Assembly (NCBI GenBank): GCA_035940855.1
Contig: DASZEM010000025.1
Coordinates: 8,067 to 72,066, forward strand
Reading direction: 5' to 3'
Source of the DNA: Thermoanaerobaculia bacterium
GTDB taxonomy: Bacteria > Acidobacteriota > Thermoanaerobaculia > Multivoradales > UBA5704
DNA: 64,000 nucleotides
Under the pieces are notes generated by a model. The model ran no database searches. It saw only the letters and a program-made list of their open reading frames with translations, and was not told where the DNA came from. Below are positions 1 to 64,000 of this stretch, one piece after another. A program made the translations under genes and the position numbers. Numbering within the stretch: position 1 is the first letter of the stretch; the number at the start of each line of letters is the position of its first letter.

Positions 1-136
1 GGGAAAGGGACGTCAGGAAGTCATTCCCGAGCAAAAACCCTCCTCCCACGGCGCTGACGATCACCGGCAGGAACACCCGCATGGCCAGCCGGGCGCCGAC
101 GGCGAGGTGGAAGCGGAGGAGGGGGAGGAGGGACAT
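1..136 (-). CDS. Partial CDS (N-terminus, runs off window), hydrophobic/membrane protein
   Basis: ATG at 136 opens MSLLPLLRFHLAVGARLAMRVFLPVIVSAVGGGFLLGNDF... with no stop before position 1. Confidence 0.45.
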   Translation of the reverse strand, partial: MSLLPLLRFHLAVGARLAMRVFLPVIVSAVGGGFLLGNDFLTSLS

Positions 137-155
137 GGGCGGGAGGATTCTAAAG

Positions 156-274
156 CCCCGCCCGGGCATAAATGCCCGGGCTACGTGAAAAGCGCCGGGT
201 GAACCCGACGCGATTTTTTGAGTCCCCTTCAGGGGGCTCTTTTGACTAGCCCGGGCATTTATGCCCGGGCGGGG
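156..274. repeat. REP-doublet/MITE-like element: perfect 28-bp inverted repeat whose arms are each palindromic
   Basis: CCCCGCCCGGGCATAAATGCCCGGGCTA (156-183) is the exact reverse complement of TAGCCCGGGCATTTATGCCCGGGCGGGG (247-274); intergenic. Confidence 0.8.
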
Positions 275-289
275 GTGGCGAGCACCCCC

Positions 290-2461
290 TTACCGCGATC
301 CGTCCCCCGCCCCCCGCGTCTCCGCCTCGCAGGCGTCCTCGATGTTCGGGATTGCGTTCAACCGCTTGGCCCGGCGGCCGGTGTCGGTCCCGCCGCAGCA
401 GCTCAGGAGGGCGTCCAGGAACGGCTTGGCCGCTTCAGGATCTCGCCCTTCGATCCAGTTGCCGGCGGTGGCGAGGACGCGGGCCTTTTCGGGCGTGCCG
501 TCGGGGAGCAGCGACGCCGCTTCCCTGGCGAGGTCCATCCCCCGGTAGCGGTAGTGGAAGCGCTTGGCCGGCTTGACCTCGCTCTCGCGGGCGCGCTTGC
601 GCTCGTCCGCCGTGGGGCCGAGATGGGGGAGCTTGCCCTTGGCGCGAGCCCCGGCGTAGGAGTCGTTCTCGTACTGCCCCTGGTAAATGAACCAGTCCGG
701 CTCGAGTTCCGTGCCTTGGAGCTGCAGGCCCTGGTAGCGGGTGACGCACGCGGCCCGGAACAGCGACCGCGCCCGGTCCGCGGGGGGGCGCTTCTCATCA
801 CGGCCTTCGGCGACGGAGCGGGCCAGCATCTTCAGAGGGACTCCCAGGTTGGTGGGCAGGAACTTCTCCGCCTCCTGATAACGCCCCTCCCGGACGAGCC
901 GCCGGCCCACCAGATAGCGCAGGTCGTAGGCGATCCGCTCCCTGTCCGGCGTCACGATCCCCGCGTACAGGTACGACCAGCCGTCGCCGTACTCATCCGG
1001 CCGGTGAGAGGCGAGAGCCACGGGCCAGCTCCGGTCCACGTAGGAACGCGCCTCGTCGGTCGTCAGCGCCCGCTCGGCGATGTAGGCGGCGTCACTCCAA
1101 TAGCCCCCGATGAGCAGGGAGTACAAGGCGCCCATGTAATCCCCCCGCGCCAGCAGGGAGGCGCCGATGTCGCCCTCGTAGCGGGGCGCGAGCGCGGGTT
1201 GGAGCTGGTTCTCGTAGGCCTGGAAGGCGTCGTGGTCCGGCCCGGGGTCCTTGGGCAGCCGCGAGCGGGCCCCCTGAAGAACCCGCTCGGCCTCTTGGAG
1301 CTTGCCGGCCCGCAGGAGGAGCTTGGCCTCGATCCAATGGGTCATCGGGCTGTCGCCCGGGGCGCGCTTCAGCCATTCCGAAGCAGCGTCGAAGTCCCCG
1401 GCCCGGTAGCAGACCCAGGCCAGGCGGTCGGCGTCCCCCACGTTCCTGGGCTGGACGGCCTTGATCGCTTCCAGCCACTTGCGGGCCGGCGCGGGATCGA
1501 GAGGGCCTTCGTAATCCACCCGGTCCCAGCGGGAGAGCACGTAGGCGGTCATGATGGGCCGCGCTTCGTCCGACGCGGCCACGATCCTGAGGCTCTTGGG
1601 TTCGTTGAGCAGCTTCGCGGCGGTGACGCGGATCGACTGCACGGCGCCCGGATCCTTGGCCTTCACCTGCTGCAGGTAGAGCACCAGCGCCTTGTCGGAA
1701 TGGTTGCGGGCGAGCTCGGCGCGGGCCTGCCAGCCGAGGCTGGCGGCGGCCAGGCCCAGGGGATCGGGGAAGCCCTGATCGGCCAGCTCGCGGGTGTGCT
1801 CGAACCAGCGGACGGCCCCTTCCGGATCTCCCGGGAGGGCCGTCTCCGGATCGTTCTGGAGGCTCAACCGGCCCAGCATGTACGCGGCCCAGGTGGAGCG
1901 GCGACGGCGCTCCGCCTCGGGACGGTCGAGGAGCTTCTGCCAGGAGCCCCGCGCCGCCTCGAACCGGCCCTGGTGGTAGGCGATGGCGCCCCGGAGATAG
2001 TCGTCGAACTCGCCCGGCAGGCCCGCGGGCACGGTGAGGTTCGCGGGCGGCTGCGGACGGGGCGGCGGCGGGTCGGACCAGGCCGCTTCCTGCCGCCAGG
2101 CGGCCAACGCGTCGCCATACTGGGCAAGGCTCTCGCGGATCTCGGCGTACTTCCCCGTCAGGCTCCGGTTCGACGTGGCGGTCTCGAGATCCCTCTGGTC
2201 CACCTCCGCCGTCTGGCGATGGGGACCGCGCTCGCCGGCCACCACGGCCTTGAGCCGCTGCTGGGGCCGGTTCCCGTCGAAGGGGGAGGGCCGGGGCTCG
2301 AGGGCGTCCTTGAGCCAGGTGGTGGGCGCTTCGAGGATCCAGGCCTCGTCCGTCAGCAGCCAGTTGGGGAAGAAGGGACCGCAGGCCCAGAGGGCGGCGC
2401 CCCCGGAAAGGACCGCCAACGCGGTCAGACCGGCTCGAATCAGCGTTTCACGGTAGCTCAA
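290..2461 (-). CDS. Exported alpha-helical (TPR-like) hypothetical protein
   Basis: 723-aa ORF, signal peptide ending AALWACGPFFP, repeated A..A.Y.LGR-type helical patterns; overlaps the DUF3142-like gene. Confidence 0.75.
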   Translation of the reverse strand: MSYRETLIRAGLTALAVLSGGAALWACGPFFPNWLLTDEAWILEAPTTWLKDALEPRPSPFDGNRPQQRLKAVVAGERGPHRQTAEVDQRDLETATSNRSLTGKYAEIRESLAQYGDALAAWRQEAAWSDPPPPRPQPPANLTVPAGLPGEFDDYLRGAIAYHQGRFEAARGSWQKLLDRPEAERRRRSTWAAYMLGRLSLQNDPETALPGDPEGAVRWFEHTRELADQGFPDPLGLAAASLGWQARAELARNHSDKALVLYLQQVKAKDPGAVQSIRVTAAKLLNEPKSLRIVAASDEARPIMTAYVLSRWDRVDYEGPLDPAPARKWLEAIKAVQPRNVGDADRLAWVCYRAGDFDAASEWLKRAPGDSPMTHWIEAKLLLRAGKLQEAERVLQGARSRLPKDPGPDHDAFQAYENQLQPALAPRYEGDIGASLLARGDYMGALYSLLIGGYWSDAAYIAERALTTDEARSYVDRSWPVALASHRPDEYGDGWSYLYAGIVTPDRERIAYDLRYLVGRRLVREGRYQEAEKFLPTNLGVPLKMLARSVAEGRDEKRPPADRARSLFRAACVTRYQGLQLQGTELEPDWFIYQGQYENDSYAGARAKGKLPHLGPTADERKRARESEVKPAKRFHYRYRGMDLAREAASLLPDGTPEKARVLATAGNWIEGRDPEAAKPFLDALLSCCGGTDTGRRAKRLNAIPNIEDACEAETRGAGDGSR

Positions 2462-3701
2462 CCTGAACCTCCGTCGGCGTCGAGAAGCGCAGCCACGCGA
2501 CGGGGCTGCGCGCGCCAGGGCGAAGGAACCCGGCTCCGGACCGTACCAGGAGGATGTCGGACGGGCTCTTCGAGACCACCTTGTATACGGCCAGACCGTC
2601 CGTGGCGATGGGGGCCTCGCCCTGCCAGCGGATCCGGATCGGGGAGGGCCAGGGAGCCTCGGCTTCGCCCTGGTTGGCGATGTCGACCTGGACCAGTCCG
2701 GGCTCGGGTTTCCGCATGGCGGCCCGGACCTCGCTCCGGGGTGCCCGTCCCGCCATGGCGGCCCGCAGGGTCGGCCACGTCCAGTTGCGGCGGTCGCCCT
2801 CGACGGGAAGGCGGTACCAGAGGATTCCCTGCAGCTCCTTGGGGCGCTCGTGGGTCCACTCGCGGATCAGCCCCGCCATGGCCGCCGGATCGCTGCGCGC
2901 CGTGCGGACGGTGCTGCCCGGCGAGAAGGAGAGCAGGGGGCCTTCGGCCAGCAATCCGATGAGATGGCCCCGGGAGTCGAAGGCCGCCTGGTAGCTGTAG
3001 GTGGGCAGCGCCGCGCGGAACGGGCGCCCGAAGCTCGCCGCCTTCTTCACCAGTCCCCTCGCCGTCGGGGGATCGGTGAGGATGATGTCTCCTTCATCGA
3101 TCCATTCCGGGGGCTTCAGCGAGTGGAGCTGGAGGACGTAGCCGTCGGCCTCCTGGATCAGGCCCCGGAACGGATGGGCCAGGAAGAGCCAGGCGGGCAG
3201 GGCGGTGAAGGTCAGGCGCGCCGGGGCCACGGCCGGCCGCAGGGCGGCGAGGAGGACGCGGTAGTCCCCGACTTTCGACTCCGGGCAGTCGTAGTCGATC
3301 TGGATCTCGGAGAGGGAGATCCCCTTGGCCCGGGCCTCCGCCGCCACGCCGCGGGCGAGGCCCTGGAGGAACGAGACCAGCCCGGGATCGTCCGCGAAGC
3401 GCCCGGGAAAGGTGTGTACCCGGATCGCCACGCCCACGGGCTTGCGGTAGCCCTTGAGGACTTCGGCGTCCAGCGGCACCCGGACGACTTGAGGAGGCTG
3501 AGACCGGGGGTCCACCTCGGCCGCGAGGACGATCAGATCGGAGAAGCCCGAGGCCCGCCGGACGGATTCACGGACGGCCGGAGTCCAGCTCCGCTGCCAG
3601 ACGTAGGCCCCCTGGGGAAGGGGACCGGAGGCGCGCTCGCCCCGGCAGGCAGGGAGGAGGAGGCAGAGAAAGACAGCGAGGCGTACGGATGGGCGGCTCA
3701 T
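2448..3701 (-). CDS. DUF3142-family lipoprotein
   Basis: Lipobox LLLPAC; motifs AYVWQRSW, QIDYDCPES, LTFTALPAWL, YVLQLH resemble DUF3142; start reset to MSRPSV. Confidence 0.75.
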   Translation of the reverse strand: MSRPSVRLAVFLCLLLPACRGERASGPLPQGAYVWQRSWTPAVRESVRRASGFSDLIVLAAEVDPRSQPPQVVRVPLDAEVLKGYRKPVGVAIRVHTFPGRFADDPGLVSFLQGLARGVAAEARAKGISLSEIQIDYDCPESKVGDYRVLLAALRPAVAPARLTFTALPAWLFLAHPFRGLIQEADGYVLQLHSLKPPEWIDEGDIILTDPPTARGLVKKAASFGRPFRAALPTYSYQAAFDSRGHLIGLLAEGPLLSFSPGSTVRTARSDPAAMAGLIREWTHERPKELQGILWYRLPVEGDRRNWTWPTLRAAMAGRAPRSEVRAAMRKPEPGLVQVDIANQGEAEAPWPSPIRIRWQGEAPIATDGLAVYKVVSKSPSDILLVRSGAGFLRPGARSPVAWLRFSTPTEVQVELP

Positions 3702-3729
3702 GGGCGCCCAAGGATATCCCTGCTCCCCC

Positions 3730-4680
3730 TCACCTCGCCAACGCCTTGACCGCCCCGTAGACTCCCTCCACAACCAGGGCCATCCGCCGGTAGTCGAGCG
3801 TGTCCGGCGTGTCCGATTCCCCGTGGTAGTGGGGATTCCGGAAGAACGCCGTGTCGGTGAGCATGACCGCCGGGTATCCCGCCGCCCAATAGTTGCGGTG
3901 ATCGGAGAGATCGACGCCCGGCAGAGAGGTCGGGGCGTTGATCGATTCGACGGGCAGCGGGGCCGCCCGCTTCATGGCTTTCTTGACCTTCCCCACGAGC
4001 GATCCCTGGCCGAGCTTGCCGACGACGGCGATGAAGTTCCCCTTCGAGGGATAGAGGAGCTTGAGGAACGGCGCGGGCAGCTCCTGGCTGCCCGGCGCGT
4101 CCGTGAAGTAGCCGATCATCTCGAGGCTGATCATGGCCCGCACCGGGATGCCCTGCTTCTTGAGAGACGCCGCGTGGACGGCGCTCCCCATGGCACCGCT
4201 GGCGAAATAGGGCGGCTCCTCCAGGGTGTACGCCACCAACTCGACCTGGAGGGGAAGCCCACCCTTGCCGAGCAGGAAGGCCAGCTCGATCAGTCCCGCG
4301 ACGCCGCTCGCGTTGTCGTCCGCGCCGGGATACGGACCGGCGGCGTCATAGTGGGCGCCGACGACGATCCGTTCCCGCGTCTCCGGGCCGAACCGGGCGA
4401 TGACGTTGCGGTAGGTGTTGCCCGCCACGTCGAAGGCCTGGTCTTCCACCCTGCCGCCGGCCTGCTCGAGCTGACGCCGGATGTAGGCCGCGGCCTGGTC
4501 CAGGTTCTCGGGATGGTCCTCGTCGCGGGGGATGAAGTCCTCGGCGAGCGCCCGGACGTGGGCTTCGAGCCGGGCAGGGTCCACGGTCCGGCCCCGGTTC
4601 CGGCTCTCCCCCCGGGTCCGGGCGAAGAGGGCCAGCAGCAGGAGAGGCAGGAGGATCGCCGTCAGCATTCTTGAGACCAT
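3730..4680 (-). CDS. M28 family metallopeptidase
   Basis: [27 protein letters not shown] motifs; start reset to MVSRML. Confidence 0.9.
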   Translation of the reverse strand: MVSRMLTAILLPLLLLALFARTRGESRNRGRTVDPARLEAHVRALAEDFIPRDEDHPENLDQAAAYIRRQLEQAGGRVEDQAFDVAGNTYRNVIARFGPETRERIVVGAHYDAAGPYPGADDNASGVAGLIELAFLLGKGGLPLQVELVAYTLEEPPYFASGAMGSAVHAASLKKQGIPVRAMISLEMIGYFTDAPGSQELPAPFLKLLYPSKGNFIAVVGKLGQGSLVGKVKKAMKRAAPLPVESINAPTSLPGVDLSDHRNYWAAGYPAVMLTDTAFFRNPHYHGESDTPDTLDYRRMALVVEGVYGAVKALAR

Positions 4681-4694
4681 CGGCGGCCGGCGCC

Positions 4695-6113
4695 TCAGAA
4701 CGTCCTCAGCCGCTCGACGGCCCGCGTCTCGTCGAAGTAGATCACGGCGTCGAATTGCTGGGAGAGACGCGTTTTCAGGTAGTGCGACCGCCGCTCCTCC
4801 TGCGGGTGGTAGAGCACGCCGATGGCCCGCTCCAGGCGCGGCTCGCCGAGAGCCTCGGCCAGCTCGCCGTTGCCGCGGATCAGCAGGAGAGAGTCGCCGA
4901 TTCCCGCCTCGTGCAGGAGGGCGGTGTAGCTCCCCTTGAGCGAGGGCCGGACCTGCTTGAGCTGGCCCCGCTCGCCCCAGACGGAGGCCGCCGCCACCGT
5001 CCCCGTGTAGGTGGTGAAGCCCACGAGCACGGCGTCGTCGCGATGGCGCTGGCGCACGAGCTGGCCGAGGTTCAGCTCGCCGAAGTCCGCCCGCTGGGTG
5101 CCGCTCGCGTCCCCCAGGTGGGAGCTGTGGGCCCAGACGACGATCTTCGCCGGCTTGCCCGGCTTGCCGAGGTGACCCGCCAGCTCGTCCAGCGTCGCCG
5201 CCATGTGGCGGTCCCGCAGGTTCCACGAGGAGACGCTGCTCGCTGCGAGCACCCGGTAGTAGGCCTCGCCGTTCCTCACGACGCGGGCGTGCTGGAGGAG
5301 CGAGAACAGCTCCTCGCGCCGGGCCGGGTCCGCGCCCGCGGCGTGCGTGGCGTTCCAGCTCCGGATCTCCTGGAGCTGCTCCATCGCCTTCTTCTCGCAC
5401 GAGCGGGACGGGTGCGCCGCGGCCTCCTGGCCGTAGACGGGGAAGTCGCCCCGGAACCGCGAGAAGCACCCGTAGCGTTTGCCGGCCCGGCGGGCCGCCG
5501 CGGGATCGAGCCGCTCCAGGGTACTGACCACGGTATCGGCCGAATCCACCACGCCGTAGAGGTCGAGCCCGTAGAAGCCCACGCGCTCTCCAGCGGGGAG
5601 GGCGGCGTTGTGGGTCCGGAGCCACTCGACGAGGTCGCGCACGTCCGTGTTGCCCCACATCCAGCCGGGGAAATCCCGGAAGCCGGCCAGGGCCTGCTCG
5701 GCGTTCGCGGCGTTCCCCAGGCCGCGGACGTAGCGGTTGACGAGGTCGGCGTCGTCCCAGTCGCCCTCGATGGCGACGGCGTCGAAGCCCTTCTCCCGGA
5801 TCAGCCGCTCGGTGATCCGGGCCCGCTCGCGGTAGAACTCGTGGGTGCCGTGGGTCGCGTCGCCCAGCAGCACGAACCGGCTGTCTCCCACGAGGTCCAT
5901 CAGCTTGTCGTAATCGGCTTCATCCCCCATGATCGGCAGGGCCGCCTCCCGTACCGGCGCGATCAGCTCGCCGGGAGCCGCGGCCGCGGTCCGGACACGG
6001 GCGGCGCGCAGGCAGCCGGTCAGGAGGAGCGAAGCGAGGAGGACGAAGAGGACGGTGATGCGATATGAATCTCGCGACGCGAGGCGCGCCGCGTTGAAAG
6101 CTGGTACTGCCAT
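4695..6113 (-). CDS. Erythromycin esterase-family (EreA/EreB-like fold) lipoprotein
   Basis: LLGDATHGTHEFY, GFYGLDLY, WNLRD, VWAHSSH, QQFDA motifs; lipobox LLTGC. Confidence 0.85.
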   Translation of the reverse strand: MAVPAFNAARLASRDSYRITVLFVLLASLLLTGCLRAARVRTAAAAPGELIAPVREAALPIMGDEADYDKLMDLVGDSRFVLLGDATHGTHEFYRERARITERLIREKGFDAVAIEGDWDDADLVNRYVRGLGNAANAEQALAGFRDFPGWMWGNTDVRDLVEWLRTHNAALPAGERVGFYGLDLYGVVDSADTVVSTLERLDPAAARRAGKRYGCFSRFRGDFPVYGQEAAAHPSRSCEKKAMEQLQEIRSWNATHAAGADPARREELFSLLQHARVVRNGEAYYRVLAASSVSSWNLRDRHMAATLDELAGHLGKPGKPAKIVVWAHSSHLGDASGTQRADFGELNLGQLVRQRHRDDAVLVGFTTYTGTVAAASVWGERGQLKQVRPSLKGSYTALLHEAGIGDSLLLIRGNGELAEALGEPRLERAIGVLYHPQEERRSHYLKTRLSQQFDAVIYFDETRAVERLRTF

Positions 6114-6183
6114 GTCAAACAACCCCTTCAGAAAGGTCCAGGGAGAGAACGGCTGGGGCGTGCGATAAAATCCCGTTTTCCTG

Positions 6184-6702
6184 ATGCTTTTGACGATCCG
6201 CGCCAGCCAGACCCCCGCCCCTGTTCTCGCGGCGCGCCTGGGCCTGCCGTTGGACCGGATCGAGACGTTCGAGCTCCCCTTCGGCCGCGCCCACGCGTTC
6301 TTCCCGGAGGCCACGGAGTCCGAGAGCACCGTGGCGCTGGTGGTGGATATCGATCCTTTGGAGGTCGATCCGGTCGATGAACGCCTCTACACGGCCTCGC
6401 CTCTCCTGGCCCGGGCTGTCGAGGGCCTGCTTGCCAAGCAGGCGGAGGCCGGGCCGGCGATCCCCCTGGAGGCGCGCCTGGCGGCCCTGCCCTGCCAGGG
6501 CGGGGAGGAGCGGCTGCGGCGCGCCTTCGAGCCTCTCGGGTATGCGGTGGCGGCGGAGGCGCTGCCGCTCGATCCGGCCTTTCCGGACTGGGGGCCGAGC
6601 CGGTGCTTCACGGTCACCCTGCGGGCGACCCTGCCCGTCCGGGAGGTGCTCGCTCATCTCCGTGATCTCATTCCGGGGCTGACTGAAGAGGCCGCCCCGT
6701 GA
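6184..6702 (+). CDS. hen1: Hen1 N-terminal (Hen1_L) domain only; lacks the methyltransferase domain
   Basis: MLLTI..., FELPFGRAHAFFPEA, LEARLAALPCQGGEE.LRR.FEPLGY, LD..FPDWG.S, LIPGL match bacterial Hen1 N-terminus; stops at 172 aa; overlaps pnkp start. Confidence 0.85.
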   Translation: MLLTIRASQTPAPVLAARLGLPLDRIETFELPFGRAHAFFPEATESESTVALVVDIDPLEVDPVDERLYTASPLLARAVEGLLAKQAEAGPAIPLEARLAALPCQGGEERLRRAFEPLGYAVAAEALPLDPAFPDWGPSRCFTVTLRATLPVREVLAHLRDLIPGLTEEAAP

Positions 6703-8999
6703 GCCTGCCGATCCCCGAGCTTTCCCTCGTCGTCCTCATCGGACCCTCCGGCGCGGGCAAATCCACTTTCGCCCGCCGGCACTTCCGGCCCACCGAGGTG
6801 CTGTCGTCCGACGCCTTCCGTGCCTGGGTTTCCGATGACGAGCACGACCAGTCGGCCACGCGGGACGCCTTCGACCTCCTCCACCGCGTCGCGGCCAAGC
6901 GGCTGGCCCGGGGCCGGCTCACCGTCGTCGACGCCACGAGCGTCAAGCCCGAGGCGCGCAAGCCCCTGCTCGAGCTCGCCCGCCGCTACTACGTGCGCCC
7001 GGTCGCCCTCGTCTTCGACCTGCCCGAGGAGGTCTGCCAGGAGCGCAACCGCCGGCGCCCGGACCGCCAGGTCGAGCCCTACGTCGTGAGCGGCCAGATC
7101 GACGAGCTCCGGCGCTCTCTCCGGGACCTTGCCAGCGAAGGGTTCCGCCGCGACGTCTGGATCTTCCGCTCGCCCGAGGAGGTCGAAGCGGTCCGCATCG
7201 AGCGGCAGCCCCTGCGGCCGGACCGGCGCTCCGATCACGGCCCCTTCGATTTGATCGGCGACGTCCACGGCTGCGGCGACGAGTTGGAGGAGCTGCTGGC
7301 GAAGCTCGGCTACGCGCCCGATGCCTCCGGCGTCTTCCATCATCCCGAGGGCCGGAAAGTGGTCTTCCTGGGCGATCTCGTGGACCGCGGGCCGCGCGTG
7401 CCGGACGTGCTCCGGATCGCCATGGGGATGGTGAAGGCGGGTTCGGCCCTCTGCCTCCCGGGCAACCACGACGACAAGCTGCTGCGCTGGCTCCGGGGGC
7501 GCAACGTCCGGATCGCCCACGGGCTGGAGCGCTCGATCGAGCAGATCGAGCGCGAAGACCCCGGGTTCCGCGCCGAGGCCGCCGACTTCCTGGCCGGCCT
7601 GCCGAGCCACTACGTGCTCGACGACGGCCGGCTCGTGGCCGCCCACGCCGGCCTGAAGAAGCCCATGCAGGGGCGCGACACGGGGCGCGTCCGCGACTTC
7701 GCCCTCTATGGCGAGACCACGGGCGAGGTGGACGAGCTGGGCCTGCCGGTCCGCCTCGACTGGGCCGCCGAGTACCGAGGGTCCGCCCTGGTGGTCTACG
7801 GCCACACGCCCGTGGCCGAGCCGCGCTGGTTCAACGGCACGCTCAACGTCGACACGGGCTGTGTCTTCGGCGGCAACCTCACGGCCCTGCGCTACCCCGA
7901 GCGGGAGCTGGTCTCCGTGCCCGCCCGGAGGGCCTGGGCGGGCACGGCCCGGTCGGCTCATCTGTTCCTCCCCCAGACGGCTCAGGGACCCTCCGGCGTG
8001 GATCCTCGCTGGCTCCTCTACCTGCCGCCCGCTCCGGTCCTGCCGGAGCCCAGCCGCCGGCCGGGTTTCCTCGAGCACCCCGACGAAGTGTTCGCCCACT
8101 TCCGGGCCGAGAGAATCGAGCGCGCCGTCTGCGAGGAGACGCTCGGAGGTACGAGAGCCGTGGTGGTGGTCTGCCGCGACGAGCAGGAGGCCCGCCGCCG
8201 CTTCGGGGGAGAGGGGATCGGAGCTGCCTGGACGCGCTCCGGCCAGCGTCTGATCGACGGTCCGGCGCTGGAGAAGGCCTTCCTCGGCCGTCTCCGCGAA
8301 ATCCTTGACCGCGCGGGGCTCTGGGAACGGCTGGACACGGGTTGGGTCTGTCTCGAAGGGGAGCTGACGCCCTGGTCGCTGCGGAACGGGGATCTCCTCC
8401 GAGATCGCCATGCCGCCGTGGGCGCGGCGGCCCGGGCGGCCCTGCCCAAGGTGGTGGCGCGTCTCGCCGAGGCTGGAGCCCGGGAGCTGGACGTTCGAGA
8501 TCTCCTGGCCCGGCACCGCGAGCGCTACGAGCTCTCGGTGCGGTTCGTCGAAGCCTACCGCCGCCGCTGCCGCCGGGTCGCCTCGGTGGCGGACCTCCGC
8601 TTCGCGCCTTTCCACCTCCTCGCGACCGAAAAGAACGCCCACGTGGACAAGGACCGCGTCTGGCATCTGGAGACCCTGGCCGAGGTCTGCCGGTCCGGTC
8701 CGGAGCTGCTCGTGGCTCTCCCGTTCCGCCTCGTGGATCTGGGAGATCCCGCGAGCGAGGCCGAGGCCGCGCGCTGGTGGGAGGAGAAGCCGGAGGGCAT
8801 GGCCGTCAAGCCCCTCGCCTTCGCCGCTCCGGGCCGCCGCGGCCTCGCCACTCCGGCCATGCTCTGCCGGAGCCGGGAGGCCCTGCGGCTCGTCCACGGC
8901 CCCGAGTACACGCTGCCGGAAAACCTGGAGCGCCTGCGGACGCGCTTGCGGGATGGACGCTCTCCTGGCCCGGGCCGGGTGTACGATTCCTTCCCATGA
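6699..8999 (+). CDS. pnkp: Polynucleotide kinase-phosphatase (Pnkp) with degenerate, truncated ligase domain
   Basis: P-loop GPSGAGKST; metallophosphoesterase GDVHG, GDLVDRG, GNHD, GHTP; ligase region VDPRWLLYLPP, EGELTPWS, FAPFHLLATE, EGMAVKP but motif I reads EETLGGTRA. Confidence 0.9.
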   Translation: MSLPIPELSLVVLIGPSGAGKSTFARRHFRPTEVLSSDAFRAWVSDDEHDQSATRDAFDLLHRVAAKRLARGRLTVVDATSVKPEARKPLLELARRYYVRPVALVFDLPEEVCQERNRRRPDRQVEPYVVSGQIDELRRSLRDLASEGFRRDVWIFRSPEEVEAVRIERQPLRPDRRSDHGPFDLIGDVHGCGDELEELLAKLGYAPDASGVFHHPEGRKVVFLGDLVDRGPRVPDVLRIAMGMVKAGSALCLPGNHDDKLLRWLRGRNVRIAHGLERSIEQIEREDPGFRAEAADFLAGLPSHYVLDDGRLVAAHAGLKKPMQGRDTGRVRDFALYGETTGEVDELGLPVRLDWAAEYRGSALVVYGHTPVAEPRWFNGTLNVDTGCVFGGNLTALRYPERELVSVPARRAWAGTARSAHLFLPQTAQGPSGVDPRWLLYLPPAPVLPEPSRRPGFLEHPDEVFAHFRAERIERAVCEETLGGTRAVVVVCRDEQEARRRFGGEGIGAAWTRSGQRLIDGPALEKAFLGRLREILDRAGLWERLDTGWVCLEGELTPWSLRNGDLLRDRHAAVGAAARAALPKVVARLAEAGARELDVRDLLARHRERYELSVRFVEAYRRRCRRVASVADLRFAPFHLLATEKNAHVDKDRVWHLETLAEVCRSGPELLVALPFRLVDLGDPASEAEAARWWEEKPEGMAVKPLAFAAPGRRGLATPAMLCRSREALRLVHGPEYTLPENLERLRTRLRDGRSPGPGRVYDSFP

Positions 9000-9775
9000 T
9001 CCAGACCATCGACCACGGTCCCGTCCGCGAGCTGCGGCTCGACCGGCCGCCGGCCAACGCCCTGTCCCCCGAGCTGATCGCCGCCCTGCGCGAGGCGGTC
9101 GAGGGGGCACCGGGCGCCGGAGCCCGCGCGCTGGTCCTCTCCGGTTCGCCCGGCCGGTTCTCGGGCGGCTTGGACGTGCCTCTCCTGATCCAGCTCGACG
9201 CGGCGTCGATCGCGGCCACCTGGAGGGATTTCTACCGTCTGATGAGCGCTCTCGCGGGCTCGCCCATCCCCGTGGCGGCGGCCATCACGGGCCACAGCCC
9301 GGCCGGCGGCGCCGTGCTGGGAATCTTCTGCGATACCCGGATCATGGCTCAGTCACCGGAAGGGGACTTCAGGATCGGCTTCAACGAGGTGCAGGTGGGA
9401 ATCCCCCTGCCGCCCATCATCTTCCGCGCCTTCCGCCGGCTGGTGGGGCCGCGCCAGGCCGAACGGCTCTCCGTCAGCGGCCAACTGATCTCCGGAACTG
9501 AGGCCTACGGGATCGGCCTCGTGGACGAGCTCGTGCCCGCCGGCCGGGTGGTGGAGCGGGCCGTCGAGTGGTGCAACGGCCTGCTCGCCCTGCCGCCCCA
9601 GGCCCTGGCCATCACCCGCCAGACCGCCCGGGCCGATCTCATCGCTTTGTTCAACGAGACCGAGGGCGAGCTGGCGGGGCTGGTGGACATGTGGTTCAGT
9701 GACGAGACACAGACGGTGCTGAGGTCGGTCGTGGAGCGGCTGACGAAGAAGCCCTCGCCTCCCCGATCGGCTTGA
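8996..9775 (+). CDS. Enoyl-CoA hydratase/isomerase family protein
   Basis: RLDRPPANAL, FSGGLD, GHSPAGGAVL, IGFNEVQVG, GLVDE motifs; ATG overlaps pnkp stop (ATGA). Confidence 0.9.
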   Translation: MIQTIDHGPVRELRLDRPPANALSPELIAALREAVEGAPGAGARALVLSGSPGRFSGGLDVPLLIQLDAASIAATWRDFYRLMSALAGSPIPVAAAITGHSPAGGAVLGIFCDTRIMAQSPEGDFRIGFNEVQVGIPLPPIIFRAFRRLVGPRQAERLSVSGQLISGTEAYGIGLVDELVPAGRVVERAVEWCNGLLALPPQALAITRQTARADLIALFNETEGELAGLVDMWFSDETQTVLRSVVERLTKKPSPPRSA

Positions 9776-10586
9776 AGAACGCCTTCCTCACCCCGGCGAG
9801 GACGAGGAGCGTCAGGCCGAAGGTGGCCACGATCGCGGCGCCCGTCGGCAGGTCCATGAGGAACGACAGGGCGACGCCGCCGGCCGAGACCACGGCGCCC
9901 ATCGTCCAGCCGATGGCGAGGCGCGCCCACAGGCGCTCGGCGAAGAGCATCGCCGTCACCGAGGGCACGATCAGGAAGCAGAAGACCAGGAGCACGCCCG
10001 CGATGGCGACCGAGGAGGTCACCACGAAGCCGAACGAGACGTAGAACAGGAAGTCCCAGAAGCGGACGTTCAGGCCCTGCCGCTCGGCCTCCTGCTCGTC
10101 CATCGAAATGAGCAGGAAGCGCTTCCGGAAGATGTAGTGGAAGAGGCCGACGGCCGCATAAAGGACGGCCGTCTTCGCCAGCTCCGGCCAGGTCACCGAG
10201 AGGATGTTGCCGACCAGCATCTCCTTCAGGTGCTCGGTCTCCTGGGTGGCCTTCGACATCACCAGGATGGCGACCGCCGCCGACACCGCGTAGACGATGC
10301 CGATCACCGCCTCCTGGGGGATGCGGGTCTGCCGGTGCACGCGCGACAGGGCGAAGATCGCGGCCCCCAGGAAGGTGAACCCCAGCGAGTAGAGGTAGGC
10401 CGTCGTCGAGTGGAGATCGTTGCCGAGGAGATAGGCCACGGTCGCCCCCAGGGCGGCGATCTGGGCCAGCGAGAGGTCGACGAAGATCACCCCGCGCTCG
10501 ACCACGTGGACGCCCAGATAGGCGTGGATGCCGGTCAGGATCAGGCTCGCCACGAAGGCGGGCAGGAGCAGTTGGAAGATGGTCAT
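9696..10586 (-). CDS. Metal (Zn/Mn) ABC transporter permease
   Basis: Multi-TM protein; LGVHVVERGVIFVDLSLAQIAALG, ISMD...AE..G, AGVLLVF..LIVP (ZnuB-like). Confidence 0.9.
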   Translation of the reverse strand: MTIFQLLLPAFVASLILTGIHAYLGVHVVERGVIFVDLSLAQIAALGATVAYLLGNDLHSTTAYLYSLGFTFLGAAIFALSRVHRQTRIPQEAVIGIVYAVSAAVAILVMSKATQETEHLKEMLVGNILSVTWPELAKTAVLYAAVGLFHYIFRKRFLLISMDEQEAERQGLNVRFWDFLFYVSFGFVVTSSVAIAGVLLVFCFLIVPSVTAMLFAERLWARLAIGWTMGAVVSAGGVALSFLMDLPTGAAIVATFGLTLLVLAGVRKAFFKPIGEARASSSAAPRPTSAPSVSRH

Positions 10587-10595
10587 TTCTTTCCC

Positions 10596-11516
10596 CTATT
10601 TCTTTCCTTTCATGGCCGCCACGAAGGCGTCGATGTCCGCGTCGAACAGCGAGAAGTAGTCCTTGATCGCCGGCGTGCCGCCGACCGACGGGTAGAAGAC
10701 CACCACGGCGGCCCCCGTCTTGCCCGCGATGTAGTCCGGCGTCTTGCGGTCGAAGTAGGGCTCGACCAGGATCACCGGCACCTTCTGCGACTGGATCAGG
10801 TTGATGGTCTCCAGCGTGTGCGTGGGCGACGGCGGGATGCCGGGCTTGGGCTCGACGTGGCCCACGATGTTGAGCTTGAACGCCTTGGCGAAGTTCGGCC
10901 AGGAGTCGTGGAAGGTGACGATCTTCGTGCCCGCGTAGGGAGCCATCCTCGCCCCCCACTCCGCCTGCTTCTGGGTCAGGCGCTGCTCGAAGGCGGCGAG
11001 GTTCTTCTGATAGGTGGCGGCGCCGGCCGCGTCGAGCTGCGACAGGCGGCCGGCGATGGCCCGCGCGACCACCCGGCCGTTCCCGGGATCGGTCCAGTAG
11101 TGCGGGTTGCCGTAGGGGTGGACGTCGCCCATGGCGCGGGTGACCTGCCCCGCGGGCCGCTGGAGGATGTTGCAGCCCACGGAAGCGTCCAGGTAGCCGG
11201 GGTTGCCGGGGTGGATCTTGCTGTTCCGGCTCTGGTCGATCATCGGCGGCAGATAGCCGATCTCGAGCTCCAGGCCGGCCACGATCAGCAGGTCGGCGCG
11301 CGAGAGCTGGAGCACGAAGGACGGCTTGGCGTCCACGAAGTGCGGGTCCTGGTAGCCCTTGGCGAGGGCGAAGGTCTCGACCCGGTCGCCGCCGATCGCC
11401 TGGGCGATCGAGGACAGGTCCTGGAGCGAGGTGACGACGCGGAGCTTGGCCTCGGCCGCGGAGCTGAAGCTCGCGAGCGCGGCGAAAGCCAGGACGACGG
11501 AAAAGATGCGTTTCAT
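10596..11516 (-). CDS. Metal ABC transporter substrate-binding protein
   Basis: Signal peptide; QDPHFV, GNPHYW, TFHDSW, VEPKPGIPPSPTH (ZnuA/TroA cluster). Confidence 0.92.
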   Translation of the reverse strand: MKRIFSVVLAFAALASFSSAAEAKLRVVTSLQDLSSIAQAIGGDRVETFALAKGYQDPHFVDAKPSFVLQLSRADLLIVAGLELEIGYLPPMIDQSRNSKIHPGNPGYLDASVGCNILQRPAGQVTRAMGDVHPYGNPHYWTDPGNGRVVARAIAGRLSQLDAAGAATYQKNLAAFEQRLTQKQAEWGARMAPYAGTKIVTFHDSWPNFAKAFKLNIVGHVEPKPGIPPSPTHTLETINLIQSQKVPVILVEPYFDRKTPDYIAGKTGAAVVVFYPSVGGTPAIKDYFSLFDADIDAFVAAMKGKK

Positions 11517-11529
11517 GGCGTACCTCTAT

Positions 11530-12885
11530 CTAGAAGGGATGGGCCCCGTGGGCGCCGATCGCGAATTGGAGTTGGAGGAGGAGCTCGTTGGCGTCCTCGT
11601 CGGTCAGGCTGTAGTGGCGGCGCCGGAGCTCGGCCCGGAGCTGGGAGAACTCGCTCGGCCAGAACGTCAGCAGGGCGGCCTTGCCGGTGTCACGCCGCGT
11701 CTCGTCGTCGGCGTGGTCGGCCGCTTCGAGGCGGGCGCCCACGAACCAGCGCCGGGCGAGCTGGTAGTCGCCCGAGACGTACCAGCCGACCGCGTTCTGA
11801 TCGCCTCCCGGCTGCTCGCGGCGGCTCCGGTACACCTCGCCGCGCAGGATGGCCGAGCGGTAGCTGCCGGTCTGCAGCGGCTTCCAGCGGTAGGTCAGGT
11901 CCAGGCCTTCGAGGCGGGTGTCGGCGTCCTCCTCCGTGCCGTTGGGACCGAAGCCGTAGGAAAGCCCCAGATCCAGGTTGCTGGCTTCCGTCAGATCGGC
12001 GAAGACCCGGTAGTGGCCGTTGTAGGAGAGATCGCCGCGGCGCTCTCCCTCGAAGAGCCCCTCCGCCTGGCCGCGGAAGACCTGCAGCGTGCCCTCGGTG
12101 AAGACGTCCCCCACCGGGAAGAGCCGGGAGACCGAGGCGCCGGTGGCGATCCACCCCTCGTCGCCGCCCAGGAGGTTCACCACCGGCAGCGGCTCGTCGG
12201 GCCAGGGCAGGACGTGGAGGTGCAGGGTGTTGACCTTGCCGAACGAGGTCCGGATGCGGCCGACCTTGGCCAGCAGGCCCGCCGGGAGGGCGGTGAACGT
12301 GATGAAACCCTCTTCGACGTCGACTCCCTCTTCTCCGAAGGAGAGGAAGAAATCGGCGCGCGCGTAGGGATCGACGATCGCCTGAAGCCCCACCTCGGAT
12401 TCGCGCAGCTCCGTGGCCGGGAGGTTCTCTGTGTGGTTGCGGCCGGCGACGGCGAGGAAGTTGCCGATCACCGACATGCTGGGATTGAAGTAGTTCGAAG
12501 TCTGCCCCCCCTCGCCGCCGCCCCCGCCAGTCCCTGGCTCGGCCGGAGCTTCTGCTACGGCCGTGGGCTCGGCGGGCGGGACGGCTTCCGGCGCCTGGGC
12601 GGTCTCCTGCGGGGGCGGCGGGGGAGCCGTCTCCTCGGGGAGGGCCGGGGGAGCCTGTCCTTGGGCAACCTGCAGGTCGGCCAGACGCTTTTCGAGATCG
12701 GAGATCCGCTGCTCGTAATCGGCCCGGAGCGCCTCGATTTCCTTGCGCAGGGCGGTCACGGCGTCGTCCGGCGGCGGCGTCTGCGGCTCTTGCGCGCGCG
12801 CGGCGGCGGGCACGAGCAGGCAGAAAACCGTGCACGCTCCCAAAATCCAACAGCGGGCGCTCGCGGCCCGCGAATCGGTAGACAT
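11530..12885 (-). CDS. Outer-membrane beta-barrel protein of metal uptake operon
   Basis: Signal peptide, coiled coil and Pro-rich linker, alternating beta-strand pattern, C-terminal LQLQFAIGAHGAHPF; GGAGAGG RBS before MSTDS. Confidence 0.75.
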   Translation of the reverse strand: MSTDSRAASARCWILGACTVFCLLVPAAARAQEPQTPPPDDAVTALRKEIEALRADYEQRISDLEKRLADLQVAQGQAPPALPEETAPPPPPQETAQAPEAVPPAEPTAVAEAPAEPGTGGGGGEGGQTSNYFNPSMSVIGNFLAVAGRNHTENLPATELRESEVGLQAIVDPYARADFFLSFGEEGVDVEEGFITFTALPAGLLAKVGRIRTSFGKVNTLHLHVLPWPDEPLPVVNLLGGDEGWIATGASVSRLFPVGDVFTEGTLQVFRGQAEGLFEGERRGDLSYNGHYRVFADLTEASNLDLGLSYGFGPNGTEEDADTRLEGLDLTYRWKPLQTGSYRSAILRGEVYRSRREQPGGDQNAVGWYVSGDYQLARRWFVGARLEAADHADDETRRDTGKAALLTFWPSEFSQLRAELRRRHYSLTDEDANELLLQLQFAIGAHGAHPF

Positions 12886-12944
12886 TGGGGTCCTCTCCAC
12901 GAAGCAGCCTCCGCGCTCCATGCGCCGGAGGGTGAAGCTTCACG

Positions 12945-13331
12945 CTACGCGGACAGGGAGACCGGAGGGGCTCGGGCGGGGCCGAAAAGGGTGACGTCCC
13001 GGGAGGAGAGGCGCACCGCCGAGGCGGCCGCGTGGACGTCGCGCGCGAGCGGCGGGATGGGGATGGGGGGCTGGCCGAGGACGGTCCGGGTCTCGAGCTG
13101 CAGCAGGCAGGCCACGCAGCCCGGGTGGACCTTCATCTCCGCCGGCTCGAGGTGGGCGGGATCGCCGGGGTGGACGGCGCTCTCGGCGATCTCCATCCGG
13201 GAGACCGCGCCCGCCCGGTCCGCCGCCATGTCGTGCGGCGTCACTCCCTCGGACGCCAGCCCGAGGCAGGCGGCGATCGCGAAGATCACGCGCCACCAGG
13301 CGAGCGGTCCATGGGCGTTGCGGGCGTTCAT
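12945..13331 (-). CDS. DUF2946-like leader protein with CxxC and C-terminal RAPP motif
   Basis: Hydrophobic N-terminus, HPG..H, GCVAC, Pro-rich linker, ends GPARAPPVSLSA; directly upstream of the OM protein gene. Confidence 0.75.
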   Translation of the reverse strand: MNARNAHGPLAWWRVIFAIAACLGLASEGVTPHDMAADRAGAVSRMEIAESAVHPGDPAHLEPAEMKVHPGCVACLLQLETRTVLGQPPIPIPPLARDVHAAASAVRLSSRDVTLFGPARAPPVSLSA

Positions 13332-13424
13332 CACCGGTGTGTCCCTCGACACCTCTCCATGGTATCAGGCGACACGTCCTCGGCAAGAGGGAACAAGCGG
13401 GAAGGGGCTCGGGATTCCGGGCCG

Positions 13425-13904
13425 CTAATCCGGTCCGGGGATACCGCCGGCGATCGACGCCACGATCGGGACTCCGACGAAGGGAAAGTGCCCGATCAGT
13501 TGGACCCACCAGCGCGGGTTGATCGTGGGCGGGCGATGCAGCAGCAGAGGAATGACCGCCAGCGACATCACCAGCCAGATGAAAGGTCCATACACCGAAG
13601 CGGCCTTGACCACTCCATACCGCGAGCTGAGCACGCGGCGGATCCGGGCCGAGCGCAGGACGAGGAGCAGAAAGACGGCGGACCACCCGAACGCGACCCC
13701 GAAGTGCATCAGAACGCCGATCAGGGCCGGTTTGGTTCCCCCGCCGATCGCCTCCTTGCCCAGGAGCGTCGAGGCGACGCCCTGCCAGAGCCGCGTCACC
13801 GTCGAGCCGTAGAAGGCGACGCTCAGGACGCTCGAGAAGAGCCCGTCGGTGACGCCGGTCAAGAGACCGGCGCGCACGAGCCGGGACCAGGGATCTCGGA
13901 TCAT
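13425..13904 (-). CDS. Integral membrane protein (four predicted TM segments)
   Basis: GLLTGVTD, WQGVASTLLG, GVLMHF, YGPFIWLVM..AVIPL; start reset to MIRDPW. Confidence 0.7.
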   Translation of the reverse strand: MIRDPWSRLVRAGLLTGVTDGLFSSVLSVAFYGSTVTRLWQGVASTLLGKEAIGGGTKPALIGVLMHFGVAFGWSAVFLLLVLRSARIRRVLSSRYGVVKAASVYGPFIWLVMSLAVIPLLLHRPPTINPRWWVQLIGHFPFVGVPIVASIAGGIPGPD

Positions 13905-13956
13905 GCGGGGAATATAGTACAGGCGCCCCCTTCCAAAGGGCTCCGCCCCCCGCGGC

Positions 13957-14073
13957 AATGATGATGAGGTTGAGCAGGGGCTTGGGCGTGAGGAGCAGGC
14001 GGCTCTGGAAGGTCCGGGTGGTGACCTCCACGAGTGCGCCGCCTTCTGGGATGAAGCGAAGAGGTCGGGCCAT
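13957..14073 (-). pseudogene. N-terminal remnant of an IS200/REP-associated tyrosine transposase
   Basis: MARPLRFIPEGGALVEVTTRTFQSRLLLTP resembles Y1_Tnp/RAYT N-termini; similarity ends after 39 codons, no HUH motif follows. Confidence 0.55.
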
Positions 14074-14165
14074 GGCGGGGCCGCCGTGGAGCAAGGGCCT
14101 GGCCGATCCTGAAGAGGGAAGCTAAAGCATCTGGGTCAGGCGGCCAACCTCGCGGGCTTTCCGGT

Positions 14166-15395
14166 TCACCGCCGCACGATTCTGCCGCGGAAGCCCACGG
14201 GCATGGGCACCGCGGCGAGCATCATGCGCACAGACTCCGGCTCCTCCACCTCCAGGCGATAGCGGGTCAGCATCAGGTGGCAGAGCAGGATCAGTTGCGT
14301 GGTGCCCAGGCTCGCGCCAATGCATGCCTTGGGCGCCCAGCCGAACGGGACGTAGGAGGCACGGGGGCAGGGGCCGTGTTCCTCGTCGAGCAGCCAGCGG
14401 TCCGGGTCGAAGACGTCGGGATCCTTCCAGTGCCGCGGGTCGTGATGGATAAGGTACGTGCTGAGGAGATACCGCTGGCCAGGCTCGAGGTTTACGTTGT
14501 CGAGGCGGATGCCCGTGCGCACCGGCCGGGTCATGAACACCGGCGGGCTCCAGATGCGCAGGACCTCCTTCACGAAGCGGTGCGTCTCCGGGGCCGACTG
14601 CGTGGGCGAGCCGTACAACCGCTCCAGGGGCAGCGGCGCAAGCTCGGCTGTCAGGCGCGCGGCCCAGTCGCTCCGACGGGTCAGCTCGTACAGCAGGCTC
14701 GCGGCGGCGGCACCCGGGGGCCCGGCGATGGCGGTCAGCACCGTGGTGACCGCGTCCACCGCGCGGTCCACGCCGAGCTCCGGCAGCAGGTCGACGATCG
14801 GATCGGTCAGGTCGAGCCGGCGTGGCCTGTGGCCCCTGGCGCGGTCGCGAAGCTCGCGGCGCACCGCGTTTCCCGCGCGGATCTGGATCCAGATCGAGCG
14901 GATCTCCTTCCAAATCGACTCGCCGTCGGACTGGGTGCGCACCAGCCGCGCCAGCTTGAAGTCCTGATCTCGCAGGATGTGCGCCCGGTCGGCCGGCGGC
15001 AGCCCGTCCACGACCGTGGGCAGGAGAGCGCGCGTGCACACCTGCTGCGTCGCCCATGTCATGTCGAGAAGCCGGCCGAGTCGCTCTTCAATCAGGCCGC
15101 TCATGCGTTCGGCGAGCTGCCCCACCCCCTCGGCGTCGGACAGGCGCCGGAGCTGCGTGATCAGCGCCGAGCGCACCTGCTTCCAGGAGACCGGAGGGCC
15201 CTTGCGTCCCCGCACCACGTCAGCGAGCTTGTCGGGCAGGGTCAGGTCGCCGAAGTTGATTGCGTTGACCTTCTGAGCGATCTCGGGATCGAACACGGCC
15301 AGCTCGCCTTCGGGGGTCCAGAAGACGCCGCCTTCCGCGAGGCTCCGGGCGCGCATCTCGGTAACGAACTCAACTTCCTCGGGTGCTCTGTCCAT
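14166..15395 (-). CDS. Cytochrome P450 (P450-1, downstream of precursor)
   Basis: ExxR (KEVLR), FDPDRW, heme motif FGWAPKACIG; GGAGG RBS before MDRAPEE. Confidence 0.92.
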   Translation of the reverse strand: MDRAPEEVEFVTEMRARSLAEGGVFWTPEGELAVFDPEIAQKVNAINFGDLTLPDKLADVVRGRKGPPVSWKQVRSALITQLRRLSDAEGVGQLAERMSGLIEERLGRLLDMTWATQQVCTRALLPTVVDGLPPADRAHILRDQDFKLARLVRTQSDGESIWKEIRSIWIQIRAGNAVRRELRDRARGHRPRRLDLTDPIVDLLPELGVDRAVDAVTTVLTAIAGPPGAAAASLLYELTRRSDWAARLTAELAPLPLERLYGSPTQSAPETHRFVKEVLRIWSPPVFMTRPVRTGIRLDNVNLEPGQRYLLSTYLIHHDPRHWKDPDVFDPDRWLLDEEHGPCPRASYVPFGWAPKACIGASLGTTQLILLCHLMLTRYRLEVEEPESVRMMLAAVPMPVGFRGRIVRR

Positions 15396-15413
15396 GCGTC
15401 CTCCGCAAGGCGC

Positions 15414-15444
15414 GGCCGGAGGGCAAAACCTCCGCCCTCCGGCC
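15414..15444 (-). other. Stem-loop immediately 3' of the precursor-peptide stop
   Basis: Perfect 11-bp stem GGCCGGAGGGC / GCCCTCCGGCC with 9-nt loop, no U tract. Confidence 0.7.
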
Positions 15445-15454
15445 TTCGAACGAC

Positions 15455-15544
15455 TCAAATGTGGTGATAGAAGTACCACCAATATTCACGATCCCTACGC
15501 CGGACGGCCAGGGCCGTTAGGACGGCGCGCGCGATCTTGGCCAT
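15455..15544 (-). CDS. Putative RiPP precursor peptide MAKIARAVLTALAVRRRDREYWWYFYHHI (29 aa), below the ORF-track cutoff
   Basis: ATG 15544, TGA 15455-15457; AAGGAGGT Shine-Dalgarno with 7-nt spacer; 8 consecutive aromatic residues in the C-terminal core; sits between two P450 genes. Confidence 0.85.
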   Translation of the reverse strand: MAKIARAVLTALAVRRRDREYWWYFYHHI

Positions 15545-15568
15545 GTGACTCACCTCCTTTCTCCTGGT

Positions 15569-16711
15569 TCAAGGCCGATGCGGGTGCAGGCCCAGCGTGA
15601 ACCGGGGTGGCGCGAGCGCCGGGCCCATGCTCGGCCGGGTGTCCCGGGGCGCGACGGTCAGCTCGTGGCCGTCGAGTAGGATCTTGAGCACGTCCTCGAC
15701 GAGCTGGATGGAGAGCGAGCCCGCGACGCACGTATGCGGGCCCCATCCAAACGGAATGAACGCCTGCAGGTCGGGAGAGGCGGCCCAGCGCTCGGGCCGG
15801 AAGCTCTCGGGATCGTCCCAGTAGCGCGGGTGCCGGTGCACCAGGTAGGGGCAGACGACCACGACATCCTGCGGTGTGACCTGGACGCCCGCCACCTCGT
15901 GGGCTCGGGTGGGCTGACGCCCCAGCATCCAGGCCACCGGCCAGAGCCGCAGCGCCTCCAGCACGATCCACGCCGGCGGCGCATCAATGCGCGGATTTGT
16001 GCCCAGCAGCCAGACCGACCAGCCGAGCACGAAGCCGACCGAGCCGCCGATCGAGAAGACGAACGACAGGAACACCTCGGCCAGTTCCGAGGACAGCGCG
16101 TCCGGCCCCGCTCCCTGGACCACCACGTCGAGCAGGTCGGCTGGCTCGCCGCCGCTGCGCGCTCTCCGCTCCTCCACTGCCCGCACGAGCGCACGCTCCA
16201 CCTGAAACCGGAACACCGCCCGCCGCAGACGGGAGTAACGCTGGCGCGCCCCGGCCAGCACCGCGCGCTCCAGAACCGCGTCGATCGTCCTGCGCAGCGG
16301 AGCCGGGCTGTCCGGCGAGAGCAGGGCATCCGCGAGATGCTGGTAGAGGAGTCGGTTGCCGGCGTCGGGCCACTCGCTCGACGGCGCGAGCCGCCGCACG
16401 GACTCCTCCAACTCGCCCGCATGGGCGCGCAGATAAGAGCGCAGCAGCATTCGCGCTGAGCGGCCGATCTGGATCTGCGCGGAGCGCGGACCGAACACAC
16501 CGCGGCGCGTGTGGAAGAAGTCGGCGTGCTCCTCGTACAGCCCGTCGCCGTTGATCAGCACGGCACGAGCCGCCGCCGGCTCCGCAACACAGAGCTGCCG
16601 GCCCGGCAACCAGAAGGCGTCCCCCGCGGCCGGGAACGCCCGATCGAGATACCCAGCCGGATCGCGGTGGAACGCGGCATCCAACTCTCGTTTGAACATC
16701 ACGAAACCCAT
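15569..16711 (-). CDS. Cytochrome P450 (P450-2, upstream of precursor)
   Basis: ExxR (LEALR), FRPERW, heme motif FGWGPHTCVA; start uncertain (16750, 16711 or 16699). Confidence 0.9.
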   Translation of the reverse strand: MGFVMFKRELDAAFHRDPAGYLDRAFPAAGDAFWLPGRQLCVAEPAAARAVLINGDGLYEEHADFFHTRRGVFGPRSAQIQIGRSARMLLRSYLRAHAGELEESVRRLAPSSEWPDAGNRLLYQHLADALLSPDSPAPLRRTIDAVLERAVLAGARQRYSRLRRAVFRFQVERALVRAVEERRARSGGEPADLLDVVVQGAGPDALSSELAEVFLSFVFSIGGSVGFVLGWSVWLLGTNPRIDAPPAWIVLEALRLWPVAWMLGRQPTRAHEVAGVQVTPQDVVVVCPYLVHRHPRYWDDPESFRPERWAASPDLQAFIPFGWGPHTCVAGSLSIQLVEDVLKILLDGHELTVAPRDTRPSMGPALAPPRFTLGLHPHRP

Positions 16712-16788
16712 CGGCCGTGGACCCTTCGACCCACAGCATGCACGGTTCATAATATCTAGGTGCTCAGAAGAAAAAGGACGGGACACCC

Positions 16789-17538
16789 ATGACTGACAAG
16801 AGCTATCGGTTGTTCGGAGAGCTGGCGCACCGCTATGATCTGCACACGCCGCCCGGCCACTACCTGCCCAAGTACGAGTTCGTGCTCGACGAGCTACGCC
16901 GATACGGCGCGGGCGCCCAGGTGCTGGACCTGGGCTGCGGCACCGGGGCCCTGCTGGAGAGTCTTCGCTGCGCGGGCCTCGCGGGTCGCGGGATCGATAT
17001 CTCGCCAGAGATGGTCGCCGTCGCCGAGCAGCGTCTCGGCCCCGGCGTGGTCCGGGTCGGGCGCCTGCAGGACCTCGAAGAGCGGGAGACGTGCGACGCC
17101 ATCGTCTCGATGGCCTTTGCATTCAACTACTGCGCTGACGTTGCCGAAGCACGGCAGGCCCTGGCGGGATTCCACCGCGCCTTGCGCCCCGGTGGGCTCG
17201 TCATACTCCAGGTAGCGCACGCGCCGAACTGCCCCGACCACCTCTTCGAAGAGTGGGAGCCGGGACCCGGCGGCGAGAGGGATGTCCAATTTCTCTGCCG
17301 CTTTTTGCCCGTGCCGGGAGAGGTGCCCGCCGTCCGGGCGCAGTATGTCTACTCCTGCCGGAGCCTCAAGGAGCTCCTCGCCGAAGAGCACGTCCTCAAC
17401 GTGGCGGACGTGTACCTGATCGCCGGGCTCCTGCGTGACACAGGGTTCTGCGAGGTCCGGATCTATGACAACTCGCGGCGAGAGCCCCTGTTGAACGCTC
17501 TCGCGCCGTACGTCCTCGGAGTTCGTCGGATCTTGTAA
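16789..17538 (+). CDS. Class I SAM-dependent methyltransferase
   Basis: Motif I VLDLGCGTG, GIDISPEMV, CDAIVS..AFNY, ALRPGGLVIL; divergent from P450-2. Confidence 0.9.
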   Translation: MTDKSYRLFGELAHRYDLHTPPGHYLPKYEFVLDELRRYGAGAQVLDLGCGTGALLESLRCAGLAGRGIDISPEMVAVAEQRLGPGVVRVGRLQDLEERETCDAIVSMAFAFNYCADVAEARQALAGFHRALRPGGLVILQVAHAPNCPDHLFEEWEPGPGGERDVQFLCRFLPVPGEVPAVRAQYVYSCRSLKELLAEEHVLNVADVYLIAGLLRDTGFCEVRIYDNSRREPLLNALAPYVLGVRRIL

Positions 17539-18435
17539 TACAGAAACCAGTCGCCCCCGGGGAAGGGGGCGGTTCCACCGACAGATGTTTCCAGCAGGGG
17601 AGAGGCGCCAAGGTGAGCGTCTCGGGCTCGGCGAAGCGGTCGGGGCTTGTCTCTATAGGTACCTATCCCGTCGGGAGACACCCACCTGATTGAGAGGACC
17701 AGGATTTACTTCCTGGCTGAAAGGGGCGGGGGAGGCGCCGCCGAGGGCGCATTCCCCGCCCTCGACGGTGCTACTTCTGGCTTCTGTCGACAGGACTGGG
17801 TTGACTACACTCTCTCCGGACAATCGACTGGTTCATGGTCCCGTCTCGCAAGACCCGCAGGTGATAGTGACCGAAGTCGAGCCGTCCGTCCGGGCGGGCG
17901 GAACCGTTCGCCAGGATTCCGAACTCTCGCAGGTTGTCCATCAGCTGTTCGGCGGTGACGCAATAGGCTTAACAGGTGGGTCACGGGTGAACCCTGGAGG
18001 GGATCTGGCACGAGCGCAAGCAGAGACCCGCGCCCGCAACCGGGGCCAGAAGGTGGATCCCGGCCAGTTCGAGACGCCCGAGACCGTGACGTTCGATCCT
18101 CTCCCGTGCTGGCAGCATCTCGCCGGAGGAGCAACGGTAGTGTGTCGCCCCGCTTGGTGGAGGAGATCGAAGCCGAAGCCGCCGGGCAGGTGGAGCCGTC
18201 CACCTATAGATAGGTGGGCCGGAAGGCGTCGGCCCGAACTGCCTCCCGGGTCATCGTGTCGGTTGTCAAAGAACCGGTCTCCGGCCTTCCAAAGGCCACC
18301 GGGCGGGTCCATTCGCTGGATTCCCTGGTGCCTTGTCTCATTTCGGCCCGCCGTACCCGACTGCCGGGGCTCCAGAGGTTGTGTTTGGCCCCCGAAATCC
18401 TCTTTTCGATCTCCGCCGTGCTGATTTCCGTCCTC

Positions 18436-18620
18436 GAATCCAGTGGATTCGGGCGGAGAAGCATTCATCTCGGATCCAGAAGCCAGTGGATTGTCCCCAA
18501 AAGCATTGTGATGGAACCCGGAATCCAGTGGATTCTGGTTTCCAGATGAATGCTTCTGGACGGAATCCACTGGATTTTGAGCCCGAGATCAATGCTTCCC
18601 GGGCCGAAACCAGTGGATTC
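18436..18620. repeat. Array of five 15-bp quasi-palindromes GAATCCASTGGATTC at 42-43 bp period
   Basis: Copies start at 18436, 18479, 18521, 18563, 18606; linkers carry AAGCATT or its reverse complement AATGCTT. Confidence 0.8.
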
Positions 18621-18770
18621 TGAGTCTGAATCGGATGCTTCCCCGAGGAGAGTCATGGGCCCGATGGATGAGAGAACTGTACCAGAATTGACAGAAGCGC
18701 GCAAGCCGTGGACAGTGATGGCGCTTCGGACGGAAGTGGAGGAGGGTCCTTTCCCGGCTCTTGACCGCTG

Positions 18771-18799
18771 TGGCCCGAGCAGGTATCCTCCCCCTCCTC
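18771..18799 (+). promoter_or_regulatory. Sigma70-type promoter for tRNA-Pro
   Basis: TTGACC - 17 bp - TATCCT, about 45 bp upstream of the tRNA. Confidence 0.7.
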
Positions 18800-18843
18800 G
18801 CGGTTGACCCCTCGGGGTGTCTTTGCATGACCGCAGATCCTGT

Positions 18844-18920
18844 CGGGGCGTAGCTCAGCTTGGTAGAGCGCACGGTTCGGGACCGTGAGGCCGGAGGTTC
18901 AAATCCTCTCGCCCCGACCA
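18844..18920 (+). tRNA. tRNA-Pro (anticodon CGG)
   Basis: CGGGGCG/CGCCCCG acceptor stem, D loop AGCTTGGTAGA, anticodon arm CACGG-TTCGGGA-CCGTG, GGTTCAAATCC T arm, encoded CCA. Confidence 0.97.
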
Positions 18921-19002
18921 TTCCCAATCCCAAAGCCATGAAAAGTCCCTCTCCTGGTGGCGGCTCGCTACCCGGGACGGGTGTGTTCCTGAGGAGGATG
19001 CC

Positions 19003-20556
19003 ATGACCCTACGGAAAGCGTTCGGGGTGGGGATCGCCTTGATGGCGGCGCTGCTGACAACAGGGGCGGGGGCGGCGCCGGAGACGGGTGTGCGCGACGC
19101 GGTGCGGACCTACCGCGCGGCCCATGAGAAGGAGATCGTGCGGGAGCTCTCGGACCTGCTCGCCCTGCCCAACGTGGCGACCCGCATCCCGGACATCGAG
19201 CGCAACGCGGATCATCTGACGGGGATGCTGGAGCGCCGGGGCTTCAAGGTGCAGCGGCTGTCGGCGGGGGAGGGCACGCCGCCCTCGCTCTATGGCGAGC
19301 TGCGCGTCCCGGGGGCGAAGCGGACGCTGATGTTCTACGCCCACTACGACGGCCAGCCGGTCGACCAGAAGGGCTGGGTCTCCGATCCGTTCAAGCCCGT
19401 GGTGCGCAGCGGGCCTCTCGGCGAGGGGGTCAAGGAGATCGATCTGGGAAGCGTCCAGGGGCCGCTCGATCCCGAGTGGCGGATCTTCGCCCGCTCGGCG
19501 AGCGACGACAAGTCGCCCATCGTGGCCATCCTGACGGCGCTCGACGCCCTGCGCGCCTCGGGACGGCAGCCGTCGGTCAACGTGAAGCTGTTCCTGGAGG
19601 GAGAAGAGGAGCAGGGCTCGCCCCATCTGACGGAGATCCTCCGCAAATACGCCTCGCTGCTCACGGCCGACGCCTGGATCCTCTGCGACGGGCCGGTGCA
19701 CCCGACGCGGCGGATGCAAGTGTTCTACGGCGCCCGCGGGGTGGCGGGGCTGGAGCTGACGGTCTACGGTCCCGTGCGGCCCCTCCACAGCGGCCACTAC
19801 GGCAACTGGGCGCCCAATCCGGCCGTGACGCTGGCCCACCTCGTGGCGAGCCTGCGGGACGAGGAGGGGCGCATCCTGATCCCCGGCTTCTATGACGACG
19901 TGCGCCCGCTCAACGAGGCGGAGAAGAAGGCCGTCGCGGCCATGCCTCCCGTCGAGGAAGGGCTCCGGGACGAGCTGGGCCTGGGCCGCACGGAAGGAAA
20001 CGGCGCGCGCCTGCAGGACCGTCTGATGGACCCCGCGCTCAACGTGCGCGGCCTGCGCTCGGCCGAGGTGGGCGACGCGGCGGCGAACGCCATCCCCACG
20101 GAGGCCCAGGTGTCGATCGATTTCCGCCTGGTGCCGGACCAGACGCCGCGGAAGGTCCAGGAGCGGGTCGAGGCGTTCCTGCGTTCCAAGGGGTGGTATT
20201 TAGTGAACGAAGCTCCGGACCGGGCGGCGCGGCGGGCCCATCCCAGGATCGCCCGCTTGGAGTGGTCGCTCGACTATCCCGCGGCCCGCACGGACATGAG
20301 CCTGCCGGCTTCACGGGCGGTCGCCGCGGTGGTGGAGAAGGCCGTGGGCGGGCCGATCGTGATCGTCCCCATGCTGGGGGGCAGCGTGCCGATGTACCTG
20401 TTTACGGAGAGCCTCAAGGCGCCCATCATCGGCGTGCCCATGGTGAACCACGACAACAACCAGCACGGGATCAACGAGAACCTGCGGCTCAAGAACCTGT
20501 GGGACGGGATCGAGGTGTACGGGGTGCTGATGGGGGAGATGGGGGCGGGCTGGTAG
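19003..20556 (+). CDS. M20/M25/M40 family metallopeptidase, exported
   Basis: FYAHYDGQP, ARSASDDKS, EGEEEQGS, HSGHYGN, NQHGINENL; signal peptide. Confidence 0.92.
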   Translation: MTLRKAFGVGIALMAALLTTGAGAAPETGVRDAVRTYRAAHEKEIVRELSDLLALPNVATRIPDIERNADHLTGMLERRGFKVQRLSAGEGTPPSLYGELRVPGAKRTLMFYAHYDGQPVDQKGWVSDPFKPVVRSGPLGEGVKEIDLGSVQGPLDPEWRIFARSASDDKSPIVAILTALDALRASGRQPSVNVKLFLEGEEEQGSPHLTEILRKYASLLTADAWILCDGPVHPTRRMQVFYGARGVAGLELTVYGPVRPLHSGHYGNWAPNPAVTLAHLVASLRDEEGRILIPGFYDDVRPLNEAEKKAVAAMPPVEEGLRDELGLGRTEGNGARLQDRLMDPALNVRGLRSAEVGDAAANAIPTEAQVSIDFRLVPDQTPRKVQERVEAFLRSKGWYLVNEAPDRAARRAHPRIARLEWSLDYPAARTDMSLPASRAVAAVVEKAVGGPIVIVPMLGGSVPMYLFTESLKAPIIGVPMVNHDNNQHGINENLRLKNLWDGIEVYGVLMGEMGAGW

Positions 20557-20563
20557 CCCGCTG

Positions 20564-20712
20564 GCCCTCACCTCCCCGACCCTCCTCTCCCGGCCCTCCT
20601 CCCGCCCTGCCGGGGAGAGGAGGGAGAAAGAAAGACTGACTTTGTTCTGTTTCCCCTCTCTCCCTGGCGGGTGGACGGTGGGCCGGGAGAGAGGGGTCAG
20701 GGGAGTGAGGGC
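20564..20712. repeat. REP-like element, second family (inverted arms GCCCTCAC...CTCTCCCGGCC)
   Basis: Left arm GCCCTCACCTCCCCGACCCTCCTCTCCCGGCC; right arm is the near reverse complement GGCCGGGAGAGAGGGGTCAGGGGAGTGAGGGC; between convergent genes. Confidence 0.75.
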
Positions 20713-22014
20713 CTACTGCCCCAGCCCGAAGTTGAACGTCACCACCACCGAGTCCATGTGCATGCCGGTGGTCACGGAGGTGCCGGCGACGGGACCCGTG
20801 GCGCCGAAGATGGGGCCGGTGATCTCGTTGTCGTTGACGTGGTAGTAGGCCACGTCCAGGTTCAGGTTGTCGGTGGCCTGGAGGCCCAGGCCCAGGCAGT
20901 AGCGGTCCTCGAAGATGGCGGGCGTCGCCACGGTGAAGAAGGCGCGCTCTTCCGGGATGGGGTTGTCGCCGCGGTTGTAGCCGGCGCGCAGGGCGAGGCG
21001 CTCGACCGGGCGGAACTGGACGCCGAGCTCGACCACGGTGATGTCCTCGAAGCCGAGCACGTCCTCGAAGCCGGCGGCGTTCTCATAGTTGATCCACTTG
21101 CCGTCGAGGGCCACGGCCAGCCGGTCGGTGGGCGTCCAGCCGAGGCCCACGACGGCCACGGCCGGCATGTTGAGCTGGAGCTTGACCGTGCGCGACGTGC
21201 CGAAGTTCGCCAGGTTGGGGTTGGCGTGGGACGTGTTCCACTCGAAGTCCTCGAAGTCCATCTCCGTGTTGTAGGAGGCGCCGAGGGCGAAGGCGGGGCT
21301 GATCCGGTAGCGGGCGCCGATGCCCAGGCCCGTGCCCCAGGCGCTGTCGGTGTTGACGCTGGGGAAGTAGCAGGGCCCGGCGGGACCGGAGCAGTCCGGA
21401 GAGGCGAAGCCCGCGGGGCTGGCGGTCAGCGCGGCGCGGGCCACGTTGAGCGACACGCCGAAGGAGAAGGCGTCCGAGAGCTGCCAGGCCAGCACGGTGG
21501 GCACCTTGAGGAGCTGGTAGTTGGAGTAGACCCGGCCGAAGCCCCGGGGCTGCGGAGCGAGGAGCGGGTTGCCGGGGTCCTGCGGGTAGTCGGCGCCGAA
21601 GCCGGCCAGGCCCAGGAAGCCCATGCCGTAGGCGAAGCGCGAGCCCTTCTTGTGGTGCACGAAGCCGAAGGCCGGGATCAGGGCCGTGTCGCCCCCCTCG
21701 TCGGTCTTGCCGCGGAAGGTGCCGACCGGAGTGCGCACGGAGCTCGAGACCGAGTTGCCGGCCTTGTTGTACTCGGCGCTGAAGGCGAAGTAGCTGCCGT
21801 CCCTGCCGGTCGCGAGGGCCGGGTTGAGCAGCAGGCCGCCGAGGGTGTCGACGGGCAGCGCGACGCCGGCGCCGCCCATGGAGCTGTTGACGGCGCCGAC
21901 GCCGTGGAGGGTGTGGCCGTTGCCGGCCCAGGCGGCCGGCGCCAGCGCCGTCAGCGACGTCAGCCAAGCGAGGACGGCGACCACGAGGAACGAGAAGAAT
22001 CCTTTGCGGTTCAT
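20713..22014 (-). CDS. FadL/OmpP1/TodX family outer-membrane transporter
   Basis: After signal peptide NGHTLHGVGAVNSSMGGAGVA, NPAL, LRAGYN; beta-barrel pattern ending FNFGLGQ; start reset to MNRKGF. Confidence 0.88.
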   Translation of the reverse strand: MNRKGFFSFLVVAVLAWLTSLTALAPAAWAGNGHTLHGVGAVNSSMGGAGVALPVDTLGGLLLNPALATGRDGSYFAFSAEYNKAGNSVSSSVRTPVGTFRGKTDEGGDTALIPAFGFVHHKKGSRFAYGMGFLGLAGFGADYPQDPGNPLLAPQPRGFGRVYSNYQLLKVPTVLAWQLSDAFSFGVSLNVARAALTASPAGFASPDCSGPAGPCYFPSVNTDSAWGTGLGIGARYRISPAFALGASYNTEMDFEDFEWNTSHANPNLANFGTSRTVKLQLNMPAVAVVGLGWTPTDRLAVALDGKWINYENAAGFEDVLGFEDITVVELGVQFRPVERLALRAGYNRGDNPIPEERAFFTVATPAIFEDRYCLGLGLQATDNLNLDVAYYHVNDNEITGPIFGATGPVAGTSVTTGMHMDSVVVTFNFGLGQ

Positions 22015-22323
22015 ACAGTCTCCCTGAGAAACGAACGTGAAACGGGACGCACTCCGGCATGCCGAGGGCAGTCTCGAGCCACAGCCCTTGAGCGTCTTGA
22101 AGAGAAAACGAAATATTAGGTCTATTCTATAACCCAATCGGCTCGGAGTTTCAACTGGCGGGGTGACAAGACGGTGCGCGGCTTGCGGCTGGAGGGCGAA
22201 TTCCCTATTCTACGCGCACGCTTCGTTTGAATGCGCCAGAACGTGCCGGGAGCTTCGCCGCGCCGCCTCGCAGGGGTCCGCGCGTGGGATCTCGCTCCGC
22301 GGCAGCAAAGGAGAGATCGCAGG

Positions 22324-24027
22324 ATGGAAGCAGAGTCGGCCTTTCCCGCCGTGAGCTCCGCGGATCCCACGGCCGCCGTTCACCCGGGCGGGCAGGAGGG
22401 CGCGCGCGAGGGGCGCCACACCGAGAACGCCCTGGTCGGCTGGATCCTGGTCGTGGGCCTCACGCTGGTGGGGTACCTGCTGCTGGTGCTCGGCGGCCAG
22501 CAGGGTGGTCCGGCCTGGCCGCGCAACGTCTTCCTGGTGATCGGCGCCGCCGGGGTGATCTCCTACGGCCTGTGGGTCTTCCCCTATTTCCGCCGCCTGG
22601 AGCTGCAGCTGCCGGTGGGCCGGGAGCGCTGGTCGAAGCTGGAGGCCGAGCTGATCGCGGCCTTCGAGCAGCTCGGGGCGGGCGACCTGGTGCGCTCGAT
22701 CGAGCACACGCGGAACCTGCCGGAGCGGCTGGCGAAGATCTCGGAGGCGGCGAGCGGGGCGCTGTCGCAGCTCGCCCAGCAGATCCAGGACAGCTCGATC
22801 GAGGTGGCTTCGGCGGCGGACGCGGTCAACGAGATCGCCTCCGAGCTGGCCTCGGGCTCCTCGGAGCAGGCGGCCTCGGTGGTGGAGATCACGGCCGCCA
22901 TGGAGGAGCTGGCGCGCACGGCCTCGATGATCGCGGAGAACGCCTCGCGCCAGGCCGAGCTGGCCTCCCAGGCCGAAGCGAGCGGCGACGCCGGCTCGGC
23001 GTCCGTCAACGAGGCGGTGACCGGCGTGGAGGAGGTGCAGAAGCGGATCAGCGCCATCGCCAACCGCGCCGACGCCCTGGGCACGCGCTCCAAGGAGATC
23101 TACCGGGTGCTCGACCTGATCACGGAGATCGCCCAGGAGACGCACATCCTGTCGCTCAACGCGGCCATCGAGGCGGCGGCGGCCGGGGCGGACGGCCGGC
23201 GTTTTTCCGTCGTGGCGGAGGAAGTTCGCCATCTCGCGCAGCGCTCCCAGGAGTCGGTGGAGTCGGTGCGCAACCTGCTCGACGAGTTCGCCAGCTCGAT
23301 CCGCGCCACGATCGTCGCCACGGAAGAGGGGAGCAAGGAGGCCTCGCGGGTGCTGGAGCGCTCGCGGGCTGCGGCCACCGCCATCGAGGAGCTGCGCGGC
23401 GCCTCGGGCGACACGTCGCGGGTGGCCCGCCAGATCTCGCTCGCCACCCAGCAGCAGAACGCCGCTTCCGACGAGGTAGTGATGACGCTGCGCGAGGTGA
23501 GCCTGGTGGTGCAGCGCATGACCGGGGGCTTGAAGAACCTCTCCAGCACGGCCGACCGGCTGAACACGCTGGGCCTCGAGATCCAGCTCCTCGCCCAGTC
23601 CTTCCACCTCGACTCGCCGCGCTCGCTCAAGCATCTGGTCGAGACCTGGGCGCGCAAGCTGGAAGGGCTGCCGGGCGTCGCCGAGAAGGAGGCGGCGCTC
23701 GAGGGGCTCGTGCGCGAAGCGCCGTTCGTGGAGCTGGGCTACCTGATGGCGCTCGACGGCAGCACGCTGGTGCTGAGCTTCAACCGGAACCTCCTGGACG
23801 AGCGGCAGCGCTCGCTGGCCGAGGAGGTGCGCAAGACGGACGTGCGCGTCCGCCCCTGGTTCAAGGCGGTGGCGCGGCACTGGCGGACGACGCTCATTCC
23901 GCCTTATGAATCGATGCAGAACTCGGAGGCCTGCTTCACGGTCTGCACGCCGCTGCTCAACCCGGACGGTTCGGTGTCCTCCGTGCTGGGGATCGACATC
24001 AACGTGACCGGCTGGACGAGGATCTGA
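22324..24027 (+). CDS. Methyl-accepting chemoreceptor with C-terminal Cache-like domain (MCP1)
   Basis: Two close TM helices, signalling core IAQETHILSLNAAIEAAAAGADGRRFSVVAEEVRHLA, C-terminal RPWFK...PPYES...GIDINV. Confidence 0.9.
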   Translation: MEAESAFPAVSSADPTAAVHPGGQEGAREGRHTENALVGWILVVGLTLVGYLLLVLGGQQGGPAWPRNVFLVIGAAGVISYGLWVFPYFRRLELQLPVGRERWSKLEAELIAAFEQLGAGDLVRSIEHTRNLPERLAKISEAASGALSQLAQQIQDSSIEVASAADAVNEIASELASGSSEQAASVVEITAAMEELARTASMIAENASRQAELASQAEASGDAGSASVNEAVTGVEEVQKRISAIANRADALGTRSKEIYRVLDLITEIAQETHILSLNAAIEAAAAGADGRRFSVVAEEVRHLAQRSQESVESVRNLLDEFASSIRATIVATEEGSKEASRVLERSRAAATAIEELRGASGDTSRVARQISLATQQQNAASDEVVMTLREVSLVVQRMTGGLKNLSSTADRLNTLGLEIQLLAQSFHLDSPRSLKHLVETWARKLEGLPGVAEKEAALEGLVREAPFVELGYLMALDGSTLVLSFNRNLLDERQRSLAEEVRKTDVRVRPWFKAVARHWRTTLIPPYESMQNSEACFTVCTPLLNPDGSVSSVLGIDINVTGWTRI

Positions 24028-24030
24028 GGC

Positions 24031-24486
24031 ATGCCCGCGGACGCCGTGGACCGAGGGGGGGACCTCAGCCGGCGCGACGGCACGCACCTGCTGGTGCGGG
24101 CGGGCGATCACGCCTGCGCCCTGCCGCTCGCCCAGGTCCGCCGGGTGGTGCGGGCGCTCACCGTGCACCCGCTGCCGGGCGCGGCGGGCGAGCTCGAAGG
24201 GCTGGCGGAGTTCGGCGGCGAGCCGCTGCCGGTGCTCAACCTGGCCCGCCTGGTCAACGCGCCCCAGGGCGCCAACCCCGCCTATCCGGTGACGGTGGTG
24301 GTGTGGGTGGGGCCGGCGGAGGCGCGGGAGATGATCGGCCTGTCGGCCGACGCGGCCCTGGAGGTGGTGCACGTGCCCGCGGACTCGATCGTGGCGGGCG
24401 ACGGCGGGTTCCTCCAGGGCGAGGCGCCGGTGGGAGGCGAGGTGGTGCGCGTGCTCAACCTGGACGCCCTGGGGCGCGAGGCATGA
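24031..24486 (+). CDS. cheW: CheW-like coupling protein
   Basis: ALPLAQVRRV, PLPGA..EL.GLAEFGGEPLPVLNLA, IGL.AD. Confidence 0.85.
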   Translation: MPADAVDRGGDLSRRDGTHLLVRAGDHACALPLAQVRRVVRALTVHPLPGAAGELEGLAEFGGEPLPVLNLARLVNAPQGANPAYPVTVVVWVGPAEAREMIGLSADAALEVVHVPADSIVAGDGGFLQGEAPVGGEVVRVLNLDALGREA

Positions 24487-24788
24487 GCGTTCCTCATGCC
24501 CGGGGCTTCCTGCTGCTGCGCCGCGCGGGCGGCGTGTGGGGGATCGCCAGCTCGGACGTGGAAGGCATGGCGGTGGAGGACGGCGGCTACCGGATCTCGG
24601 CGGGCGGCGAGGCGTTCTTCGCGGACTCGATCGTGGGGGTCGTGGCGGACCTCCGGGTCCATCCGCCGGCCCCGGTGCTGCGGCGGTTCTGGCCCGAGAC
24701 GGTGGCGGGCCTCGCGGTGTACGAACGGACGCCGGTGGTGATGGTGGACCCCCGGTATCCGCCCGCGATCCTGAAGCTCGATGACTGA
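24483..24788 (+). CDS. Short CheW-like protein
   Basis: WGIASSDV, FADSIVGVV, VAGLAVYERTPVVMVDP; operon context; ATG overlaps previous stop. Confidence 0.65.
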   Translation: MSVPHARGFLLLRRAGGVWGIASSDVEGMAVEDGGYRISAGGEAFFADSIVGVVADLRVHPPAPVLRRFWPETVAGLAVYERTPVVMVDPRYPPAILKLDD

Positions 24789-24812
24789 GAGATGAGGGAT
24801 GAGGGAAGAACG

Positions 24813-26438
24813 ATGAGGCAAGCGACCGACTCGACCAACCATGCCCTGACCGGGCTGCTCATCCTGGGCGGCATCGCCCTCTCGGGGCTCGTGCTGCTCA
24901 TGGTGGCCCAGGCGGGAGGGGCCCAGAACTGGCTCTTCAACGCCTTCCTGCTGGTGGCGGCCGCCACGGTGGCGCTCTACGCCCGGGTCGTCTACCGCTC
25001 CCAGCAGGGCCTGCGCGAGCGGGTGGAGGCGACGGAGCACCGGCGCGAGGCGATCGAGCGGACGCTGGTGGCGGCGCTCGACCGGCTGCGCGACGGCGAC
25101 CTGGTGAACTGCTCGGAGCATTCGGATTCGCTGCCCGGGCGGCTGGCCGTGTCGCTCTCGAACGCCACCAACGCCCTCGACGTGCTGGCCCAGCAGATCC
25201 AGACGAGCTCGATCGAGGTGGCCTCGGCGGCCAACTCGGTCAACGAGATCGCCTCGGAGCTGGCCTCGGGCTCCTCGCAGCAGGCGGCCTCGGTGGTGGA
25301 GATCACGGCCGCCATGGAGGAGCTGGCCCGGACCGCCTCGCAGATCGCCGACAACGCCGCCTCGCAGGCCGACCTGGCGCAGGCGGCCGAGGAGAGCGGC
25401 ACGGCCGGCCAGGGGGCCGTGGAAGAGGCGGTCGAGGGGATCGAGGAGGTCAAGAAGCGGATCAGCGGCATCGCGAGCCGCGCCGAGATCCTGGGCACGC
25501 GCTCCAAGGAGATCTACCGCGTGCTCGACCTGATCACGGAGATCGCCCAGGAGACGCACATCCTGTCGCTCAACGCCGCCATCGAGGCGGCCGCCGCGGG
25601 CGACCACGGCCGGCGTTTCTCCGTGGTGGCCGAGGAGGTGCGGCGGCTGGCCCAGCGCTCCCAGGAGTCGGTGGAATCGGTGCGCAACCTGCTCGACGAG
25701 TTCGCCGGCTCGATCCGCGCCACGGTCGTCGCCACCGAGGAGGGGAGCACGGAGGCGGGCCGGGTGCTGGCGCGGGCCCGCTCGGCGGCCTCGGCCATCG
25801 AGGACCTGCGCGGCGCCTCCTCCGACACCGCCCGCGTGGCGCGCGAGATCTCGCTCGCCACCCAGCAGCAGAACGCCGCCTCGGATGAAGTGGTGCTCAC
25901 CTTGAAGGAGGTGAGCCAGGTGGTGCAGCGCATGGCCGACGGCCTGAAGCACTTCACGGAGACGGCCGACCGGCTGAACCGCCTGGGGCTGGTGATCCAG
26001 ATGCTGGCCCAGTCCTTCCACCTCGATTCGCCTCACTCGCTCAAGCACATGGCCGAGATCTGGTCGCGCGAGGTGCGGCGCCGGCTGGGCAACTGGGAGT
26101 CGATCGAGCGGCTGCTCGAGGACATCGTCCGCCAGCAGACCTATGTGGAGTGCCTCTACTTCTTCGACGGCCGGCGCAACCAGACGGCGCTCGTGGTCAA
26201 CCGCCAGATCGTGGGCGACCGCGAGGTGCCGGCGGGGGTCAAGACGGGCGAGGGCTTCGCCGAGCGGCCCTGGTACAAGGCGGCGGTGCGCGAGGGGCAC
26301 ACGATCCTGACGCCGCTGTTCAACTCGCTGCTGTCCGGCCAGCCCATCTTCACCGCCGCCTCGCCCGTGTACGAGAAGGGGGAGCTCGAAGGGGTGCTCG
26401 GGCTGGACGTCAACGTCGACAGTTGGACCAAGATCTGA
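24813..26438 (+). CDS. Methyl-accepting chemoreceptor with C-terminal Cache-like domain (MCP2)
   Basis: Same architecture as MCP1; signalling core nearly identical; C-terminal RPWYKAA...SGQPIFTAASPV...GVLGLDV. Confidence 0.9.
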   Translation: MRQATDSTNHALTGLLILGGIALSGLVLLMVAQAGGAQNWLFNAFLLVAAATVALYARVVYRSQQGLRERVEATEHRREAIERTLVAALDRLRDGDLVNCSEHSDSLPGRLAVSLSNATNALDVLAQQIQTSSIEVASAANSVNEIASELASGSSQQAASVVEITAAMEELARTASQIADNAASQADLAQAAEESGTAGQGAVEEAVEGIEEVKKRISGIASRAEILGTRSKEIYRVLDLITEIAQETHILSLNAAIEAAAAGDHGRRFSVVAEEVRRLAQRSQESVESVRNLLDEFAGSIRATVVATEEGSTEAGRVLARARSAASAIEDLRGASSDTARVAREISLATQQQNAASDEVVLTLKEVSQVVQRMADGLKHFTETADRLNRLGLVIQMLAQSFHLDSPHSLKHMAEIWSREVRRRLGNWESIERLLEDIVRQQTYVECLYFFDGRRNQTALVVNRQIVGDREVPAGVKTGEGFAERPWYKAAVREGHTILTPLFNSLLSGQPIFTAASPVYEKGELEGVLGLDVNVDSWTKI

Positions 26439-26451
26439 TCCTGGGGCGGCC

Positions 26452-28626
26452 TTGGACGCGGAGTTCGCCGATCTCGTCCCCCTCTTCGTGGAGGAAGCCC
26501 GCGACCGCCTGGAGCGGCTCGCCACCAGCGTGCCTCACCTGGAGGCCGACCCTCAGTCCATGGTGGAGGCCAAGCGCGAGCTGCACACGCTGAAGGGGGC
26601 GGGCCGCATGATGCGGATCGGCGCCCTGGCCGAGCTGTGCCACGCCGCCGAGGAGGTGCTGCATGCCTCCAAGCCGGGCATGATCCCCCTGCTGACGCGG
26701 GTGGTGGACGAGCTTTCGTCGCTGGTGGAATCCGTCTCCCGGGGCGAGGAGCCGCCGGTGGACGCGGAGCTGGTGAAGCTGCTGCGCTCCTCGGCGGATG
26801 ATGGCGGGGGGGCCCCGGCCCCGGCCCTGGCTCCGAAGCCCGAGCCCATCCCCGAGCCCGCTCCGGAGCCCGAACCGGCTCCCTCCGCGCCGCCCCCACC
26901 GCCCCTGTCGCCCCTGTCGTCCTTGCCGTCCCCGCAGGCCTCGCCGGCCCCCGCGGCCAAAACCGCGCCCGCGCCCACCACCACCGGCGACGTGCGGGTG
27001 GACGCCGGCGCGCTCGACGCCGTGGCCGAGCGGGCCACGCAGGTGCGCATCATGGCCATCGCCGGGCGGCAGATCACGGACCGCATCTACGACCTCGCCC
27101 GCCTGGCCGAGGACGGCCTCCACGAGCCGCAGCCCACGCAGGTGCTGGCCGTGCTCGCCACCATGCTGCGCCGGGTGGCGGTCGAGCTGGAGGGCGGGCA
27201 GCGCCGGCTCATCCGTTCCGCGGAAGAGCAGCTCGAGAAGATGCTGGCCCTCCAGCTCCAGCCCATGCGGGGCTTCATGCTCTCCTTCGCCCGCTACGCC
27301 CGGGAGCTGGCGCGCTCGCTCGGGCGGGAGGTCGAGGTGGACTTGGAGGGCGAGGAGACCCGGCTCGACCGGCGGATCGCCCGCGAGCTCGAAGAGGCGC
27401 TCGTCCACCTGATCCGCAACGCCGTGGACCACGGCATCGAGCCGCCCGAGGTGCGGGAGGCGCGGGGCAAGCCGCGGGCCGGCCGCATCCGCATCAAGGC
27501 TCTGGCGGACGGGCCCAAGGTGCGCCTGGTGATCGAGGACGACGGCGGCGGCATCGACATCGCGCGGGTGCTCCAGAAGGCGGTGGACGTGGGGCTCGTG
27601 GACGCGGGAGTCGCCGCCGGCATGGGCAAGAAGGAGGCCCTGCGGCTGCTCTTCGCGCCGGGGTTCTCGACCCGCAAGCAGGTGTCGGAGATCTCCGGGC
27701 GCGGCGTGGGGCTCGACGTGGTGGCCAACGCCGTGGCCCGCGTGGGCGGCGAGGTCTTCGTGGACACCGAGCCCCGCCGCGGCACCACGTTCACGGTGGA
27801 CGTGCCCGTCGCCCGGCGCGGCGAGTCGGTGATGCTGCTGCGGGTGGGGCAGCTCAAGATCGCGCTTCCGGCCTCGGTCGTCCGCCGGGCCACGCGCGTC
27901 GAGGCCGGAGCCGTGGTGGAGCGCGACGGCCGCACGATGGCCATGCTCCCGGACCGGCTGGTCCCCTTCGTGCCGCTGTCGCGCATTTATGGTCAACCCG
28001 CGGCCGAGAGCCAGCTCCTGCTGGAGGGGATCGTCTCCGGGCAGCCGCTGGCGCTGGCGGTGGACGACGTGTTCGGTGAGCAGGAGGTGCTGGTGCGCCC
28101 CATCACCCGGCGGGCGCCCACGGACCGGCTGCTCGAAGGCGTGGCTATGCTGGCCTCGGGCGAGCCGGTGGGCGTGCTCTCGCCCTCCGTCCTCGCCCAG
28201 CGCGAGTACCTGCGGGCCCTGCCGGCGGCCCGGCCCGTGGTGGCCGTGCGGCGGACGCGGGTGCTGCTGGTGGACGACTCGCTGGTGACCCGCGAGATGG
28301 AGCGGCGCCTGCTCGAGGACGCCGGCTTTGAAGTGGTGGCCGCGGGCGACGCCGAGGAGGCCCTGTCGCTCCTGGGCGAGGAGAGCTTCGACTGCGTGGT
28401 CACCGACATCGAGATGCCGCGCATGGACGGCTTCGAGCTGGCGGCCCAGCTCCGGGGCATGGAGCACTTCGCGCAGCTCCCCATCATCGTCGTCTCCACC
28501 CGCGACCGGCCGGAGGACCGCCTGCGCGGCCTCAAGGTCGGCGCCGACGCCTATCTCACCAAGCAGAGCCTGGACGCGGGGGAATTGGTGGACCTCGTCC
28601 GCCGGTTGAGCGGGAGCGGACGATGA
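26452..28626 (+). CDS. cheA: Hybrid CheA (Hpt, Pro-rich linker, HATPase, CheW, REC)
   Basis: ELHTLKG, HLIRNAVDHGIE, IEDDGGG, PGFST, SGRGVGLDVV, C-terminal REC LLVDD...VTDIEMP. Confidence 0.95.
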   Translation: MDAEFADLVPLFVEEARDRLERLATSVPHLEADPQSMVEAKRELHTLKGAGRMMRIGALAELCHAAEEVLHASKPGMIPLLTRVVDELSSLVESVSRGEEPPVDAELVKLLRSSADDGGGAPAPALAPKPEPIPEPAPEPEPAPSAPPPPPLSPLSSLPSPQASPAPAAKTAPAPTTTGDVRVDAGALDAVAERATQVRIMAIAGRQITDRIYDLARLAEDGLHEPQPTQVLAVLATMLRRVAVELEGGQRRLIRSAEEQLEKMLALQLQPMRGFMLSFARYARELARSLGREVEVDLEGEETRLDRRIARELEEALVHLIRNAVDHGIEPPEVREARGKPRAGRIRIKALADGPKVRLVIEDDGGGIDIARVLQKAVDVGLVDAGVAAGMGKKEALRLLFAPGFSTRKQVSEISGRGVGLDVVANAVARVGGEVFVDTEPRRGTTFTVDVPVARRGESVMLLRVGQLKIALPASVVRRATRVEAGAVVERDGRTMAMLPDRLVPFVPLSRIYGQPAAESQLLLEGIVSGQPLALAVDDVFGEQEVLVRPITRRAPTDRLLEGVAMLASGEPVGVLSPSVLAQREYLRALPAARPVVAVRRTRVLLVDDSLVTREMERRLLEDAGFEVVAAGDAEEALSLLGEESFDCVVTDIEMPRMDGFELAAQLRGMEHFAQLPIIVVSTRDRPEDRLRGLKVGADAYLTKQSLDAGELVDLVRRLSGSGR

Positions 28627-28660
28627 CGCTGATGGCGCTGATGAAGAAGAGGTTCCTGGT

Positions 28661-29731
28661 TTGATCCGTGTCCTGCTGGTGGACGACTCGCCCTCGGTGA
28701 GGGCGGTGCTGCGGCGTTTCTTCTCGCGCACGCGGGACATCAAGGTCGTCGGCGAGGCCGCCGACGGCGAGCAGGCCGTGCAGGCCGTGCTCGACCTCCA
28801 GCCGCAGGTCGTGGTGATGGACCTCCAGATGCCGGTGCTCGACGGCTACGAGGCCACCGAGCGGATCATGGCGGTGCGCCCGACCCCCATCGTCGTCCTC
28901 TCCTCGCGAGCCAATCGAAATCAGATTCAGACCGCCTTCGAGGCCATGAAGCGGGGTGCCCTGGAGGTGCTGCCCAAGCCCGAGGACACGCCGAGCTGGC
29001 AACAGCTCGCCGAGAGCCTGCCGGAGACGGTGCGCACGGTGGCCGAGGCCCAGGCCGCCCCCCGCCGGAGCCCGCGCCCGCGCCCGCACCCGCAGACATC
29101 GCGGACGAGGACCGCCCTTGGTCCGGAGGCCCTGCCGGCCGCCCCGTCCGAGCTGCGCTGGGTGGCGATCGGCGCCTCGACGGGCGGGCCGGCCGCCATC
29201 CGCGAGCTCCTGGCAGAGATCCCGGCCGAGGCTCCGTTGGGCGTCGTGATCGTGCAGCACATCGCCTCGGGCTTCGAGCTGGGCTTCGCCGACTGGCTCA
29301 ACAAGGAGCTCCCCTTCGACGTGCGGCTGGCCCAGGACGGCGAGGCGCTCCGCCCCGGCGCCGTGCGCCTGGCCCCGGGCGGCGCCCATCTGCGCGTGGA
29401 AGCCGGGGGCGTGCTGCGCCTCGATCCCGACACGCCGGCGCGGCGCGGCCACCGGCCGTCGGTGGACGAGATGTTCCTCTCCTGCGCCGCCCACTGCCCC
29501 CACGAGGTGGCCGGGGTGCTGATGACGGGCATGGGCGCCGACGGCGTCGAGGGCCTGCTCGCGCTGCGCCAGGCCGGCGGCGTCACCCTGGTGCAGGACG
29601 AGGCGAGCTCCGCCGTCTTCGGCATGCCCCGCGTGGCGCTGGAGAAGGGCGCGGCCGACGTGGCCCTGCCGCCGCGGGCCCTGGCCCGCGCCCTGGCGCG
29701 CCTGTGGCAGAAGAAGGAGGAGGAGCGGTGA
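28661..29731 (+). CDS. cheB: CheB methylesterase with N-terminal REC domain
   Basis: IGASTGG, IVQHI, HRPSVD, GVLMTGMGADG catalytic motifs; TTG start. Confidence 0.95.
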   Translation: MIRVLLVDDSPSVRAVLRRFFSRTRDIKVVGEAADGEQAVQAVLDLQPQVVVMDLQMPVLDGYEATERIMAVRPTPIVVLSSRANRNQIQTAFEAMKRGALEVLPKPEDTPSWQQLAESLPETVRTVAEAQAAPRRSPRPRPHPQTSRTRTALGPEALPAAPSELRWVAIGASTGGPAAIRELLAEIPAEAPLGVVIVQHIASGFELGFADWLNKELPFDVRLAQDGEALRPGAVRLAPGGAHLRVEAGGVLRLDPDTPARRGHRPSVDEMFLSCAAHCPHEVAGVLMTGMGADGVEGLLALRQAGGVTLVQDEASSAVFGMPRVALEKGAADVALPPRALARALARLWQKKEEER

Positions 29732-31161
29732 ACCGGCGCGTCCTGGTGGTGGACGACAGCGAGGTGACGCGGGCGATCCTCTCGCGCACCCTGCGCGCCG
29801 CCGGCTTCGAGGTCCTGGAGGCCCGCGACGGGGCCGAGGGCGCCATGGCCGCCCTGCGCGAGCAGCCCGCCGTGGTGGTGACCGACCTCGAGATGCCCAC
29901 CATGGACGGCTTCCCCCTGCTGCGGCTGCTCAAGGCGGACCCCGCGAGCTGCCACATCCCGGTGCTGATCCTGACCAGCCACGGCGAGGCGGCCTCCCGC
30001 TACTGGAGCCTGCGCACGGGGGCGGACGCCTACCTCACCAAGGACTTCCATCCCGGGGACCTCGTCAAGCTCGTCTCCCGGCTCACCGAGGCCGCCGCCG
30101 CGTCGCCGCGCGCGGTCCTGGTGGACTCCGCGGACCTCCAGGCCCTGGGGCCCGTCGAGGTGCTGGCCCGGGTGGCGCGCCACCTCGACGCTTCGCTGCT
30201 CCAGGCCACGGTCCTCAACACGCTCCTCGAAGGGGGCATGGCCGCCGGCGACTTCCACGAGGCCGCCCACGGCGCCCTGGAGACCCTGGGCCAGGTGGTG
30301 GACGCCCAGTTCCTGGCCGTGGCCGTGGCGGAGGCCGACTCCGCCATGATCCAGATCCTCCTCCAGGATCCGGTCCGCCAGACCGACGTCGAGGTCCTGG
30401 GCGATCTGCTGGCGCGCCGGCTCGGCCTCCTGCCCGGCTCCGCGGTCGAGACCCGCGTCAGCGGGGACGGCGGAGACGTGGCGGTCGAGCTGGAGCGCAC
30501 GGTCTGGCTCCCCCTCTCGGTGCGCGGCGCCGCGGGCACCCTGGCGTTCCTGCCCCGGGACCCGAACGAGATGCCGGCTTCGACCGTCGCGCTGGTGGGA
30601 GCCCTGACCAGCCATCTCGCCATGGTGCTCGACAACGCCCGGCTCTCCCAGCGGCTCCACGAGCTCTCGACGCTGGACGGCCTCACCCGCCAGCTCAACC
30701 ACCGCGTGATCTACGACCGGCTCACCGAGGAGCTGGAGCGGGCGCGCCGTTACCGGTATCCCTTGAGCGTGGTGCTCTGCGACTTCGACCACTTCAAGGA
30801 AGTCAACGACACCCACGGCCACCTGGCCGGCGACGCCGTGCTGCGAGAGGGCGCGGCCGTGCTGCGGCGGTGCCTGCGGACGACCGACCTGCTGGGGCGC
30901 TACGGCGGCGAGGAGTTCCTGGCCGTGCTGCCGCAGGTCGACCTCGCCGGGGCGCGCATGGCGGCCGAGCGGCTGCGCCAGGGACTGGAGAACCACTCGG
31001 TGCGGCTCTCGGGCGGCCGTGAGGTGCGGATCACGGGCTCCTTCGGCGTCGCCTCCCGCGACGAGGTGGCCAACCTCGAGAGCGGCGACGTCCTGGTGTC
31101 GCTGGCGGACGGCCGCCTCTACGAAGCCAAGGCCGCCGGCCGGAACCTCGTGCGTCCATGA
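29728..31161 (+). CDS. Response-regulator diguanylate cyclase (REC-GAF-like-GGDEF)
   Basis: REC (VTDLEMP), DGLT...N, DFDHFKEVNDTHGH, RTTD I-site, RYGGEEF, YEAK..GRN. Confidence 0.93.
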   Translation: MNRRVLVVDDSEVTRAILSRTLRAAGFEVLEARDGAEGAMAALREQPAVVVTDLEMPTMDGFPLLRLLKADPASCHIPVLILTSHGEAASRYWSLRTGADAYLTKDFHPGDLVKLVSRLTEAAAASPRAVLVDSADLQALGPVEVLARVARHLDASLLQATVLNTLLEGGMAAGDFHEAAHGALETLGQVVDAQFLAVAVAEADSAMIQILLQDPVRQTDVEVLGDLLARRLGLLPGSAVETRVSGDGGDVAVELERTVWLPLSVRGAAGTLAFLPRDPNEMPASTVALVGALTSHLAMVLDNARLSQRLHELSTLDGLTRQLNHRVIYDRLTEELERARRYRYPLSVVLCDFDHFKEVNDTHGHLAGDAVLREGAAVLRRCLRTTDLLGRYGGEEFLAVLPQVDLAGARMAAERLRQGLENHSVRLSGGREVRITGSFGVASRDEVANLESGDVLVSLADGRLYEAKAAGRNLVRP

Positions 31162-32519
31162 GCCAGTCCGCGGCCGCCTCGCCGGTGCAGCAGCTCGTCT
31201 CGCTGATCCGCGAGGCCACGGGCAACGTCATCCCGCCGGCCCGCGTGGGCTTCCTCGAGGACGTGGCCGAGCGGCGGGCGCACGCCCGGGGCTATCCGGG
31301 GATCGCGGAGTACGTCGAGGCCCTGGCCGGGCGCGAGATCGAGGGCGAGTGGGGCCATCTGATCTCGCTCGTCACCATCAAGGAGTCGTACTTCTTCCGC
31401 GCGCCGCAGCAGTTCGAGGTCATCCGGCAGCAGGTCCTGCCGGTCCTGGTGCGGGCCCGCTCCGCGGCGCGCAGCCTGCGGATCTGGTCGGCCGCCTGCG
31501 CCCGGGGCGAGGAGCCGTCGACGCTCGCGATCCTGCTCTCCGAGGAGCCGTCGCTCGCGGGGTGGGAGTGGACCATCGTCGCGACCGACCTCGACGAGGA
31601 GGCGCTGGCCGGCGCCCGGCTGGGGCTCTACGGCGAGCGCGCCGTCTCCCAGGTGCCGCCCGCTCTGCTGGAGCGCTGGTTCACCCGCCGCGGCAAGCTC
31701 TACGAGCTCGATCCCGCGATCCGTTCGCGCATCCAGTACCAGGCGCTCAACCTCTCGCAGACGCCGTTCGCGCTCCCGTTCGCCGAGTGTGACCTCGTGC
31801 TGTTGCGGAACGTCCTGATCTACTTCCGCCGGCCGCTCCAGCGCCTGGTCGTCTCGCACATCGCGCGCCTCCTGGCGCCCCAGGGCTATCTGTTCCTGGG
31901 TGCCTCGGAGACGCTCTGGCAGATCCAGGACGAGCTCGAATCGGTCGATCTGGGGCCCTGCTTCGCCTACCGGCACCGCACGGCGCCCCGGCCCGAGCCT
32001 GCCGCGCCAAGAAAACCGAAGTCGGCGCCGGCCCCGGCCCCGCCGGTGGAGAAGCCTGGGACCGCCGCGCCGCCGGTCCCGAAGCCGGCGCCCGCTCCCG
32101 CGATCCTCCAGCCTCTGGGGGTGCACGAGCGGCTGCTCGCCGCGGCCCGCGACCTGGCGGCGAACCGGATCGACGAGGCCGCCAAGGTCATCGGGCAGGC
32201 CCTGGCCGCGGATCCGTCCGAGCCGGCGGCCCACGCCCTGGAGGGCTTCCTGAACGATCTGCGCGGACGCACCGAGGACGCCGTCTCCTCCTACCGCGCG
32301 GCCCTCTACCTCGATCCGGCCCTCTTCCAGGTCCGGGTCCTGCTGGCCGACTGCCTCCTGCGTCTCGGCCACCGCGACCGTGCCGAGCACCAGTTCCGGG
32401 AGGTCCTCACCCTCCTGGCGGGCGGACGCGAGCGGGCGTTGATCCTCTTCGAGGATCTGCCGCTGCCGGACCGGGAACGGGCCCAGCGGCGGTGCCGGCA
32501 GGTGCTCAAGGGGCAATAA
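31158..32519 (+). CDS. cheR: CheR methyltransferase with C-terminal TPR (WspC-like)
   Basis: ESYFFR, IWSAACARGEEP, LRNVLIYF, C-terminal TPR helices (YRAALYLDP). Confidence 0.92.
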   Translation: MSQSAAASPVQQLVSLIREATGNVIPPARVGFLEDVAERRAHARGYPGIAEYVEALAGREIEGEWGHLISLVTIKESYFFRAPQQFEVIRQQVLPVLVRARSAARSLRIWSAACARGEEPSTLAILLSEEPSLAGWEWTIVATDLDEEALAGARLGLYGERAVSQVPPALLERWFTRRGKLYELDPAIRSRIQYQALNLSQTPFALPFAECDLVLLRNVLIYFRRPLQRLVVSHIARLLAPQGYLFLGASETLWQIQDELESVDLGPCFAYRHRTAPRPEPAAPRKPKSAPAPAPPVEKPGTAAPPVPKPAPAPAILQPLGVHERLLAAARDLAANRIDEAAKVIGQALAADPSEPAAHALEGFLNDLRGRTEDAVSSYRAALYLDPALFQVRVLLADCLLRLGHRDRAEHQFREVLTLLAGGRERALILFEDLPLPDRERAQRRCRQVLKGQ

Positions 32520-32538
32520 ATCGTCTCGATCGAGATCC

Positions 32539-32567
32539 TGGACATCCGCAAGACTCGGCTATACAAT
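32539..32567 (+). promoter_or_regulatory. Sigma70-type promoter for the small ORF/SDH protease pair
   Basis: TGGACA - 17 bp - TACAAT. Confidence 0.55.
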
Positions 32568-32597
32568 ATGCGTGTGATGAGGGAGGATGGAGACGAC

Positions 32598-32792
32598 ATG
32601 CGCGATCGAAATGCTGGCTACGAGTTGCTTCGCGATAGGGAGCATCTGGAGCAACGCCATCCGGATCTGGTTTCCAGCTACCAGTCCTTCCTGCGCGACT
32701 TCGCCCAGTTCCAGGAGTCCTGGAAACAGTTCGAGGTAAAGCCCGAAAAGAAGCCTCCAGTCTCCTCACCCTTTGCTGCCCGCTTGAAATAA
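32598..32792 (+). CDS. Small hypothetical protein (64 aa)
   Basis: GGAG RBS before MRDRNAG; stop 6 nt before the protease start. Confidence 0.55.
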   Translation: MRDRNAGYELLRDREHLEQRHPDLVSSYQSFLRDFAQFQESWKQFEVKPEKKPPVSSPFAARLK

Positions 32793-32798
32793 GAACCG

Positions 32799-33679
32799 AT
32801 GTCGGTCGCCGACACCGGTCCGAGCCGGTCTCCTCTCTACGAGGCCCTCCACGCGAAGCGGTACCAACGCCAGGATCTGATCCGTGGGATTGAAGAGCGG
32901 ACGGGACGGCGGCTTGCGGTCTATTTTGCGAACCTGAGCCACAGCGAAGGGAGTATCTCTCCTGAGGATATCGCTCCGCTCCACGACATTCTTTTCGACT
33001 GCGAGAGCGGTTGCGATCTCGATCTCCTCCTGCAGAGCCCTGGAGGGGATATCGACAGTGCCGAGAAGCTCGTCTACATGATCCGTGAACGGGTCCGCAG
33101 CCTGCGGATCCTCGTGGTGGAGCGCGCGAAGAGCGCAGCCACTCTCATGCGCTCGCCTCGGATGAGATCCTGATGAGCTCCACCTCAGAGCTCGGACCTA
33201 TCGATCCACAGGTCACCACTTTTGCCGCCGATGGCCGTCCGCTCCAGCGGCCGGCCCGCTCCTTTCTGGATGGCCTTGAGCAGATCAAGAGAAGCGTCGT
33301 GGGGGAGGGGGACCTCAATCCTGCTTACTACCCTCTTCTCCACCAGCTCGACCCAGCTTTACTCGACTTCTGTGAGAAGGCGATCCGCCGTTCGGAACAG
33401 TTCGCCGAGAAATGGCTGGTCAAGTTCATGCTGCGCGAGGATCCCGGCCAGGCGGGGCGGATCGCGAAGCGCCTGACGGACGTTGAGCAATACCGGTCCC
33501 ACGGCATGGTCATTGACTGGAGGGAAGCGGAGGACATTGGGCTCCGGGTCTCTTTTCTGGTGACGGACGATCCGCTCTGGCAGCAGCTCTGGAGTCTTTT
33601 CCTGGCCTATCAGATCGAATGTGTCCAGCAAAACTTCGCGAAGATCTTCGAGACTCGTAAGGTTTCCCTCTCCTGGTAG
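32799..33679 (+). pseudogene. SDH_sah/ClpP-class serine protease split by a 1-nt frameshift
   Basis: LLLQSPGG and AKSAATLM in the first frame, ELGPIDPQ and SHG..ID in the second; one G missing after 33149 restores ATLMALASDEILMS. Confidence 0.8.
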
Positions 33680-33732
33680 CCTGGGTTTCGCGGTTTGCGG
33701 GGCCGGCCCCCCAAGAGGTACATTCGGCCCGT

Positions 33733-34530
33733 ATGGCGACCGCCCGTCCCCCCGCCGTAGCCGGCCTGTTCTATCCCGGCAACGCCGCCGAGCTGAAGTC
33801 GATGGTGGAAGGCTTCCTGCGCGAGGCTCCCGCCAGTGGAAACGGCCCGGCACCCAAGGCCGTCATCGCGCCCCACGCGGGGTACGTCTACTCCGGTCCC
33901 ATCGCCGCCAGCGCCTTCCGGACCCTTGCCTCCGTGGCGGGAACGATCCAGCGGGTGATCCTGATCGGACCGGCCCATTTCGTTCCGATCCGCGGCCTTG
34001 CGCTGCCGGGGCATTCGCGGTTCGCGACGCCCCTGGGCGAAGTGACGGTGCAGCCCGAGGGCGCCCAGGCGTCCCTCCGCCTGCCTCAGGTCCGGGTGAT
34101 CCCCGAGGCCCACACCCGCGAGCACTCGCTGGAGGTGGAGCTTCCCTTCCTCCAGGCGCTGCTCGGGGATTTCGATCTCGTGCCGCTGGTGGCGGGGGAG
34201 GCGAGCGGCGAGGAGGTGGCCGAGGTGCTGGAGCGGCTCTGGGGCGGGCCGGAGACCCTGATCGTCATCAGCTCGGACCTTTCCCATTACCTCCCGTATG
34301 AGGCGGCGCAAAGGGCGGACCGGGCCACGGCGGACGAGATCCTCGCCCTGGGCGGCCCTCTCCATTCCCGCCAGGCCTGCGGCGCCGTGCCGGTCAACGG
34401 CCTGCTGGAGGCGGCGCGCCGGCGCGGGATGACTCCGGAGCTGCTCGACCTGCGCAACTCGGCTGACACGGCGGGAGATCCGTCGAGAGTGGTGGGCTAT
34501 GGAGCCTTCGCCTTCCATGAACGGTCCTGA
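33733..34530 (+). CDS. amrB: AmmeMemoRadiSam system protein B (MEMO1 family)
   Basis: RPPAVAGLFYP, APHAGYVYSG, REHSLEVELPFLQ, ISSDLSHY, VVGY. Confidence 0.95.
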   Translation: MATARPPAVAGLFYPGNAAELKSMVEGFLREAPASGNGPAPKAVIAPHAGYVYSGPIAASAFRTLASVAGTIQRVILIGPAHFVPIRGLALPGHSRFATPLGEVTVQPEGAQASLRLPQVRVIPEAHTREHSLEVELPFLQALLGDFDLVPLVAGEASGEEVAEVLERLWGGPETLIVISSDLSHYLPYEAAQRADRATADEILALGGPLHSRQACGAVPVNGLLEAARRRGMTPELLDLRNSADTAGDPSRVVGYGAFAFHERS

Positions 34531-35140
34531 TCCCTGGAATCCCTCGAGCCAGGAGCGAGGCCGCCTGCTCCTGCGGATCGCCCGCGAGAGCGTGGCCGAG
34601 GCCCTGGGCCTGGGCGCCTCCGGCCGTTACGAGGAGCCCTGGCTGCGCGAGCCGGGCGCCTGCTTCGTGACCCTCCGGCGGCAGGGTGACCTGCGGGGCT
34701 GCGTGGGCTCGGTGCGCGCCTACCGGCCGCTCTTCGAGGACGTCTGGAGCAACGCCCGGGCTTCCGCTTTCCGCGACACGCGGTTCCATCCGGTCGAGCC
34801 GTGGGAATGGGCCGAGATCTCGGTCGAGGTCTCGCTGCTCTCGGCGCCCGAGCCCCTGGCCTGCTCGTGCGAGGAAGAGGCGCTCCGGCTCCTGCGCCCG
34901 GGCGTGGACGGCGTCATCCTGGAGTATCAGGAGTACCGCAGCACCTTCCTGCCGCAGGTCTGGGAGCAGCTCCCCGATCCGCGCGACTTCCTGGGCCACC
35001 TGAAGGCCAAGGCCGGACTGCGCCGCGGCTTCTGGGCGCCCGAGGTCCGGCTCCAGCGCTACGGCGTGATGAAGTGGGTGGAGGAGCGGGCGGAGACCCC
35101 GGAGACCCCGGGAGTTACTCCGCCCGCAGAGCCTCGATAG
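34517..35140 (+). CDS. amrA: AmmeMemoRadiSam system protein A (AMMECR1 family)
   Basis: ACFVTL, LRGCVGS, AFRDTRF, EVSLLS, RSTFLPQVWEQ. Confidence 0.95.
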   Translation: MNGPDPWNPSSQERGRLLLRIARESVAEALGLGASGRYEEPWLREPGACFVTLRRQGDLRGCVGSVRAYRPLFEDVWSNARASAFRDTRFHPVEPWEWAEISVEVSLLSAPEPLACSCEEEALRLLRPGVDGVILEYQEYRSTFLPQVWEQLPDPRDFLGHLKAKAGLRRGFWAPEVRLQRYGVMKWVEERAETPETPGVTPPAEPR

Positions 35141-36311
35141 GATCGAGCGCCGCCGCTCTCCGGGCCGGCAGCAGTCCGGAGAGGAGCCCCGTCCCCACGC
35201 TCACCGCGACCGCCACCACCACGAAGAGCAGCGGCGTGTGCACGGGCAGACCCGGCACGGCGAGGCGCAGCAGGGCGGCGATTCCCATGCCGGCCAGCAC
35301 TCCAAGAATCCCGCCGGCCGTGGCGAGGGCCGCGGCTTCCACCAGGAACATCACGTGGATCTGGCGCCGGGTGGCGCCGATCGCCCGGGCGAGGCCGATC
35401 TCGCCCGTGCGCTCGCCGACGGCGATCCACATCATGGTGAGGATGCCGATCGCCCCCACCAGCAGGGAGATGCCGGCGATGGCGCCCACGGACATCGTGA
35501 TCACGTTCATCACGTTGTCGAACACCGCGAGCATGGCCGCCTGGGTGGTGACCGTGAAGTCCTCCTCGCCGCCGTGGCGCTCGGTGAGGACGCGCCGGAT
35601 ATCCCGCTCCACCTGCGGAGCGAGCCCGGCGTGGGCGTAGACGATGTCGATCTCGTTGAGCTCGGAGAGATTGAAGAGCTTCATGGCGCTCGCGACGGGG
35701 ATGTAGGCCGCGTCGTCGATGTCGAAGCCGAGGAACTGCCCCTTGGAAGACATGACGCCGATCACCCGGAAGCGGGTGCCCGCGATGCGCACGAACTGGC
35801 CCAGGGCGTTCGTCTCGCCGAAGATCTCGCGCTTGAGCTTGGGACCCAGCACGGCGAACTGCGAGCCGCGGTTCGCGTCCCCCTCCGGCCAGAAGGTGCC
35901 CAGGCGGACCTGGTACTTCCAGACCTTGGGGGCGTCGGGAGTGACGCCGTAGATGAACACGCTGCGCCCCCGGCCATTGCCTTCCACGCGGGCGCTGCCG
36001 AAGGCCACGGGCATGGTGTGCTCGACCCCGGAGATGCGCGTGAGGGCGAGCGCGTCGTCGATCGTCAGCTTGTGCGTGGTGCCGCCGAACGCTCCCGGGA
36101 CGCCGGTCGTCTCCGATTTGCCCGGGTTGACTCCCATGAGGTTGGTGCCGAACTGGGTGAACATGTTCAGCAGGTAGCGCCGGGTCCCCTCGCCGATCGA
36201 GGTGAGGAGGATCACGGAGGCGATGCCGATGCCGATCCCCAGCATCGATAGGGCCGAGCGGAGCCGGTGGCTCAGGACGGCGCTCAGGGCAAGCCGGATC
36301 AGGTCGCGCAT
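35115..36311 (-). CDS. ABC transporter permease (MacB/FtsX-like)
   Basis: RLRSALSMLGIGIG, GAIGILTMMWIAVGERTGEIG, PARRAAALDPIEALR. Confidence 0.93.
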   Translation of the reverse strand: MRDLIRLALSAVLSHRLRSALSMLGIGIGIASVILLTSIGEGTRRYLLNMFTQFGTNLMGVNPGKSETTGVPGAFGGTTHKLTIDDALALTRISGVEHTMPVAFGSARVEGNGRGRSVFIYGVTPDAPKVWKYQVRLGTFWPEGDANRGSQFAVLGPKLKREIFGETNALGQFVRIAGTRFRVIGVMSSKGQFLGFDIDDAAYIPVASAMKLFNLSELNEIDIVYAHAGLAPQVERDIRRVLTERHGGEEDFTVTTQAAMLAVFDNVMNVITMSVGAIAGISLLVGAIGILTMMWIAVGERTGEIGLARAIGATRRQIHVMFLVEAAALATAGGILGVLAGMGIAALLRLAVPGLPVHTPLLFVVVAVAVSVGTGLLSGLLPARRAAALDPIEALRAE

Positions 36312-36326
36312 GGCATCATCTCCCGA

Positions 36327-37526
36327 TTATCTTCCGGCCAATGCCGCCACGGGATCGAGCCGCGCCGCCCGCCGGGCGGGCAGCAGGCCGAAGAAGAGAC
36401 CCACGCCCAGCGACAGGAGGAGGGCCGCGGCCACGGCCCACGCCGGCGGGGAGGCCGGCAGGGCGGGGAAGAGATGAACCAGGACGCGCACGGCCCCCCA
36501 GCCCACGGCGAGCCCGAGCAGGCCGCCGGTGGCCGAGAGCAGCGCCGACTCCGTGAGGAAGACGGCCAGCACCTGGCGGCGCCGGACCCCCAGGGCCCGC
36601 AGCAGGCCGACTTCCCTCGTCCGCTCCGAGACCGAGACCAGCATCACGTTCATGATGCCGATGCCGGCCACGGAAAGCGAGATGGCGGCGATGGCGCCGA
36701 GGGCGAGCGTCAGGGCACCCAGGATCTGCGAGAAGGTGGAGACCACGGCGTCCTGGGTCAGCACCGTGATGTCCTCCTCACCGTGGCGCTCGGCCAGCAG
36801 GCGGACGACCCGGCCCTTGACCGCTTCGAGGTCGGCGCCGCCCCGCACCTGGATCATGATCCGGAACAAAGACCGGCGGTCGAACAGGCGCATGCCGGTC
36901 GCCACGGGGACGACGGCCGTCTCGTCGATGTCCGCTCCGAGCTGGACTCCCTTGGGGGCGAGCACCCCGATCACCCGCATCCGCCAGCCGCCGATGCGCA
37001 CCACCTGGCCGACCGCCTCTTCGCCGGGGAACAGCTCGCGGGCCACCTTGGCGCCCAGCACCACGACGGGCCGGCCGCGCCGCAGCTCCTCGGCCGGGAT
37101 GAACTCGCCCCGGGCGAGCGCGAGCTTGCGCACCTCCAGGAGCTCCCGCGTCGAGCCCACGATGGCCACCTGACGCCGCCGCGCGCCGTGGGCCACGGAC
37201 TCGGTGCCGATCACGAACGGGGCCATCTTTTCTGCCTCGGGGATCGAGCGCTCGATGGCCCGCGAATCCTCCAGCGTCAGGTCGTTGGACGCCGCGGCCA
37301 CGCCGGGGATGCCCGTCGTCTCCGTCTTGCCGGGCACCACGATCAGCAGGTTCGAGCCGATGCTCGCGAACTGGTCCACCACGTAGAGACGGGCGCCCTC
37401 TCCCAGGGCCGTCAGCGCGATCACGGCGGCCACGCCGATCGCCATGCCCAGCAGCGAGAGCGCCGTGCGCAGCCGGTGGCCGGAGAGGGCCTGAAGGCAG
37501 AAGCGGAAGAGGTCGGCGGCGGTCAT
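36327..37526 (-). CDS. ABC transporter permease (MacB/FtsX-like)
   Basis: RLRTALSLLG, GIGIMNVMLVSVSERTREVG, PARRAARLDPV. Confidence 0.93.
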   Translation of the reverse strand: MTAADLFRFCLQALSGHRLRTALSLLGMAIGVAAVIALTALGEGARLYVVDQFASIGSNLLIVVPGKTETTGIPGVAAASNDLTLEDSRAIERSIPEAEKMAPFVIGTESVAHGARRRQVAIVGSTRELLEVRKLALARGEFIPAEELRRGRPVVVLGAKVARELFPGEEAVGQVVRIGGWRMRVIGVLAPKGVQLGADIDETAVVPVATGMRLFDRRSLFRIMIQVRGGADLEAVKGRVVRLLAERHGEEDITVLTQDAVVSTFSQILGALTLALGAIAAISLSVAGIGIMNVMLVSVSERTREVGLLRALGVRRRQVLAVFLTESALLSATGGLLGLAVGWGAVRVLVHLFPALPASPPAWAVAAALLLSLGVGLFFGLLPARRAARLDPVAALAGR

Positions 37527-37540
37527 GTAAGCTAAGGGGT

Positions 37541-38011
37541 ATGGATCTGAGCCTAGCCAAGAAGGTGCTCGAGGCCTTCGAACGGGAAGGAGTCCGGTAC
37601 GTCGTCTGCGGTGCGGTAGCCATCAACATCCTGGGCCTGCCTCGCGCTACGGAGGACCTCGATGTCTTCATAGAACCGCAACGAGAGAACGTCGAACGGG
37701 TGAAGGCGGCTCTGCGGTCCGTCTTCGCCGATCCCCTGATCGAAGAGATTTCGGCCGAGGATCTGTTGGGCGAGTATCCCGCCGTTCAGTACGTTCCGCC
37801 CGAGGGGGCCTTTCACATCGACATCCTGACGCGGCTCGGAGAAGCCTTCAGCTTTGAGGACCTCGAAGCGATTCGCGTCGATTTTGATGGCAAGCCCGTC
37901 TGGGTCACTTCTCCCAAGACCCTCTACCTCATGAAGAAGGATACCGTGCGGCCCAAGGACTGGGGAGACGCTGAGGCGGTCAAGCGCCGGTTCCACCTGA
38001 AGGAGGACTGA
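37541..38011 (+). CDS. Minimal nucleotidyltransferase (Pol beta superfamily)
   Basis: YVVCGAVA..ILG.PRATEDLDVF, IDIL, LYLMKK..RPKD..D. Confidence 0.8.
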   Translation: MDLSLAKKVLEAFEREGVRYVVCGAVAINILGLPRATEDLDVFIEPQRENVERVKAALRSVFADPLIEEISAEDLLGEYPAVQYVPPEGAFHIDILTRLGEAFSFEDLEAIRVDFDGKPVWVTSPKTLYLMKKDTVRPKDWGDAEAVKRRFHLKED

Positions 38012-38265
38012 TGCCGGTCCGGAAGTTTCGCAATCTGCAGGACATGGAGGACTCCCTCTGGCGGGAGCCGGGAGACCCGCGCCTGGGAAAGGCGATCGAC
38101 TCCGTATGGAGGTTCGCGGCTCAAACCTGCCCTCGGCAGTTTCCCCCAGGCGTCTACAAGCACCGCTCCATCGAGGACGCTCAACGCCTGCGCGATCTTT
38201 GGGAAGAGAAGGACTTCGAGGCTCTTTGGAAGCGGCGCGGGATTGATCCCAGAGACCTCTCCTGA
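38011..38265 (+). CDS. Small protein translationally coupled to the nucleotidyltransferase
   Basis: ATG overlaps upstream TGA; internal echo VRKFRNLQDM / VYKHRSIEDA. Confidence 0.75.
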   Translation: MPVRKFRNLQDMEDSLWREPGDPRLGKAIDSVWRFAAQTCPRQFPPGVYKHRSIEDAQRLRDLWEEKDFEALWKRRGIDPRDLS

Positions 38266-38274
38266 GCTGACCGT

Positions 38275-38993
<719 letters not shown>

Positions 38994-38997
<4 letters not shown>

Positions 38998-40145
38998 GGA
39001 GAGGTACTCTGGCGCACCGTCCGCACCTTGGCGCCGGCTTTGACCTCCGGCTTGTCCAGAGAGGTCACCACCAGGTCGCCCGGCGCGACCCCGGAGAGCA
39101 CCTCGGTCCAATCCCAGTTCTTGAGGCCGATCTTCAGCGTGCGCTCGGCCAGCACGCCGTTCCGGGCCACCAGGACCCGCTCGCCTTCGATCAGGGTCGA
39201 GGTGGGGACGCGGGTCACGTTCTCCCGCGCCTGGAGCAGGACCTCGACGTCCGTCGACGTGCCGGGCAGGAGCTTCACGGCGCCCGGGTCGTCCAGGTCC
39301 ACCTCGATCTCCACCGTGCGGTTCTGCTCCTCGCGGTCGAGGACGTAGGGGGCGACCCGCCGCACGTGGCCGGGGAACTGGCGGCCGGGGTAGGAGTCGA
39401 ACGTCACCCGCGCCGTCTGCCCGGGATGGATGCGGGCCGAGTCCACCTCGTCCATGGGAGCGCTGACGTAGATCGAGCCTGGATCGAGCACGTCGATGAC
39501 GGGCGGGATCGGCATGCCGGGCGGGGAAGGGGTCGTGAACTCGCCCACCTCGACCGAGAGGTCAGCCACGATGCCGTCGAAGGGCGCCCGGATCACCGTC
39601 AGCGCCTGCTCCCGCGAGGCCAGCTCGATGGCGGCCCGCGCCTGCTCGACGCCGGCCCGGGAGGCCCGGCAGGCCGCGGCGGCCGTCTCGGCGGAGGTCT
39701 GGGCCTGATCCAGGGTGTCCGTGGAGACGATCCCCTCGGCGGCCAGCTTCTTCAGCCGGTTGCGCTCGCGCCCCGCCCGCTCGGCGGCCACGCAGGACTG
39801 CTGGCGCTGGGCCTCGGCGGCCTGGAGCTCGCGGCGGGAGAGGTCGATCCGCGCTCCCGACACGCTCGGGTTGAGCCGCAGCAGGACGTCGCCCCGCTGG
39901 AACGCGTCGCCTTCGCGGAAGGGGATCTCGACCACCCGGCCGCCGACTTCAGGAGAGATCTGGGCGCGGCGCCGGGCCTTCACCGTGCCGGCCCGCGAGT
40001 TGGTGACCGTCTGCTCGACCCGGCCCCGGGCGACCTCGGTCACGGTGACCTCAAGGGGCTTGGGCGCGAACACCGTGGCCCGCAGGGCGAGCCCCGCCGC
40101 CACGATCCCGAGGATCACCAGGAGACGAACGATCCAGCGCCGCAT
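38994..40145 (-). CDS. Periplasmic adaptor (MFP, MacA-like)
   Basis: N-terminal TM, ISPEVGGRV, helical hairpin, IRAPFDGIV, APMDEVD. Confidence 0.92.
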
Positions 40146-40210
40146 TGCGGCTTCCACTCTACCACCGCGGGATGGTTGACACCCCGAGGCGCCGGTGGAC
40201 ATCATGCGGC

Positions 40211-40639
40211 ATGTTCAAGAAGATCCTGGTCCCCGTCGACTTCACGGAGAAGAACGAAGCGGCCCTGAGCAGCGCGATCGAGATCGCGGGCCGAAGCGAC
40301 GGCGAGGAGGGCGAGGTCTCTCTCCTCCACGTCATCGAGACGATCGAGCACATCGAGTTCGACGAGATGTCGGACTTCTACCGCGGCCTGGAGACGCGGG
40401 CGTCGGCCCGGCTCTTCGCCATGGAGGAGCGCCTCCGGCAAGCCGGCATCCGGGCGCGGCACGACATCGTCTACGGCAAGCGGGCGGAGACCATCGTGCG
40501 CTACGCCGAGGACCACGGGATCGACCTCATGATCCTCTCCTCCCACAAGGTGGACCGCGATCACCCCGCCCTCGGCTGGGGGACGATCAGCTATCGGATC
40601 GCTATCGTGGCGCGGTGCCCGGTGCTGCTGGTGAAGTAG
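40211..40639 (+). CDS. Universal stress protein
   Basis: MFKKILVPVDF, LLHV, IVRYA...DLMIL, ARCPVLLVK. Confidence 0.93.
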   Translation: MFKKILVPVDFTEKNEAALSSAIEIAGRSDGEEGEVSLLHVIETIEHIEFDEMSDFYRGLETRASARLFAMEERLRQAGIRARHDIVYGKRAETIVRYAEDHGIDLMILSSHKVDRDHPALGWGTISYRIAIVARCPVLLVK

Positions 40640-40661
40640 AAGCCGGCCACCCCCATCCGCC

Positions 40662-41912
40662 ATGTTCCGCTCCATCGCCACCGCCTACCACGATGCCTTC
40701 TCGGGCCTTTCCCGGCCCGTCTGGCTGCTCTCGATCGCCACGCTGATCAACCGCAGCGGCACGATGGTGATGCCGTTCCTGGCCCTGTATCTCACGGAGA
40801 AGCGCGGCTTCACGACCACCCAGGCGGGCCAGACCCTGGCGCTCTATGGATTGGGCGCCATGGGCGCCTCGTACCTCGGCGGCTGGCTCTGCGACCGGTT
40901 CGATCCCCTCCTGGTCATGAAGTGGAGCCTCGGACTGACCGGGCTCTCGTTCCTGGCCCTCGGCCACATCCGGGGACGGCTCGAGATCTCGGCCATGATG
41001 ATCGGGCTGAGCTTCGTGGGGGAGGTCTTCCGCCCGGCCAACCTGGCGGCTCTGGCCTCGGCGAGCGATCCCGGGGAGCGGGCGCGCAGCTTCGCCCTGA
41101 TGCGCCTCGCCGTCAACATCGGCATGACCCTGGGACCGACCGTGGGGGGATTCCTGGCGCTGCGCGACTACGGCTGGCTGTTCGTGGGGGACGGCGCGAC
41201 CTGCCTGCTGGCCGTGGGGCTGCTCCATTTCGCCTTCCCGGGCAGGGTGCTGCGGGCCGCGCCACGGTCCGCCGAGAGGGCGGCGAAGGCCGCGGCGGCC
41301 TCGCCCTGGCGGGACCTGCCCTTGCTGACCGTCCTGGCGCTGATGTTCCTGCTCAACATCGTGACCTTCCAGGTCGTGGGCACCTTCCCGCTGTCGCTGC
41401 GGGACCTCTATGGCTTCTCCGAGGCGCGGATCGGCCTGGTGCTGGCGGTCAACACCATCCTGATCGTGCTCTTCGAGATGGTCCTGGTCCACTCGCTGTC
41501 GAAGCGGGATCCGCTCAAGGTGTCGGGCCTCGGCGCGTTCCTTTTCTGCACCGGCTTCGCCCTGCTGCCGTTCGGGGCAGGCTTCGCCTACGTGGTGCTC
41601 ACGGTGGCGGTGTGGACGATGGGGGAGATGCTGGTGTTCCCCATCGTGTCGAGCGCCATCGCCGACCGGGCGCCCGAGGAGAGCCGGGGGCGCTACATGG
41701 GCCTGCTCAACCTGTCCTTCGCCACGGCGTTCGTGGTGGCGCCGCTGGTGGGCACCTGGGTCTATCAGAACCTGGGACCGCGCACGCTCTGGCTGGCCTG
41801 CGGCGCGGTGGGAATCCTAGTCTGGGCGGGATTCCACACCGTGGCGGCCCTCACTCCCCCAACCCCCTCTCTCCCGGCCTCCCTCCCAACCGCCGGGAGA
41901 GAGGGGGCTTGA
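40662..41912 (+). CDS. MFS transporter
   Basis: About 12 TM segments, GGWLCDRF, APEESRGRYMG. Confidence 0.92.
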   Translation: MFRSIATAYHDAFSGLSRPVWLLSIATLINRSGTMVMPFLALYLTEKRGFTTTQAGQTLALYGLGAMGASYLGGWLCDRFDPLLVMKWSLGLTGLSFLALGHIRGRLEISAMMIGLSFVGEVFRPANLAALASASDPGERARSFALMRLAVNIGMTLGPTVGGFLALRDYGWLFVGDGATCLLAVGLLHFAFPGRVLRAAPRSAERAAKAAAASPWRDLPLLTVLALMFLLNIVTFQVVGTFPLSLRDLYGFSEARIGLVLAVNTILIVLFEMVLVHSLSKRDPLKVSGLGAFLFCTGFALLPFGAGFAYVVLTVAVWTMGEMLVFPIVSSAIADRAPEESRGRYMGLLNLSFATAFVVAPLVGTWVYQNLGPRTLWLACGAVGILVWAGFHTVAALTPPTPSLPASLPTAGREGA

Positions 41913-41993
41913 AAACCGTTTCAGACAAACCTCTCCCTCTTCTCCCGGAAGGGGGAAGGGAGGCCGGGAGAAGAGGGCCGGGGTGATGAGGGT
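41847..41993. repeat. REP-like element, same family as 20564..20712, overlapping the MFS 3' end
   Basis: GCCCTCACTCCCCCAACCCCCTCTCTCCCGGCC ... GGCCGGGAGAAGAGGGCCGGGGTGATGAGGGT. Confidence 0.75.
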
Positions 41994-41995
41994 TT

Positions 41996-42496
41996 CTAAC
42001 TCTGCGGCTCTTCATGCAGCCGGAGCTTGCGGTAGCCGCGGTTCCAGTAGACGAGCGGCGGCGCCTCTTCCTGGGGGACGTTGCTCGCGGCCACCTCGCC
42101 CACGTAGATCGTGTGCGAGCCCGCCGGATAGCGGGCGTGGATGCGGCAGTCGAGCCAGGCCAGGGCGTCGACCAGGACGGGGGCGCCCGTGGTGGCCATG
42201 GACCAGTCGCCCATGGCGAAGCGGTCCTCGTCCTTGACCCAGGCGAAGCGGTTGGACAGCTCCGACTGGTCCTCTCCCAGGATGTTCACCGCGAAGACCG
42301 CCTCCGGCTCCTCCAGCAGGGTGTGGGCGTGATGGCGGTTCTCGATGATGATCATGATCAGCGGCGGCTCGGCCGAGACCGAGGCGAACGCCGAAACGGT
42401 GAGGCCGTGTCTGTGGTCGCCCGCCTTGACGGTGACGATGGTCACGCCCGCGGGGAAGTGGCGCAGCGCTTTGCGGAATTCTTCCGATGAGATCAC
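41996..42496 (-). CDS. Flavin reductase family protein
   Basis: FRKALRHFPAGVTIVT, GLTVSAFASVS.EPPL, GSHTIYVGEV, PLVY; GTG start. Confidence 0.93.
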   Translation of the reverse strand: MISSEEFRKALRHFPAGVTIVTVKAGDHRHGLTVSAFASVSAEPPLIMIIIENRHHAHTLLEEPEAVFAVNILGEDQSELSNRFAWVKDEDRFAMGDWSMATTGAPVLVDALAWLDCRIHARYPAGSHTIYVGEVAASNVPQEEAPPLVYWNRGYRKLRLHEEPQS

Positions 42497-42559
42497 CGGG
42501 TATCTCCTCTCCCAAAAGATTGTCGCTCGCTTGAGCGGAGCGATTCTGACACAAGTTTC

Positions 42560-42575
42560 TGGCACTTGCCTTGCA
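42560..42575 (+). promoter_or_regulatory. Sigma54 (-24/-12) promoter
   Basis: TGGCAC-TTGCC-TTGCA, exact match to TGGCAC-N5-TTGCW. Confidence 0.75.
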
Positions 42576-42673
42576 CAAGCCATAGTGCAGCCGGAGGCGG
42601 GGTTGAGGACAACCCGCCCGCGGCTCCAAAGAGATTCTCGACCGGTGGCTTCGGCCTCCAGGAGGAACGATCG

Positions 42674-42814
42674 ATGGGCAAGGTCAAGAGAAACGTCAAG
42701 GGTCTGCTGAACACGCGCGTGCGCATGGGCCTGTTCACCGTGCCGCTGTGGGTGGTGGGCGCGGTCTTCGTGGCGCGCAAGCTGCGGGACCGCCGCCGCT
42801 ACGCCACGGTCTGA
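42674..42814 (+). CDS. Small single-TM protein (46 aa)
   Basis: GGAGG RBS; MGKVKRNVKGLLNTRVRMGLFTVPLWVVGAVFVARKLRDRRRYATV; GC3-rich codons. Confidence 0.65.
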   Translation: MGKVKRNVKGLLNTRVRMGLFTVPLWVVGAVFVARKLRDRRRYATV

Positions 42815-42820
42815 GCCTCT

Positions 42821-42845
42821 CCGCCCGGGATGGCATCCCGGGCGG
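42821..42845. terminator. Hairpin downstream of the small protein
   Basis: CCGCCCGGGAT-GGC-ATCCCGGGCGG, 11-bp stem, weak U tract. Confidence 0.45.
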
Positions 42846-42954
42846 TTCCCCGCCAGCTTCAGATCCCGCCGAAAGACAAGGCCTCTCTTTACTGAGAAGC
42901 GGCATCCATCTAAGCTACAGCCAGCTTTCGTAGTCCTCCAGGAGGTCCGAACAG

Positions 42955-44349
42955 ATGACGCTGTGGAAGTCTCGCGAGGGATGGTGCGTCCTGCTGCTGC
43001 TCGGCGTGGGGCTGTGCGGTCCCGCGGTCCGGGCCGCGCAGGAGCCGGCGGAAGAGGCGCAGCCGGCGGAAGAGACGGCGAGCCTGCGGCCGCGGCTCTC
43101 GTTCGGCCTCGAGGCCAAGGCGAATTTCCGGAACAGCGAGGAGAACCGCTTCCCGGTCAACTTTCAGTTCACGCCCGACCAGCTCCCGGCCGGCCAGAAG
43201 CAGGCGTTCGAGGAGACGGTCAATCCCGGCTCCCACTTCGAGCTGTCGAACGTCACCCTGTTCCTGGACGCGGTCTGGGGCGATGGCCTGACGGCTCACG
43301 GCAAGGTCGACTTCATCGATCTCTACGACCGCAATCCGACCTCGTCGGATAAGAAGGTTGACGTGGACGAGGCGTGGATCCGCTTCGGTATCGAGCCCGA
43401 TCCGGCCGCCCTGCCGGCTCGGGGCGGGGTCTATCTCAAGGTCGGCAAGCTCCCCAAGTTCGAGCGCCAGGACGACCGCCATCTGGAGAGTTATGGCCTC
43501 GTTTCGACCGCCTTCAACCGCATGGAGGACGCCGGGGCCGAGTTGGGGGTCAACCTCGGCCGCCACGTCTACCTGAAGCTCTCGGCCACCCAGGGCAATC
43601 CGGTCTTCCTGCGCGATCCGAACGCCCTCGCGGGCGACAACGGCACGCCCGCCCTGCTGCGGAAGAACCCCGACCCCGAGCTCGGGAGCGGCGTCGTGAT
43701 CCTCTACGACGCCGAGGTCGAAGACCTGGACGTGGACGGCAAGCTGGAGTCCGGCGCGGGCCTGGGCTATCGCTTCGCGGACGAGGAGGGGAGGAACGGG
43801 CTGGACGTGCTGGCCTGGGGCTACCGGCGCAAGCTCGCCCGGACGGTGGAGCTGGAGGGCACCTTCTACGGTGGCGACCTCGACATTCTCAACGGGCCCG
43901 TCGACGCGCGGCCCGCACTCCCCATCACGGACGACGACAAGCAGGAGGTGGGCGCCAACGTGTGGCTCTACCTGGGCGGCTTCTCCTTCTTCGGCCAGTA
44001 CGTGGACCAGGAGCTGGCCGGCCTGCCGCGCACGGGCCTCGAAGGGGAGATCGCCTGGCGCTTCGAGCTGCCGCTCGTCTGGTCGATCGGGGACCGCCAG
44101 CTCTTTCCCTTCGTCGCCCCGGCCGTGCGCTACTCGAAGCTCGACAACGACTTCCGCAACCGCCCCGGGGTGCAGACGCCGAGCCCGAGCTTCGCCTGGG
44201 ACTGGGAGAAGCTCGACGCCGGCCTGCGCCTCGGCATCTTCTCCGGCGTGGACCTGACGGTCGAGTACGAGAGCAACGACTTCATCCTGGGCTCCGGGGC
44301 GGAGCGGGACAACGACGAGCTCCTGACGACGCTGCGGTGGAGGATCTAG
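42955..44349 (+). CDS. Outer-membrane beta-barrel (porin-like) protein
   Basis: Signal peptide, beta-strand alternation, DEAWIRF, C-terminal LTTLRWRI. Confidence 0.75.
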   Translation: MTLWKSREGWCVLLLLGVGLCGPAVRAAQEPAEEAQPAEETASLRPRLSFGLEAKANFRNSEENRFPVNFQFTPDQLPAGQKQAFEETVNPGSHFELSNVTLFLDAVWGDGLTAHGKVDFIDLYDRNPTSSDKKVDVDEAWIRFGIEPDPAALPARGGVYLKVGKLPKFERQDDRHLESYGLVSTAFNRMEDAGAELGVNLGRHVYLKLSATQGNPVFLRDPNALAGDNGTPALLRKNPDPELGSGVVILYDAEVEDLDVDGKLESGAGLGYRFADEEGRNGLDVLAWGYRRKLARTVELEGTFYGGDLDILNGPVDARPALPITDDDKQEVGANVWLYLGGFSFFGQYVDQELAGLPRTGLEGEIAWRFELPLVWSIGDRQLFPFVAPAVRYSKLDNDFRNRPGVQTPSPSFAWDWEKLDAGLRLGIFSGVDLTVEYESNDFILGSGAERDNDELLTTLRWRI

Positions 44350-44350
44350 G

Positions 44351-45043
44351 GTGAGGAAGGCCTTCCCCCTGCTCCTCGCCGTCCTCGCGCTCCCACTCGG
44401 CGCTGGCAGCGAGGAGATCCGCGGCCGGATCGACCTCCTGGCCAGGGGGGGCAAGGGGGCGGCGCGGGGGAGCGACGTGCGGCAGGCGGTGGTGTACTTC
44501 GAGCCGGCCAGCCCGCAGTCGTTTCAGCCCATCCGTCCGGCCGAGACGCCGTTGGAGATGGTGACCCGGCGCAAGGAACTGGTGCCGCGGGTGCTCGTGG
44601 TGCCCAAGGGGAGCCGCGTGCGCTTCCCCAACCAGGACCCGATCCTCCACAACGTGTTCTCCGTCTCCGCGCCCAACCAGTTCGACCTGGGCCTCTACCG
44701 GCAGGGGCCGGGCAAGGAGAAGCGCTTCGAGGACCCGGGCCTGGTGCGCGTCTACTGCAACGTGCACCACGACATGGTGGGCTACATCCTGGTGCTGGAC
44801 ACGCCCTACTACGCCTCGCCCAACGCCGCGGGCGAGTTCGTGCTCACCGGCCTCCCCCGCGGGCCCGGCAAGCTCACCGTCTGGCACGAGCAGGCCGAGC
44901 CGTGGACGGTGGACGTCGATCCGGCGAAGGGCGCCGCGCCGGTCGTGGCCCGCGTCGAGATCGTGCGGCCCCTGATCCCGTCCCATCTCAACAAACTCGG
45001 ACAGTCCTACTTCAGGTCGCAGCGTGACCGCTACAACAACTAG
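44351..45043 (+). CDS. Periplasmic cupredoxin-fold protein with C-terminal beta-sandwich
   Basis: VRFPNQDPILHNVFS and YCNVHHDM provide His/Cys/His/Met type-1 copper ligands. Confidence 0.85.
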   Translation: MRKAFPLLLAVLALPLGAGSEEIRGRIDLLARGGKGAARGSDVRQAVVYFEPASPQSFQPIRPAETPLEMVTRRKELVPRVLVVPKGSRVRFPNQDPILHNVFSVSAPNQFDLGLYRQGPGKEKRFEDPGLVRVYCNVHHDMVGYILVLDTPYYASPNAAGEFVLTGLPRGPGKLTVWHEQAEPWTVDVDPAKGAAPVVARVEIVRPLIPSHLNKLGQSYFRSQRDRYNN

Positions 45044-47645
45044 CCGTTCCGGCCTGTCGCTGGAGACCCGGATCTTCCTGGTCACCTCGCTGCTGATCGC
45101 CCTGCTGGTGGGCGGAGCGGTCGCGGTCACCTCCATCCTCCTGCGGCGGATCGCCCGCGAGGCCGCGGCCGACTCGCTCAAGAGCAGCGCCTCGGTGCAG
45201 TCGACCTACGAGAAGGAGCGCTACGAGCGGCTGCAGCTGATCTCCAGAGTCTTCGTTTCCAACCCCGACCTGGTCGCCTATCTCGCCGAAGCCGCGCGGG
45301 CGCGGGACACGGCCTCGCTCCTCGACCGGCTGGCGGACGGCCAGAAGGAGCTGGGGTTCGACTTCGCCATCCTGCTCGATCCGAACGGTCGCGTCGCCGC
45401 CCGGACCGACAATCCGAATGCCGTGGGAGAGGACCTTTCGAAGCGGCCCCTGGTCGCCAAGGCCCTGACCGACTTCGAGGCCTCCGGCGTCTGGCGGGAG
45501 GGCAACCGCCTCTATCATGCGGTGGCGGTACCGGTCGCCCAGCAGTTCACCGTCCTCGGCTACCTGGTGACCGGCTTCGCCATTTCCGACGTTTCGGCCC
45601 GCGAGGCCAACCGCGTGAGCGGGGCCGACGTGGCCATCCTGGCCAACCCGGCCGAAGGCGAGCGGGAGCCAGAGATCGTGGCCACCACGCTCGGGGAGCG
45701 CATGGCCCGCAGCCTGACGGCGGCGCTCGCCTCGGGAGGGCACGGGATGGGAGAGGCCCTCCGCGCCGGCCGTGCCATGGCGCAGGCCGAGCTGGTGCTC
45801 GACGGCGAGCCCTGGCTGGCCCAGGAAGCGCCGCTGCTCGACGCCCAGGGCAAGGCCGTGGGCGCCATGGTGGCCCTGGCTTCCCTCGAGCGGGAGCTCG
45901 CCGCCTACCGGCAGATCCAGAACGTGCTCCTGGCGGCCGGTCTCGCGGCCGTGCTCCTCGCCCCGTTCCTCGCCTTCGCCTTCACGCGGCGGGCCCTGGC
46001 GCCCGTGCGCCGGCTGGTGGCCGCCGCCGAAAAGGCCCGCCAGGGGGACTACGACGAGAAGATCGACTCCGACCGCACGGACGAGGTGGGCCGGCTCGCC
46101 CACGCCTTCCACGACCTGCTGGCCGACCTGCGCGAGAAGCGGGACATGGAGGAGTACGTCAACGACCTCTCCCGCACCCTGCCCGAGCCGGCGCCCGCGC
46201 GGGGCCTCCTGGGCGAGGCGCAGAGCCGCGACGTGCTGCTCCTGGCCATCGAGCTCCGCCAGTACGCCCGCGCCGCGGGGGGCGAGCCCCGGGAGACCCT
46301 GGCGCGGCTGGCCTCCGACCTGGAGCGTGTGACTTCGGCCGTCACCCAGGGCCGCGGGCAGGTGGAGGCGGTCTCGGGCCACCGCGTGCTCGCCCGCTTC
46401 GAGGGCGACGGCCGGGGGTTCCGGGCGCTCTCGGTAGCCGCCCAGGTGCTCGGCGCCTCCGCTGAAGGAGAAGACGCCGAGGCGCCGGTCGCGGCCATGG
46501 CGGCCGGCCGGGCGGTCACGGGTCCCGTCACCTGGGGCGAGCGGGCGGAGCGGGCCCTGGTGGGCCTGCCCGTGCAGCAGCTCGAGAGCCTGCTGCGCGA
46601 GGCCACGCCGGGCGAGCTGCTGCTCTCCCGCGAGGTGCACGAGGAGCTCAAGGAGCCCTTCGAGCAGGCCGGCTACCGGCTGGCTCCGAGGCGCGGGATC
46701 ATCTCGCCCCAGCCGCTCTACGTGGTGAGCCTCGCCCTGGCCTCGCGCCTGACCGGCGAGACCGGGCTCGGCGCCGGGGCCGAGACGCTGGACGCCGCCG
46801 GCCGGGCGACCCTTTCGGGCATCTCGCCGGGCACCCTCCTGGGACAGCGGTTCGAGATCCTCTCCGTGCTGGGCGCGGGCGGCATGGGGATCGTCTACAA
46901 GGCGCGCGACCGCGAGCTCGACGATCTCGTCGCCCTGAAGATGCTCAAGCGCGACCTCTGGGGCGACCCCTCCCAGCTCGAGCGCCTGAAGAGCGAGATC
47001 AAGCTGGCGCGCAAGATCACCCATCCCAACGTGCTGCGCACGCACGACTTCGGCGAGATCGACGGCGTGCCCTACATCTCCATGGAGTACGTGCGGGGCG
47101 TCACCCTGCGCTACATGCTCGACCAGACGAGCCGGCTGCCGTATTCGGCGGGCCTGCGGCTGGCCAAGCAGCTCTGCTCGGGCCTCGGGGCCGCCCATTC
47201 CGTGGGCGTGCTCCACCGCGACATCAAGCCGGAGAACCTGATCCTGGAGCCCACGGGCAACGCCAAGCTCATGGACTTCGGCATCGCCCGCCCCATCGAC
47301 CGCATGGCCCCGGGGCAGACCCAGGCCGGCTTCATCGTGGGCACCCCGCAGTACCTGGCGCCCGAGATCCTCCAGGGCCAGGAGGCCGATCCCCGCTCGG
47401 ACCTCTACTCCTGCGGCATCGTGCTCTACGAGATCTTCACCGGCGCCTTGCCGTTCGACGGGGCGTCGGCCATGGACGTCATGGTCAAGCACCTGCGCGA
47501 GGAGCCGCCGCCGCCCGGCTCCCGCTGGCGGGAGATCCCGCCCGCGCTGGAGGCGGCCATCCTCAGGTGTCTGCGGAAGGACCCCGGCGAGCGCTACCGC
47601 TCGGTCCCGGACCTGCTCCGCGACCTCGAAGCGCTGAGCGCCTGA
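45024..47645 (+). CDS. Membrane Ser/Thr kinase: periplasmic sensor, HAMP, cyclase-like domain, kinase
   Basis: Two TMs, HAMP (DEVGRLA.AF), GAGGMGIVYKA, VALK, HRDIKPEN, DFG, GTPQYLAPE. Confidence 0.92.
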   Translation: MTATTTSRSGLSLETRIFLVTSLLIALLVGGAVAVTSILLRRIAREAAADSLKSSASVQSTYEKERYERLQLISRVFVSNPDLVAYLAEAARARDTASLLDRLADGQKELGFDFAILLDPNGRVAARTDNPNAVGEDLSKRPLVAKALTDFEASGVWREGNRLYHAVAVPVAQQFTVLGYLVTGFAISDVSAREANRVSGADVAILANPAEGEREPEIVATTLGERMARSLTAALASGGHGMGEALRAGRAMAQAELVLDGEPWLAQEAPLLDAQGKAVGAMVALASLERELAAYRQIQNVLLAAGLAAVLLAPFLAFAFTRRALAPVRRLVAAAEKARQGDYDEKIDSDRTDEVGRLAHAFHDLLADLREKRDMEEYVNDLSRTLPEPAPARGLLGEAQSRDVLLLAIELRQYARAAGGEPRETLARLASDLERVTSAVTQGRGQVEAVSGHRVLARFEGDGRGFRALSVAAQVLGASAEGEDAEAPVAAMAAGRAVTGPVTWGERAERALVGLPVQQLESLLREATPGELLLSREVHEELKEPFEQAGYRLAPRRGIISPQPLYVVSLALASRLTGETGLGAGAETLDAAGRATLSGISPGTLLGQRFEILSVLGAGGMGIVYKARDRELDDLVALKMLKRDLWGDPSQLERLKSEIKLARKITHPNVLRTHDFGEIDGVPYISMEYVRGVTLRYMLDQTSRLPYSAGLRLAKQLCSGLGAAHSVGVLHRDIKPENLILEPTGNAKLMDFGIARPIDRMAPGQTQAGFIVGTPQYLAPEILQGQEADPRSDLYSCGIVLYEIFTGALPFDGASAMDVMVKHLREEPPPPGSRWREIPPALEAAILRCLRKDPGERYRSVPDLLRDLEALSA

Positions 47646-47667
47646 CGACCTCCAGGAGACGGGAAAG

Positions 47668-48837
47668 ATGATCGCCATCGAATCCGAAGGACCGCTCCCC
47701 GGGACGCCGTTCGACTCCGACCGCCGGCTGGCCGAGTACGAGACGCTGCTCGACATCGGCGTCAAGCTCTCCGGCACCCTGGACCTCGGGACCGTGCTGG
47801 AGCTGGCGCTCGAGAACGCCGAGGAGGTCTGCCGGGCCGAGACGAGCTCCGTCTGGGAGCTCGACGAGGAGCGGCGGGAGCTCTTCTTCCGCCTGGTGCG
47901 GGGGCGGGCCGCGGGGGCCATCCGCGGCATGCGGGTGCCGATGGGGGAGGGGATCGCGGGCAGCGTGGCCCTTTCCGGAGAGGCCGAGGTGGTCAACGAC
48001 GTGGCCGCCGACCCGCGCTGGAACGGCGACGCCTCGGGCGCCTTCCAGACGCGGGCCATCCTCGCCGTGCCCCTGATCGCCCAGGGGAGCGTCATCGGCG
48101 TCGTCCAACTCCTCAATCCCGTGGACCGCGACCGTTTCACGGCGGGCGACCTCTGGCGCATGCGGCAGTTCGCCGCCATCCTCGCCCCGACGCTCCAGAA
48201 CGCCCGGCTCTACGCGGCCCAGCGCCGGCAGTTCTTCCAGATGGTGACGGCGCTCGCCGAGGCGCTCGACAAGCGCGACCCCTACACCGGCGGCCACGTG
48301 CGCCGCGTGGTCGCCTACTCGATGCTGCTCGGGGCCGAGATGGGGCTCGGGCGGGAGGACCTGCGCGACCTGTACCTCGCGGCCACCCTGCACGACATCG
48401 GCAAGATCACGACGCCGGACCGTATCCTGGGCAAGCCCTCGCCTCTCGATCGCGAAGAAGTGGAGATCATGCGGCGCCACGCGGCGGACGGCGCCTCGAT
48501 CGTCTCCCATCTGTCCAACCCCTGGGTGCTGACCGGCGTCCGCAGCCACCACGAGCGGATCGACGGCAAGGGCTATCCCGACGGCCTCAAGGACGAGCAG
48601 ATCCCGCTCGCCCCGCGCATCATCGCCGTGGCCGACACCTACGACGCCATGACGACCAGCCGTCCATACCGCGCCGGCCTGCCGCCCGAGCGGGCCGCCG
48701 AGGAGATCCTGGGCGCTTCCGGCAGCCAGTTCTGCCCGCGGGTGGTGGCGGCCTTCCGGGGGCTCTTCGAGAAGGGACGGTTCCACCTGGAAGGGGCGGA
48801 GAAGGTGCTGGAGGCGCTGTTCGAGCCGGGGGTGTAG
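47668..48837 (+). CDS. GAF + HD-GYP phosphodiesterase
   Basis: GAF (ILAVPL...IGVVQLLN), TGGHVRRV, LHDIGK, HHERIDGKGYP, AVADTYDAMT. Confidence 0.93.
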   Translation: MIAIESEGPLPGTPFDSDRRLAEYETLLDIGVKLSGTLDLGTVLELALENAEEVCRAETSSVWELDEERRELFFRLVRGRAAGAIRGMRVPMGEGIAGSVALSGEAEVVNDVAADPRWNGDASGAFQTRAILAVPLIAQGSVIGVVQLLNPVDRDRFTAGDLWRMRQFAAILAPTLQNARLYAAQRRQFFQMVTALAEALDKRDPYTGGHVRRVVAYSMLLGAEMGLGREDLRDLYLAATLHDIGKITTPDRILGKPSPLDREEVEIMRRHAADGASIVSHLSNPWVLTGVRSHHERIDGKGYPDGLKDEQIPLAPRIIAVADTYDAMTTSRPYRAGLPPERAAEEILGASGSQFCPRVVAAFRGLFEKGRFHLEGAEKVLEALFEPGV

Positions 48838-48850
48838 GCTTCTCCCCACC

Positions 48851-50467
48851 ATGCTGCGTCTGCGCTACACCGTCAACGGCGAGGAGCGCGCCGTCCCTCT
48901 GACCGGCGGCCGGACCCGGCTGGGCCGGGGAGGGGACAACGACGTCGTCCTCTCCGACGTCTCGGTCTCCCGCTACCACGCCGAGATCCTGCGCGAATCC
49001 GACGGCTGGTTCGTCCACGATCTCAAGAGCACCAATGGCGTCGAGGTCAACCGCGTGCCCGTGGAGAAGGCGCCTCTGCGGCCGGGCGACCTCCTGGGCA
49101 TCGGCGCCTTCGAGATCCACGTCGAGGCCGGGGAGAAGCCTCCCGAACGTCCGAAAAGGCCCACGTCCGTCCTGGAAGAGGCGCCCCTCGAAAGCTTCGG
49201 CAACGCCACCATCATCCGGCCGCTCTCCGAGTTCGCGGCGGCCTACGTGGCTCCCATCGCGGACGCCGTGGACGCCGGGGGCGACGAGGCGTACGTCCGC
49301 CGGATGTTCGGCTTCCTGACCCGCCTGGCGCGCATGCTCACGGTCGCCGAGTCCGTGGACGACGTGCTGGCGCGGGTGCTCGACCTGGCCTTCGAGGCCT
49401 TTCCCGTGGACCGCGGCTTCATCCTGCTCTCCGACGACTCGGAAGAGCTCGTCTGCGAGGTCGTGCGCGTCCAGGACGGGGTGCAGTTCCGTCCGTCCGG
49501 AGAAGTGCCCGTCTCCCGCACCATGCTGCGGGCGGTCATGCGCGAGCGGGTGGCGCTCATCACCTTCGACGCCCAGTCCGACCAGCGGCTCTCGGGCGGC
49601 GAGTCGATCCGCCTGCACCAGATCCGCTCCGCCATGTGCGCCCCCCTCTGGTCGGGCGACCGGATCCTGGGCGTGATCCAGGTCGATTCCCCCTTCCAGG
49701 TGGGAGCCTTCGGCGAGCGGGACCTGGACGTGCTGACGACGCTCGCCAACTACGTGGCGGTCGCGGTGGAGCGCATCCGCTACGCGAAGAAGGCCGAGCG
49801 CGAGAGGCAGGCGCGCGCGCGCCTGGAGCGCTACCACTCGCCGAGCGTCATCGAGGAGGTGCTGCGCGGGGGCGACGAGGGCATGCGGCGCCTCCAGACG
49901 GCCGAGGCCACGGTGCTCTTCGCCGACCTCGTGGGCTTCACGGCCTTCGCCGAGAACGCGCCTCCGGAGAGCGTGGCCGAGTCGATCGACGCCTTTCTGG
50001 ATCTTTCGGTCGAAGCCATCTTCCGGGCCGGCGGCACGCTCGACAAGTTCATCGGCGACTGCGTGATGGCCTTCTTCGGCGCGCCCGTGGCCCAGCCGGA
50101 CCACGCCGTGCGGGCCGTGCGCGCGGCCGTCGAGATCCAGCAGGGGCTCGCCGCCTGGAACACCCGCCGCGCGGCCGAGGGCCTGCCCGGTTTCCGGGCG
50201 CGGGTGGCTCTCAACAGCGGTCCCGTGGTGGTGGGGGACATCGGCAGCGCCCGCCGGGTGGACTACACCGTGCTGGGCAACACGGTGAACGTGGCCGCCC
50301 GCCTCGAAGCCTTCGTGGCCGAGCCGGACGACGTGGTGCTGGGGCCCACGACCCATCTCCTCCTGGACGGCGCCATCCCCACCGAGCCGCTCGGCGAGTT
50401 CCAGCTCAAGGGACTGCAGCAGAGGATCCAGGCGTACCGGGTGGCGAAGGGGCCGCCGGATAGTTAA
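48851..50467 (+). CDS. FHA-GAF-class III adenylate cyclase
   Basis: FHA (LGR, SRYHA, STNG), GAF, VLFADLVGFT, DKFIGDCVMA, DYTVLGNTVNVAARL. Confidence 0.93.
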   Translation: MLRLRYTVNGEERAVPLTGGRTRLGRGGDNDVVLSDVSVSRYHAEILRESDGWFVHDLKSTNGVEVNRVPVEKAPLRPGDLLGIGAFEIHVEAGEKPPERPKRPTSVLEEAPLESFGNATIIRPLSEFAAAYVAPIADAVDAGGDEAYVRRMFGFLTRLARMLTVAESVDDVLARVLDLAFEAFPVDRGFILLSDDSEELVCEVVRVQDGVQFRPSGEVPVSRTMLRAVMRERVALITFDAQSDQRLSGGESIRLHQIRSAMCAPLWSGDRILGVIQVDSPFQVGAFGERDLDVLTTLANYVAVAVERIRYAKKAERERQARARLERYHSPSVIEEVLRGGDEGMRRLQTAEATVLFADLVGFTAFAENAPPESVAESIDAFLDLSVEAIFRAGGTLDKFIGDCVMAFFGAPVAQPDHAVRAVRAAVEIQQGLAAWNTRRAAEGLPGFRARVALNSGPVVVGDIGSARRVDYTVLGNTVNVAARLEAFVAEPDDVVLGPTTHLLLDGAIPTEPLGEFQLKGLQQRIQAYRVAKGPPDS

Positions 50468-50561
50468 AGGCGCCCGGCCCGAGCGGGCCGGACGCCGGAA
50501 GACGGCTCGTTGAAGTTAAGGCTACAGAGCTACAGGACTACAAGTGAAGAGGAGGTAGGAT

Positions 50562-51230
50562 CTAGGATCCGCCACCACCGCCACTCCCGCTCCCGCTGTC
50601 GTTGCCACCGAAGTTGGTGTTGAAGAAGTTGTTGAACGCGTTCTGAACCTGTCCCACTCTCGACTGCTGAGTCGTACCGTCATCACTCGTGTAGAAGCTG
50701 AAGGTACGAGCCACGCTCACCGTACCCGAGCCTTGGACAGGCGAGAAGACGGTGATCGTAGCCATGGCGGTCTCCCCCGACTGAGCGTCGCCGTTGTTGG
50801 AGTTCCGCCGGAAAGCCCCGGCCTGCCGAAGGCCCTGGATGAACTCATTCACCTGCGAGGTCGAGAGCTGAACGGTGTCGACGCAGTTGCCGGTGCAGCC
50901 ACTGGTGCCGCTGCCGTTGGCATTCGACCGGTTCCAGGTCGCGAGGCCGTTGTCATAGATGACCAGAGTGCTCACCGGCGAGTCGGCGTTCAAACTGGCC
51001 CCGCCGGAGCCCGATCCACCGGACCCGTTGGCCAGGCCCCAGACGGTATAGATCAGGACAGGCACGGGATTGTTCAACCGGAAGGAAGCGCTCCCCCCAC
51101 GGCCGTTGACCGTGCCACCGCCGCTTCCACCCGTGCCACCGCCCCCGCTCTGCGCCAGGGCCAGGGTCGGGAGACAGATCAGAAGTGCCAGAACCAGAAT
51201 TCCCCACTTCATCGAACGGCTGCTTTTCAT
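50562..51230 (-). CDS. Secreted Gly/Ser/Asn-rich hypothetical protein
   Basis: AAGGAGGT RBS, signal peptide ending ALA-Q, Gly-rich termini, CTGNC pair. Confidence 0.75.
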   Translation of the reverse strand: MKSSRSMKWGILVLALLICLPTLALAQSGGGGTGGSGGGTVNGRGGSASFRLNNPVPVLIYTVWGLANGSGGSGSGGASLNADSPVSTLVIYDNGLATWNRSNANGSGTSGCTGNCVDTVQLSTSQVNEFIQGLRQAGAFRRNSNNGDAQSGETAMATITVFSPVQGSGTVSVARTFSFYTSDDGTTQQSRVGQVQNAFNNFFNTNFGGNDSGSGSGGGGGS

Positions 51231-51276
51231 TGATGTACCTCCTTGATGCTTTGAGCCGTCTGCGAGCTTTCTCTAA

Positions 51277-51292
51277 AGCAAGAACCAATCCA
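51277..51292 (-). promoter_or_regulatory. Possible sigma54 promoter
   Basis: Minus strand TGGATT-GGTTC-TTGCT: GG-N10-GC spacing, perfect -12, imperfect -24. Confidence 0.4.
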
Positions 51293-51379
51293 GTGGGATA
51301 TGTAAATGTCTAGGCAAGTCCATACCGGCCCGGAGGAACCCGGGCCGGCAGGGCTTGCGGAGCCTTCGGCGTGAAGAGG

Positions 51380-52243
51380 CTAGCGGGTGGGGATCGACAG
51401 CACCTGCCCCGGCTTCAGGCGGGTGGAGCGGATGCCGTTGTACTTCTTGATCGTGGTGACGCTGACGCCGTGGCGCTTGGCGATCTGCCAGAGGGTGTCG
51501 CCGCGCCCGACGCGGTACTTCTTGCCATGACTGGAGCTCCGGCTGGACGCCAGCGCCGTCCTGCTCTTGCTCGACCGGCTGCTCCTCGTGGCCTTGGTAG
51601 TGGCCTTGGCGACTTGGACGGGCAGCTGGTCTTCCGACCCGAGATAGCGCATGTATGGCTCGGGGAAGAGCGTCACGTGATAGTGCGGGGGATGCTGCTC
51701 GCGCGTGGCCTCCAGGACGTCCCTGCCTTCCAGGTAGAGCAGGGTCTCCTCGAGCCACTGCCGGCAGGAGGCGCGGTTGCTGCGGCGCAGGTCCGCGGCC
51801 ATGCCGGTGGGATGGACCGAGAGGTGCGAGGCGTTGGGGGGCTGGCGCGTGATCGGACGGGTGAGGCTGGTGACGATCAGGCGCTCGCCGCAGCCGCTGT
51901 GGTACTGGTCCGACAGGCGCTCGATGAACACCTTCACCTCCGGCCGCGCGTAAGGGAAGGAGACGTAGTCTTCCGCCAGCCGGTAGTCCGAGTTCCCCCG
52001 CAGGCGCACCAGGAGGCCCTTGCGGGCGAAGGAGCGCACGTCGGAAGAGGTCTTCAGGTAGGTGAAGTCGTGGCCCTGGGCCTGCTCGTTCTGGCGCAGC
52101 AGCGAATCCCGCGAGCCCATGAGGCTCTGGGCCTGGGCGAGCGGCACGGCCGCGATCCCGGCCATCCCGGCGATGGCCAGGGCAAACGCGGAGCAGGCCG
52201 CGATGTGGCGGCGAGGGCGGTTGGAAATGGCAGAGCTCTGCAT
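51380..52243 (-). CDS. DUF5715-like protein with C-terminal LysM domain
   Basis: Signal peptide, RLIVTSLTRP, SVHPTGMAADL, HYHV, LysM YRVGRGDTLWQIAKRHGVSV; start uncertain. Confidence 0.8.
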   Translation of the reverse strand: MQSSAISNRPRRHIAACSAFALAIAGMAGIAAVPLAQAQSLMGSRDSLLRQNEQAQGHDFTYLKTSSDVRSFARKGLLVRLRGNSDYRLAEDYVSFPYARPEVKVFIERLSDQYHSGCGERLIVTSLTRPITRQPPNASHLSVHPTGMAADLRRSNRASCRQWLEETLLYLEGRDVLEATREQHPPHYHVTLFPEPYMRYLGSEDQLPVQVAKATTKATRSSRSSKSRTALASSRSSSHGKKYRVGRGDTLWQIAKRHGVSVTTIKKYNGIRSTRLKPGQVLSIPTR

Positions 52244-52496
52244 GGGCGTCGTCGGGAACTCCATTCCAGTTGTTGGCCCCATGCGCCCTACGGCGCGAAA
52301 GAATGTAAGGTATACGCCATTCCGGCTCCTTGAGAGTAGCACAGAAAGACGAGATTTCAAGGGGATTTAACGGGGATTTTGGGTTCGTGCCCCGAAACCC
52401 CCCGGTGACCCTTTTACACACTCGGGGTACGTCCTGGTCATGGAACTGGAACGGCGGTCGAGGGAAGGTGAGCCTGGAGGCGGAAGTCGGCGGACG

Positions 52497-52520
52497 GAAG
52501 GGGCGGGAAACCGCCCCTTC
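52497..52520. terminator. Hairpin downstream of the S1-domain gene
   Basis: GAAGGGGCGG-GAAA-CCGCCCCTTC, perfect 10-bp stem. Confidence 0.55.
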
Positions 52521-52544
52521 TTCCTTCGGCAGGGCGAAGCTCGA

Positions 52545-54068
52545 TCAGCTCTTCTTGGCGCGCGAGAAGAAGTCGGCCATCGAGCCGAAGCCCGAGCCGG
52601 ACGAGTTGCTGCTGGCGTACTCCTCGACGTCGCCGCGGTTCCGGTCCCCCCGATCGCCGCGGTCGCGCCGGTCTCCCCGATCCCGGTCCCCGCGCTCCCC
52701 GCGGGAGTAATCCCCGCGCTCCCTGCCCCCGCCGCCGACGCCGCCGACCCGCCGCTCATCCCCCCCACCGCCGCCGCCCCGCGCCTCGCCGGCTGGAGCC
52801 ATCGAGAGGGAGATCCGGCGCCGGGTGGTGTCGACGCCGAGCACCCGCACCTGGACGTCCTGGCCCTGCTGCACCGCCTCGCGGGAATGGTTCAGGCGCC
52901 GTCCGGCTCCCATCTCGCTGATGTGGACCAGGCCTTCGAGGCCGGGCGCCAGCTCGACGAAGGCGCCGAAGGTCTCCAGGCGCATCACGCGGCCCGTCGT
53001 CTCCGTGCCCTCGGGAAAGCGATCGGCCGCGTCCCGCCAGGGGTCGCGCTCGAGCGAGCGGCGGGAGAGCGAGATCCGCTCGGGGCGCTTCTCGTCCTTG
53101 CCCTTCTCGATCTTGATGACCTGCACTTCGACCTCGTCGCCGACCTTGAAGACGTCCTGCGGGTGAGACGTGCGGCTGTGGCCGATCTCGGAGACGTGCA
53201 GCATGCCCTCGATGCCGCCGAGGTCGATGAAGGCGCCGTAGGTGGTCAGCGAGGTCACCCTGCCGGTGAGCACGGCGCCCACCTGGAGCTTCTCCCGCGT
53301 CTCGGCCGCCTTGGACTGCTGCTCCTCCTCGAGGAGCTGGCGGCGCGAGAGCACGATGTTGGGTCCGCGTCCGCCGCGGTTGCCTTCCTCCAGCCGGTTG
53401 ACCTTGAACTGGAGCTTCTGGCCCACGAACCGCTGCGGGTCTTCGACGTAGCGCAGATCGAGCTGGGAGAGCGGGCAGAAGGCCCGCATGCCGTAGAGCT
53501 GCACCTCGGCGCCGCCCTTGTTGAGGCCCGTCACGAGGCCCTCGACCGGCAGGCCGCTCTCGAAGGCCTGGCGGATCTCGGGCACCACCTCGGCCGCCCG
53601 CTTGCCCTTGCCGCCGCCGGCCTTGCGCTTGAGCAGCAGGGCCCCGGACTCGGGGTCGGTGCCGGTGACGGTGGCTTCCAGGGTGTCGCCTTCCTTGACC
53701 GTGAGGTTGCCTTCGGCGTCCTTCAGCTCGGCCGCCGCGATCCTGCCTTCAGACTTCGTTCCGAGGTCGACGAAGATCCACTCTTCGCCAATCGAGAGGA
53801 TGCTGCCGCTCACCTTCTGGCCGGCTGCCGGGTCGTTCCGCTTCGCCGGAGCCTCCTGCTCGAAATCGGCCAGGATCTGGCCGAAGTCCTCTGTCTTCTC
53901 CGCAGCGCCGGCATTCTCTGCCTGCACCGGTGCCTGCACCGGAGCGCCGGCATCTTCTGCTTGCACCGGAGAGCCGGAGTCCTCTGCCTGCGCCAGAGGG
54001 CCGGAGTTCTCTGTGTTCTCCAGAGAGCTGAAATCCTCTGTCTTCTCCTGGGTTTCCTGGTCGTTCAT
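52545..54068 (-). CDS. Ribosomal protein S1-like protein with four S1 domains
   Basis: S1 motifs FVDLGTKSEG, RAFCPLSQL, YGAFIDLGGIEGMLHVSE, FGAFVELAPGLEGLVHISE; acidic repetitive N-terminus; RGD-rich tail. Confidence 0.9.
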   Translation of the reverse strand: MNDQETQEKTEDFSSLENTENSGPLAQAEDSGSPVQAEDAGAPVQAPVQAENAGAAEKTEDFGQILADFEQEAPAKRNDPAAGQKVSGSILSIGEEWIFVDLGTKSEGRIAAAELKDAEGNLTVKEGDTLEATVTGTDPESGALLLKRKAGGGKGKRAAEVVPEIRQAFESGLPVEGLVTGLNKGGAEVQLYGMRAFCPLSQLDLRYVEDPQRFVGQKLQFKVNRLEEGNRGGRGPNIVLSRRQLLEEEQQSKAAETREKLQVGAVLTGRVTSLTTYGAFIDLGGIEGMLHVSEIGHSRTSHPQDVFKVGDEVEVQVIKIEKGKDEKRPERISLSRRSLERDPWRDAADRFPEGTETTGRVMRLETFGAFVELAPGLEGLVHISEMGAGRRLNHSREAVQQGQDVQVRVLGVDTTRRRISLSMAPAGEARGGGGGGDERRVGGVGGGGRERGDYSRGERGDRDRGDRRDRGDRGDRNRGDVEEYASSNSSGSGFGSMADFFSRAKKS

Positions 54069-54309
54069 GTCGTCTCCACTCTTCTTCTTTGGGGTTCTTG
54101 CGGCCCGGGGCGCCTCTTGGTCCTGCGGGGGAGCACCGGCTCCAGGCGGGAACGCATGAAAGTATCATGCCGAGCATCTATTCAACGGATGTGGTGCTCC
54201 TGGAATTCCATTCCGCGCCGGGGGAAGCGCGGGTGTGAGGCCCGTCCCATTTGAGGCAGAATATCAGGCACTCTGCACCGTTCCAAGACCGATGAGAAAC
54301 GGGGACCCC

Positions 54310-57084
54310 ATGAATCTGCGCATTCTGCCACTTTTCCTCGCCGGCCTGCTCGGGGCCGGCGTCCTGGCCGCCTCCGGAGAGGCGGCCCGTCCTCTGAAGG
54401 AGCCGTCGCTGGACTCCCGGGAGGTCCATCTCTCGGACCTGCGCCAGCTCACCCGCGGGGGCGAGAACGCCGAGGCCTACTGGGCGCCCGGCGGCGCCGA
54501 ACTCGTCCTCCAGTCCACCCGGCCGCCCTATGTCTGCGACCAGATCTTCCGCCTGCCGGCGGACGGCTCGGGCGAGGCCCGGCTGGTGTCGACCGGCAAG
54601 GGGCGCACCACCTGCTCCTACACGGCGGCGGACGGCCGGCGCATCCTCTACTCGACCACCCACCTGTCGGGCCCCGAGTGCCCGCCCGCCCCGGACCGCT
54701 CCCAGGGCTACGTGTGGGCACTCTATCCTCAGTATGAAATCGTGAGCGTGCGGCCCGACGGCTCGGACCTCGTGCGGCTGACCGACAACCAGGCCTATGA
54801 CGCCGAGACGACCGTCTGCCCGAAAGACGGCTCGCTCCTCTTCACCTCCACCCGCGACGGCGATCTCGACCTCTACCGCATGGACGCCGACGGCAAGAAC
54901 GTCCGCCGGCTGACGGACACGCCCGGCTACGACGGCGGCGCCTTCTTCTCACCCGACTGCTCGAAGATCGTCTGGCGCGCCTCCCGGCCCCGGCAGGGCG
55001 CGGAGCTCGAGGACTACAAGCGCCTCCTGGCCCAGGGTCTCGTGCGCCCGTCCAAGCTGGAGATCTGGGTGGCCAACGCCGACAATGTCAGCGGGGGCGC
55101 CCGGCAGATCACCTACCTCGACGCCGCTTCCTTCGCCCCGTCGTTCTTCCCCTCGGGCGACCGCGTCATCTTCGCCTCCAACTACGGCGATCCCAAGGGC
55201 CGCGAGTTCGACCTGTGGGCCGTCAACGTGGACGGCACCGGCCTGGAGCGCATCACCTGGACGCCGGGCTTCGACGGCTTCCCCCTGTTCTCGCCCGACG
55301 GCAAGCGCCTGGCCTTCTCCTCCAACCGCAACCAGGGCGCGCCCGGCGAGACCAACGTCTTCGTGGCCCGTTGGGCGGGCCGCCCGGCGGCCTCCCCGGC
55401 CTCTGAGACCGCGGCGGCGGACCGCTACCTCGCCGACGTGCGCTGGCTCGCCGACGACGCCCGCGAGGGGCGGGGCATCGGCACGGCCGGGCTCGAAGAG
55501 GCCTCGAAGTGGCTGGCCGCCCGCTTCCGCGAGGCCGGCCTCGCGCCCGCGGGGGAGAACGGCGGCTACTTCCAGAGCTTCGACGTGCCCGTGGCCGTGG
55601 AGGCCGGACCGCGCACGGCCGTGGCGATCGACGGCAAGCCCCTGGAGCGCGGAGACTTCCAGCCCATCACCTTCTCGGCCAACGGCGAGGCGGCGGGCGA
55701 GGTGGTGGCGGCCGGCTACGGCATCACCGCCCCGGAGTTGGGGATCGACGACTACAAGGGCGTCGACGTCAAGGACAAGATCGTCGCCGTCCGCCGCTTC
55801 ACGCCCGGGGGCGGACCGTTCGCCAAGGAGGACGTGGAGAAGCGCTACGGCGACCTTCGCTACAAGGCCTGGAACGCCCGCGAGCACGGGGCGAAAGCCG
55901 TGATCGTGGTGGACCTGTCGCCGGAGGCGCCCGGCGACGAGGCGCCTCTCCCCACCTTCGCCCTCCACGGGAGCGAGATCCGCGGCGGAGACTCCGGCCT
56001 GCCCGTGGTGGTGCTCAAGCGCTCGGCGGGCGCGGCTCTCTTCGAGACGCTCGAGAACAGACATCAGGCCAGCCTGACGATCGACCTCGAGCACCGCACC
56101 CGGCCCACCGCGAACGTCGTGGGCGTCGTGCGGGCCGGGGCCGCGGACCGCCTCCAGGGCGCCGTGGTGGTGGGCGCCCACTACGACCACCTGGGCCGGG
56201 GCGACACGGGCTCCCTCCTTCCCGACTCCAATCAGATCCACAACGGCGCGGACGACAACGCCTCCGGCACCGCCGCCCTGCTCGAAGTGGCCCGTCGGCT
56301 GCGGGGCGAGCGGGAGCGCCTGCGGCGGGACGTCTACGTCATCGCCTTCTCGGGCGAGGAGGCGGGCGTCCTCGGCTCGACCGCCTTCACCCGCCACCCC
56401 ACGGCCGGGCTCAAGATGTCCGACGTGGCCGCCATGCTCAACATGGACATGGTGGGACGGCTCCAGGGCAACGTCCTGGCCGTGATCGGCGTCGATACGG
56501 CCCAGGAGTGGAGGAGCGTCGTGCCGCTCGCCTGTGAGCGGGAGCACCTCGCCTGCACCCTCTCGGGCGAGGGCTTCGGCCCCTCCGACCATACCCCGTT
56601 CTACGCCGCGGGGGTGCCGGTGCTCCACTTCTTCACCGGGGCCCACGACGACTACCACAAGCCCTCGGACGACGCCGACAAGATCAACGCCGCCGGGGGC
56701 GCCCGGGTGGCCGGCCTGGTGGCGGACCTCGCCCTGCAGGTCGCCGGCGGCCCCCGGCGGCTCACCTACAAGGACGCGCCGCCGCCGCCTCCACGGGGAG
56801 ACACGCGCTCCTTCGGCGCCTCGCTCGGCACCGTGCCCGACTACGCGGGCGACGGCCGGCCGGGCGTGCTCGTGGCCAGCGTGGTCCCCGGCAGCGGGGC
56901 CGCGCTGGCGGGGATCCAGCGCGGCGACCTCCTGGTGGAGCTCTCGGGCAGGCCCATCCGTGACATCCATGACCTGACGTACGTGCTCCAGCGCTCCAAG
57001 CCGGGGGCGAAGTCGACCGCCGTGGTGGACCGCGGCGGCCAGAGAGTCACCCTGGAGGTCACTTTCGGGAAGTCGAGGAGGTAG
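54310..57084 (+). CDS. Exported multidomain peptidase: TolB-like (PD40) propeller, PA, M28, PDZ
   Basis: PD40 repeats ([14 protein letters not shown]), [25 protein letters not shown] (GIQRGDLLV). Confidence 0.92.
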
Positions 57085-57090
57085 AACGCC

Positions 57091-58932
57091 ATGCGGAAAC
57101 CGATGCTGTTGCTCGCGATGCTCTTGCTGGCCAACGCCACGGTCCCTGCCAGGGCCGCCGTCGCTCCAGACCTCGCCGAGTACGCCCGCAGGTTCGAGCA
57201 GTTCCCCGCGACCCAGGGACAGGGGAGCGAGAGCGAGCGGCTCCGGAAGCTGTTCGACCTCTCCTGGGAGTACGCCATGCACTCCTCGCCGGAGCTCGCC
57301 ACCTACATCGGCTACCCGGGCCTGAACGGCCGCTGGTCCGACTCCTCCTTCGAGTCGATCGAATTCGGCCGCGCCACCGCCCGCAAGATCCGGGAGGCCC
57401 TCCTGTCCGTCGGCCGCGCGAAGCTCACGCCGGCCGAGCAGGTCAACTACGACCTCGCCCGCCGCAGGCTCGATCGGCAGATCGAAGGCGACCGCTTCCA
57501 CGGCGAGTACCTGGTGATCAACCAGGTGACCGGCATCCAGCAGGGGATCCCCCAGATGCTCGCCCTCATGCCCGCGGACGGCGTCCAGGGCTACGAGGAC
57601 ATCCTCTCCCGCCTGCGCGGCATCCCCACCGTGGTCGACCAGACGATCGCCCTGCTCGACCGGGGTTTGAAGGAAGGGATCACGCCGCCCCGCGTCACCC
57701 TGCGCGACGTGCCCGCCCAGGTGGGCAACCTGCTGGTGGACGACCCCATGAAGAGCCCCATGCTCCGGGCCTTCCAGAAGTTTCCGGCCGCCGTTGCGGC
57801 CGCCGAGCAGGAGCGCCTCAAGGCCGAGGCCGTCCGCGTCTTCAACGAGCAGGCCGTCCCCGCCTTCCGCAAGCTCCAGAGCTACCTCGCCAACACCTAC
57901 CTGCCCGCCGCCCGGGACTCGATCGCCATGAGCGACCTGCCCGACGGCAAGGCCTGGTACGCCTACAACGTGCGCAACCAGACGACGACCGATCTCACGC
58001 CCGAGCAGATCCACCAGATCGGCCTGGCCGAGGTGGCGCGCATCCGCAAGCAGATGGACGAGCTGATCGCCGCGACGGGTTTTGCGGGGAGCTTCCAGGA
58101 GTTCCTGACCTTCCTGCGCACCGATCCCCGCTTCTTCTACGACAAGCCGGAGGACCTCCTGGCCGGCTATCGGGACATCGCGAAGCGCATCGATCCCGAG
58201 CTCGTGAAGCTCTTCGGCAAGCTGCCGCGCCTGCCCTACGGCGTCATCCCCGTGCCGTCGTACGCCGAGAAGTCGCAGACCACGGCGTACTACGACGCCG
58301 GCTCGCTCGCCGCCGGCCGGCCCGGGTACTTCTACGCCAACACCTACGACCTCAAGTCGCGCCCCAAGTGGGAGATGGAGGCCTTGACCGCCCACGAGGC
58401 CGTGCCGGGCCACCACCTCCAGATCTCCCTCGTCCAGGAGCTCGAGGGTGTCCCCCAGTGGCGCCGGTACGACGACTACACGGCCTTTTCCGAGGGCTGG
58501 GGCCTCTACGCCGAGAGCCTGGGCGACGAGATCGGCCTCTACAAGGACCCCTACTCCAAGTTCGGCCAGCTCACCTATGAGATGTGGCGGGCCGTCCGCC
58601 TGGTGGTGGACACGGGCATGCACGCCAAGGGCTGGACGCGCCAGCAGGCGATCGACTATTTCAAGGCCAACGCCGGCAAGACCGAGCACGACATCGAAGT
58701 CGAGGTGGACCGCTACATCGTCTGGCCCGGCCAGGCCCTGGCCTACAAGCTCGGCGAGCTCAAGATCAAGGAGCTGCGCGCCTACGCGGAAAGGGAGCTG
58801 GGGCCGAAGTTCGACCTCCGCGCCTTCCACGACCACGTGCTGGGCAGCGGCGCCCTGCCGCTCGACCTGCTGGAGAAGAACGTCAAGGCCTGGGTCGGGG
58901 GACAGAGAGCGGAAGAGAAGGGCAAGGGGTAG
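57091..58932 (+). CDS. DUF885 family protein
   Basis: [48 protein letters not shown]. Confidence 0.93.
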
Positions 58933-58940
58933 GCCATGAA

Positions 58941-59018
58941 GCCGGCTACCGCGACATCGCGAAGCGCATCGATCCGGAGCTCGTGAAGCTCTTCGGCCGG
59001 CTGCCGCGGCTCCCCTAC
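58941..59018 (+). pseudogene. 78-bp diverged copy of an internal DUF885 segment (58162..58239)
   Basis: Encodes [26 protein letters not shown]; 7 mismatches to the internal copy. Confidence 0.85.
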
Positions 59019-59130
59019 CGCGCCCGGGCGATGGCGGACCGTGCCCGGGCCTCGCCCGCCTCGGTGATCGCGGTTGCGATGGCGATGGGGAGACGCTGAT
59101 CGCCTTGGCGCTGGCCGATCTATAGATCCC

Positions 59131-59146
59131 TGGCAATGGGATTGCA
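59131..59146 (+). promoter_or_regulatory. Sigma54 (-24/-12) promoter
   Basis: TGGCAA-TGGGA-TTGCA about 60 bp upstream of the OMP start. Confidence 0.65.
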
Positions 59147-59208
59147 AGAACGGCCGGAAGAAGGCTCCCGAAGCTGTCGGGGAGACCTTTCCTTGAAGGA
59201 GGAACGCC

Positions 59209-59709
59209 ATGTGGAAGACGACAGGACGAGCGGTGTGGCTTCTCACCGTGGCCAGCCTTTTCCTGATCCCCGCGACCGCCCAGGCGCAGATCGACTTCGG
59301 CGTGCGCGGCGGGTTCTACAGTGACGCCGACGCCGGCTTCCTCGGCGCCGAGCTGCTGACGCCGCTCCCGATCTTCAGCCGGGGTTGGTTCTTCAATCCG
59401 AACTTCGAGTACGTCTTCGTGGACGACGGACACCTCTACACCCTCAACCTCGACGCCCACTACGACCTGCGCACGGGCGCCCCGTACAACGTCTGGCTGG
59501 GCGGCGGCCCGGCCGTGATCTTCTCCGGGTTCGACGCGCCGGCCGGCTGCCGCCGGTGCGAGTCGGACGACGAGACCAACCTCGGCCTCAACCTGCTCGC
59601 CGGGCTCGGCATCTGGCCGCGCAACCCCATCCGCCCCTACGTGCAGGGCAAGGTCACGCTCTCGGACAACACCGAGGCGTCGATCGCGTTCGGTCTGCGG
59701 TTCCACTGA
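59209..59709 (+). CDS. Small outer-membrane beta-barrel protein
   Basis: AAGGAGG RBS, signal peptide, alternating strands, C-terminal GLRFH; CRRC in a loop. Confidence 0.85.
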   Translation: MWKTTGRAVWLLTVASLFLIPATAQAQIDFGVRGGFYSDADAGFLGAELLTPLPIFSRGWFFNPNFEYVFVDDGHLYTLNLDAHYDLRTGAPYNVWLGGGPAVIFSGFDAPAGCRRCESDDETNLGLNLLAGLGIWPRNPIRPYVQGKVTLSDNTEASIAFGLRFH

Positions 59710-59763
59710 GCCCCGGCAGACCTTCCCGAATCCGGCCTGCTTGCCGCGTCGACGTCACCCCTG

Positions 59764-59796
59764 CCCCTCTTCCTGAAGGAGAGGGGTTTTGTTTTG
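59764..59796 (+). terminator. Rho-independent terminator
   Basis: CCCCTCTTCC-TGAA-GGAGAGGGG hairpin followed by TTTTGTTTTG. Confidence 0.7.
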
Positions 59797-59921
59797 TCGT
59801 AGAGGAAGGGAACCGTCCGCCTCCCGCGTCGTCTAAGATAGCCAGGGAGAGTCGCGGGACGGGGTGAAACGTTTTCGGCCTACCCGGCGTTATAGGTATG
59901 GACAGGACTGAGATGGGACCT

Positions 59922-60131
59922 ATGTATCCTGAAATCCGGGTTTCCCTGCGCAGCCGAAACCGTTTCGCCCTCGTGAGCGCCATCCGCTACGGCCTGCGCC
60001 GGGCGGGCAAACCCCACGCCGAGATCGAGCGCTTCAGCCAGGAGGCCCTCGCGACCCAGGATCCCGGCCGCTTCGAGGAGCTTTGCGGCCAGTGGGTGCG
60101 TCTCGAGGGCGCGCCTCCGGCGCGGGACTGA
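59922..60131 (+). CDS. Small hypothetical protein (69 aa)
   Basis: MYPEIRVSL...FALVSAIRYGLRRAG...EIERFSQEAL...WV; fills gap before qor. Confidence 0.6.
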   Translation: MYPEIRVSLRSRNRFALVSAIRYGLRRAGKPHAEIERFSQEALATQDPGRFEELCGQWVRLEGAPPARD

Positions 60132-60182
60132 CGAACCCCCCTCCTTGCGATAACCTTTCCTCTTCCGCGAGGAGGGGAGATC

Positions 60183-61163
60183 GTGAAAGCCATTCGCATC
60201 CACAACCTGGGCGGTCCCGAGGTTCTCACCTGGGAGGACGTGCCCGATCCGGAGCCCGGGCCGGGCCAGGCGCTGGTGCGCGTCGAGGCCGCCGGGGTCA
60301 ACTTCATCGACGTCTACATCCGCACGGGCCTCTACAAGGGGCCGGAGCTGCCCTTCATCCCCGGCCAGGAGGCGGCCGGCACCGTGGCGGCCGTGGGGCC
60401 TGGGGTTGCGGATCTCGCGGAGGTCTCGGTGGGCGACCGGGTGGCCTACACGGGCGTCCATGGCGCCTATGCCGAGCTGGCGGCCGTGCCGGCCGACCGG
60501 CTGGTGAAGCTGCCGGACGGCGTTGCCACCCGGGACGGCGCCGCCGCCATGCTCCAGGGGATGACGGCCCACTACCTCACGCACAGCACCTATCCCCTGA
60601 AGCCGGGCGACACCTGCCTCGTCCACGCGGCGGCGGGCGGCGCGGGCCGGCTCATCTGCCAGATCGCCAAGCTGCGAGGCGCCCGGGTGATCGGCACCGC
60701 TTCGACCCCCGAGAAGGAGCGCATCGCCCGCGAAGCCGGGGCGGACGAGGTCATCAACTACACCCGGCAGGACTTCGCGGCCGAGGCGAAGCGCCTGACC
60801 GGCGGCAAGGGCGTCCAGGTCGTCTACGACAGCGTCGGCAAGGACACCTTCGACAAGAGCCTGGACTCCCTCGCGCCGAGGGGCACCCTGGTGACCTTCG
60901 GCCAGTCGAGCGGACTGGTGCCGCCCGTCGACGTCCGGACCCTCAACGCCAAGGGCTCGCTCTACCTGACCCGCCCCTCTCTCCACCACTACGTCCACCT
61001 CCGCGAGGAGCTGGTGGAGCGGGCGGGGGACGTCCTCGGCTGGATCGCCGAAGGGAAGCTCCGGCTGCACATCGGTCTCGAGCTGCCCCTGGCCGAAGCC
61101 GCCGAGGCCCACCGGGCCCTGGAGGGGCGGCGGACGACGGGGAAGGTGCTCCTCGTGACGTAG
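60183..61163 (+). CDS. qor: NADPH:quinone oxidoreductase (zeta-crystallin/Qor)
   Basis: GVNFID, PG.EAAG, TAHYL, HAAAGGAG, VYDSVG, FGQSSG, TTGKVLL. Confidence 0.93.
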   Translation: MKAIRIHNLGGPEVLTWEDVPDPEPGPGQALVRVEAAGVNFIDVYIRTGLYKGPELPFIPGQEAAGTVAAVGPGVADLAEVSVGDRVAYTGVHGAYAELAAVPADRLVKLPDGVATRDGAAAMLQGMTAHYLTHSTYPLKPGDTCLVHAAAGGAGRLICQIAKLRGARVIGTASTPEKERIAREAGADEVINYTRQDFAAEAKRLTGGKGVQVVYDSVGKDTFDKSLDSLAPRGTLVTFGQSSGLVPPVDVRTLNAKGSLYLTRPSLHHYVHLREELVERAGDVLGWIAEGKLRLHIGLELPLAEAAEAHRALEGRRTTGKVLLVT

Positions 61164-61312
61164 GAAAAGATTTTTCAAGAAATCCGTCCTGGGCTGTCCC
61201 GCTTTGGGGTCTCTCGCGCACCCTTCTGCCGTAGCACTTCATTGCTGTTCACATGGCGGCCTCCCGGCTGCTTTATTTCGGAGCGCTTTGTCGCTTCAGG
61301 GGGAGAAAATCC

Positions 61313-62986
61313 GTGAAACAGGAAACGTATGACGTTGCCGTGCTCGGTTCGGGCATCGCCGGCGCCACGCTGTCGGCCATCCTTGGACGCCAGGGTTTCC
61401 GCGTGCTGCTGCTCGAGAAGGGCACCCATCCGCGCTTCGCCGTCGGCGAGGCCATGCAGCCGCAGAGCTCGATGCTGATGTGGATGCTCGGCAAACGGTT
61501 CGACGTGCCGGAGATCGAGCACATCAGCAGCACCGAGAAGATCCTCAAGCACGTCACGCGCAACTGCGGGGTCAAGAAGACCTTCGGCTTCCTCTACCAC
61601 GAGGAGGGAAAGAAGCAGGACCCGAACCAGGGGCACCTGCTGATCCCGCCCCAAACCCCGCTGGTCTCTGAAAGCCACCTGTTCCGGCAGGACATTGACC
61701 ACTACCTGGTCAAGGCGGCCATCAAGTACGGCGCCGACTACCGTGACCGGACCGACGTGGAGGACTTCGAGATCAACGACGACGGCGTCGTCCTGCGCAC
61801 CTCCACCGGCGAAGAGTTCCACGCCCGCTACCTCGTGGACGGCACCGGCCACAAGTCGGTGGTCGCCAACAAGTTCGGCCTGCGCCCGGCGGTGCCGGAC
61901 CTGCGCACCCAGTCGCGGACCATCTTCACCCACATGAAGGGGTTCCGGCGGTGGGATGATTCGATTCCGCCGGAGGATCGGCCGGTAGGCCTGTCGCGCG
62001 GGTATTACGAGGGCACGCTGCATCACATGATCGACGGCGGCTGGTTCTGGATCATCCGCTTCGACAACGTGCCGGGCTCCGAGAGCGACATCACCAGCAT
62101 CGGCGTGACCGTCGACATGCGGAAGTACCCGAAGCGGAACGACATCACTCCCGAGGAGGAGTTCTGGGAGATCGTGTCCAAGTACCCGAGCATCGTCGAG
62201 CACCTCAAGGGCGGCGTGGCGGTGCGGCCCTGGGTCGGGACGGACCGGCTGCAGTTCTCGGCTACGGACAGCGTGGGCCCCCGCTGCTTCCTCATGTCCC
62301 ACGCCCACGGCTTCATCGACGCCCTCTATTCGCGCGGCATGATCAACACCTTCGAGCAGATCCACGCCCTGGCGCCCCGCCTCATCCAGGCGCTCCAGGA
62401 CGACGACTTCTCGCCCGAGCGTTTCGACTATCCGCGGCGGCTCCAGCAGTCGATGATCAAGGACAACGACCGGATGGTGTTCAACTCCTTCCGCTCCTTC
62501 GCCACCTTCGACACCTGGAACGCCTGGCTGCGGCTCTGGCTGGTGAACATCATCTTCGGCGACCTGCGCATGTTCCGGGTCTGCCTCAGGTACCTCGCGT
62601 CGGGAGACGTGGCCGATCTCGCGGCCCTGGAGGACGATCCGCTGCCGCTCAGCACCGCCCCCGGGGAATGCCTGATGGAGGACCTCTACCGGTTCGGCGA
62701 CGCGACGTTCGACCGCTGGGAGGCCGGCGAGATCTCCGCCCAGGAGGCGGCGGCCCTCATCTTCCAGAAGCTCGGCGAGGCCAACCTGCCCCCCATCCAT
62801 CCCTGGGGAGACCCTGAGGCGCGCCACCTCGACTTCCTGCCCGAGAAGCTCGGGCAGATGGTCGGCTGGGGCATGACCGCGGCGCCGCCCTCGATCGCCC
62901 GCTGGTTCGACTTCGATCCGTCGGTGCTCGCCAAGCTGCCCCCGCAGCCGGTGCTGGAGCCGGAGCCGGCGTTGGCGGTCGCCTAG
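61313..62986 (+). CDS. PrnC-like flavin-dependent halogenase
   Basis: GSGIAG, HPRFAVGE, CGVKKTFGF, EGTLHHM.DGGWFWII, TDRLQFS, HGFIDALYSRG, DDDFSPERF resemble PrnC; GTG start. Confidence 0.85.
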   Translation: MKQETYDVAVLGSGIAGATLSAILGRQGFRVLLLEKGTHPRFAVGEAMQPQSSMLMWMLGKRFDVPEIEHISSTEKILKHVTRNCGVKKTFGFLYHEEGKKQDPNQGHLLIPPQTPLVSESHLFRQDIDHYLVKAAIKYGADYRDRTDVEDFEINDDGVVLRTSTGEEFHARYLVDGTGHKSVVANKFGLRPAVPDLRTQSRTIFTHMKGFRRWDDSIPPEDRPVGLSRGYYEGTLHHMIDGGWFWIIRFDNVPGSESDITSIGVTVDMRKYPKRNDITPEEEFWEIVSKYPSIVEHLKGGVAVRPWVGTDRLQFSATDSVGPRCFLMSHAHGFIDALYSRGMINTFEQIHALAPRLIQALQDDDFSPERFDYPRRLQQSMIKDNDRMVFNSFRSFATFDTWNAWLRLWLVNIIFGDLRMFRVCLRYLASGDVADLAALEDDPLPLSTAPGECLMEDLYRFGDATFDRWEAGEISAQEAAALIFQKLGEANLPPIHPWGDPEARHLDFLPEKLGQMVGWGMTAAPPSIARWFDFDPSVLAKLPPQPVLEPEPALAVA

Positions 62987-64000
62987 ATCACCCGCTCGTT
63001 CCCTCCGTCCACCGGAATCGAGGCCCCCGTTGTCTTCGCGAAACGGGGGCCGCACAGCTCCGCGGCCAGCTCCGCCACGTCGCGGCTCGTCACTTCGACC
63101 CCCATCACGTTGTTGCGCCGGTACTCCTCGACGGTGAGGCCGTAGGCGGCGGCCCGGGAGGCGAGGACCTCGTCCGTCCAGACGCCGGTGTCGAAGACGG
63201 CGTTGGGATGGAGGACGTTGATCCGGATGCCGTCCTTGCCCCATTCCAGGGCCGCCACGCGGGCGAGCTGGGTGAGGGCGGCCTTGGAGGCCGAGTAGGC
63301 GGCGGCCCCCGGCCCCGGGGCGAGGACGTTCTTGGAGCCGATCACCACCACCCGCCCGCCGGCCGGCGCGAGCTTCAGGAGGGGATGGCAGAGGCGCATC
63401 AGCAGGAGGTTGGCGTCGAGGTTGACCCGCATCACCCGGTCCCACTCCTCGAGGGAGAGCTCCGCGATCTTCCGGGCGGCCGGGAAGATGCCGGCGTTCA
63501 GGATCAGCAGGTCCAGCCCGCCGAAGGCGGCCACGGCCCTGCCGAGGGCCTCCGCCACGTCGTCTTCCACGGTGACGTCACAGGGCAGCCCGAGGAAGTC
63601 GCGGCGGGGGAGGCGGCCCGCGATCCCGGGATCGACGTCCAGCCCCACCACGGCCGCGCCCCGGGCGAGCAGCGCCTCGGCGCAGGCGCGGCCGATCCCC
63701 GAGGCGGCCCCGGTGACCAGGGCCACCTCGCCCGCGAAGACCGGGGGCTTGCCGGCCTTGGCGAGCTTGGCCTGCTCCAGGTCCCAGTACTCCATGTCGA
63801 ACAGCTCGCGGGAAGAGAGCGCCCGCCAGCCGCCCAGGCGCTCGGCGCGCTCGATGGCGTCCATCGTGTGCCGGTAGATCTCCGCCGAGATGGCCGCGTC
63901 CTTCACCGTGCGTCCCGCGGTCGCGAGACCCAACGCCGGATCGAGGACGACGCGGGGAGCCGGATCGAGCATCGTTTTGGATCGCGATGCTTGAGCCTCG
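62983..64000 (-). CDS. Bifunctional class II aldolase/short-chain dehydrogenase (C-terminal part; 5' end outside window)
   Basis: ELFDMEYWDLEQAKL, VTGAASGIG, NAG, YSASK, GIRIN, DGGNERVI. Confidence 0.92.
   Translation of the reverse strand, partial: EAQASRSKTMLDPAPRVVLDPALGLATAGRTVKDAAISAEIYRHTMDAIERAERLGGWRALSSRELFDMEYWDLEQAKLAKAGKPPVFAGEVALVTGAASGIGRACAEALLARGAAVVGLDVDPGIAGRLPRRDFLGLPCDVTVEDDVAEALGRAVAAFGGLDLLILNAGIFPAARKIAELSLEEWDRVMRVNLDANLLLMRLCHPLLKLAPAGGRVVVIGSKNVLAPGPGAAAYSASKAALTQLARVAALEWGKDGIRINVLHPNAVFDTGVWTDEVLASRAAAYGLTVEEYRRNNVMGVEVTSRDVAELAAELCGPRFAKTTGASIPVDGGNERVI

What the first reader, a model, noticed from the sequence alone, without database searches (positions are those of the whole stretch)
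15455..15544. Uncalled precursor MAKIARAVLTALAVRRRDR-EYWWYFYHHI
It has the strongest Shine-Dalgarno in the region (AAGGAGGT, 7-nt spacer). A hydrophobic helical leader and basic RRRDR hinge precede the core Y21-W22-W23-Y24-F25-Y26-H27-H28 (seen). The core offers overlapping i,i+2 pairs (Y21/W23, W22/Y24, Y24/Y26, Y26/H28); the last is the YxH motif crosslinked in biarylitides (established motif; usage here is inference). The AT-rich aromatic codons are very unlikely by chance in high-GC DNA (inference).
Basis: partly seen in the sequence, partly recalled or inferred. Interest (0 to 1): 0.9.

Follow-up and report, generated by a model that had tools for sequence, protein, structure and literature searches.

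The report
Hyalucidin-family RiPP precursor between two P450s
The 29-codon gene is real and conserved and encodes the precursor of a small aromatic peptide that the two flanking cytochrome P450s cross-link, but it belongs to a family (hyalucidin A / gpertide) already described in 2025, so it is a new member rather than a new kind.

Summary
Window 15455-15544 (minus strand) encodes MAKIARAVLTALAVRRRDREYWWYFYHHI, with AAGGAGGT 7 nt upstream, and lies between two P450 genes. A run of eight aromatic/His residues is far beyond chance (expected 4e-5; 0 of 200 shuffles).

Homologous peptide genes of 28-29 codons lie beside the orthologous P450 pair in Acidobacteriota, Myxococcota, Chloroflexota and Streptomyces. 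Longer relatives occur in Gammaproteobacteria. All keep a Shine-Dalgarno site. pN/pS is 0.24-0.30 among close orthologs, and a GC-rich hairpin follows all but the A1-type copies, which were not folded.

The family is already known. The peptide matches NCBIfam NF053510.1, "hyalucidin A family RiPP precursor", over its full length (57 bits, cut-off 35). The upstream P450 is 38% identical to GpeC (PDB 9ULW). GpeC joins Trp-C7 to Tyr-C3 in the WxxY motif of cores fitting W/Y-x-WxxY-H/N-H/N-I, and YWWYFYHHI fits that pattern.

The expected cross-link is therefore W23-Y26 (i,i+3). The second P450 is an ortholog of the unnamed partner P450 in the gpe cluster and in a Streptomyces prunicolor cluster. 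It probably performs the second step of the "tandem P450 catalysis".

The ORF is also not uncalled: the exact peptide is already in public gene-call collections.

Verdict: real, a new member of a known kind, modest interest.

The parts
15455..15544 (-). Precursor peptide gene (A2-type copy): 29 codons plus TGA. Leader is roughly residues 1-20 (MAKIARAVLTALAVRRRDRE) and the C-terminal core is YWWYFYHHI.
   Evidence: Translation. NF053510.1 'hyalucidin A family RiPP precursor' scores 57.1 bits against a cut-off of 35, matching positions 1-29 of 29. Orthologs were found in 12 or more loci. pN/pS is 0.24-0.30.
15552..15559 (-). Shine-Dalgarno site AAGGAGGT, 7 nt before the ATG.
   Evidence: AAAGGAGGTGA or AAGGAG is conserved at the same distance upstream of every family member.
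15414..15444 (-). GC-rich stem-loop with a 14-bp stem, between the precursor stop and the P450-2 start. It is probably a partial terminator or an mRNA-stabilising hairpin.
   Evidence: The 65-nt intergenic stretch that contains the hairpin folds at -36.5 kcal/mol, z = -3.8, and 0 of 200 shuffles fold as well. A stem-loop is predicted after each of eight other non-A1 copies folded, with different primary sequences; five of the eight fold clearly better than shuffles, the other three do not.
15569..16711 (-). P450-1, a GpeC-like peptide biaryl macrocyclase of 380 aa. The start is ATG 16711; an alternative ATG is at 16699.
   Evidence: Pfam p450. PDB 9ULW (GpeC) matches at E 5.9e-78 over residues 11-375, with 38% identity and 55% positives. 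The haem-ligand motif FGWGPHTCVAG and EALR (ExxR) are present.
14166..15395 (-). P450-2, the second tandem P450, 409 aa. It is the ortholog of the unnamed 406-aa P450 directly upstream of GpeC and of the second P450 in Streptomyces prunicolor.
   Evidence: Pfam p450. tblastn gives 51% identity to L018, 39% to L019 and 36% to L016 over the full length. It is only 24% identical to GpeC, over the C-terminus. The haem motif FGWAPKACIG is present. It is paired with P450-1 in every locus.
16789..17538 (+). Divergently transcribed class I SAM-dependent methyltransferase of 249 aa. It is an accessory gene, present only in a subset of clusters.
   Evidence: Pfam Methyltransf_25/11/12. 78% identical orthologs are present in L001 and L005, and a 67-79% identical, fragmented match in L010. 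It is absent from L002, L003, L006, L011, L012 and L014.
17526..17552 (-). Decayed relic of a second precursor copy (A1-type). It reads DWFLYYKI followed by CGA where relatives have a stop codon. No recognisable leader, start codon or Shine-Dalgarno site remains.
   Evidence: DNA alignment with the intact A1 genes of L001-L003. The core and the sequence 3' of the stop align, whereas the leader region carries insertions. tblastn with A1 finds no intact copy in the window.

Best explanation
The 29-codon ORF is the translated precursor of a P450-cross-linked RiPP (a 'cyptide') of the hyalucidin A / GpeA-like family. The N-terminal 20 or so residues (MAKIARAVLTALAVRRRDRE) form the leader and the C-terminal nonapeptide YWWYFYHHI is the core.

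P450-1, the GpeC homolog encoded directly upstream, most likely forms a biaryl C-C bond between W23 (indole C7) and Y26 (phenol C3). This is the WxxY tetrapeptide ring demonstrated for GpeC and for rubrin.

P450-2, encoded directly downstream, is conserved as the obligatory partner across five phyla. It most likely carries out the second oxidative step on the same peptide, the 'tandem P450 catalysis' that gives hyalucidin A its benzofuranoindoline. That step probably involves the invariant aromatic residue at position 21 and/or the aromatic residue at position 24.

The divergent SAM methyltransferase, found in only some clusters, would add an accessory methyl group. Leader removal would fall to a protease encoded elsewhere, as in cittilin biosynthesis.

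The strong Shine-Dalgarno site and the stem-loop after the stop codon would give the precursor a higher yield than the enzymes.

What is shown here: the ORF, its conservation and purifying selection, HMM membership, and the homology of both P450s. What is inferred: translation in this organism, which residues are joined, the order of the two P450s, and the role of the methyltransferase.
For: - Family membership. NF053510.1 'hyalucidin A family RiPP precursor' matches over its full length at 57.1 bits against a cut-off of 35. A2-type relatives score 46-65 bits.
- Independent searches converge. A P450-2-based genome scan, a peptide-based metagenome scan and P450-1 homolog look-ups all recover the same arrangement of peptide plus P450 pair. 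Every peptide hit lies next to a P450-1 homolog.
- Gene-level conservation. Of the 16 peptide genes tabulated, 15 have exactly 29 codons and one has 28. All have a Shine-Dalgarno site 6-9 nt upstream and a stop directly after the core.
- Purifying selection. Among A2 orthologs pS is 0.55-0.88 and pN 0.15-0.24, so pN/pS is 0.24-0.30.
- P450-1 and GpeC. P450-1 matches PDB 9ULW at E 6e-78 with 38% identity over the full length.
- Published chemistry. The GpeC preprint (10.1101/2024.10.06.616194) shows a Trp-C7/Tyr-C3 bond in WxxY of the cores WRWVMYHHM and WFWMLYHHM. Its supplement describes a clade-1 precursor pattern W/Y-X-WXXY-H/N-H/N-I (Fig. S2) and cyclisation 'within the WYLY motif' of a YR-W-Y-L-Y-HHI-type core (near Fig. 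S31).
- The gpe locus was recovered. It contains a P450-2 ortholog directly upstream of GpeC. A Streptomyces prunicolor locus has the same order as the window, with the peptide ...YEYFWYLYHHI between the two P450s.
- Both P450s act on one peptide type. Clusters with only an A1 copy (L002, L003) or only an A2 copy (window, L011, L012, L014) still keep both P450s.
- Hairpin. A stem-loop is predicted after each of the nine non-A1 copies folded, six of them clearly more stable than shuffled sequence.
Against: - There is no expression or product evidence for this organism.
- The hyalucidin A paper could not be read. The residue assignment of the benzofuranoindoline and the division of labour between the two P450s are therefore my inference from the title alone.
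- P450-1 is only 38% identical to GpeC, and GpeC itself gives different linkages with altered substrates.
- Position 24 is aromatic in this clade but aliphatic in GpeA, so regiochemistry may differ.
- The second precursor copy (A1) has decayed in this genome, which could indicate a cluster in decline.
- No protease, exporter or redox partner is conserved with the cassette.
Confidence: 0.8

Rival explanations
1. One reading: the core is cross-linked through i,i+2 pairs (Y21/W23, W22/Y24, Y24/Y26, Y26/H28), with the last pair being a biarylitide-type Y-x-H link.
For: The window's own sequence does contain these pairs. YxW, YxY and YxH links are made by other cyptide P450s (PMC11659900 section 3.1; PMC13185096). 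Y21-x-W23 is conserved as Ar-x-W, so an i,i+2 link at that site, made by P450-2, remains possible.
Against: H28 is Q in all A1 copies and in L007, S in L014 and N in L019. H27 is N in L006 and L010 and R in L014. W22 is I, R, G, M or F elsewhere. The characterised homolog links i,i+3 (WxxY). Biarylitide precursors are leaderless pentapeptides.
Confidence: 0.07
2. The cluster is decaying in this genome. The intact A2 gene and the P450s are no longer expressed or no longer yield a product, as the degraded A1 copy suggests.
For: An A1 relic lies at 17526-17552, having lost its start, leader and stop. No conserved exporter or protease accompanies the cassette.
Against: A2, both P450s and the methyltransferase are intact full-length ORFs with haem-binding motifs, a consensus Shine-Dalgarno site and the conserved hairpin. 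Several other genomes also carry only an inter-P450 copy (L011, L012, L014), so a single precursor copy is a normal state for the family.
Confidence: 0.06
3. This is not a product precursor. It is either a chance ORF or a cis-regulatory leader peptide/attenuator that controls P450-2 expression.
For: It is very short, sits in an intergenic gap and is followed by a strong hairpin, which superficially resembles an attenuator.
Against: The amino-acid sequence is conserved across five phyla while synonymous sites are near saturation. It matches a curated RiPP-precursor HMM over its full length. Homologous cores are experimentally cyclised by the homologous P450 (10.1101/2024.10.06.616194). Copies also occur upstream of P450-1 and as tandem duplicates.
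Confidence: 0.02

Closest known systems
Hyalucidin A family RiPP precursors (NCBIfam NF053510.1). Reference: Yin et al., Angew. Chem. Int. Ed. [quoted passage not shown]
   Same: A 29-residue precursor that matches the 29-position equivalog model end to end and scores above the cut-off. Two adjacent P450 genes, in agreement with the 'tandem P450' of the title. The core is C-terminal and ends at the stop codon.
   Different: The core sequence YWWYFYHHI differs from all relatives seen here at positions 22 and 25. The host is probably an acidobacterium rather than a myxobacterium or actinomycete. This clade has an extra divergent methyltransferase. The product is unknown. I could not read the paper, so the reference precursor sequence and cross-link map were not compared.
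GpeA1/GpeA2 with GpeC (gpertide); PDB 9ULW; bioRxiv 10.1101/2024.10.06.616194.
   Same: P450-1 is a full-length homolog of GpeC (38% identity, E 1e-87). The nine-residue core fits the published clade-1 pattern W/Y-X-WXXY-H/N-H/N-I. The leaders are recognisably homologous (MKKMKNAVMRTLGLR versus MKKIATAMMRALSIR). The gpe locus also carries an ortholog of P450-2.
   Different: The gene order is reversed in gpe: precursors, then the P450-2-like gene, then GpeC, then an ABC transporter. The GpeA peptides are longer and fall below the NF053510.1 cut-off (19 and 10 bits). Position 4 of the core is aliphatic in GpeA but Y or W here. The preprint characterises only GpeC and never mentions the neighbouring P450.
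Rubrin (PruA/PruB; Nam et al. 2023, as summarised in PMC11659900 and PMC12352619).
   Same: A WxxY motif with a Trp-C7 to Tyr-C3 biaryl bond. A Streptomyces prunicolor P450 (P0161) is 48% identical to P450-1 and sits in the same arrangement of P450, 28-aa peptide and P450.
   Different: Reviews list pru as a one-P450, one-link system. Whether P0161 is PruB itself was not verified. The peptide in that locus (YEYFWYLYHHI) differs from the WHHY core quoted for rubrin.
Biarylitides (BytA/BytO, P450Blt; MxYxH pentapeptides).
   Different: Biarylitide precursors are leaderless 5-mers with an i,i+2 Tyr-His link. Here there is a 20-residue leader, and the histidines are not conserved.
Cittilin (CitA 27 aa, CitB P450, CitC methyltransferase; bioRxiv 10.1101/2020.05.25.114512).
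   Same: A minimal cluster made of a short precursor with a C-terminal aromatic core, a P450 and a methyltransferase, with no protease in the cluster.
   Different: Cittilin uses a single P450 that makes both links on a YIYY core. The leader is unrelated, and the methyltransferase there is part of the operon rather than divergently transcribed.
Two-P450 atropopeptide-type clusters tsu/oli (PMC11659900, section 3.3).
   Same: One precursor acted on by two P450s that add successive cross-links.
   Different: These have a WYxWY core of the tryptorubin type and are actinobacterial. Homology to those P450s was not tested here.

Membership tests
Hyalucidin A family RiPP precursor (NCBIfam NF053510.1, equivalog) | The whole-protein HMM score is at or above the curated cut-off of 35 bits, with a full-length match. 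| tested here: met
   57.1 bits, E 1.5e-15, residues 1-29 on profile positions 1-29 of 29.
Hyalucidin A family RiPP precursor (NCBIfam NF053510.1, equivalog) | The gene lies next to two P450 genes ('tandem P450 catalysis'). | tested here: met
   The ORF lies between P450-1 (15569-16711) and P450-2 (14166-15395). The same pair is present in all related loci.
Hyalucidin A family RiPP precursor (NCBIfam NF053510.1, equivalog) | The mature product carries a benzofuranoindoline cross-link. | not testable with these tools
   This needs expression plus MS and NMR. The paper's text was not available.
GpeA-like precursors / GpeC-type WxxY macrocyclases (10.1101/2024.10.06.616194) | The C-terminal core fits W/Y-X-W-X-X-Y-H/N-H/N-I(M). 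| tested here: met
   Y21-W22-W23-Y24-F25-Y26-H27-H28-I29 followed by a stop. The pattern comes from supplement Fig. S2.
GpeA-like precursors / GpeC-type WxxY macrocyclases (10.1101/2024.10.06.616194) | The adjacent P450 is homologous to GpeC over its full length. | tested here: met
   PDB 9ULW at E 5.9e-78 over residues 11-375, with 38% identity and 55% positives.
GpeA-like precursors / GpeC-type WxxY macrocyclases (10.1101/2024.10.06.616194) | A Trp-C7 to Tyr-C3 biaryl bond forms in WxxY. | not testable with these tools
   Inferred from homology only.
Biarylitides | The precursor is a leaderless pentapeptide (MxYxH, an 18-bp gene). | tested here: not met
   The precursor has 29 residues and a conserved leader of about 20 residues.
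Biarylitides | A conserved i,i+2 Tyr/His cross-linking pair. | tested here: not met
   H28 is replaced by Q, S or N and H27 by N or R in family members.
Biarylitides | A BytO/P450Blt-type P450. | tested here: inconclusive
   P450Blt does not appear among the 60 best PDB sequence matches of P450-1, nor among the 25 PDB matches of P450-2 at E up to 1e-10. No direct alignment was made.
Cittilins | A YIYY-type core and a single CitB P450. | tested here: not met
   The core is YWWYFYHHI and there are two P450s. Homology to CitB was not tested.

The most novel reading that the evidence does not exclude
The acidobacterial clade represented by this window may make a new hyalucidin/gpertide congener rather than hyalucidin A itself. 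The reasons are the hexa-aromatic core (Y-W-W-Y-F-Y), a clade-specific aromatic residue at core position 4, and an added methyltransferase. The outcome could be a different or additional cross-link, for example two overlapping i,i+3 rings (Y21-Y24 and W23-Y26), together with methylation. The clusters also show ongoing gain, duplication and decay of precursor copies (A1 versus A2) around a fixed P450 pair. This could serve as a natural experiment in how the substrate scope of the two P450s evolves.
Probability: 0.35. Interest if true: 0.4.

Novelty: new member of a known kind. Interest (0 to 1): 0.3.

Why it matters

Its value is incremental. It extends the hyalucidin/gpertide family of P450-cross-linked peptides into Acidobacteriota (Thermoanaerobaculia-like MAGs). 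It supplies a new, unusually aromatic core. It shows that a compact cassette of precursor plus two P450s moves between unrelated genomic contexts in at least five phyla.

The most useful lead is the second P450. It is conserved everywhere as the partner of the GpeC-type enzyme, including in the published gpe locus and in a Streptomyces prunicolor locus. Yet the open literature I could read does not discuss it. Enzymes of this clade are of interest as biocatalysts for biaryl peptide macrocyclisation.

Tried and rejected
- Literature search for the core strings. A full-text search for YGWWGY, IWYLYH, WWYFYHH and similar strings found nothing. The link to the literature came instead from the PDB hit 9ULW and from an NCBI protein name.
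- Y-x-H / i,i+2 hypothesis. Rejected on conservation.
- A second aromatic cluster. The stretch 'FWFWHF' near 51205 (-) lies close to another AAGGAGGT. It is an out-of-frame artefact inside the signal-peptide region of a 222-aa secreted protein gene (50562-51230); the Shine-Dalgarno site belongs to that gene.
- Absence of the ORF in L002 and L003. It is explained by a paralogous copy upstream of P450-1.
- Conserved accessory genes. I looked for a conserved protease, exporter or redox partner around the cassette. Only the methyltransferase, P450-1, the peptide and P450-2 are shared between the window and relatives. The M20 peptidase at 19003-20556 and the Znu-like transporter genes are not part of the conserved unit.
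- Hyalucidin A paper. It is not held in the library.
- P450 family assignment. Pfam and NCBIfam give no specific family for either P450 beyond generic P450 and a weak ApyO similarity.
- Steps not run. Structure prediction and fold search were not run, because a solved structure of a homolog answered the question.

Full report
**1. The observation**

On the minus strand, window 15544->15455 reads ATG, 29 sense codons and TGA. It translates to MAKIARAVLTALAVRRRDREYWWYFYHHI.

AAGGAGGT lies at 15552-15559, seven nucleotides before the ATG. This octamer occurs four times in the window against 0.96 expected.

The ORF begins 25 nt after the stop of one P450 gene and ends 59 nt before the ATG of a second.

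YWWYFYHH is the longest run of Y/W/F/H in any of the six frames. The i.i.d. expectation for a run of 8 or more is 3.7e-5, and none of 200 first-order shuffles exceeded 6. The nine core codons are 37% GC in a 70% GC window.

**2. Neighbourhood**

- P450-1 (15569-16711, -) and P450-2 (14166-15395, -) both carry the ExxR and FxxGxxxCxG motifs.
- The two are only about 25-30% identical to each other.
- A class I SAM methyltransferase (16789-17538, +) is transcribed divergently from P450-1.
- A 14-bp GC stem-loop (15414-15444) follows the peptide stop; the 65-nt intergenic stretch containing it folds at -36.5 kcal/mol (z = -3.8).

**3. Relatives**

Three independent routes were used.

- A genome scan with P450-2 gave three Acidobacteriota MAGs, L001-L003.
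- A metagenome scan seeded only with the peptide alignment gave L005-L010.
- A search with P450-1 gave at least 511 homologs. These include Thermoanaerobaculia MAGs, the cultured myxobacterium Pyxidicoccus parkwayensis, Hyalangium and Myxococcus MAGs, and a Herpetosiphonaceae MAG. Their loci were fetched.

Every locus that is long enough has the P450-1/P450-2 pair and at least one peptide gene of 28-29 codons.

| Source | Peptide |
|---|---|
| Window | MAKIARAVLTALAVRRRDREYWWYFYHHI |
| L001 | ...AIRRKDRTYIWYLYHHI |
| L006 (two tandem copies) | ...YRWYYYNHI and ...YRWYVYNHI |
| Pyxidicoccus | MAKIFRSVMAALAIRRKDPAYRWYVYHHI |
| Herpetosiphonaceae | VAKIAHAVMRALSIRSNDRWYMWYVYHHI |
| Hyalangium MAG | VKKIMRAVMAALSIRRKDNVYGWWGYRSM |

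A paralogous 'A1' type, MKKIATAMMRALSIRRKDRVYGWWGYHQI, lies upstream of P450-1 in L001-L003 and L008-L010.

All copies have AAGGAG(G) 6-9 nt upstream. A GC-rich stem-loop of differing sequence is predicted directly after each of the nine non-A1 copies folded; six of them fold clearly better than shuffled sequence. The A1 copies were not folded.

Among A2 orthologs, synonymous sites are near saturation (pS 0.55-0.88) while pN is 0.15-0.24, so pN/pS is 0.24-0.30. This is the signature of a translated gene under purifying selection.

L002 and L003 lack the copy between the P450s, but they keep A1. The window keeps A2, and at the A1 position it has only a decayed relic (17526-17552).

Only the methyltransferase, P450-1, the peptide and P450-2 are shared between the window and the other loci. 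The unit is therefore a compact cassette that sits in unrelated genomic contexts.

**4. Which residues matter**

- Across the 28-29-residue peptides, Y21, W23 and Y26 are invariant and position 24 is always aromatic (Y or W). In the longer gammaproteobacterial relatives the residue equivalent to Y21 is W and the one equivalent to position 24 is V or M.
- Position 27 is H, N or R. Position 28 is H, Q, S or N. Position 22 is W, I, R, G, M or F.
- The histidines are therefore not conserved, so a Y26-x-H28 link cannot define the family.

**5. Link to known systems**

P450-1 matches PDB 9ULW at E 5.9e-78 over its full length, with 38% identity.

9ULW is GpeC (bioRxiv 10.1101/2024.10.06.616194). GpeC forms a Trp-C7 to Tyr-C3 biaryl bond in the WxxY motif of GpeA1 and GpeA2. 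The nine-residue cores WRWVMYHHM and WFWMLYHHM are sufficient substrates.

The supplement states that clade-1 precursors follow W/Y-X-WXXY-H/N-H/N-I. It also reports cyclisation within the 'WYLY' motif of a YRW(Y)LYHHI substrate. YWWYFYHHI fits this pattern exactly, with W23 and Y26 as the ring-forming pair.

I recovered the gpe locus. It encodes, in order:
- GpeA1 and GpeA2, whose lengths of 35 and 27 residues from the published starts confirm the locus;
- a 406-aa P450 that is 36% identical to the window's P450-2;
- GpeC;
- an ABC transporter.

A Pseudoalteromonas locus has the same layout. A Streptomyces prunicolor locus has the window's order, with MRALYLKAKSVLNIRGQYEYFWYLYHHI between the two P450s (48% and 51% identical to P450-1 and P450-2).

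An exact-sequence look-up showed that NCBI names this Streptomyces peptide 'hyalucidin A family RiPP precursor'.

| Peptide | Score against NF053510.1 (equivalog, 29 positions, cut-off 35 bits) |
|---|---|
| Window peptide | 57.1, full length |
| A2-type relatives | 46-65 |
| A1 | 35.3 |
| GpeA2 | 19.2 |
| GpeA1 | 10.2 |

The reference is Yin et al., Angew. Chem. [quoted passage not shown] Its text is not held.

**6. Mechanism**

Shown here:
- the gene, its conservation and its family membership;
- the homology of P450-1 to a characterised WxxY macrocyclase;
- the obligatory pairing with a second P450.

Inferred:
- P450-1 joins W23-C7 to Y26-C3.
- P450-2 carries out the second oxidative cross-link on the same peptide, probably involving Y21 and/or Y24 with W23, to give the benzofuranoindoline named in the hyalucidin title.
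- The methyltransferase, present only in the window, L001, L005 and L010, adds an accessory methyl group, by analogy with CitC in cittilin biosynthesis (10.1101/2020.05.25.114512).
- A protease encoded elsewhere removes the leader.
- The strong Shine-Dalgarno site and the hairpin raise the yield of precursor relative to the enzymes.

Both P450s are retained in clusters that have only an A1 copy or only an A2 copy. This argues that the two enzymes act in tandem on one peptide rather than each having its own substrate.

**7.

Correct: this is a P450-modified RiPP precursor, and its conservation next to orthologous P450s is confirmed.

Incorrect or unsupported:
- the i,i+2 / YxH biarylitide chemistry;
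- 'uncalled', since the exact peptide is already in public gene-call collections;
- the implied novelty.

**8. Novelty and score**

The family has been described (gpertide and hyalucidin A, 2025) and has a curated HMM. This peptide is therefore a new member of a known kind.

What is modestly new:
- the acidobacterial distribution;
- the hexa-aromatic core;
- the accessory methyltransferase;
- the turnover of precursor copies;
- the fact that the GpeB-like second P450 is a universal partner, although the open literature I could read does not discuss it.

Interest is 0.3.

**Limits**

- The key paper could not be read.
- No product chemistry can be tested in silico.

Noticed in passing
window 17526-17552 (-), within the mechanical ORF 17463-17681 (-): A decayed second precursor copy (A1-type). 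It reads DWFLYYKI with CGA in place of the stop. The leader is unrecognisable and carries insertions relative to L001-L003. It overlaps the 3' end of the methyltransferase gene on the other strand.
   Followed up: yes
window 18844-18920 (+) and 18519-18624: A tRNA-Pro (CGG) lies about 1.3 kb beyond the cassette. Between them is a low-GC stretch (0.52) containing a 42-bp repeat in 2.5 copies. Together with the lack of synteny, this suggests that the cassette sits in an island next to a tRNA gene.
   Followed up: partly
L006 5851-5937 and 6001-6087: A tandem duplication of the precursor gene between the two P450s, in which each copy keeps its own Shine-Dalgarno site and hairpin. The cores differ at one position (YRWYYYNHI and YRWYVYNHI), and the first copy starts with GTG.
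   Followed up: partly
L016 4103-4285 and 4535-4705 (the gpe locus): Both GpeA ORFs have an in-frame upstream start, MKKMKNAV(L/M)R..., that aligns with the MKKIATAMMR leader of the A1 peptides. The published 35-mer and 27-mer may therefore be N-terminally truncated versions of 38- and 35-residue precursors.
   Followed up: no
L016 4778-5998, L019 2770-4011, L018 5350-6573: Each published or related cluster carries a second P450 orthologous to the window's P450-2. The GpeC preprint text never mentions this gene, and reviews list pru as a single-P450 system.
   Followed up: partly
L001 15552-15665: An isolated fragment resembling the 3' end of P450-2 (89% over 57 nt; 60% over 38 aa) lies about 6 kb downstream of the cluster. 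It may be a remnant of a rearrangement or of a second cassette.
   Followed up: no
window 50562-51230 (-): A 222-aa secreted Gly/Ser-rich protein with a consensus AAGGAGGT Shine-Dalgarno site. Its signal-peptide region produces a spurious out-of-frame 'FWFWHF' aromatic run.
   Followed up: yes
window 9696-11516 (-) and 19003-20556 (+): ZnuA-like and ABC-3 zinc-uptake genes and an M20 peptidase flank the cassette. They are not conserved with it in other genomes.
   Followed up: partly
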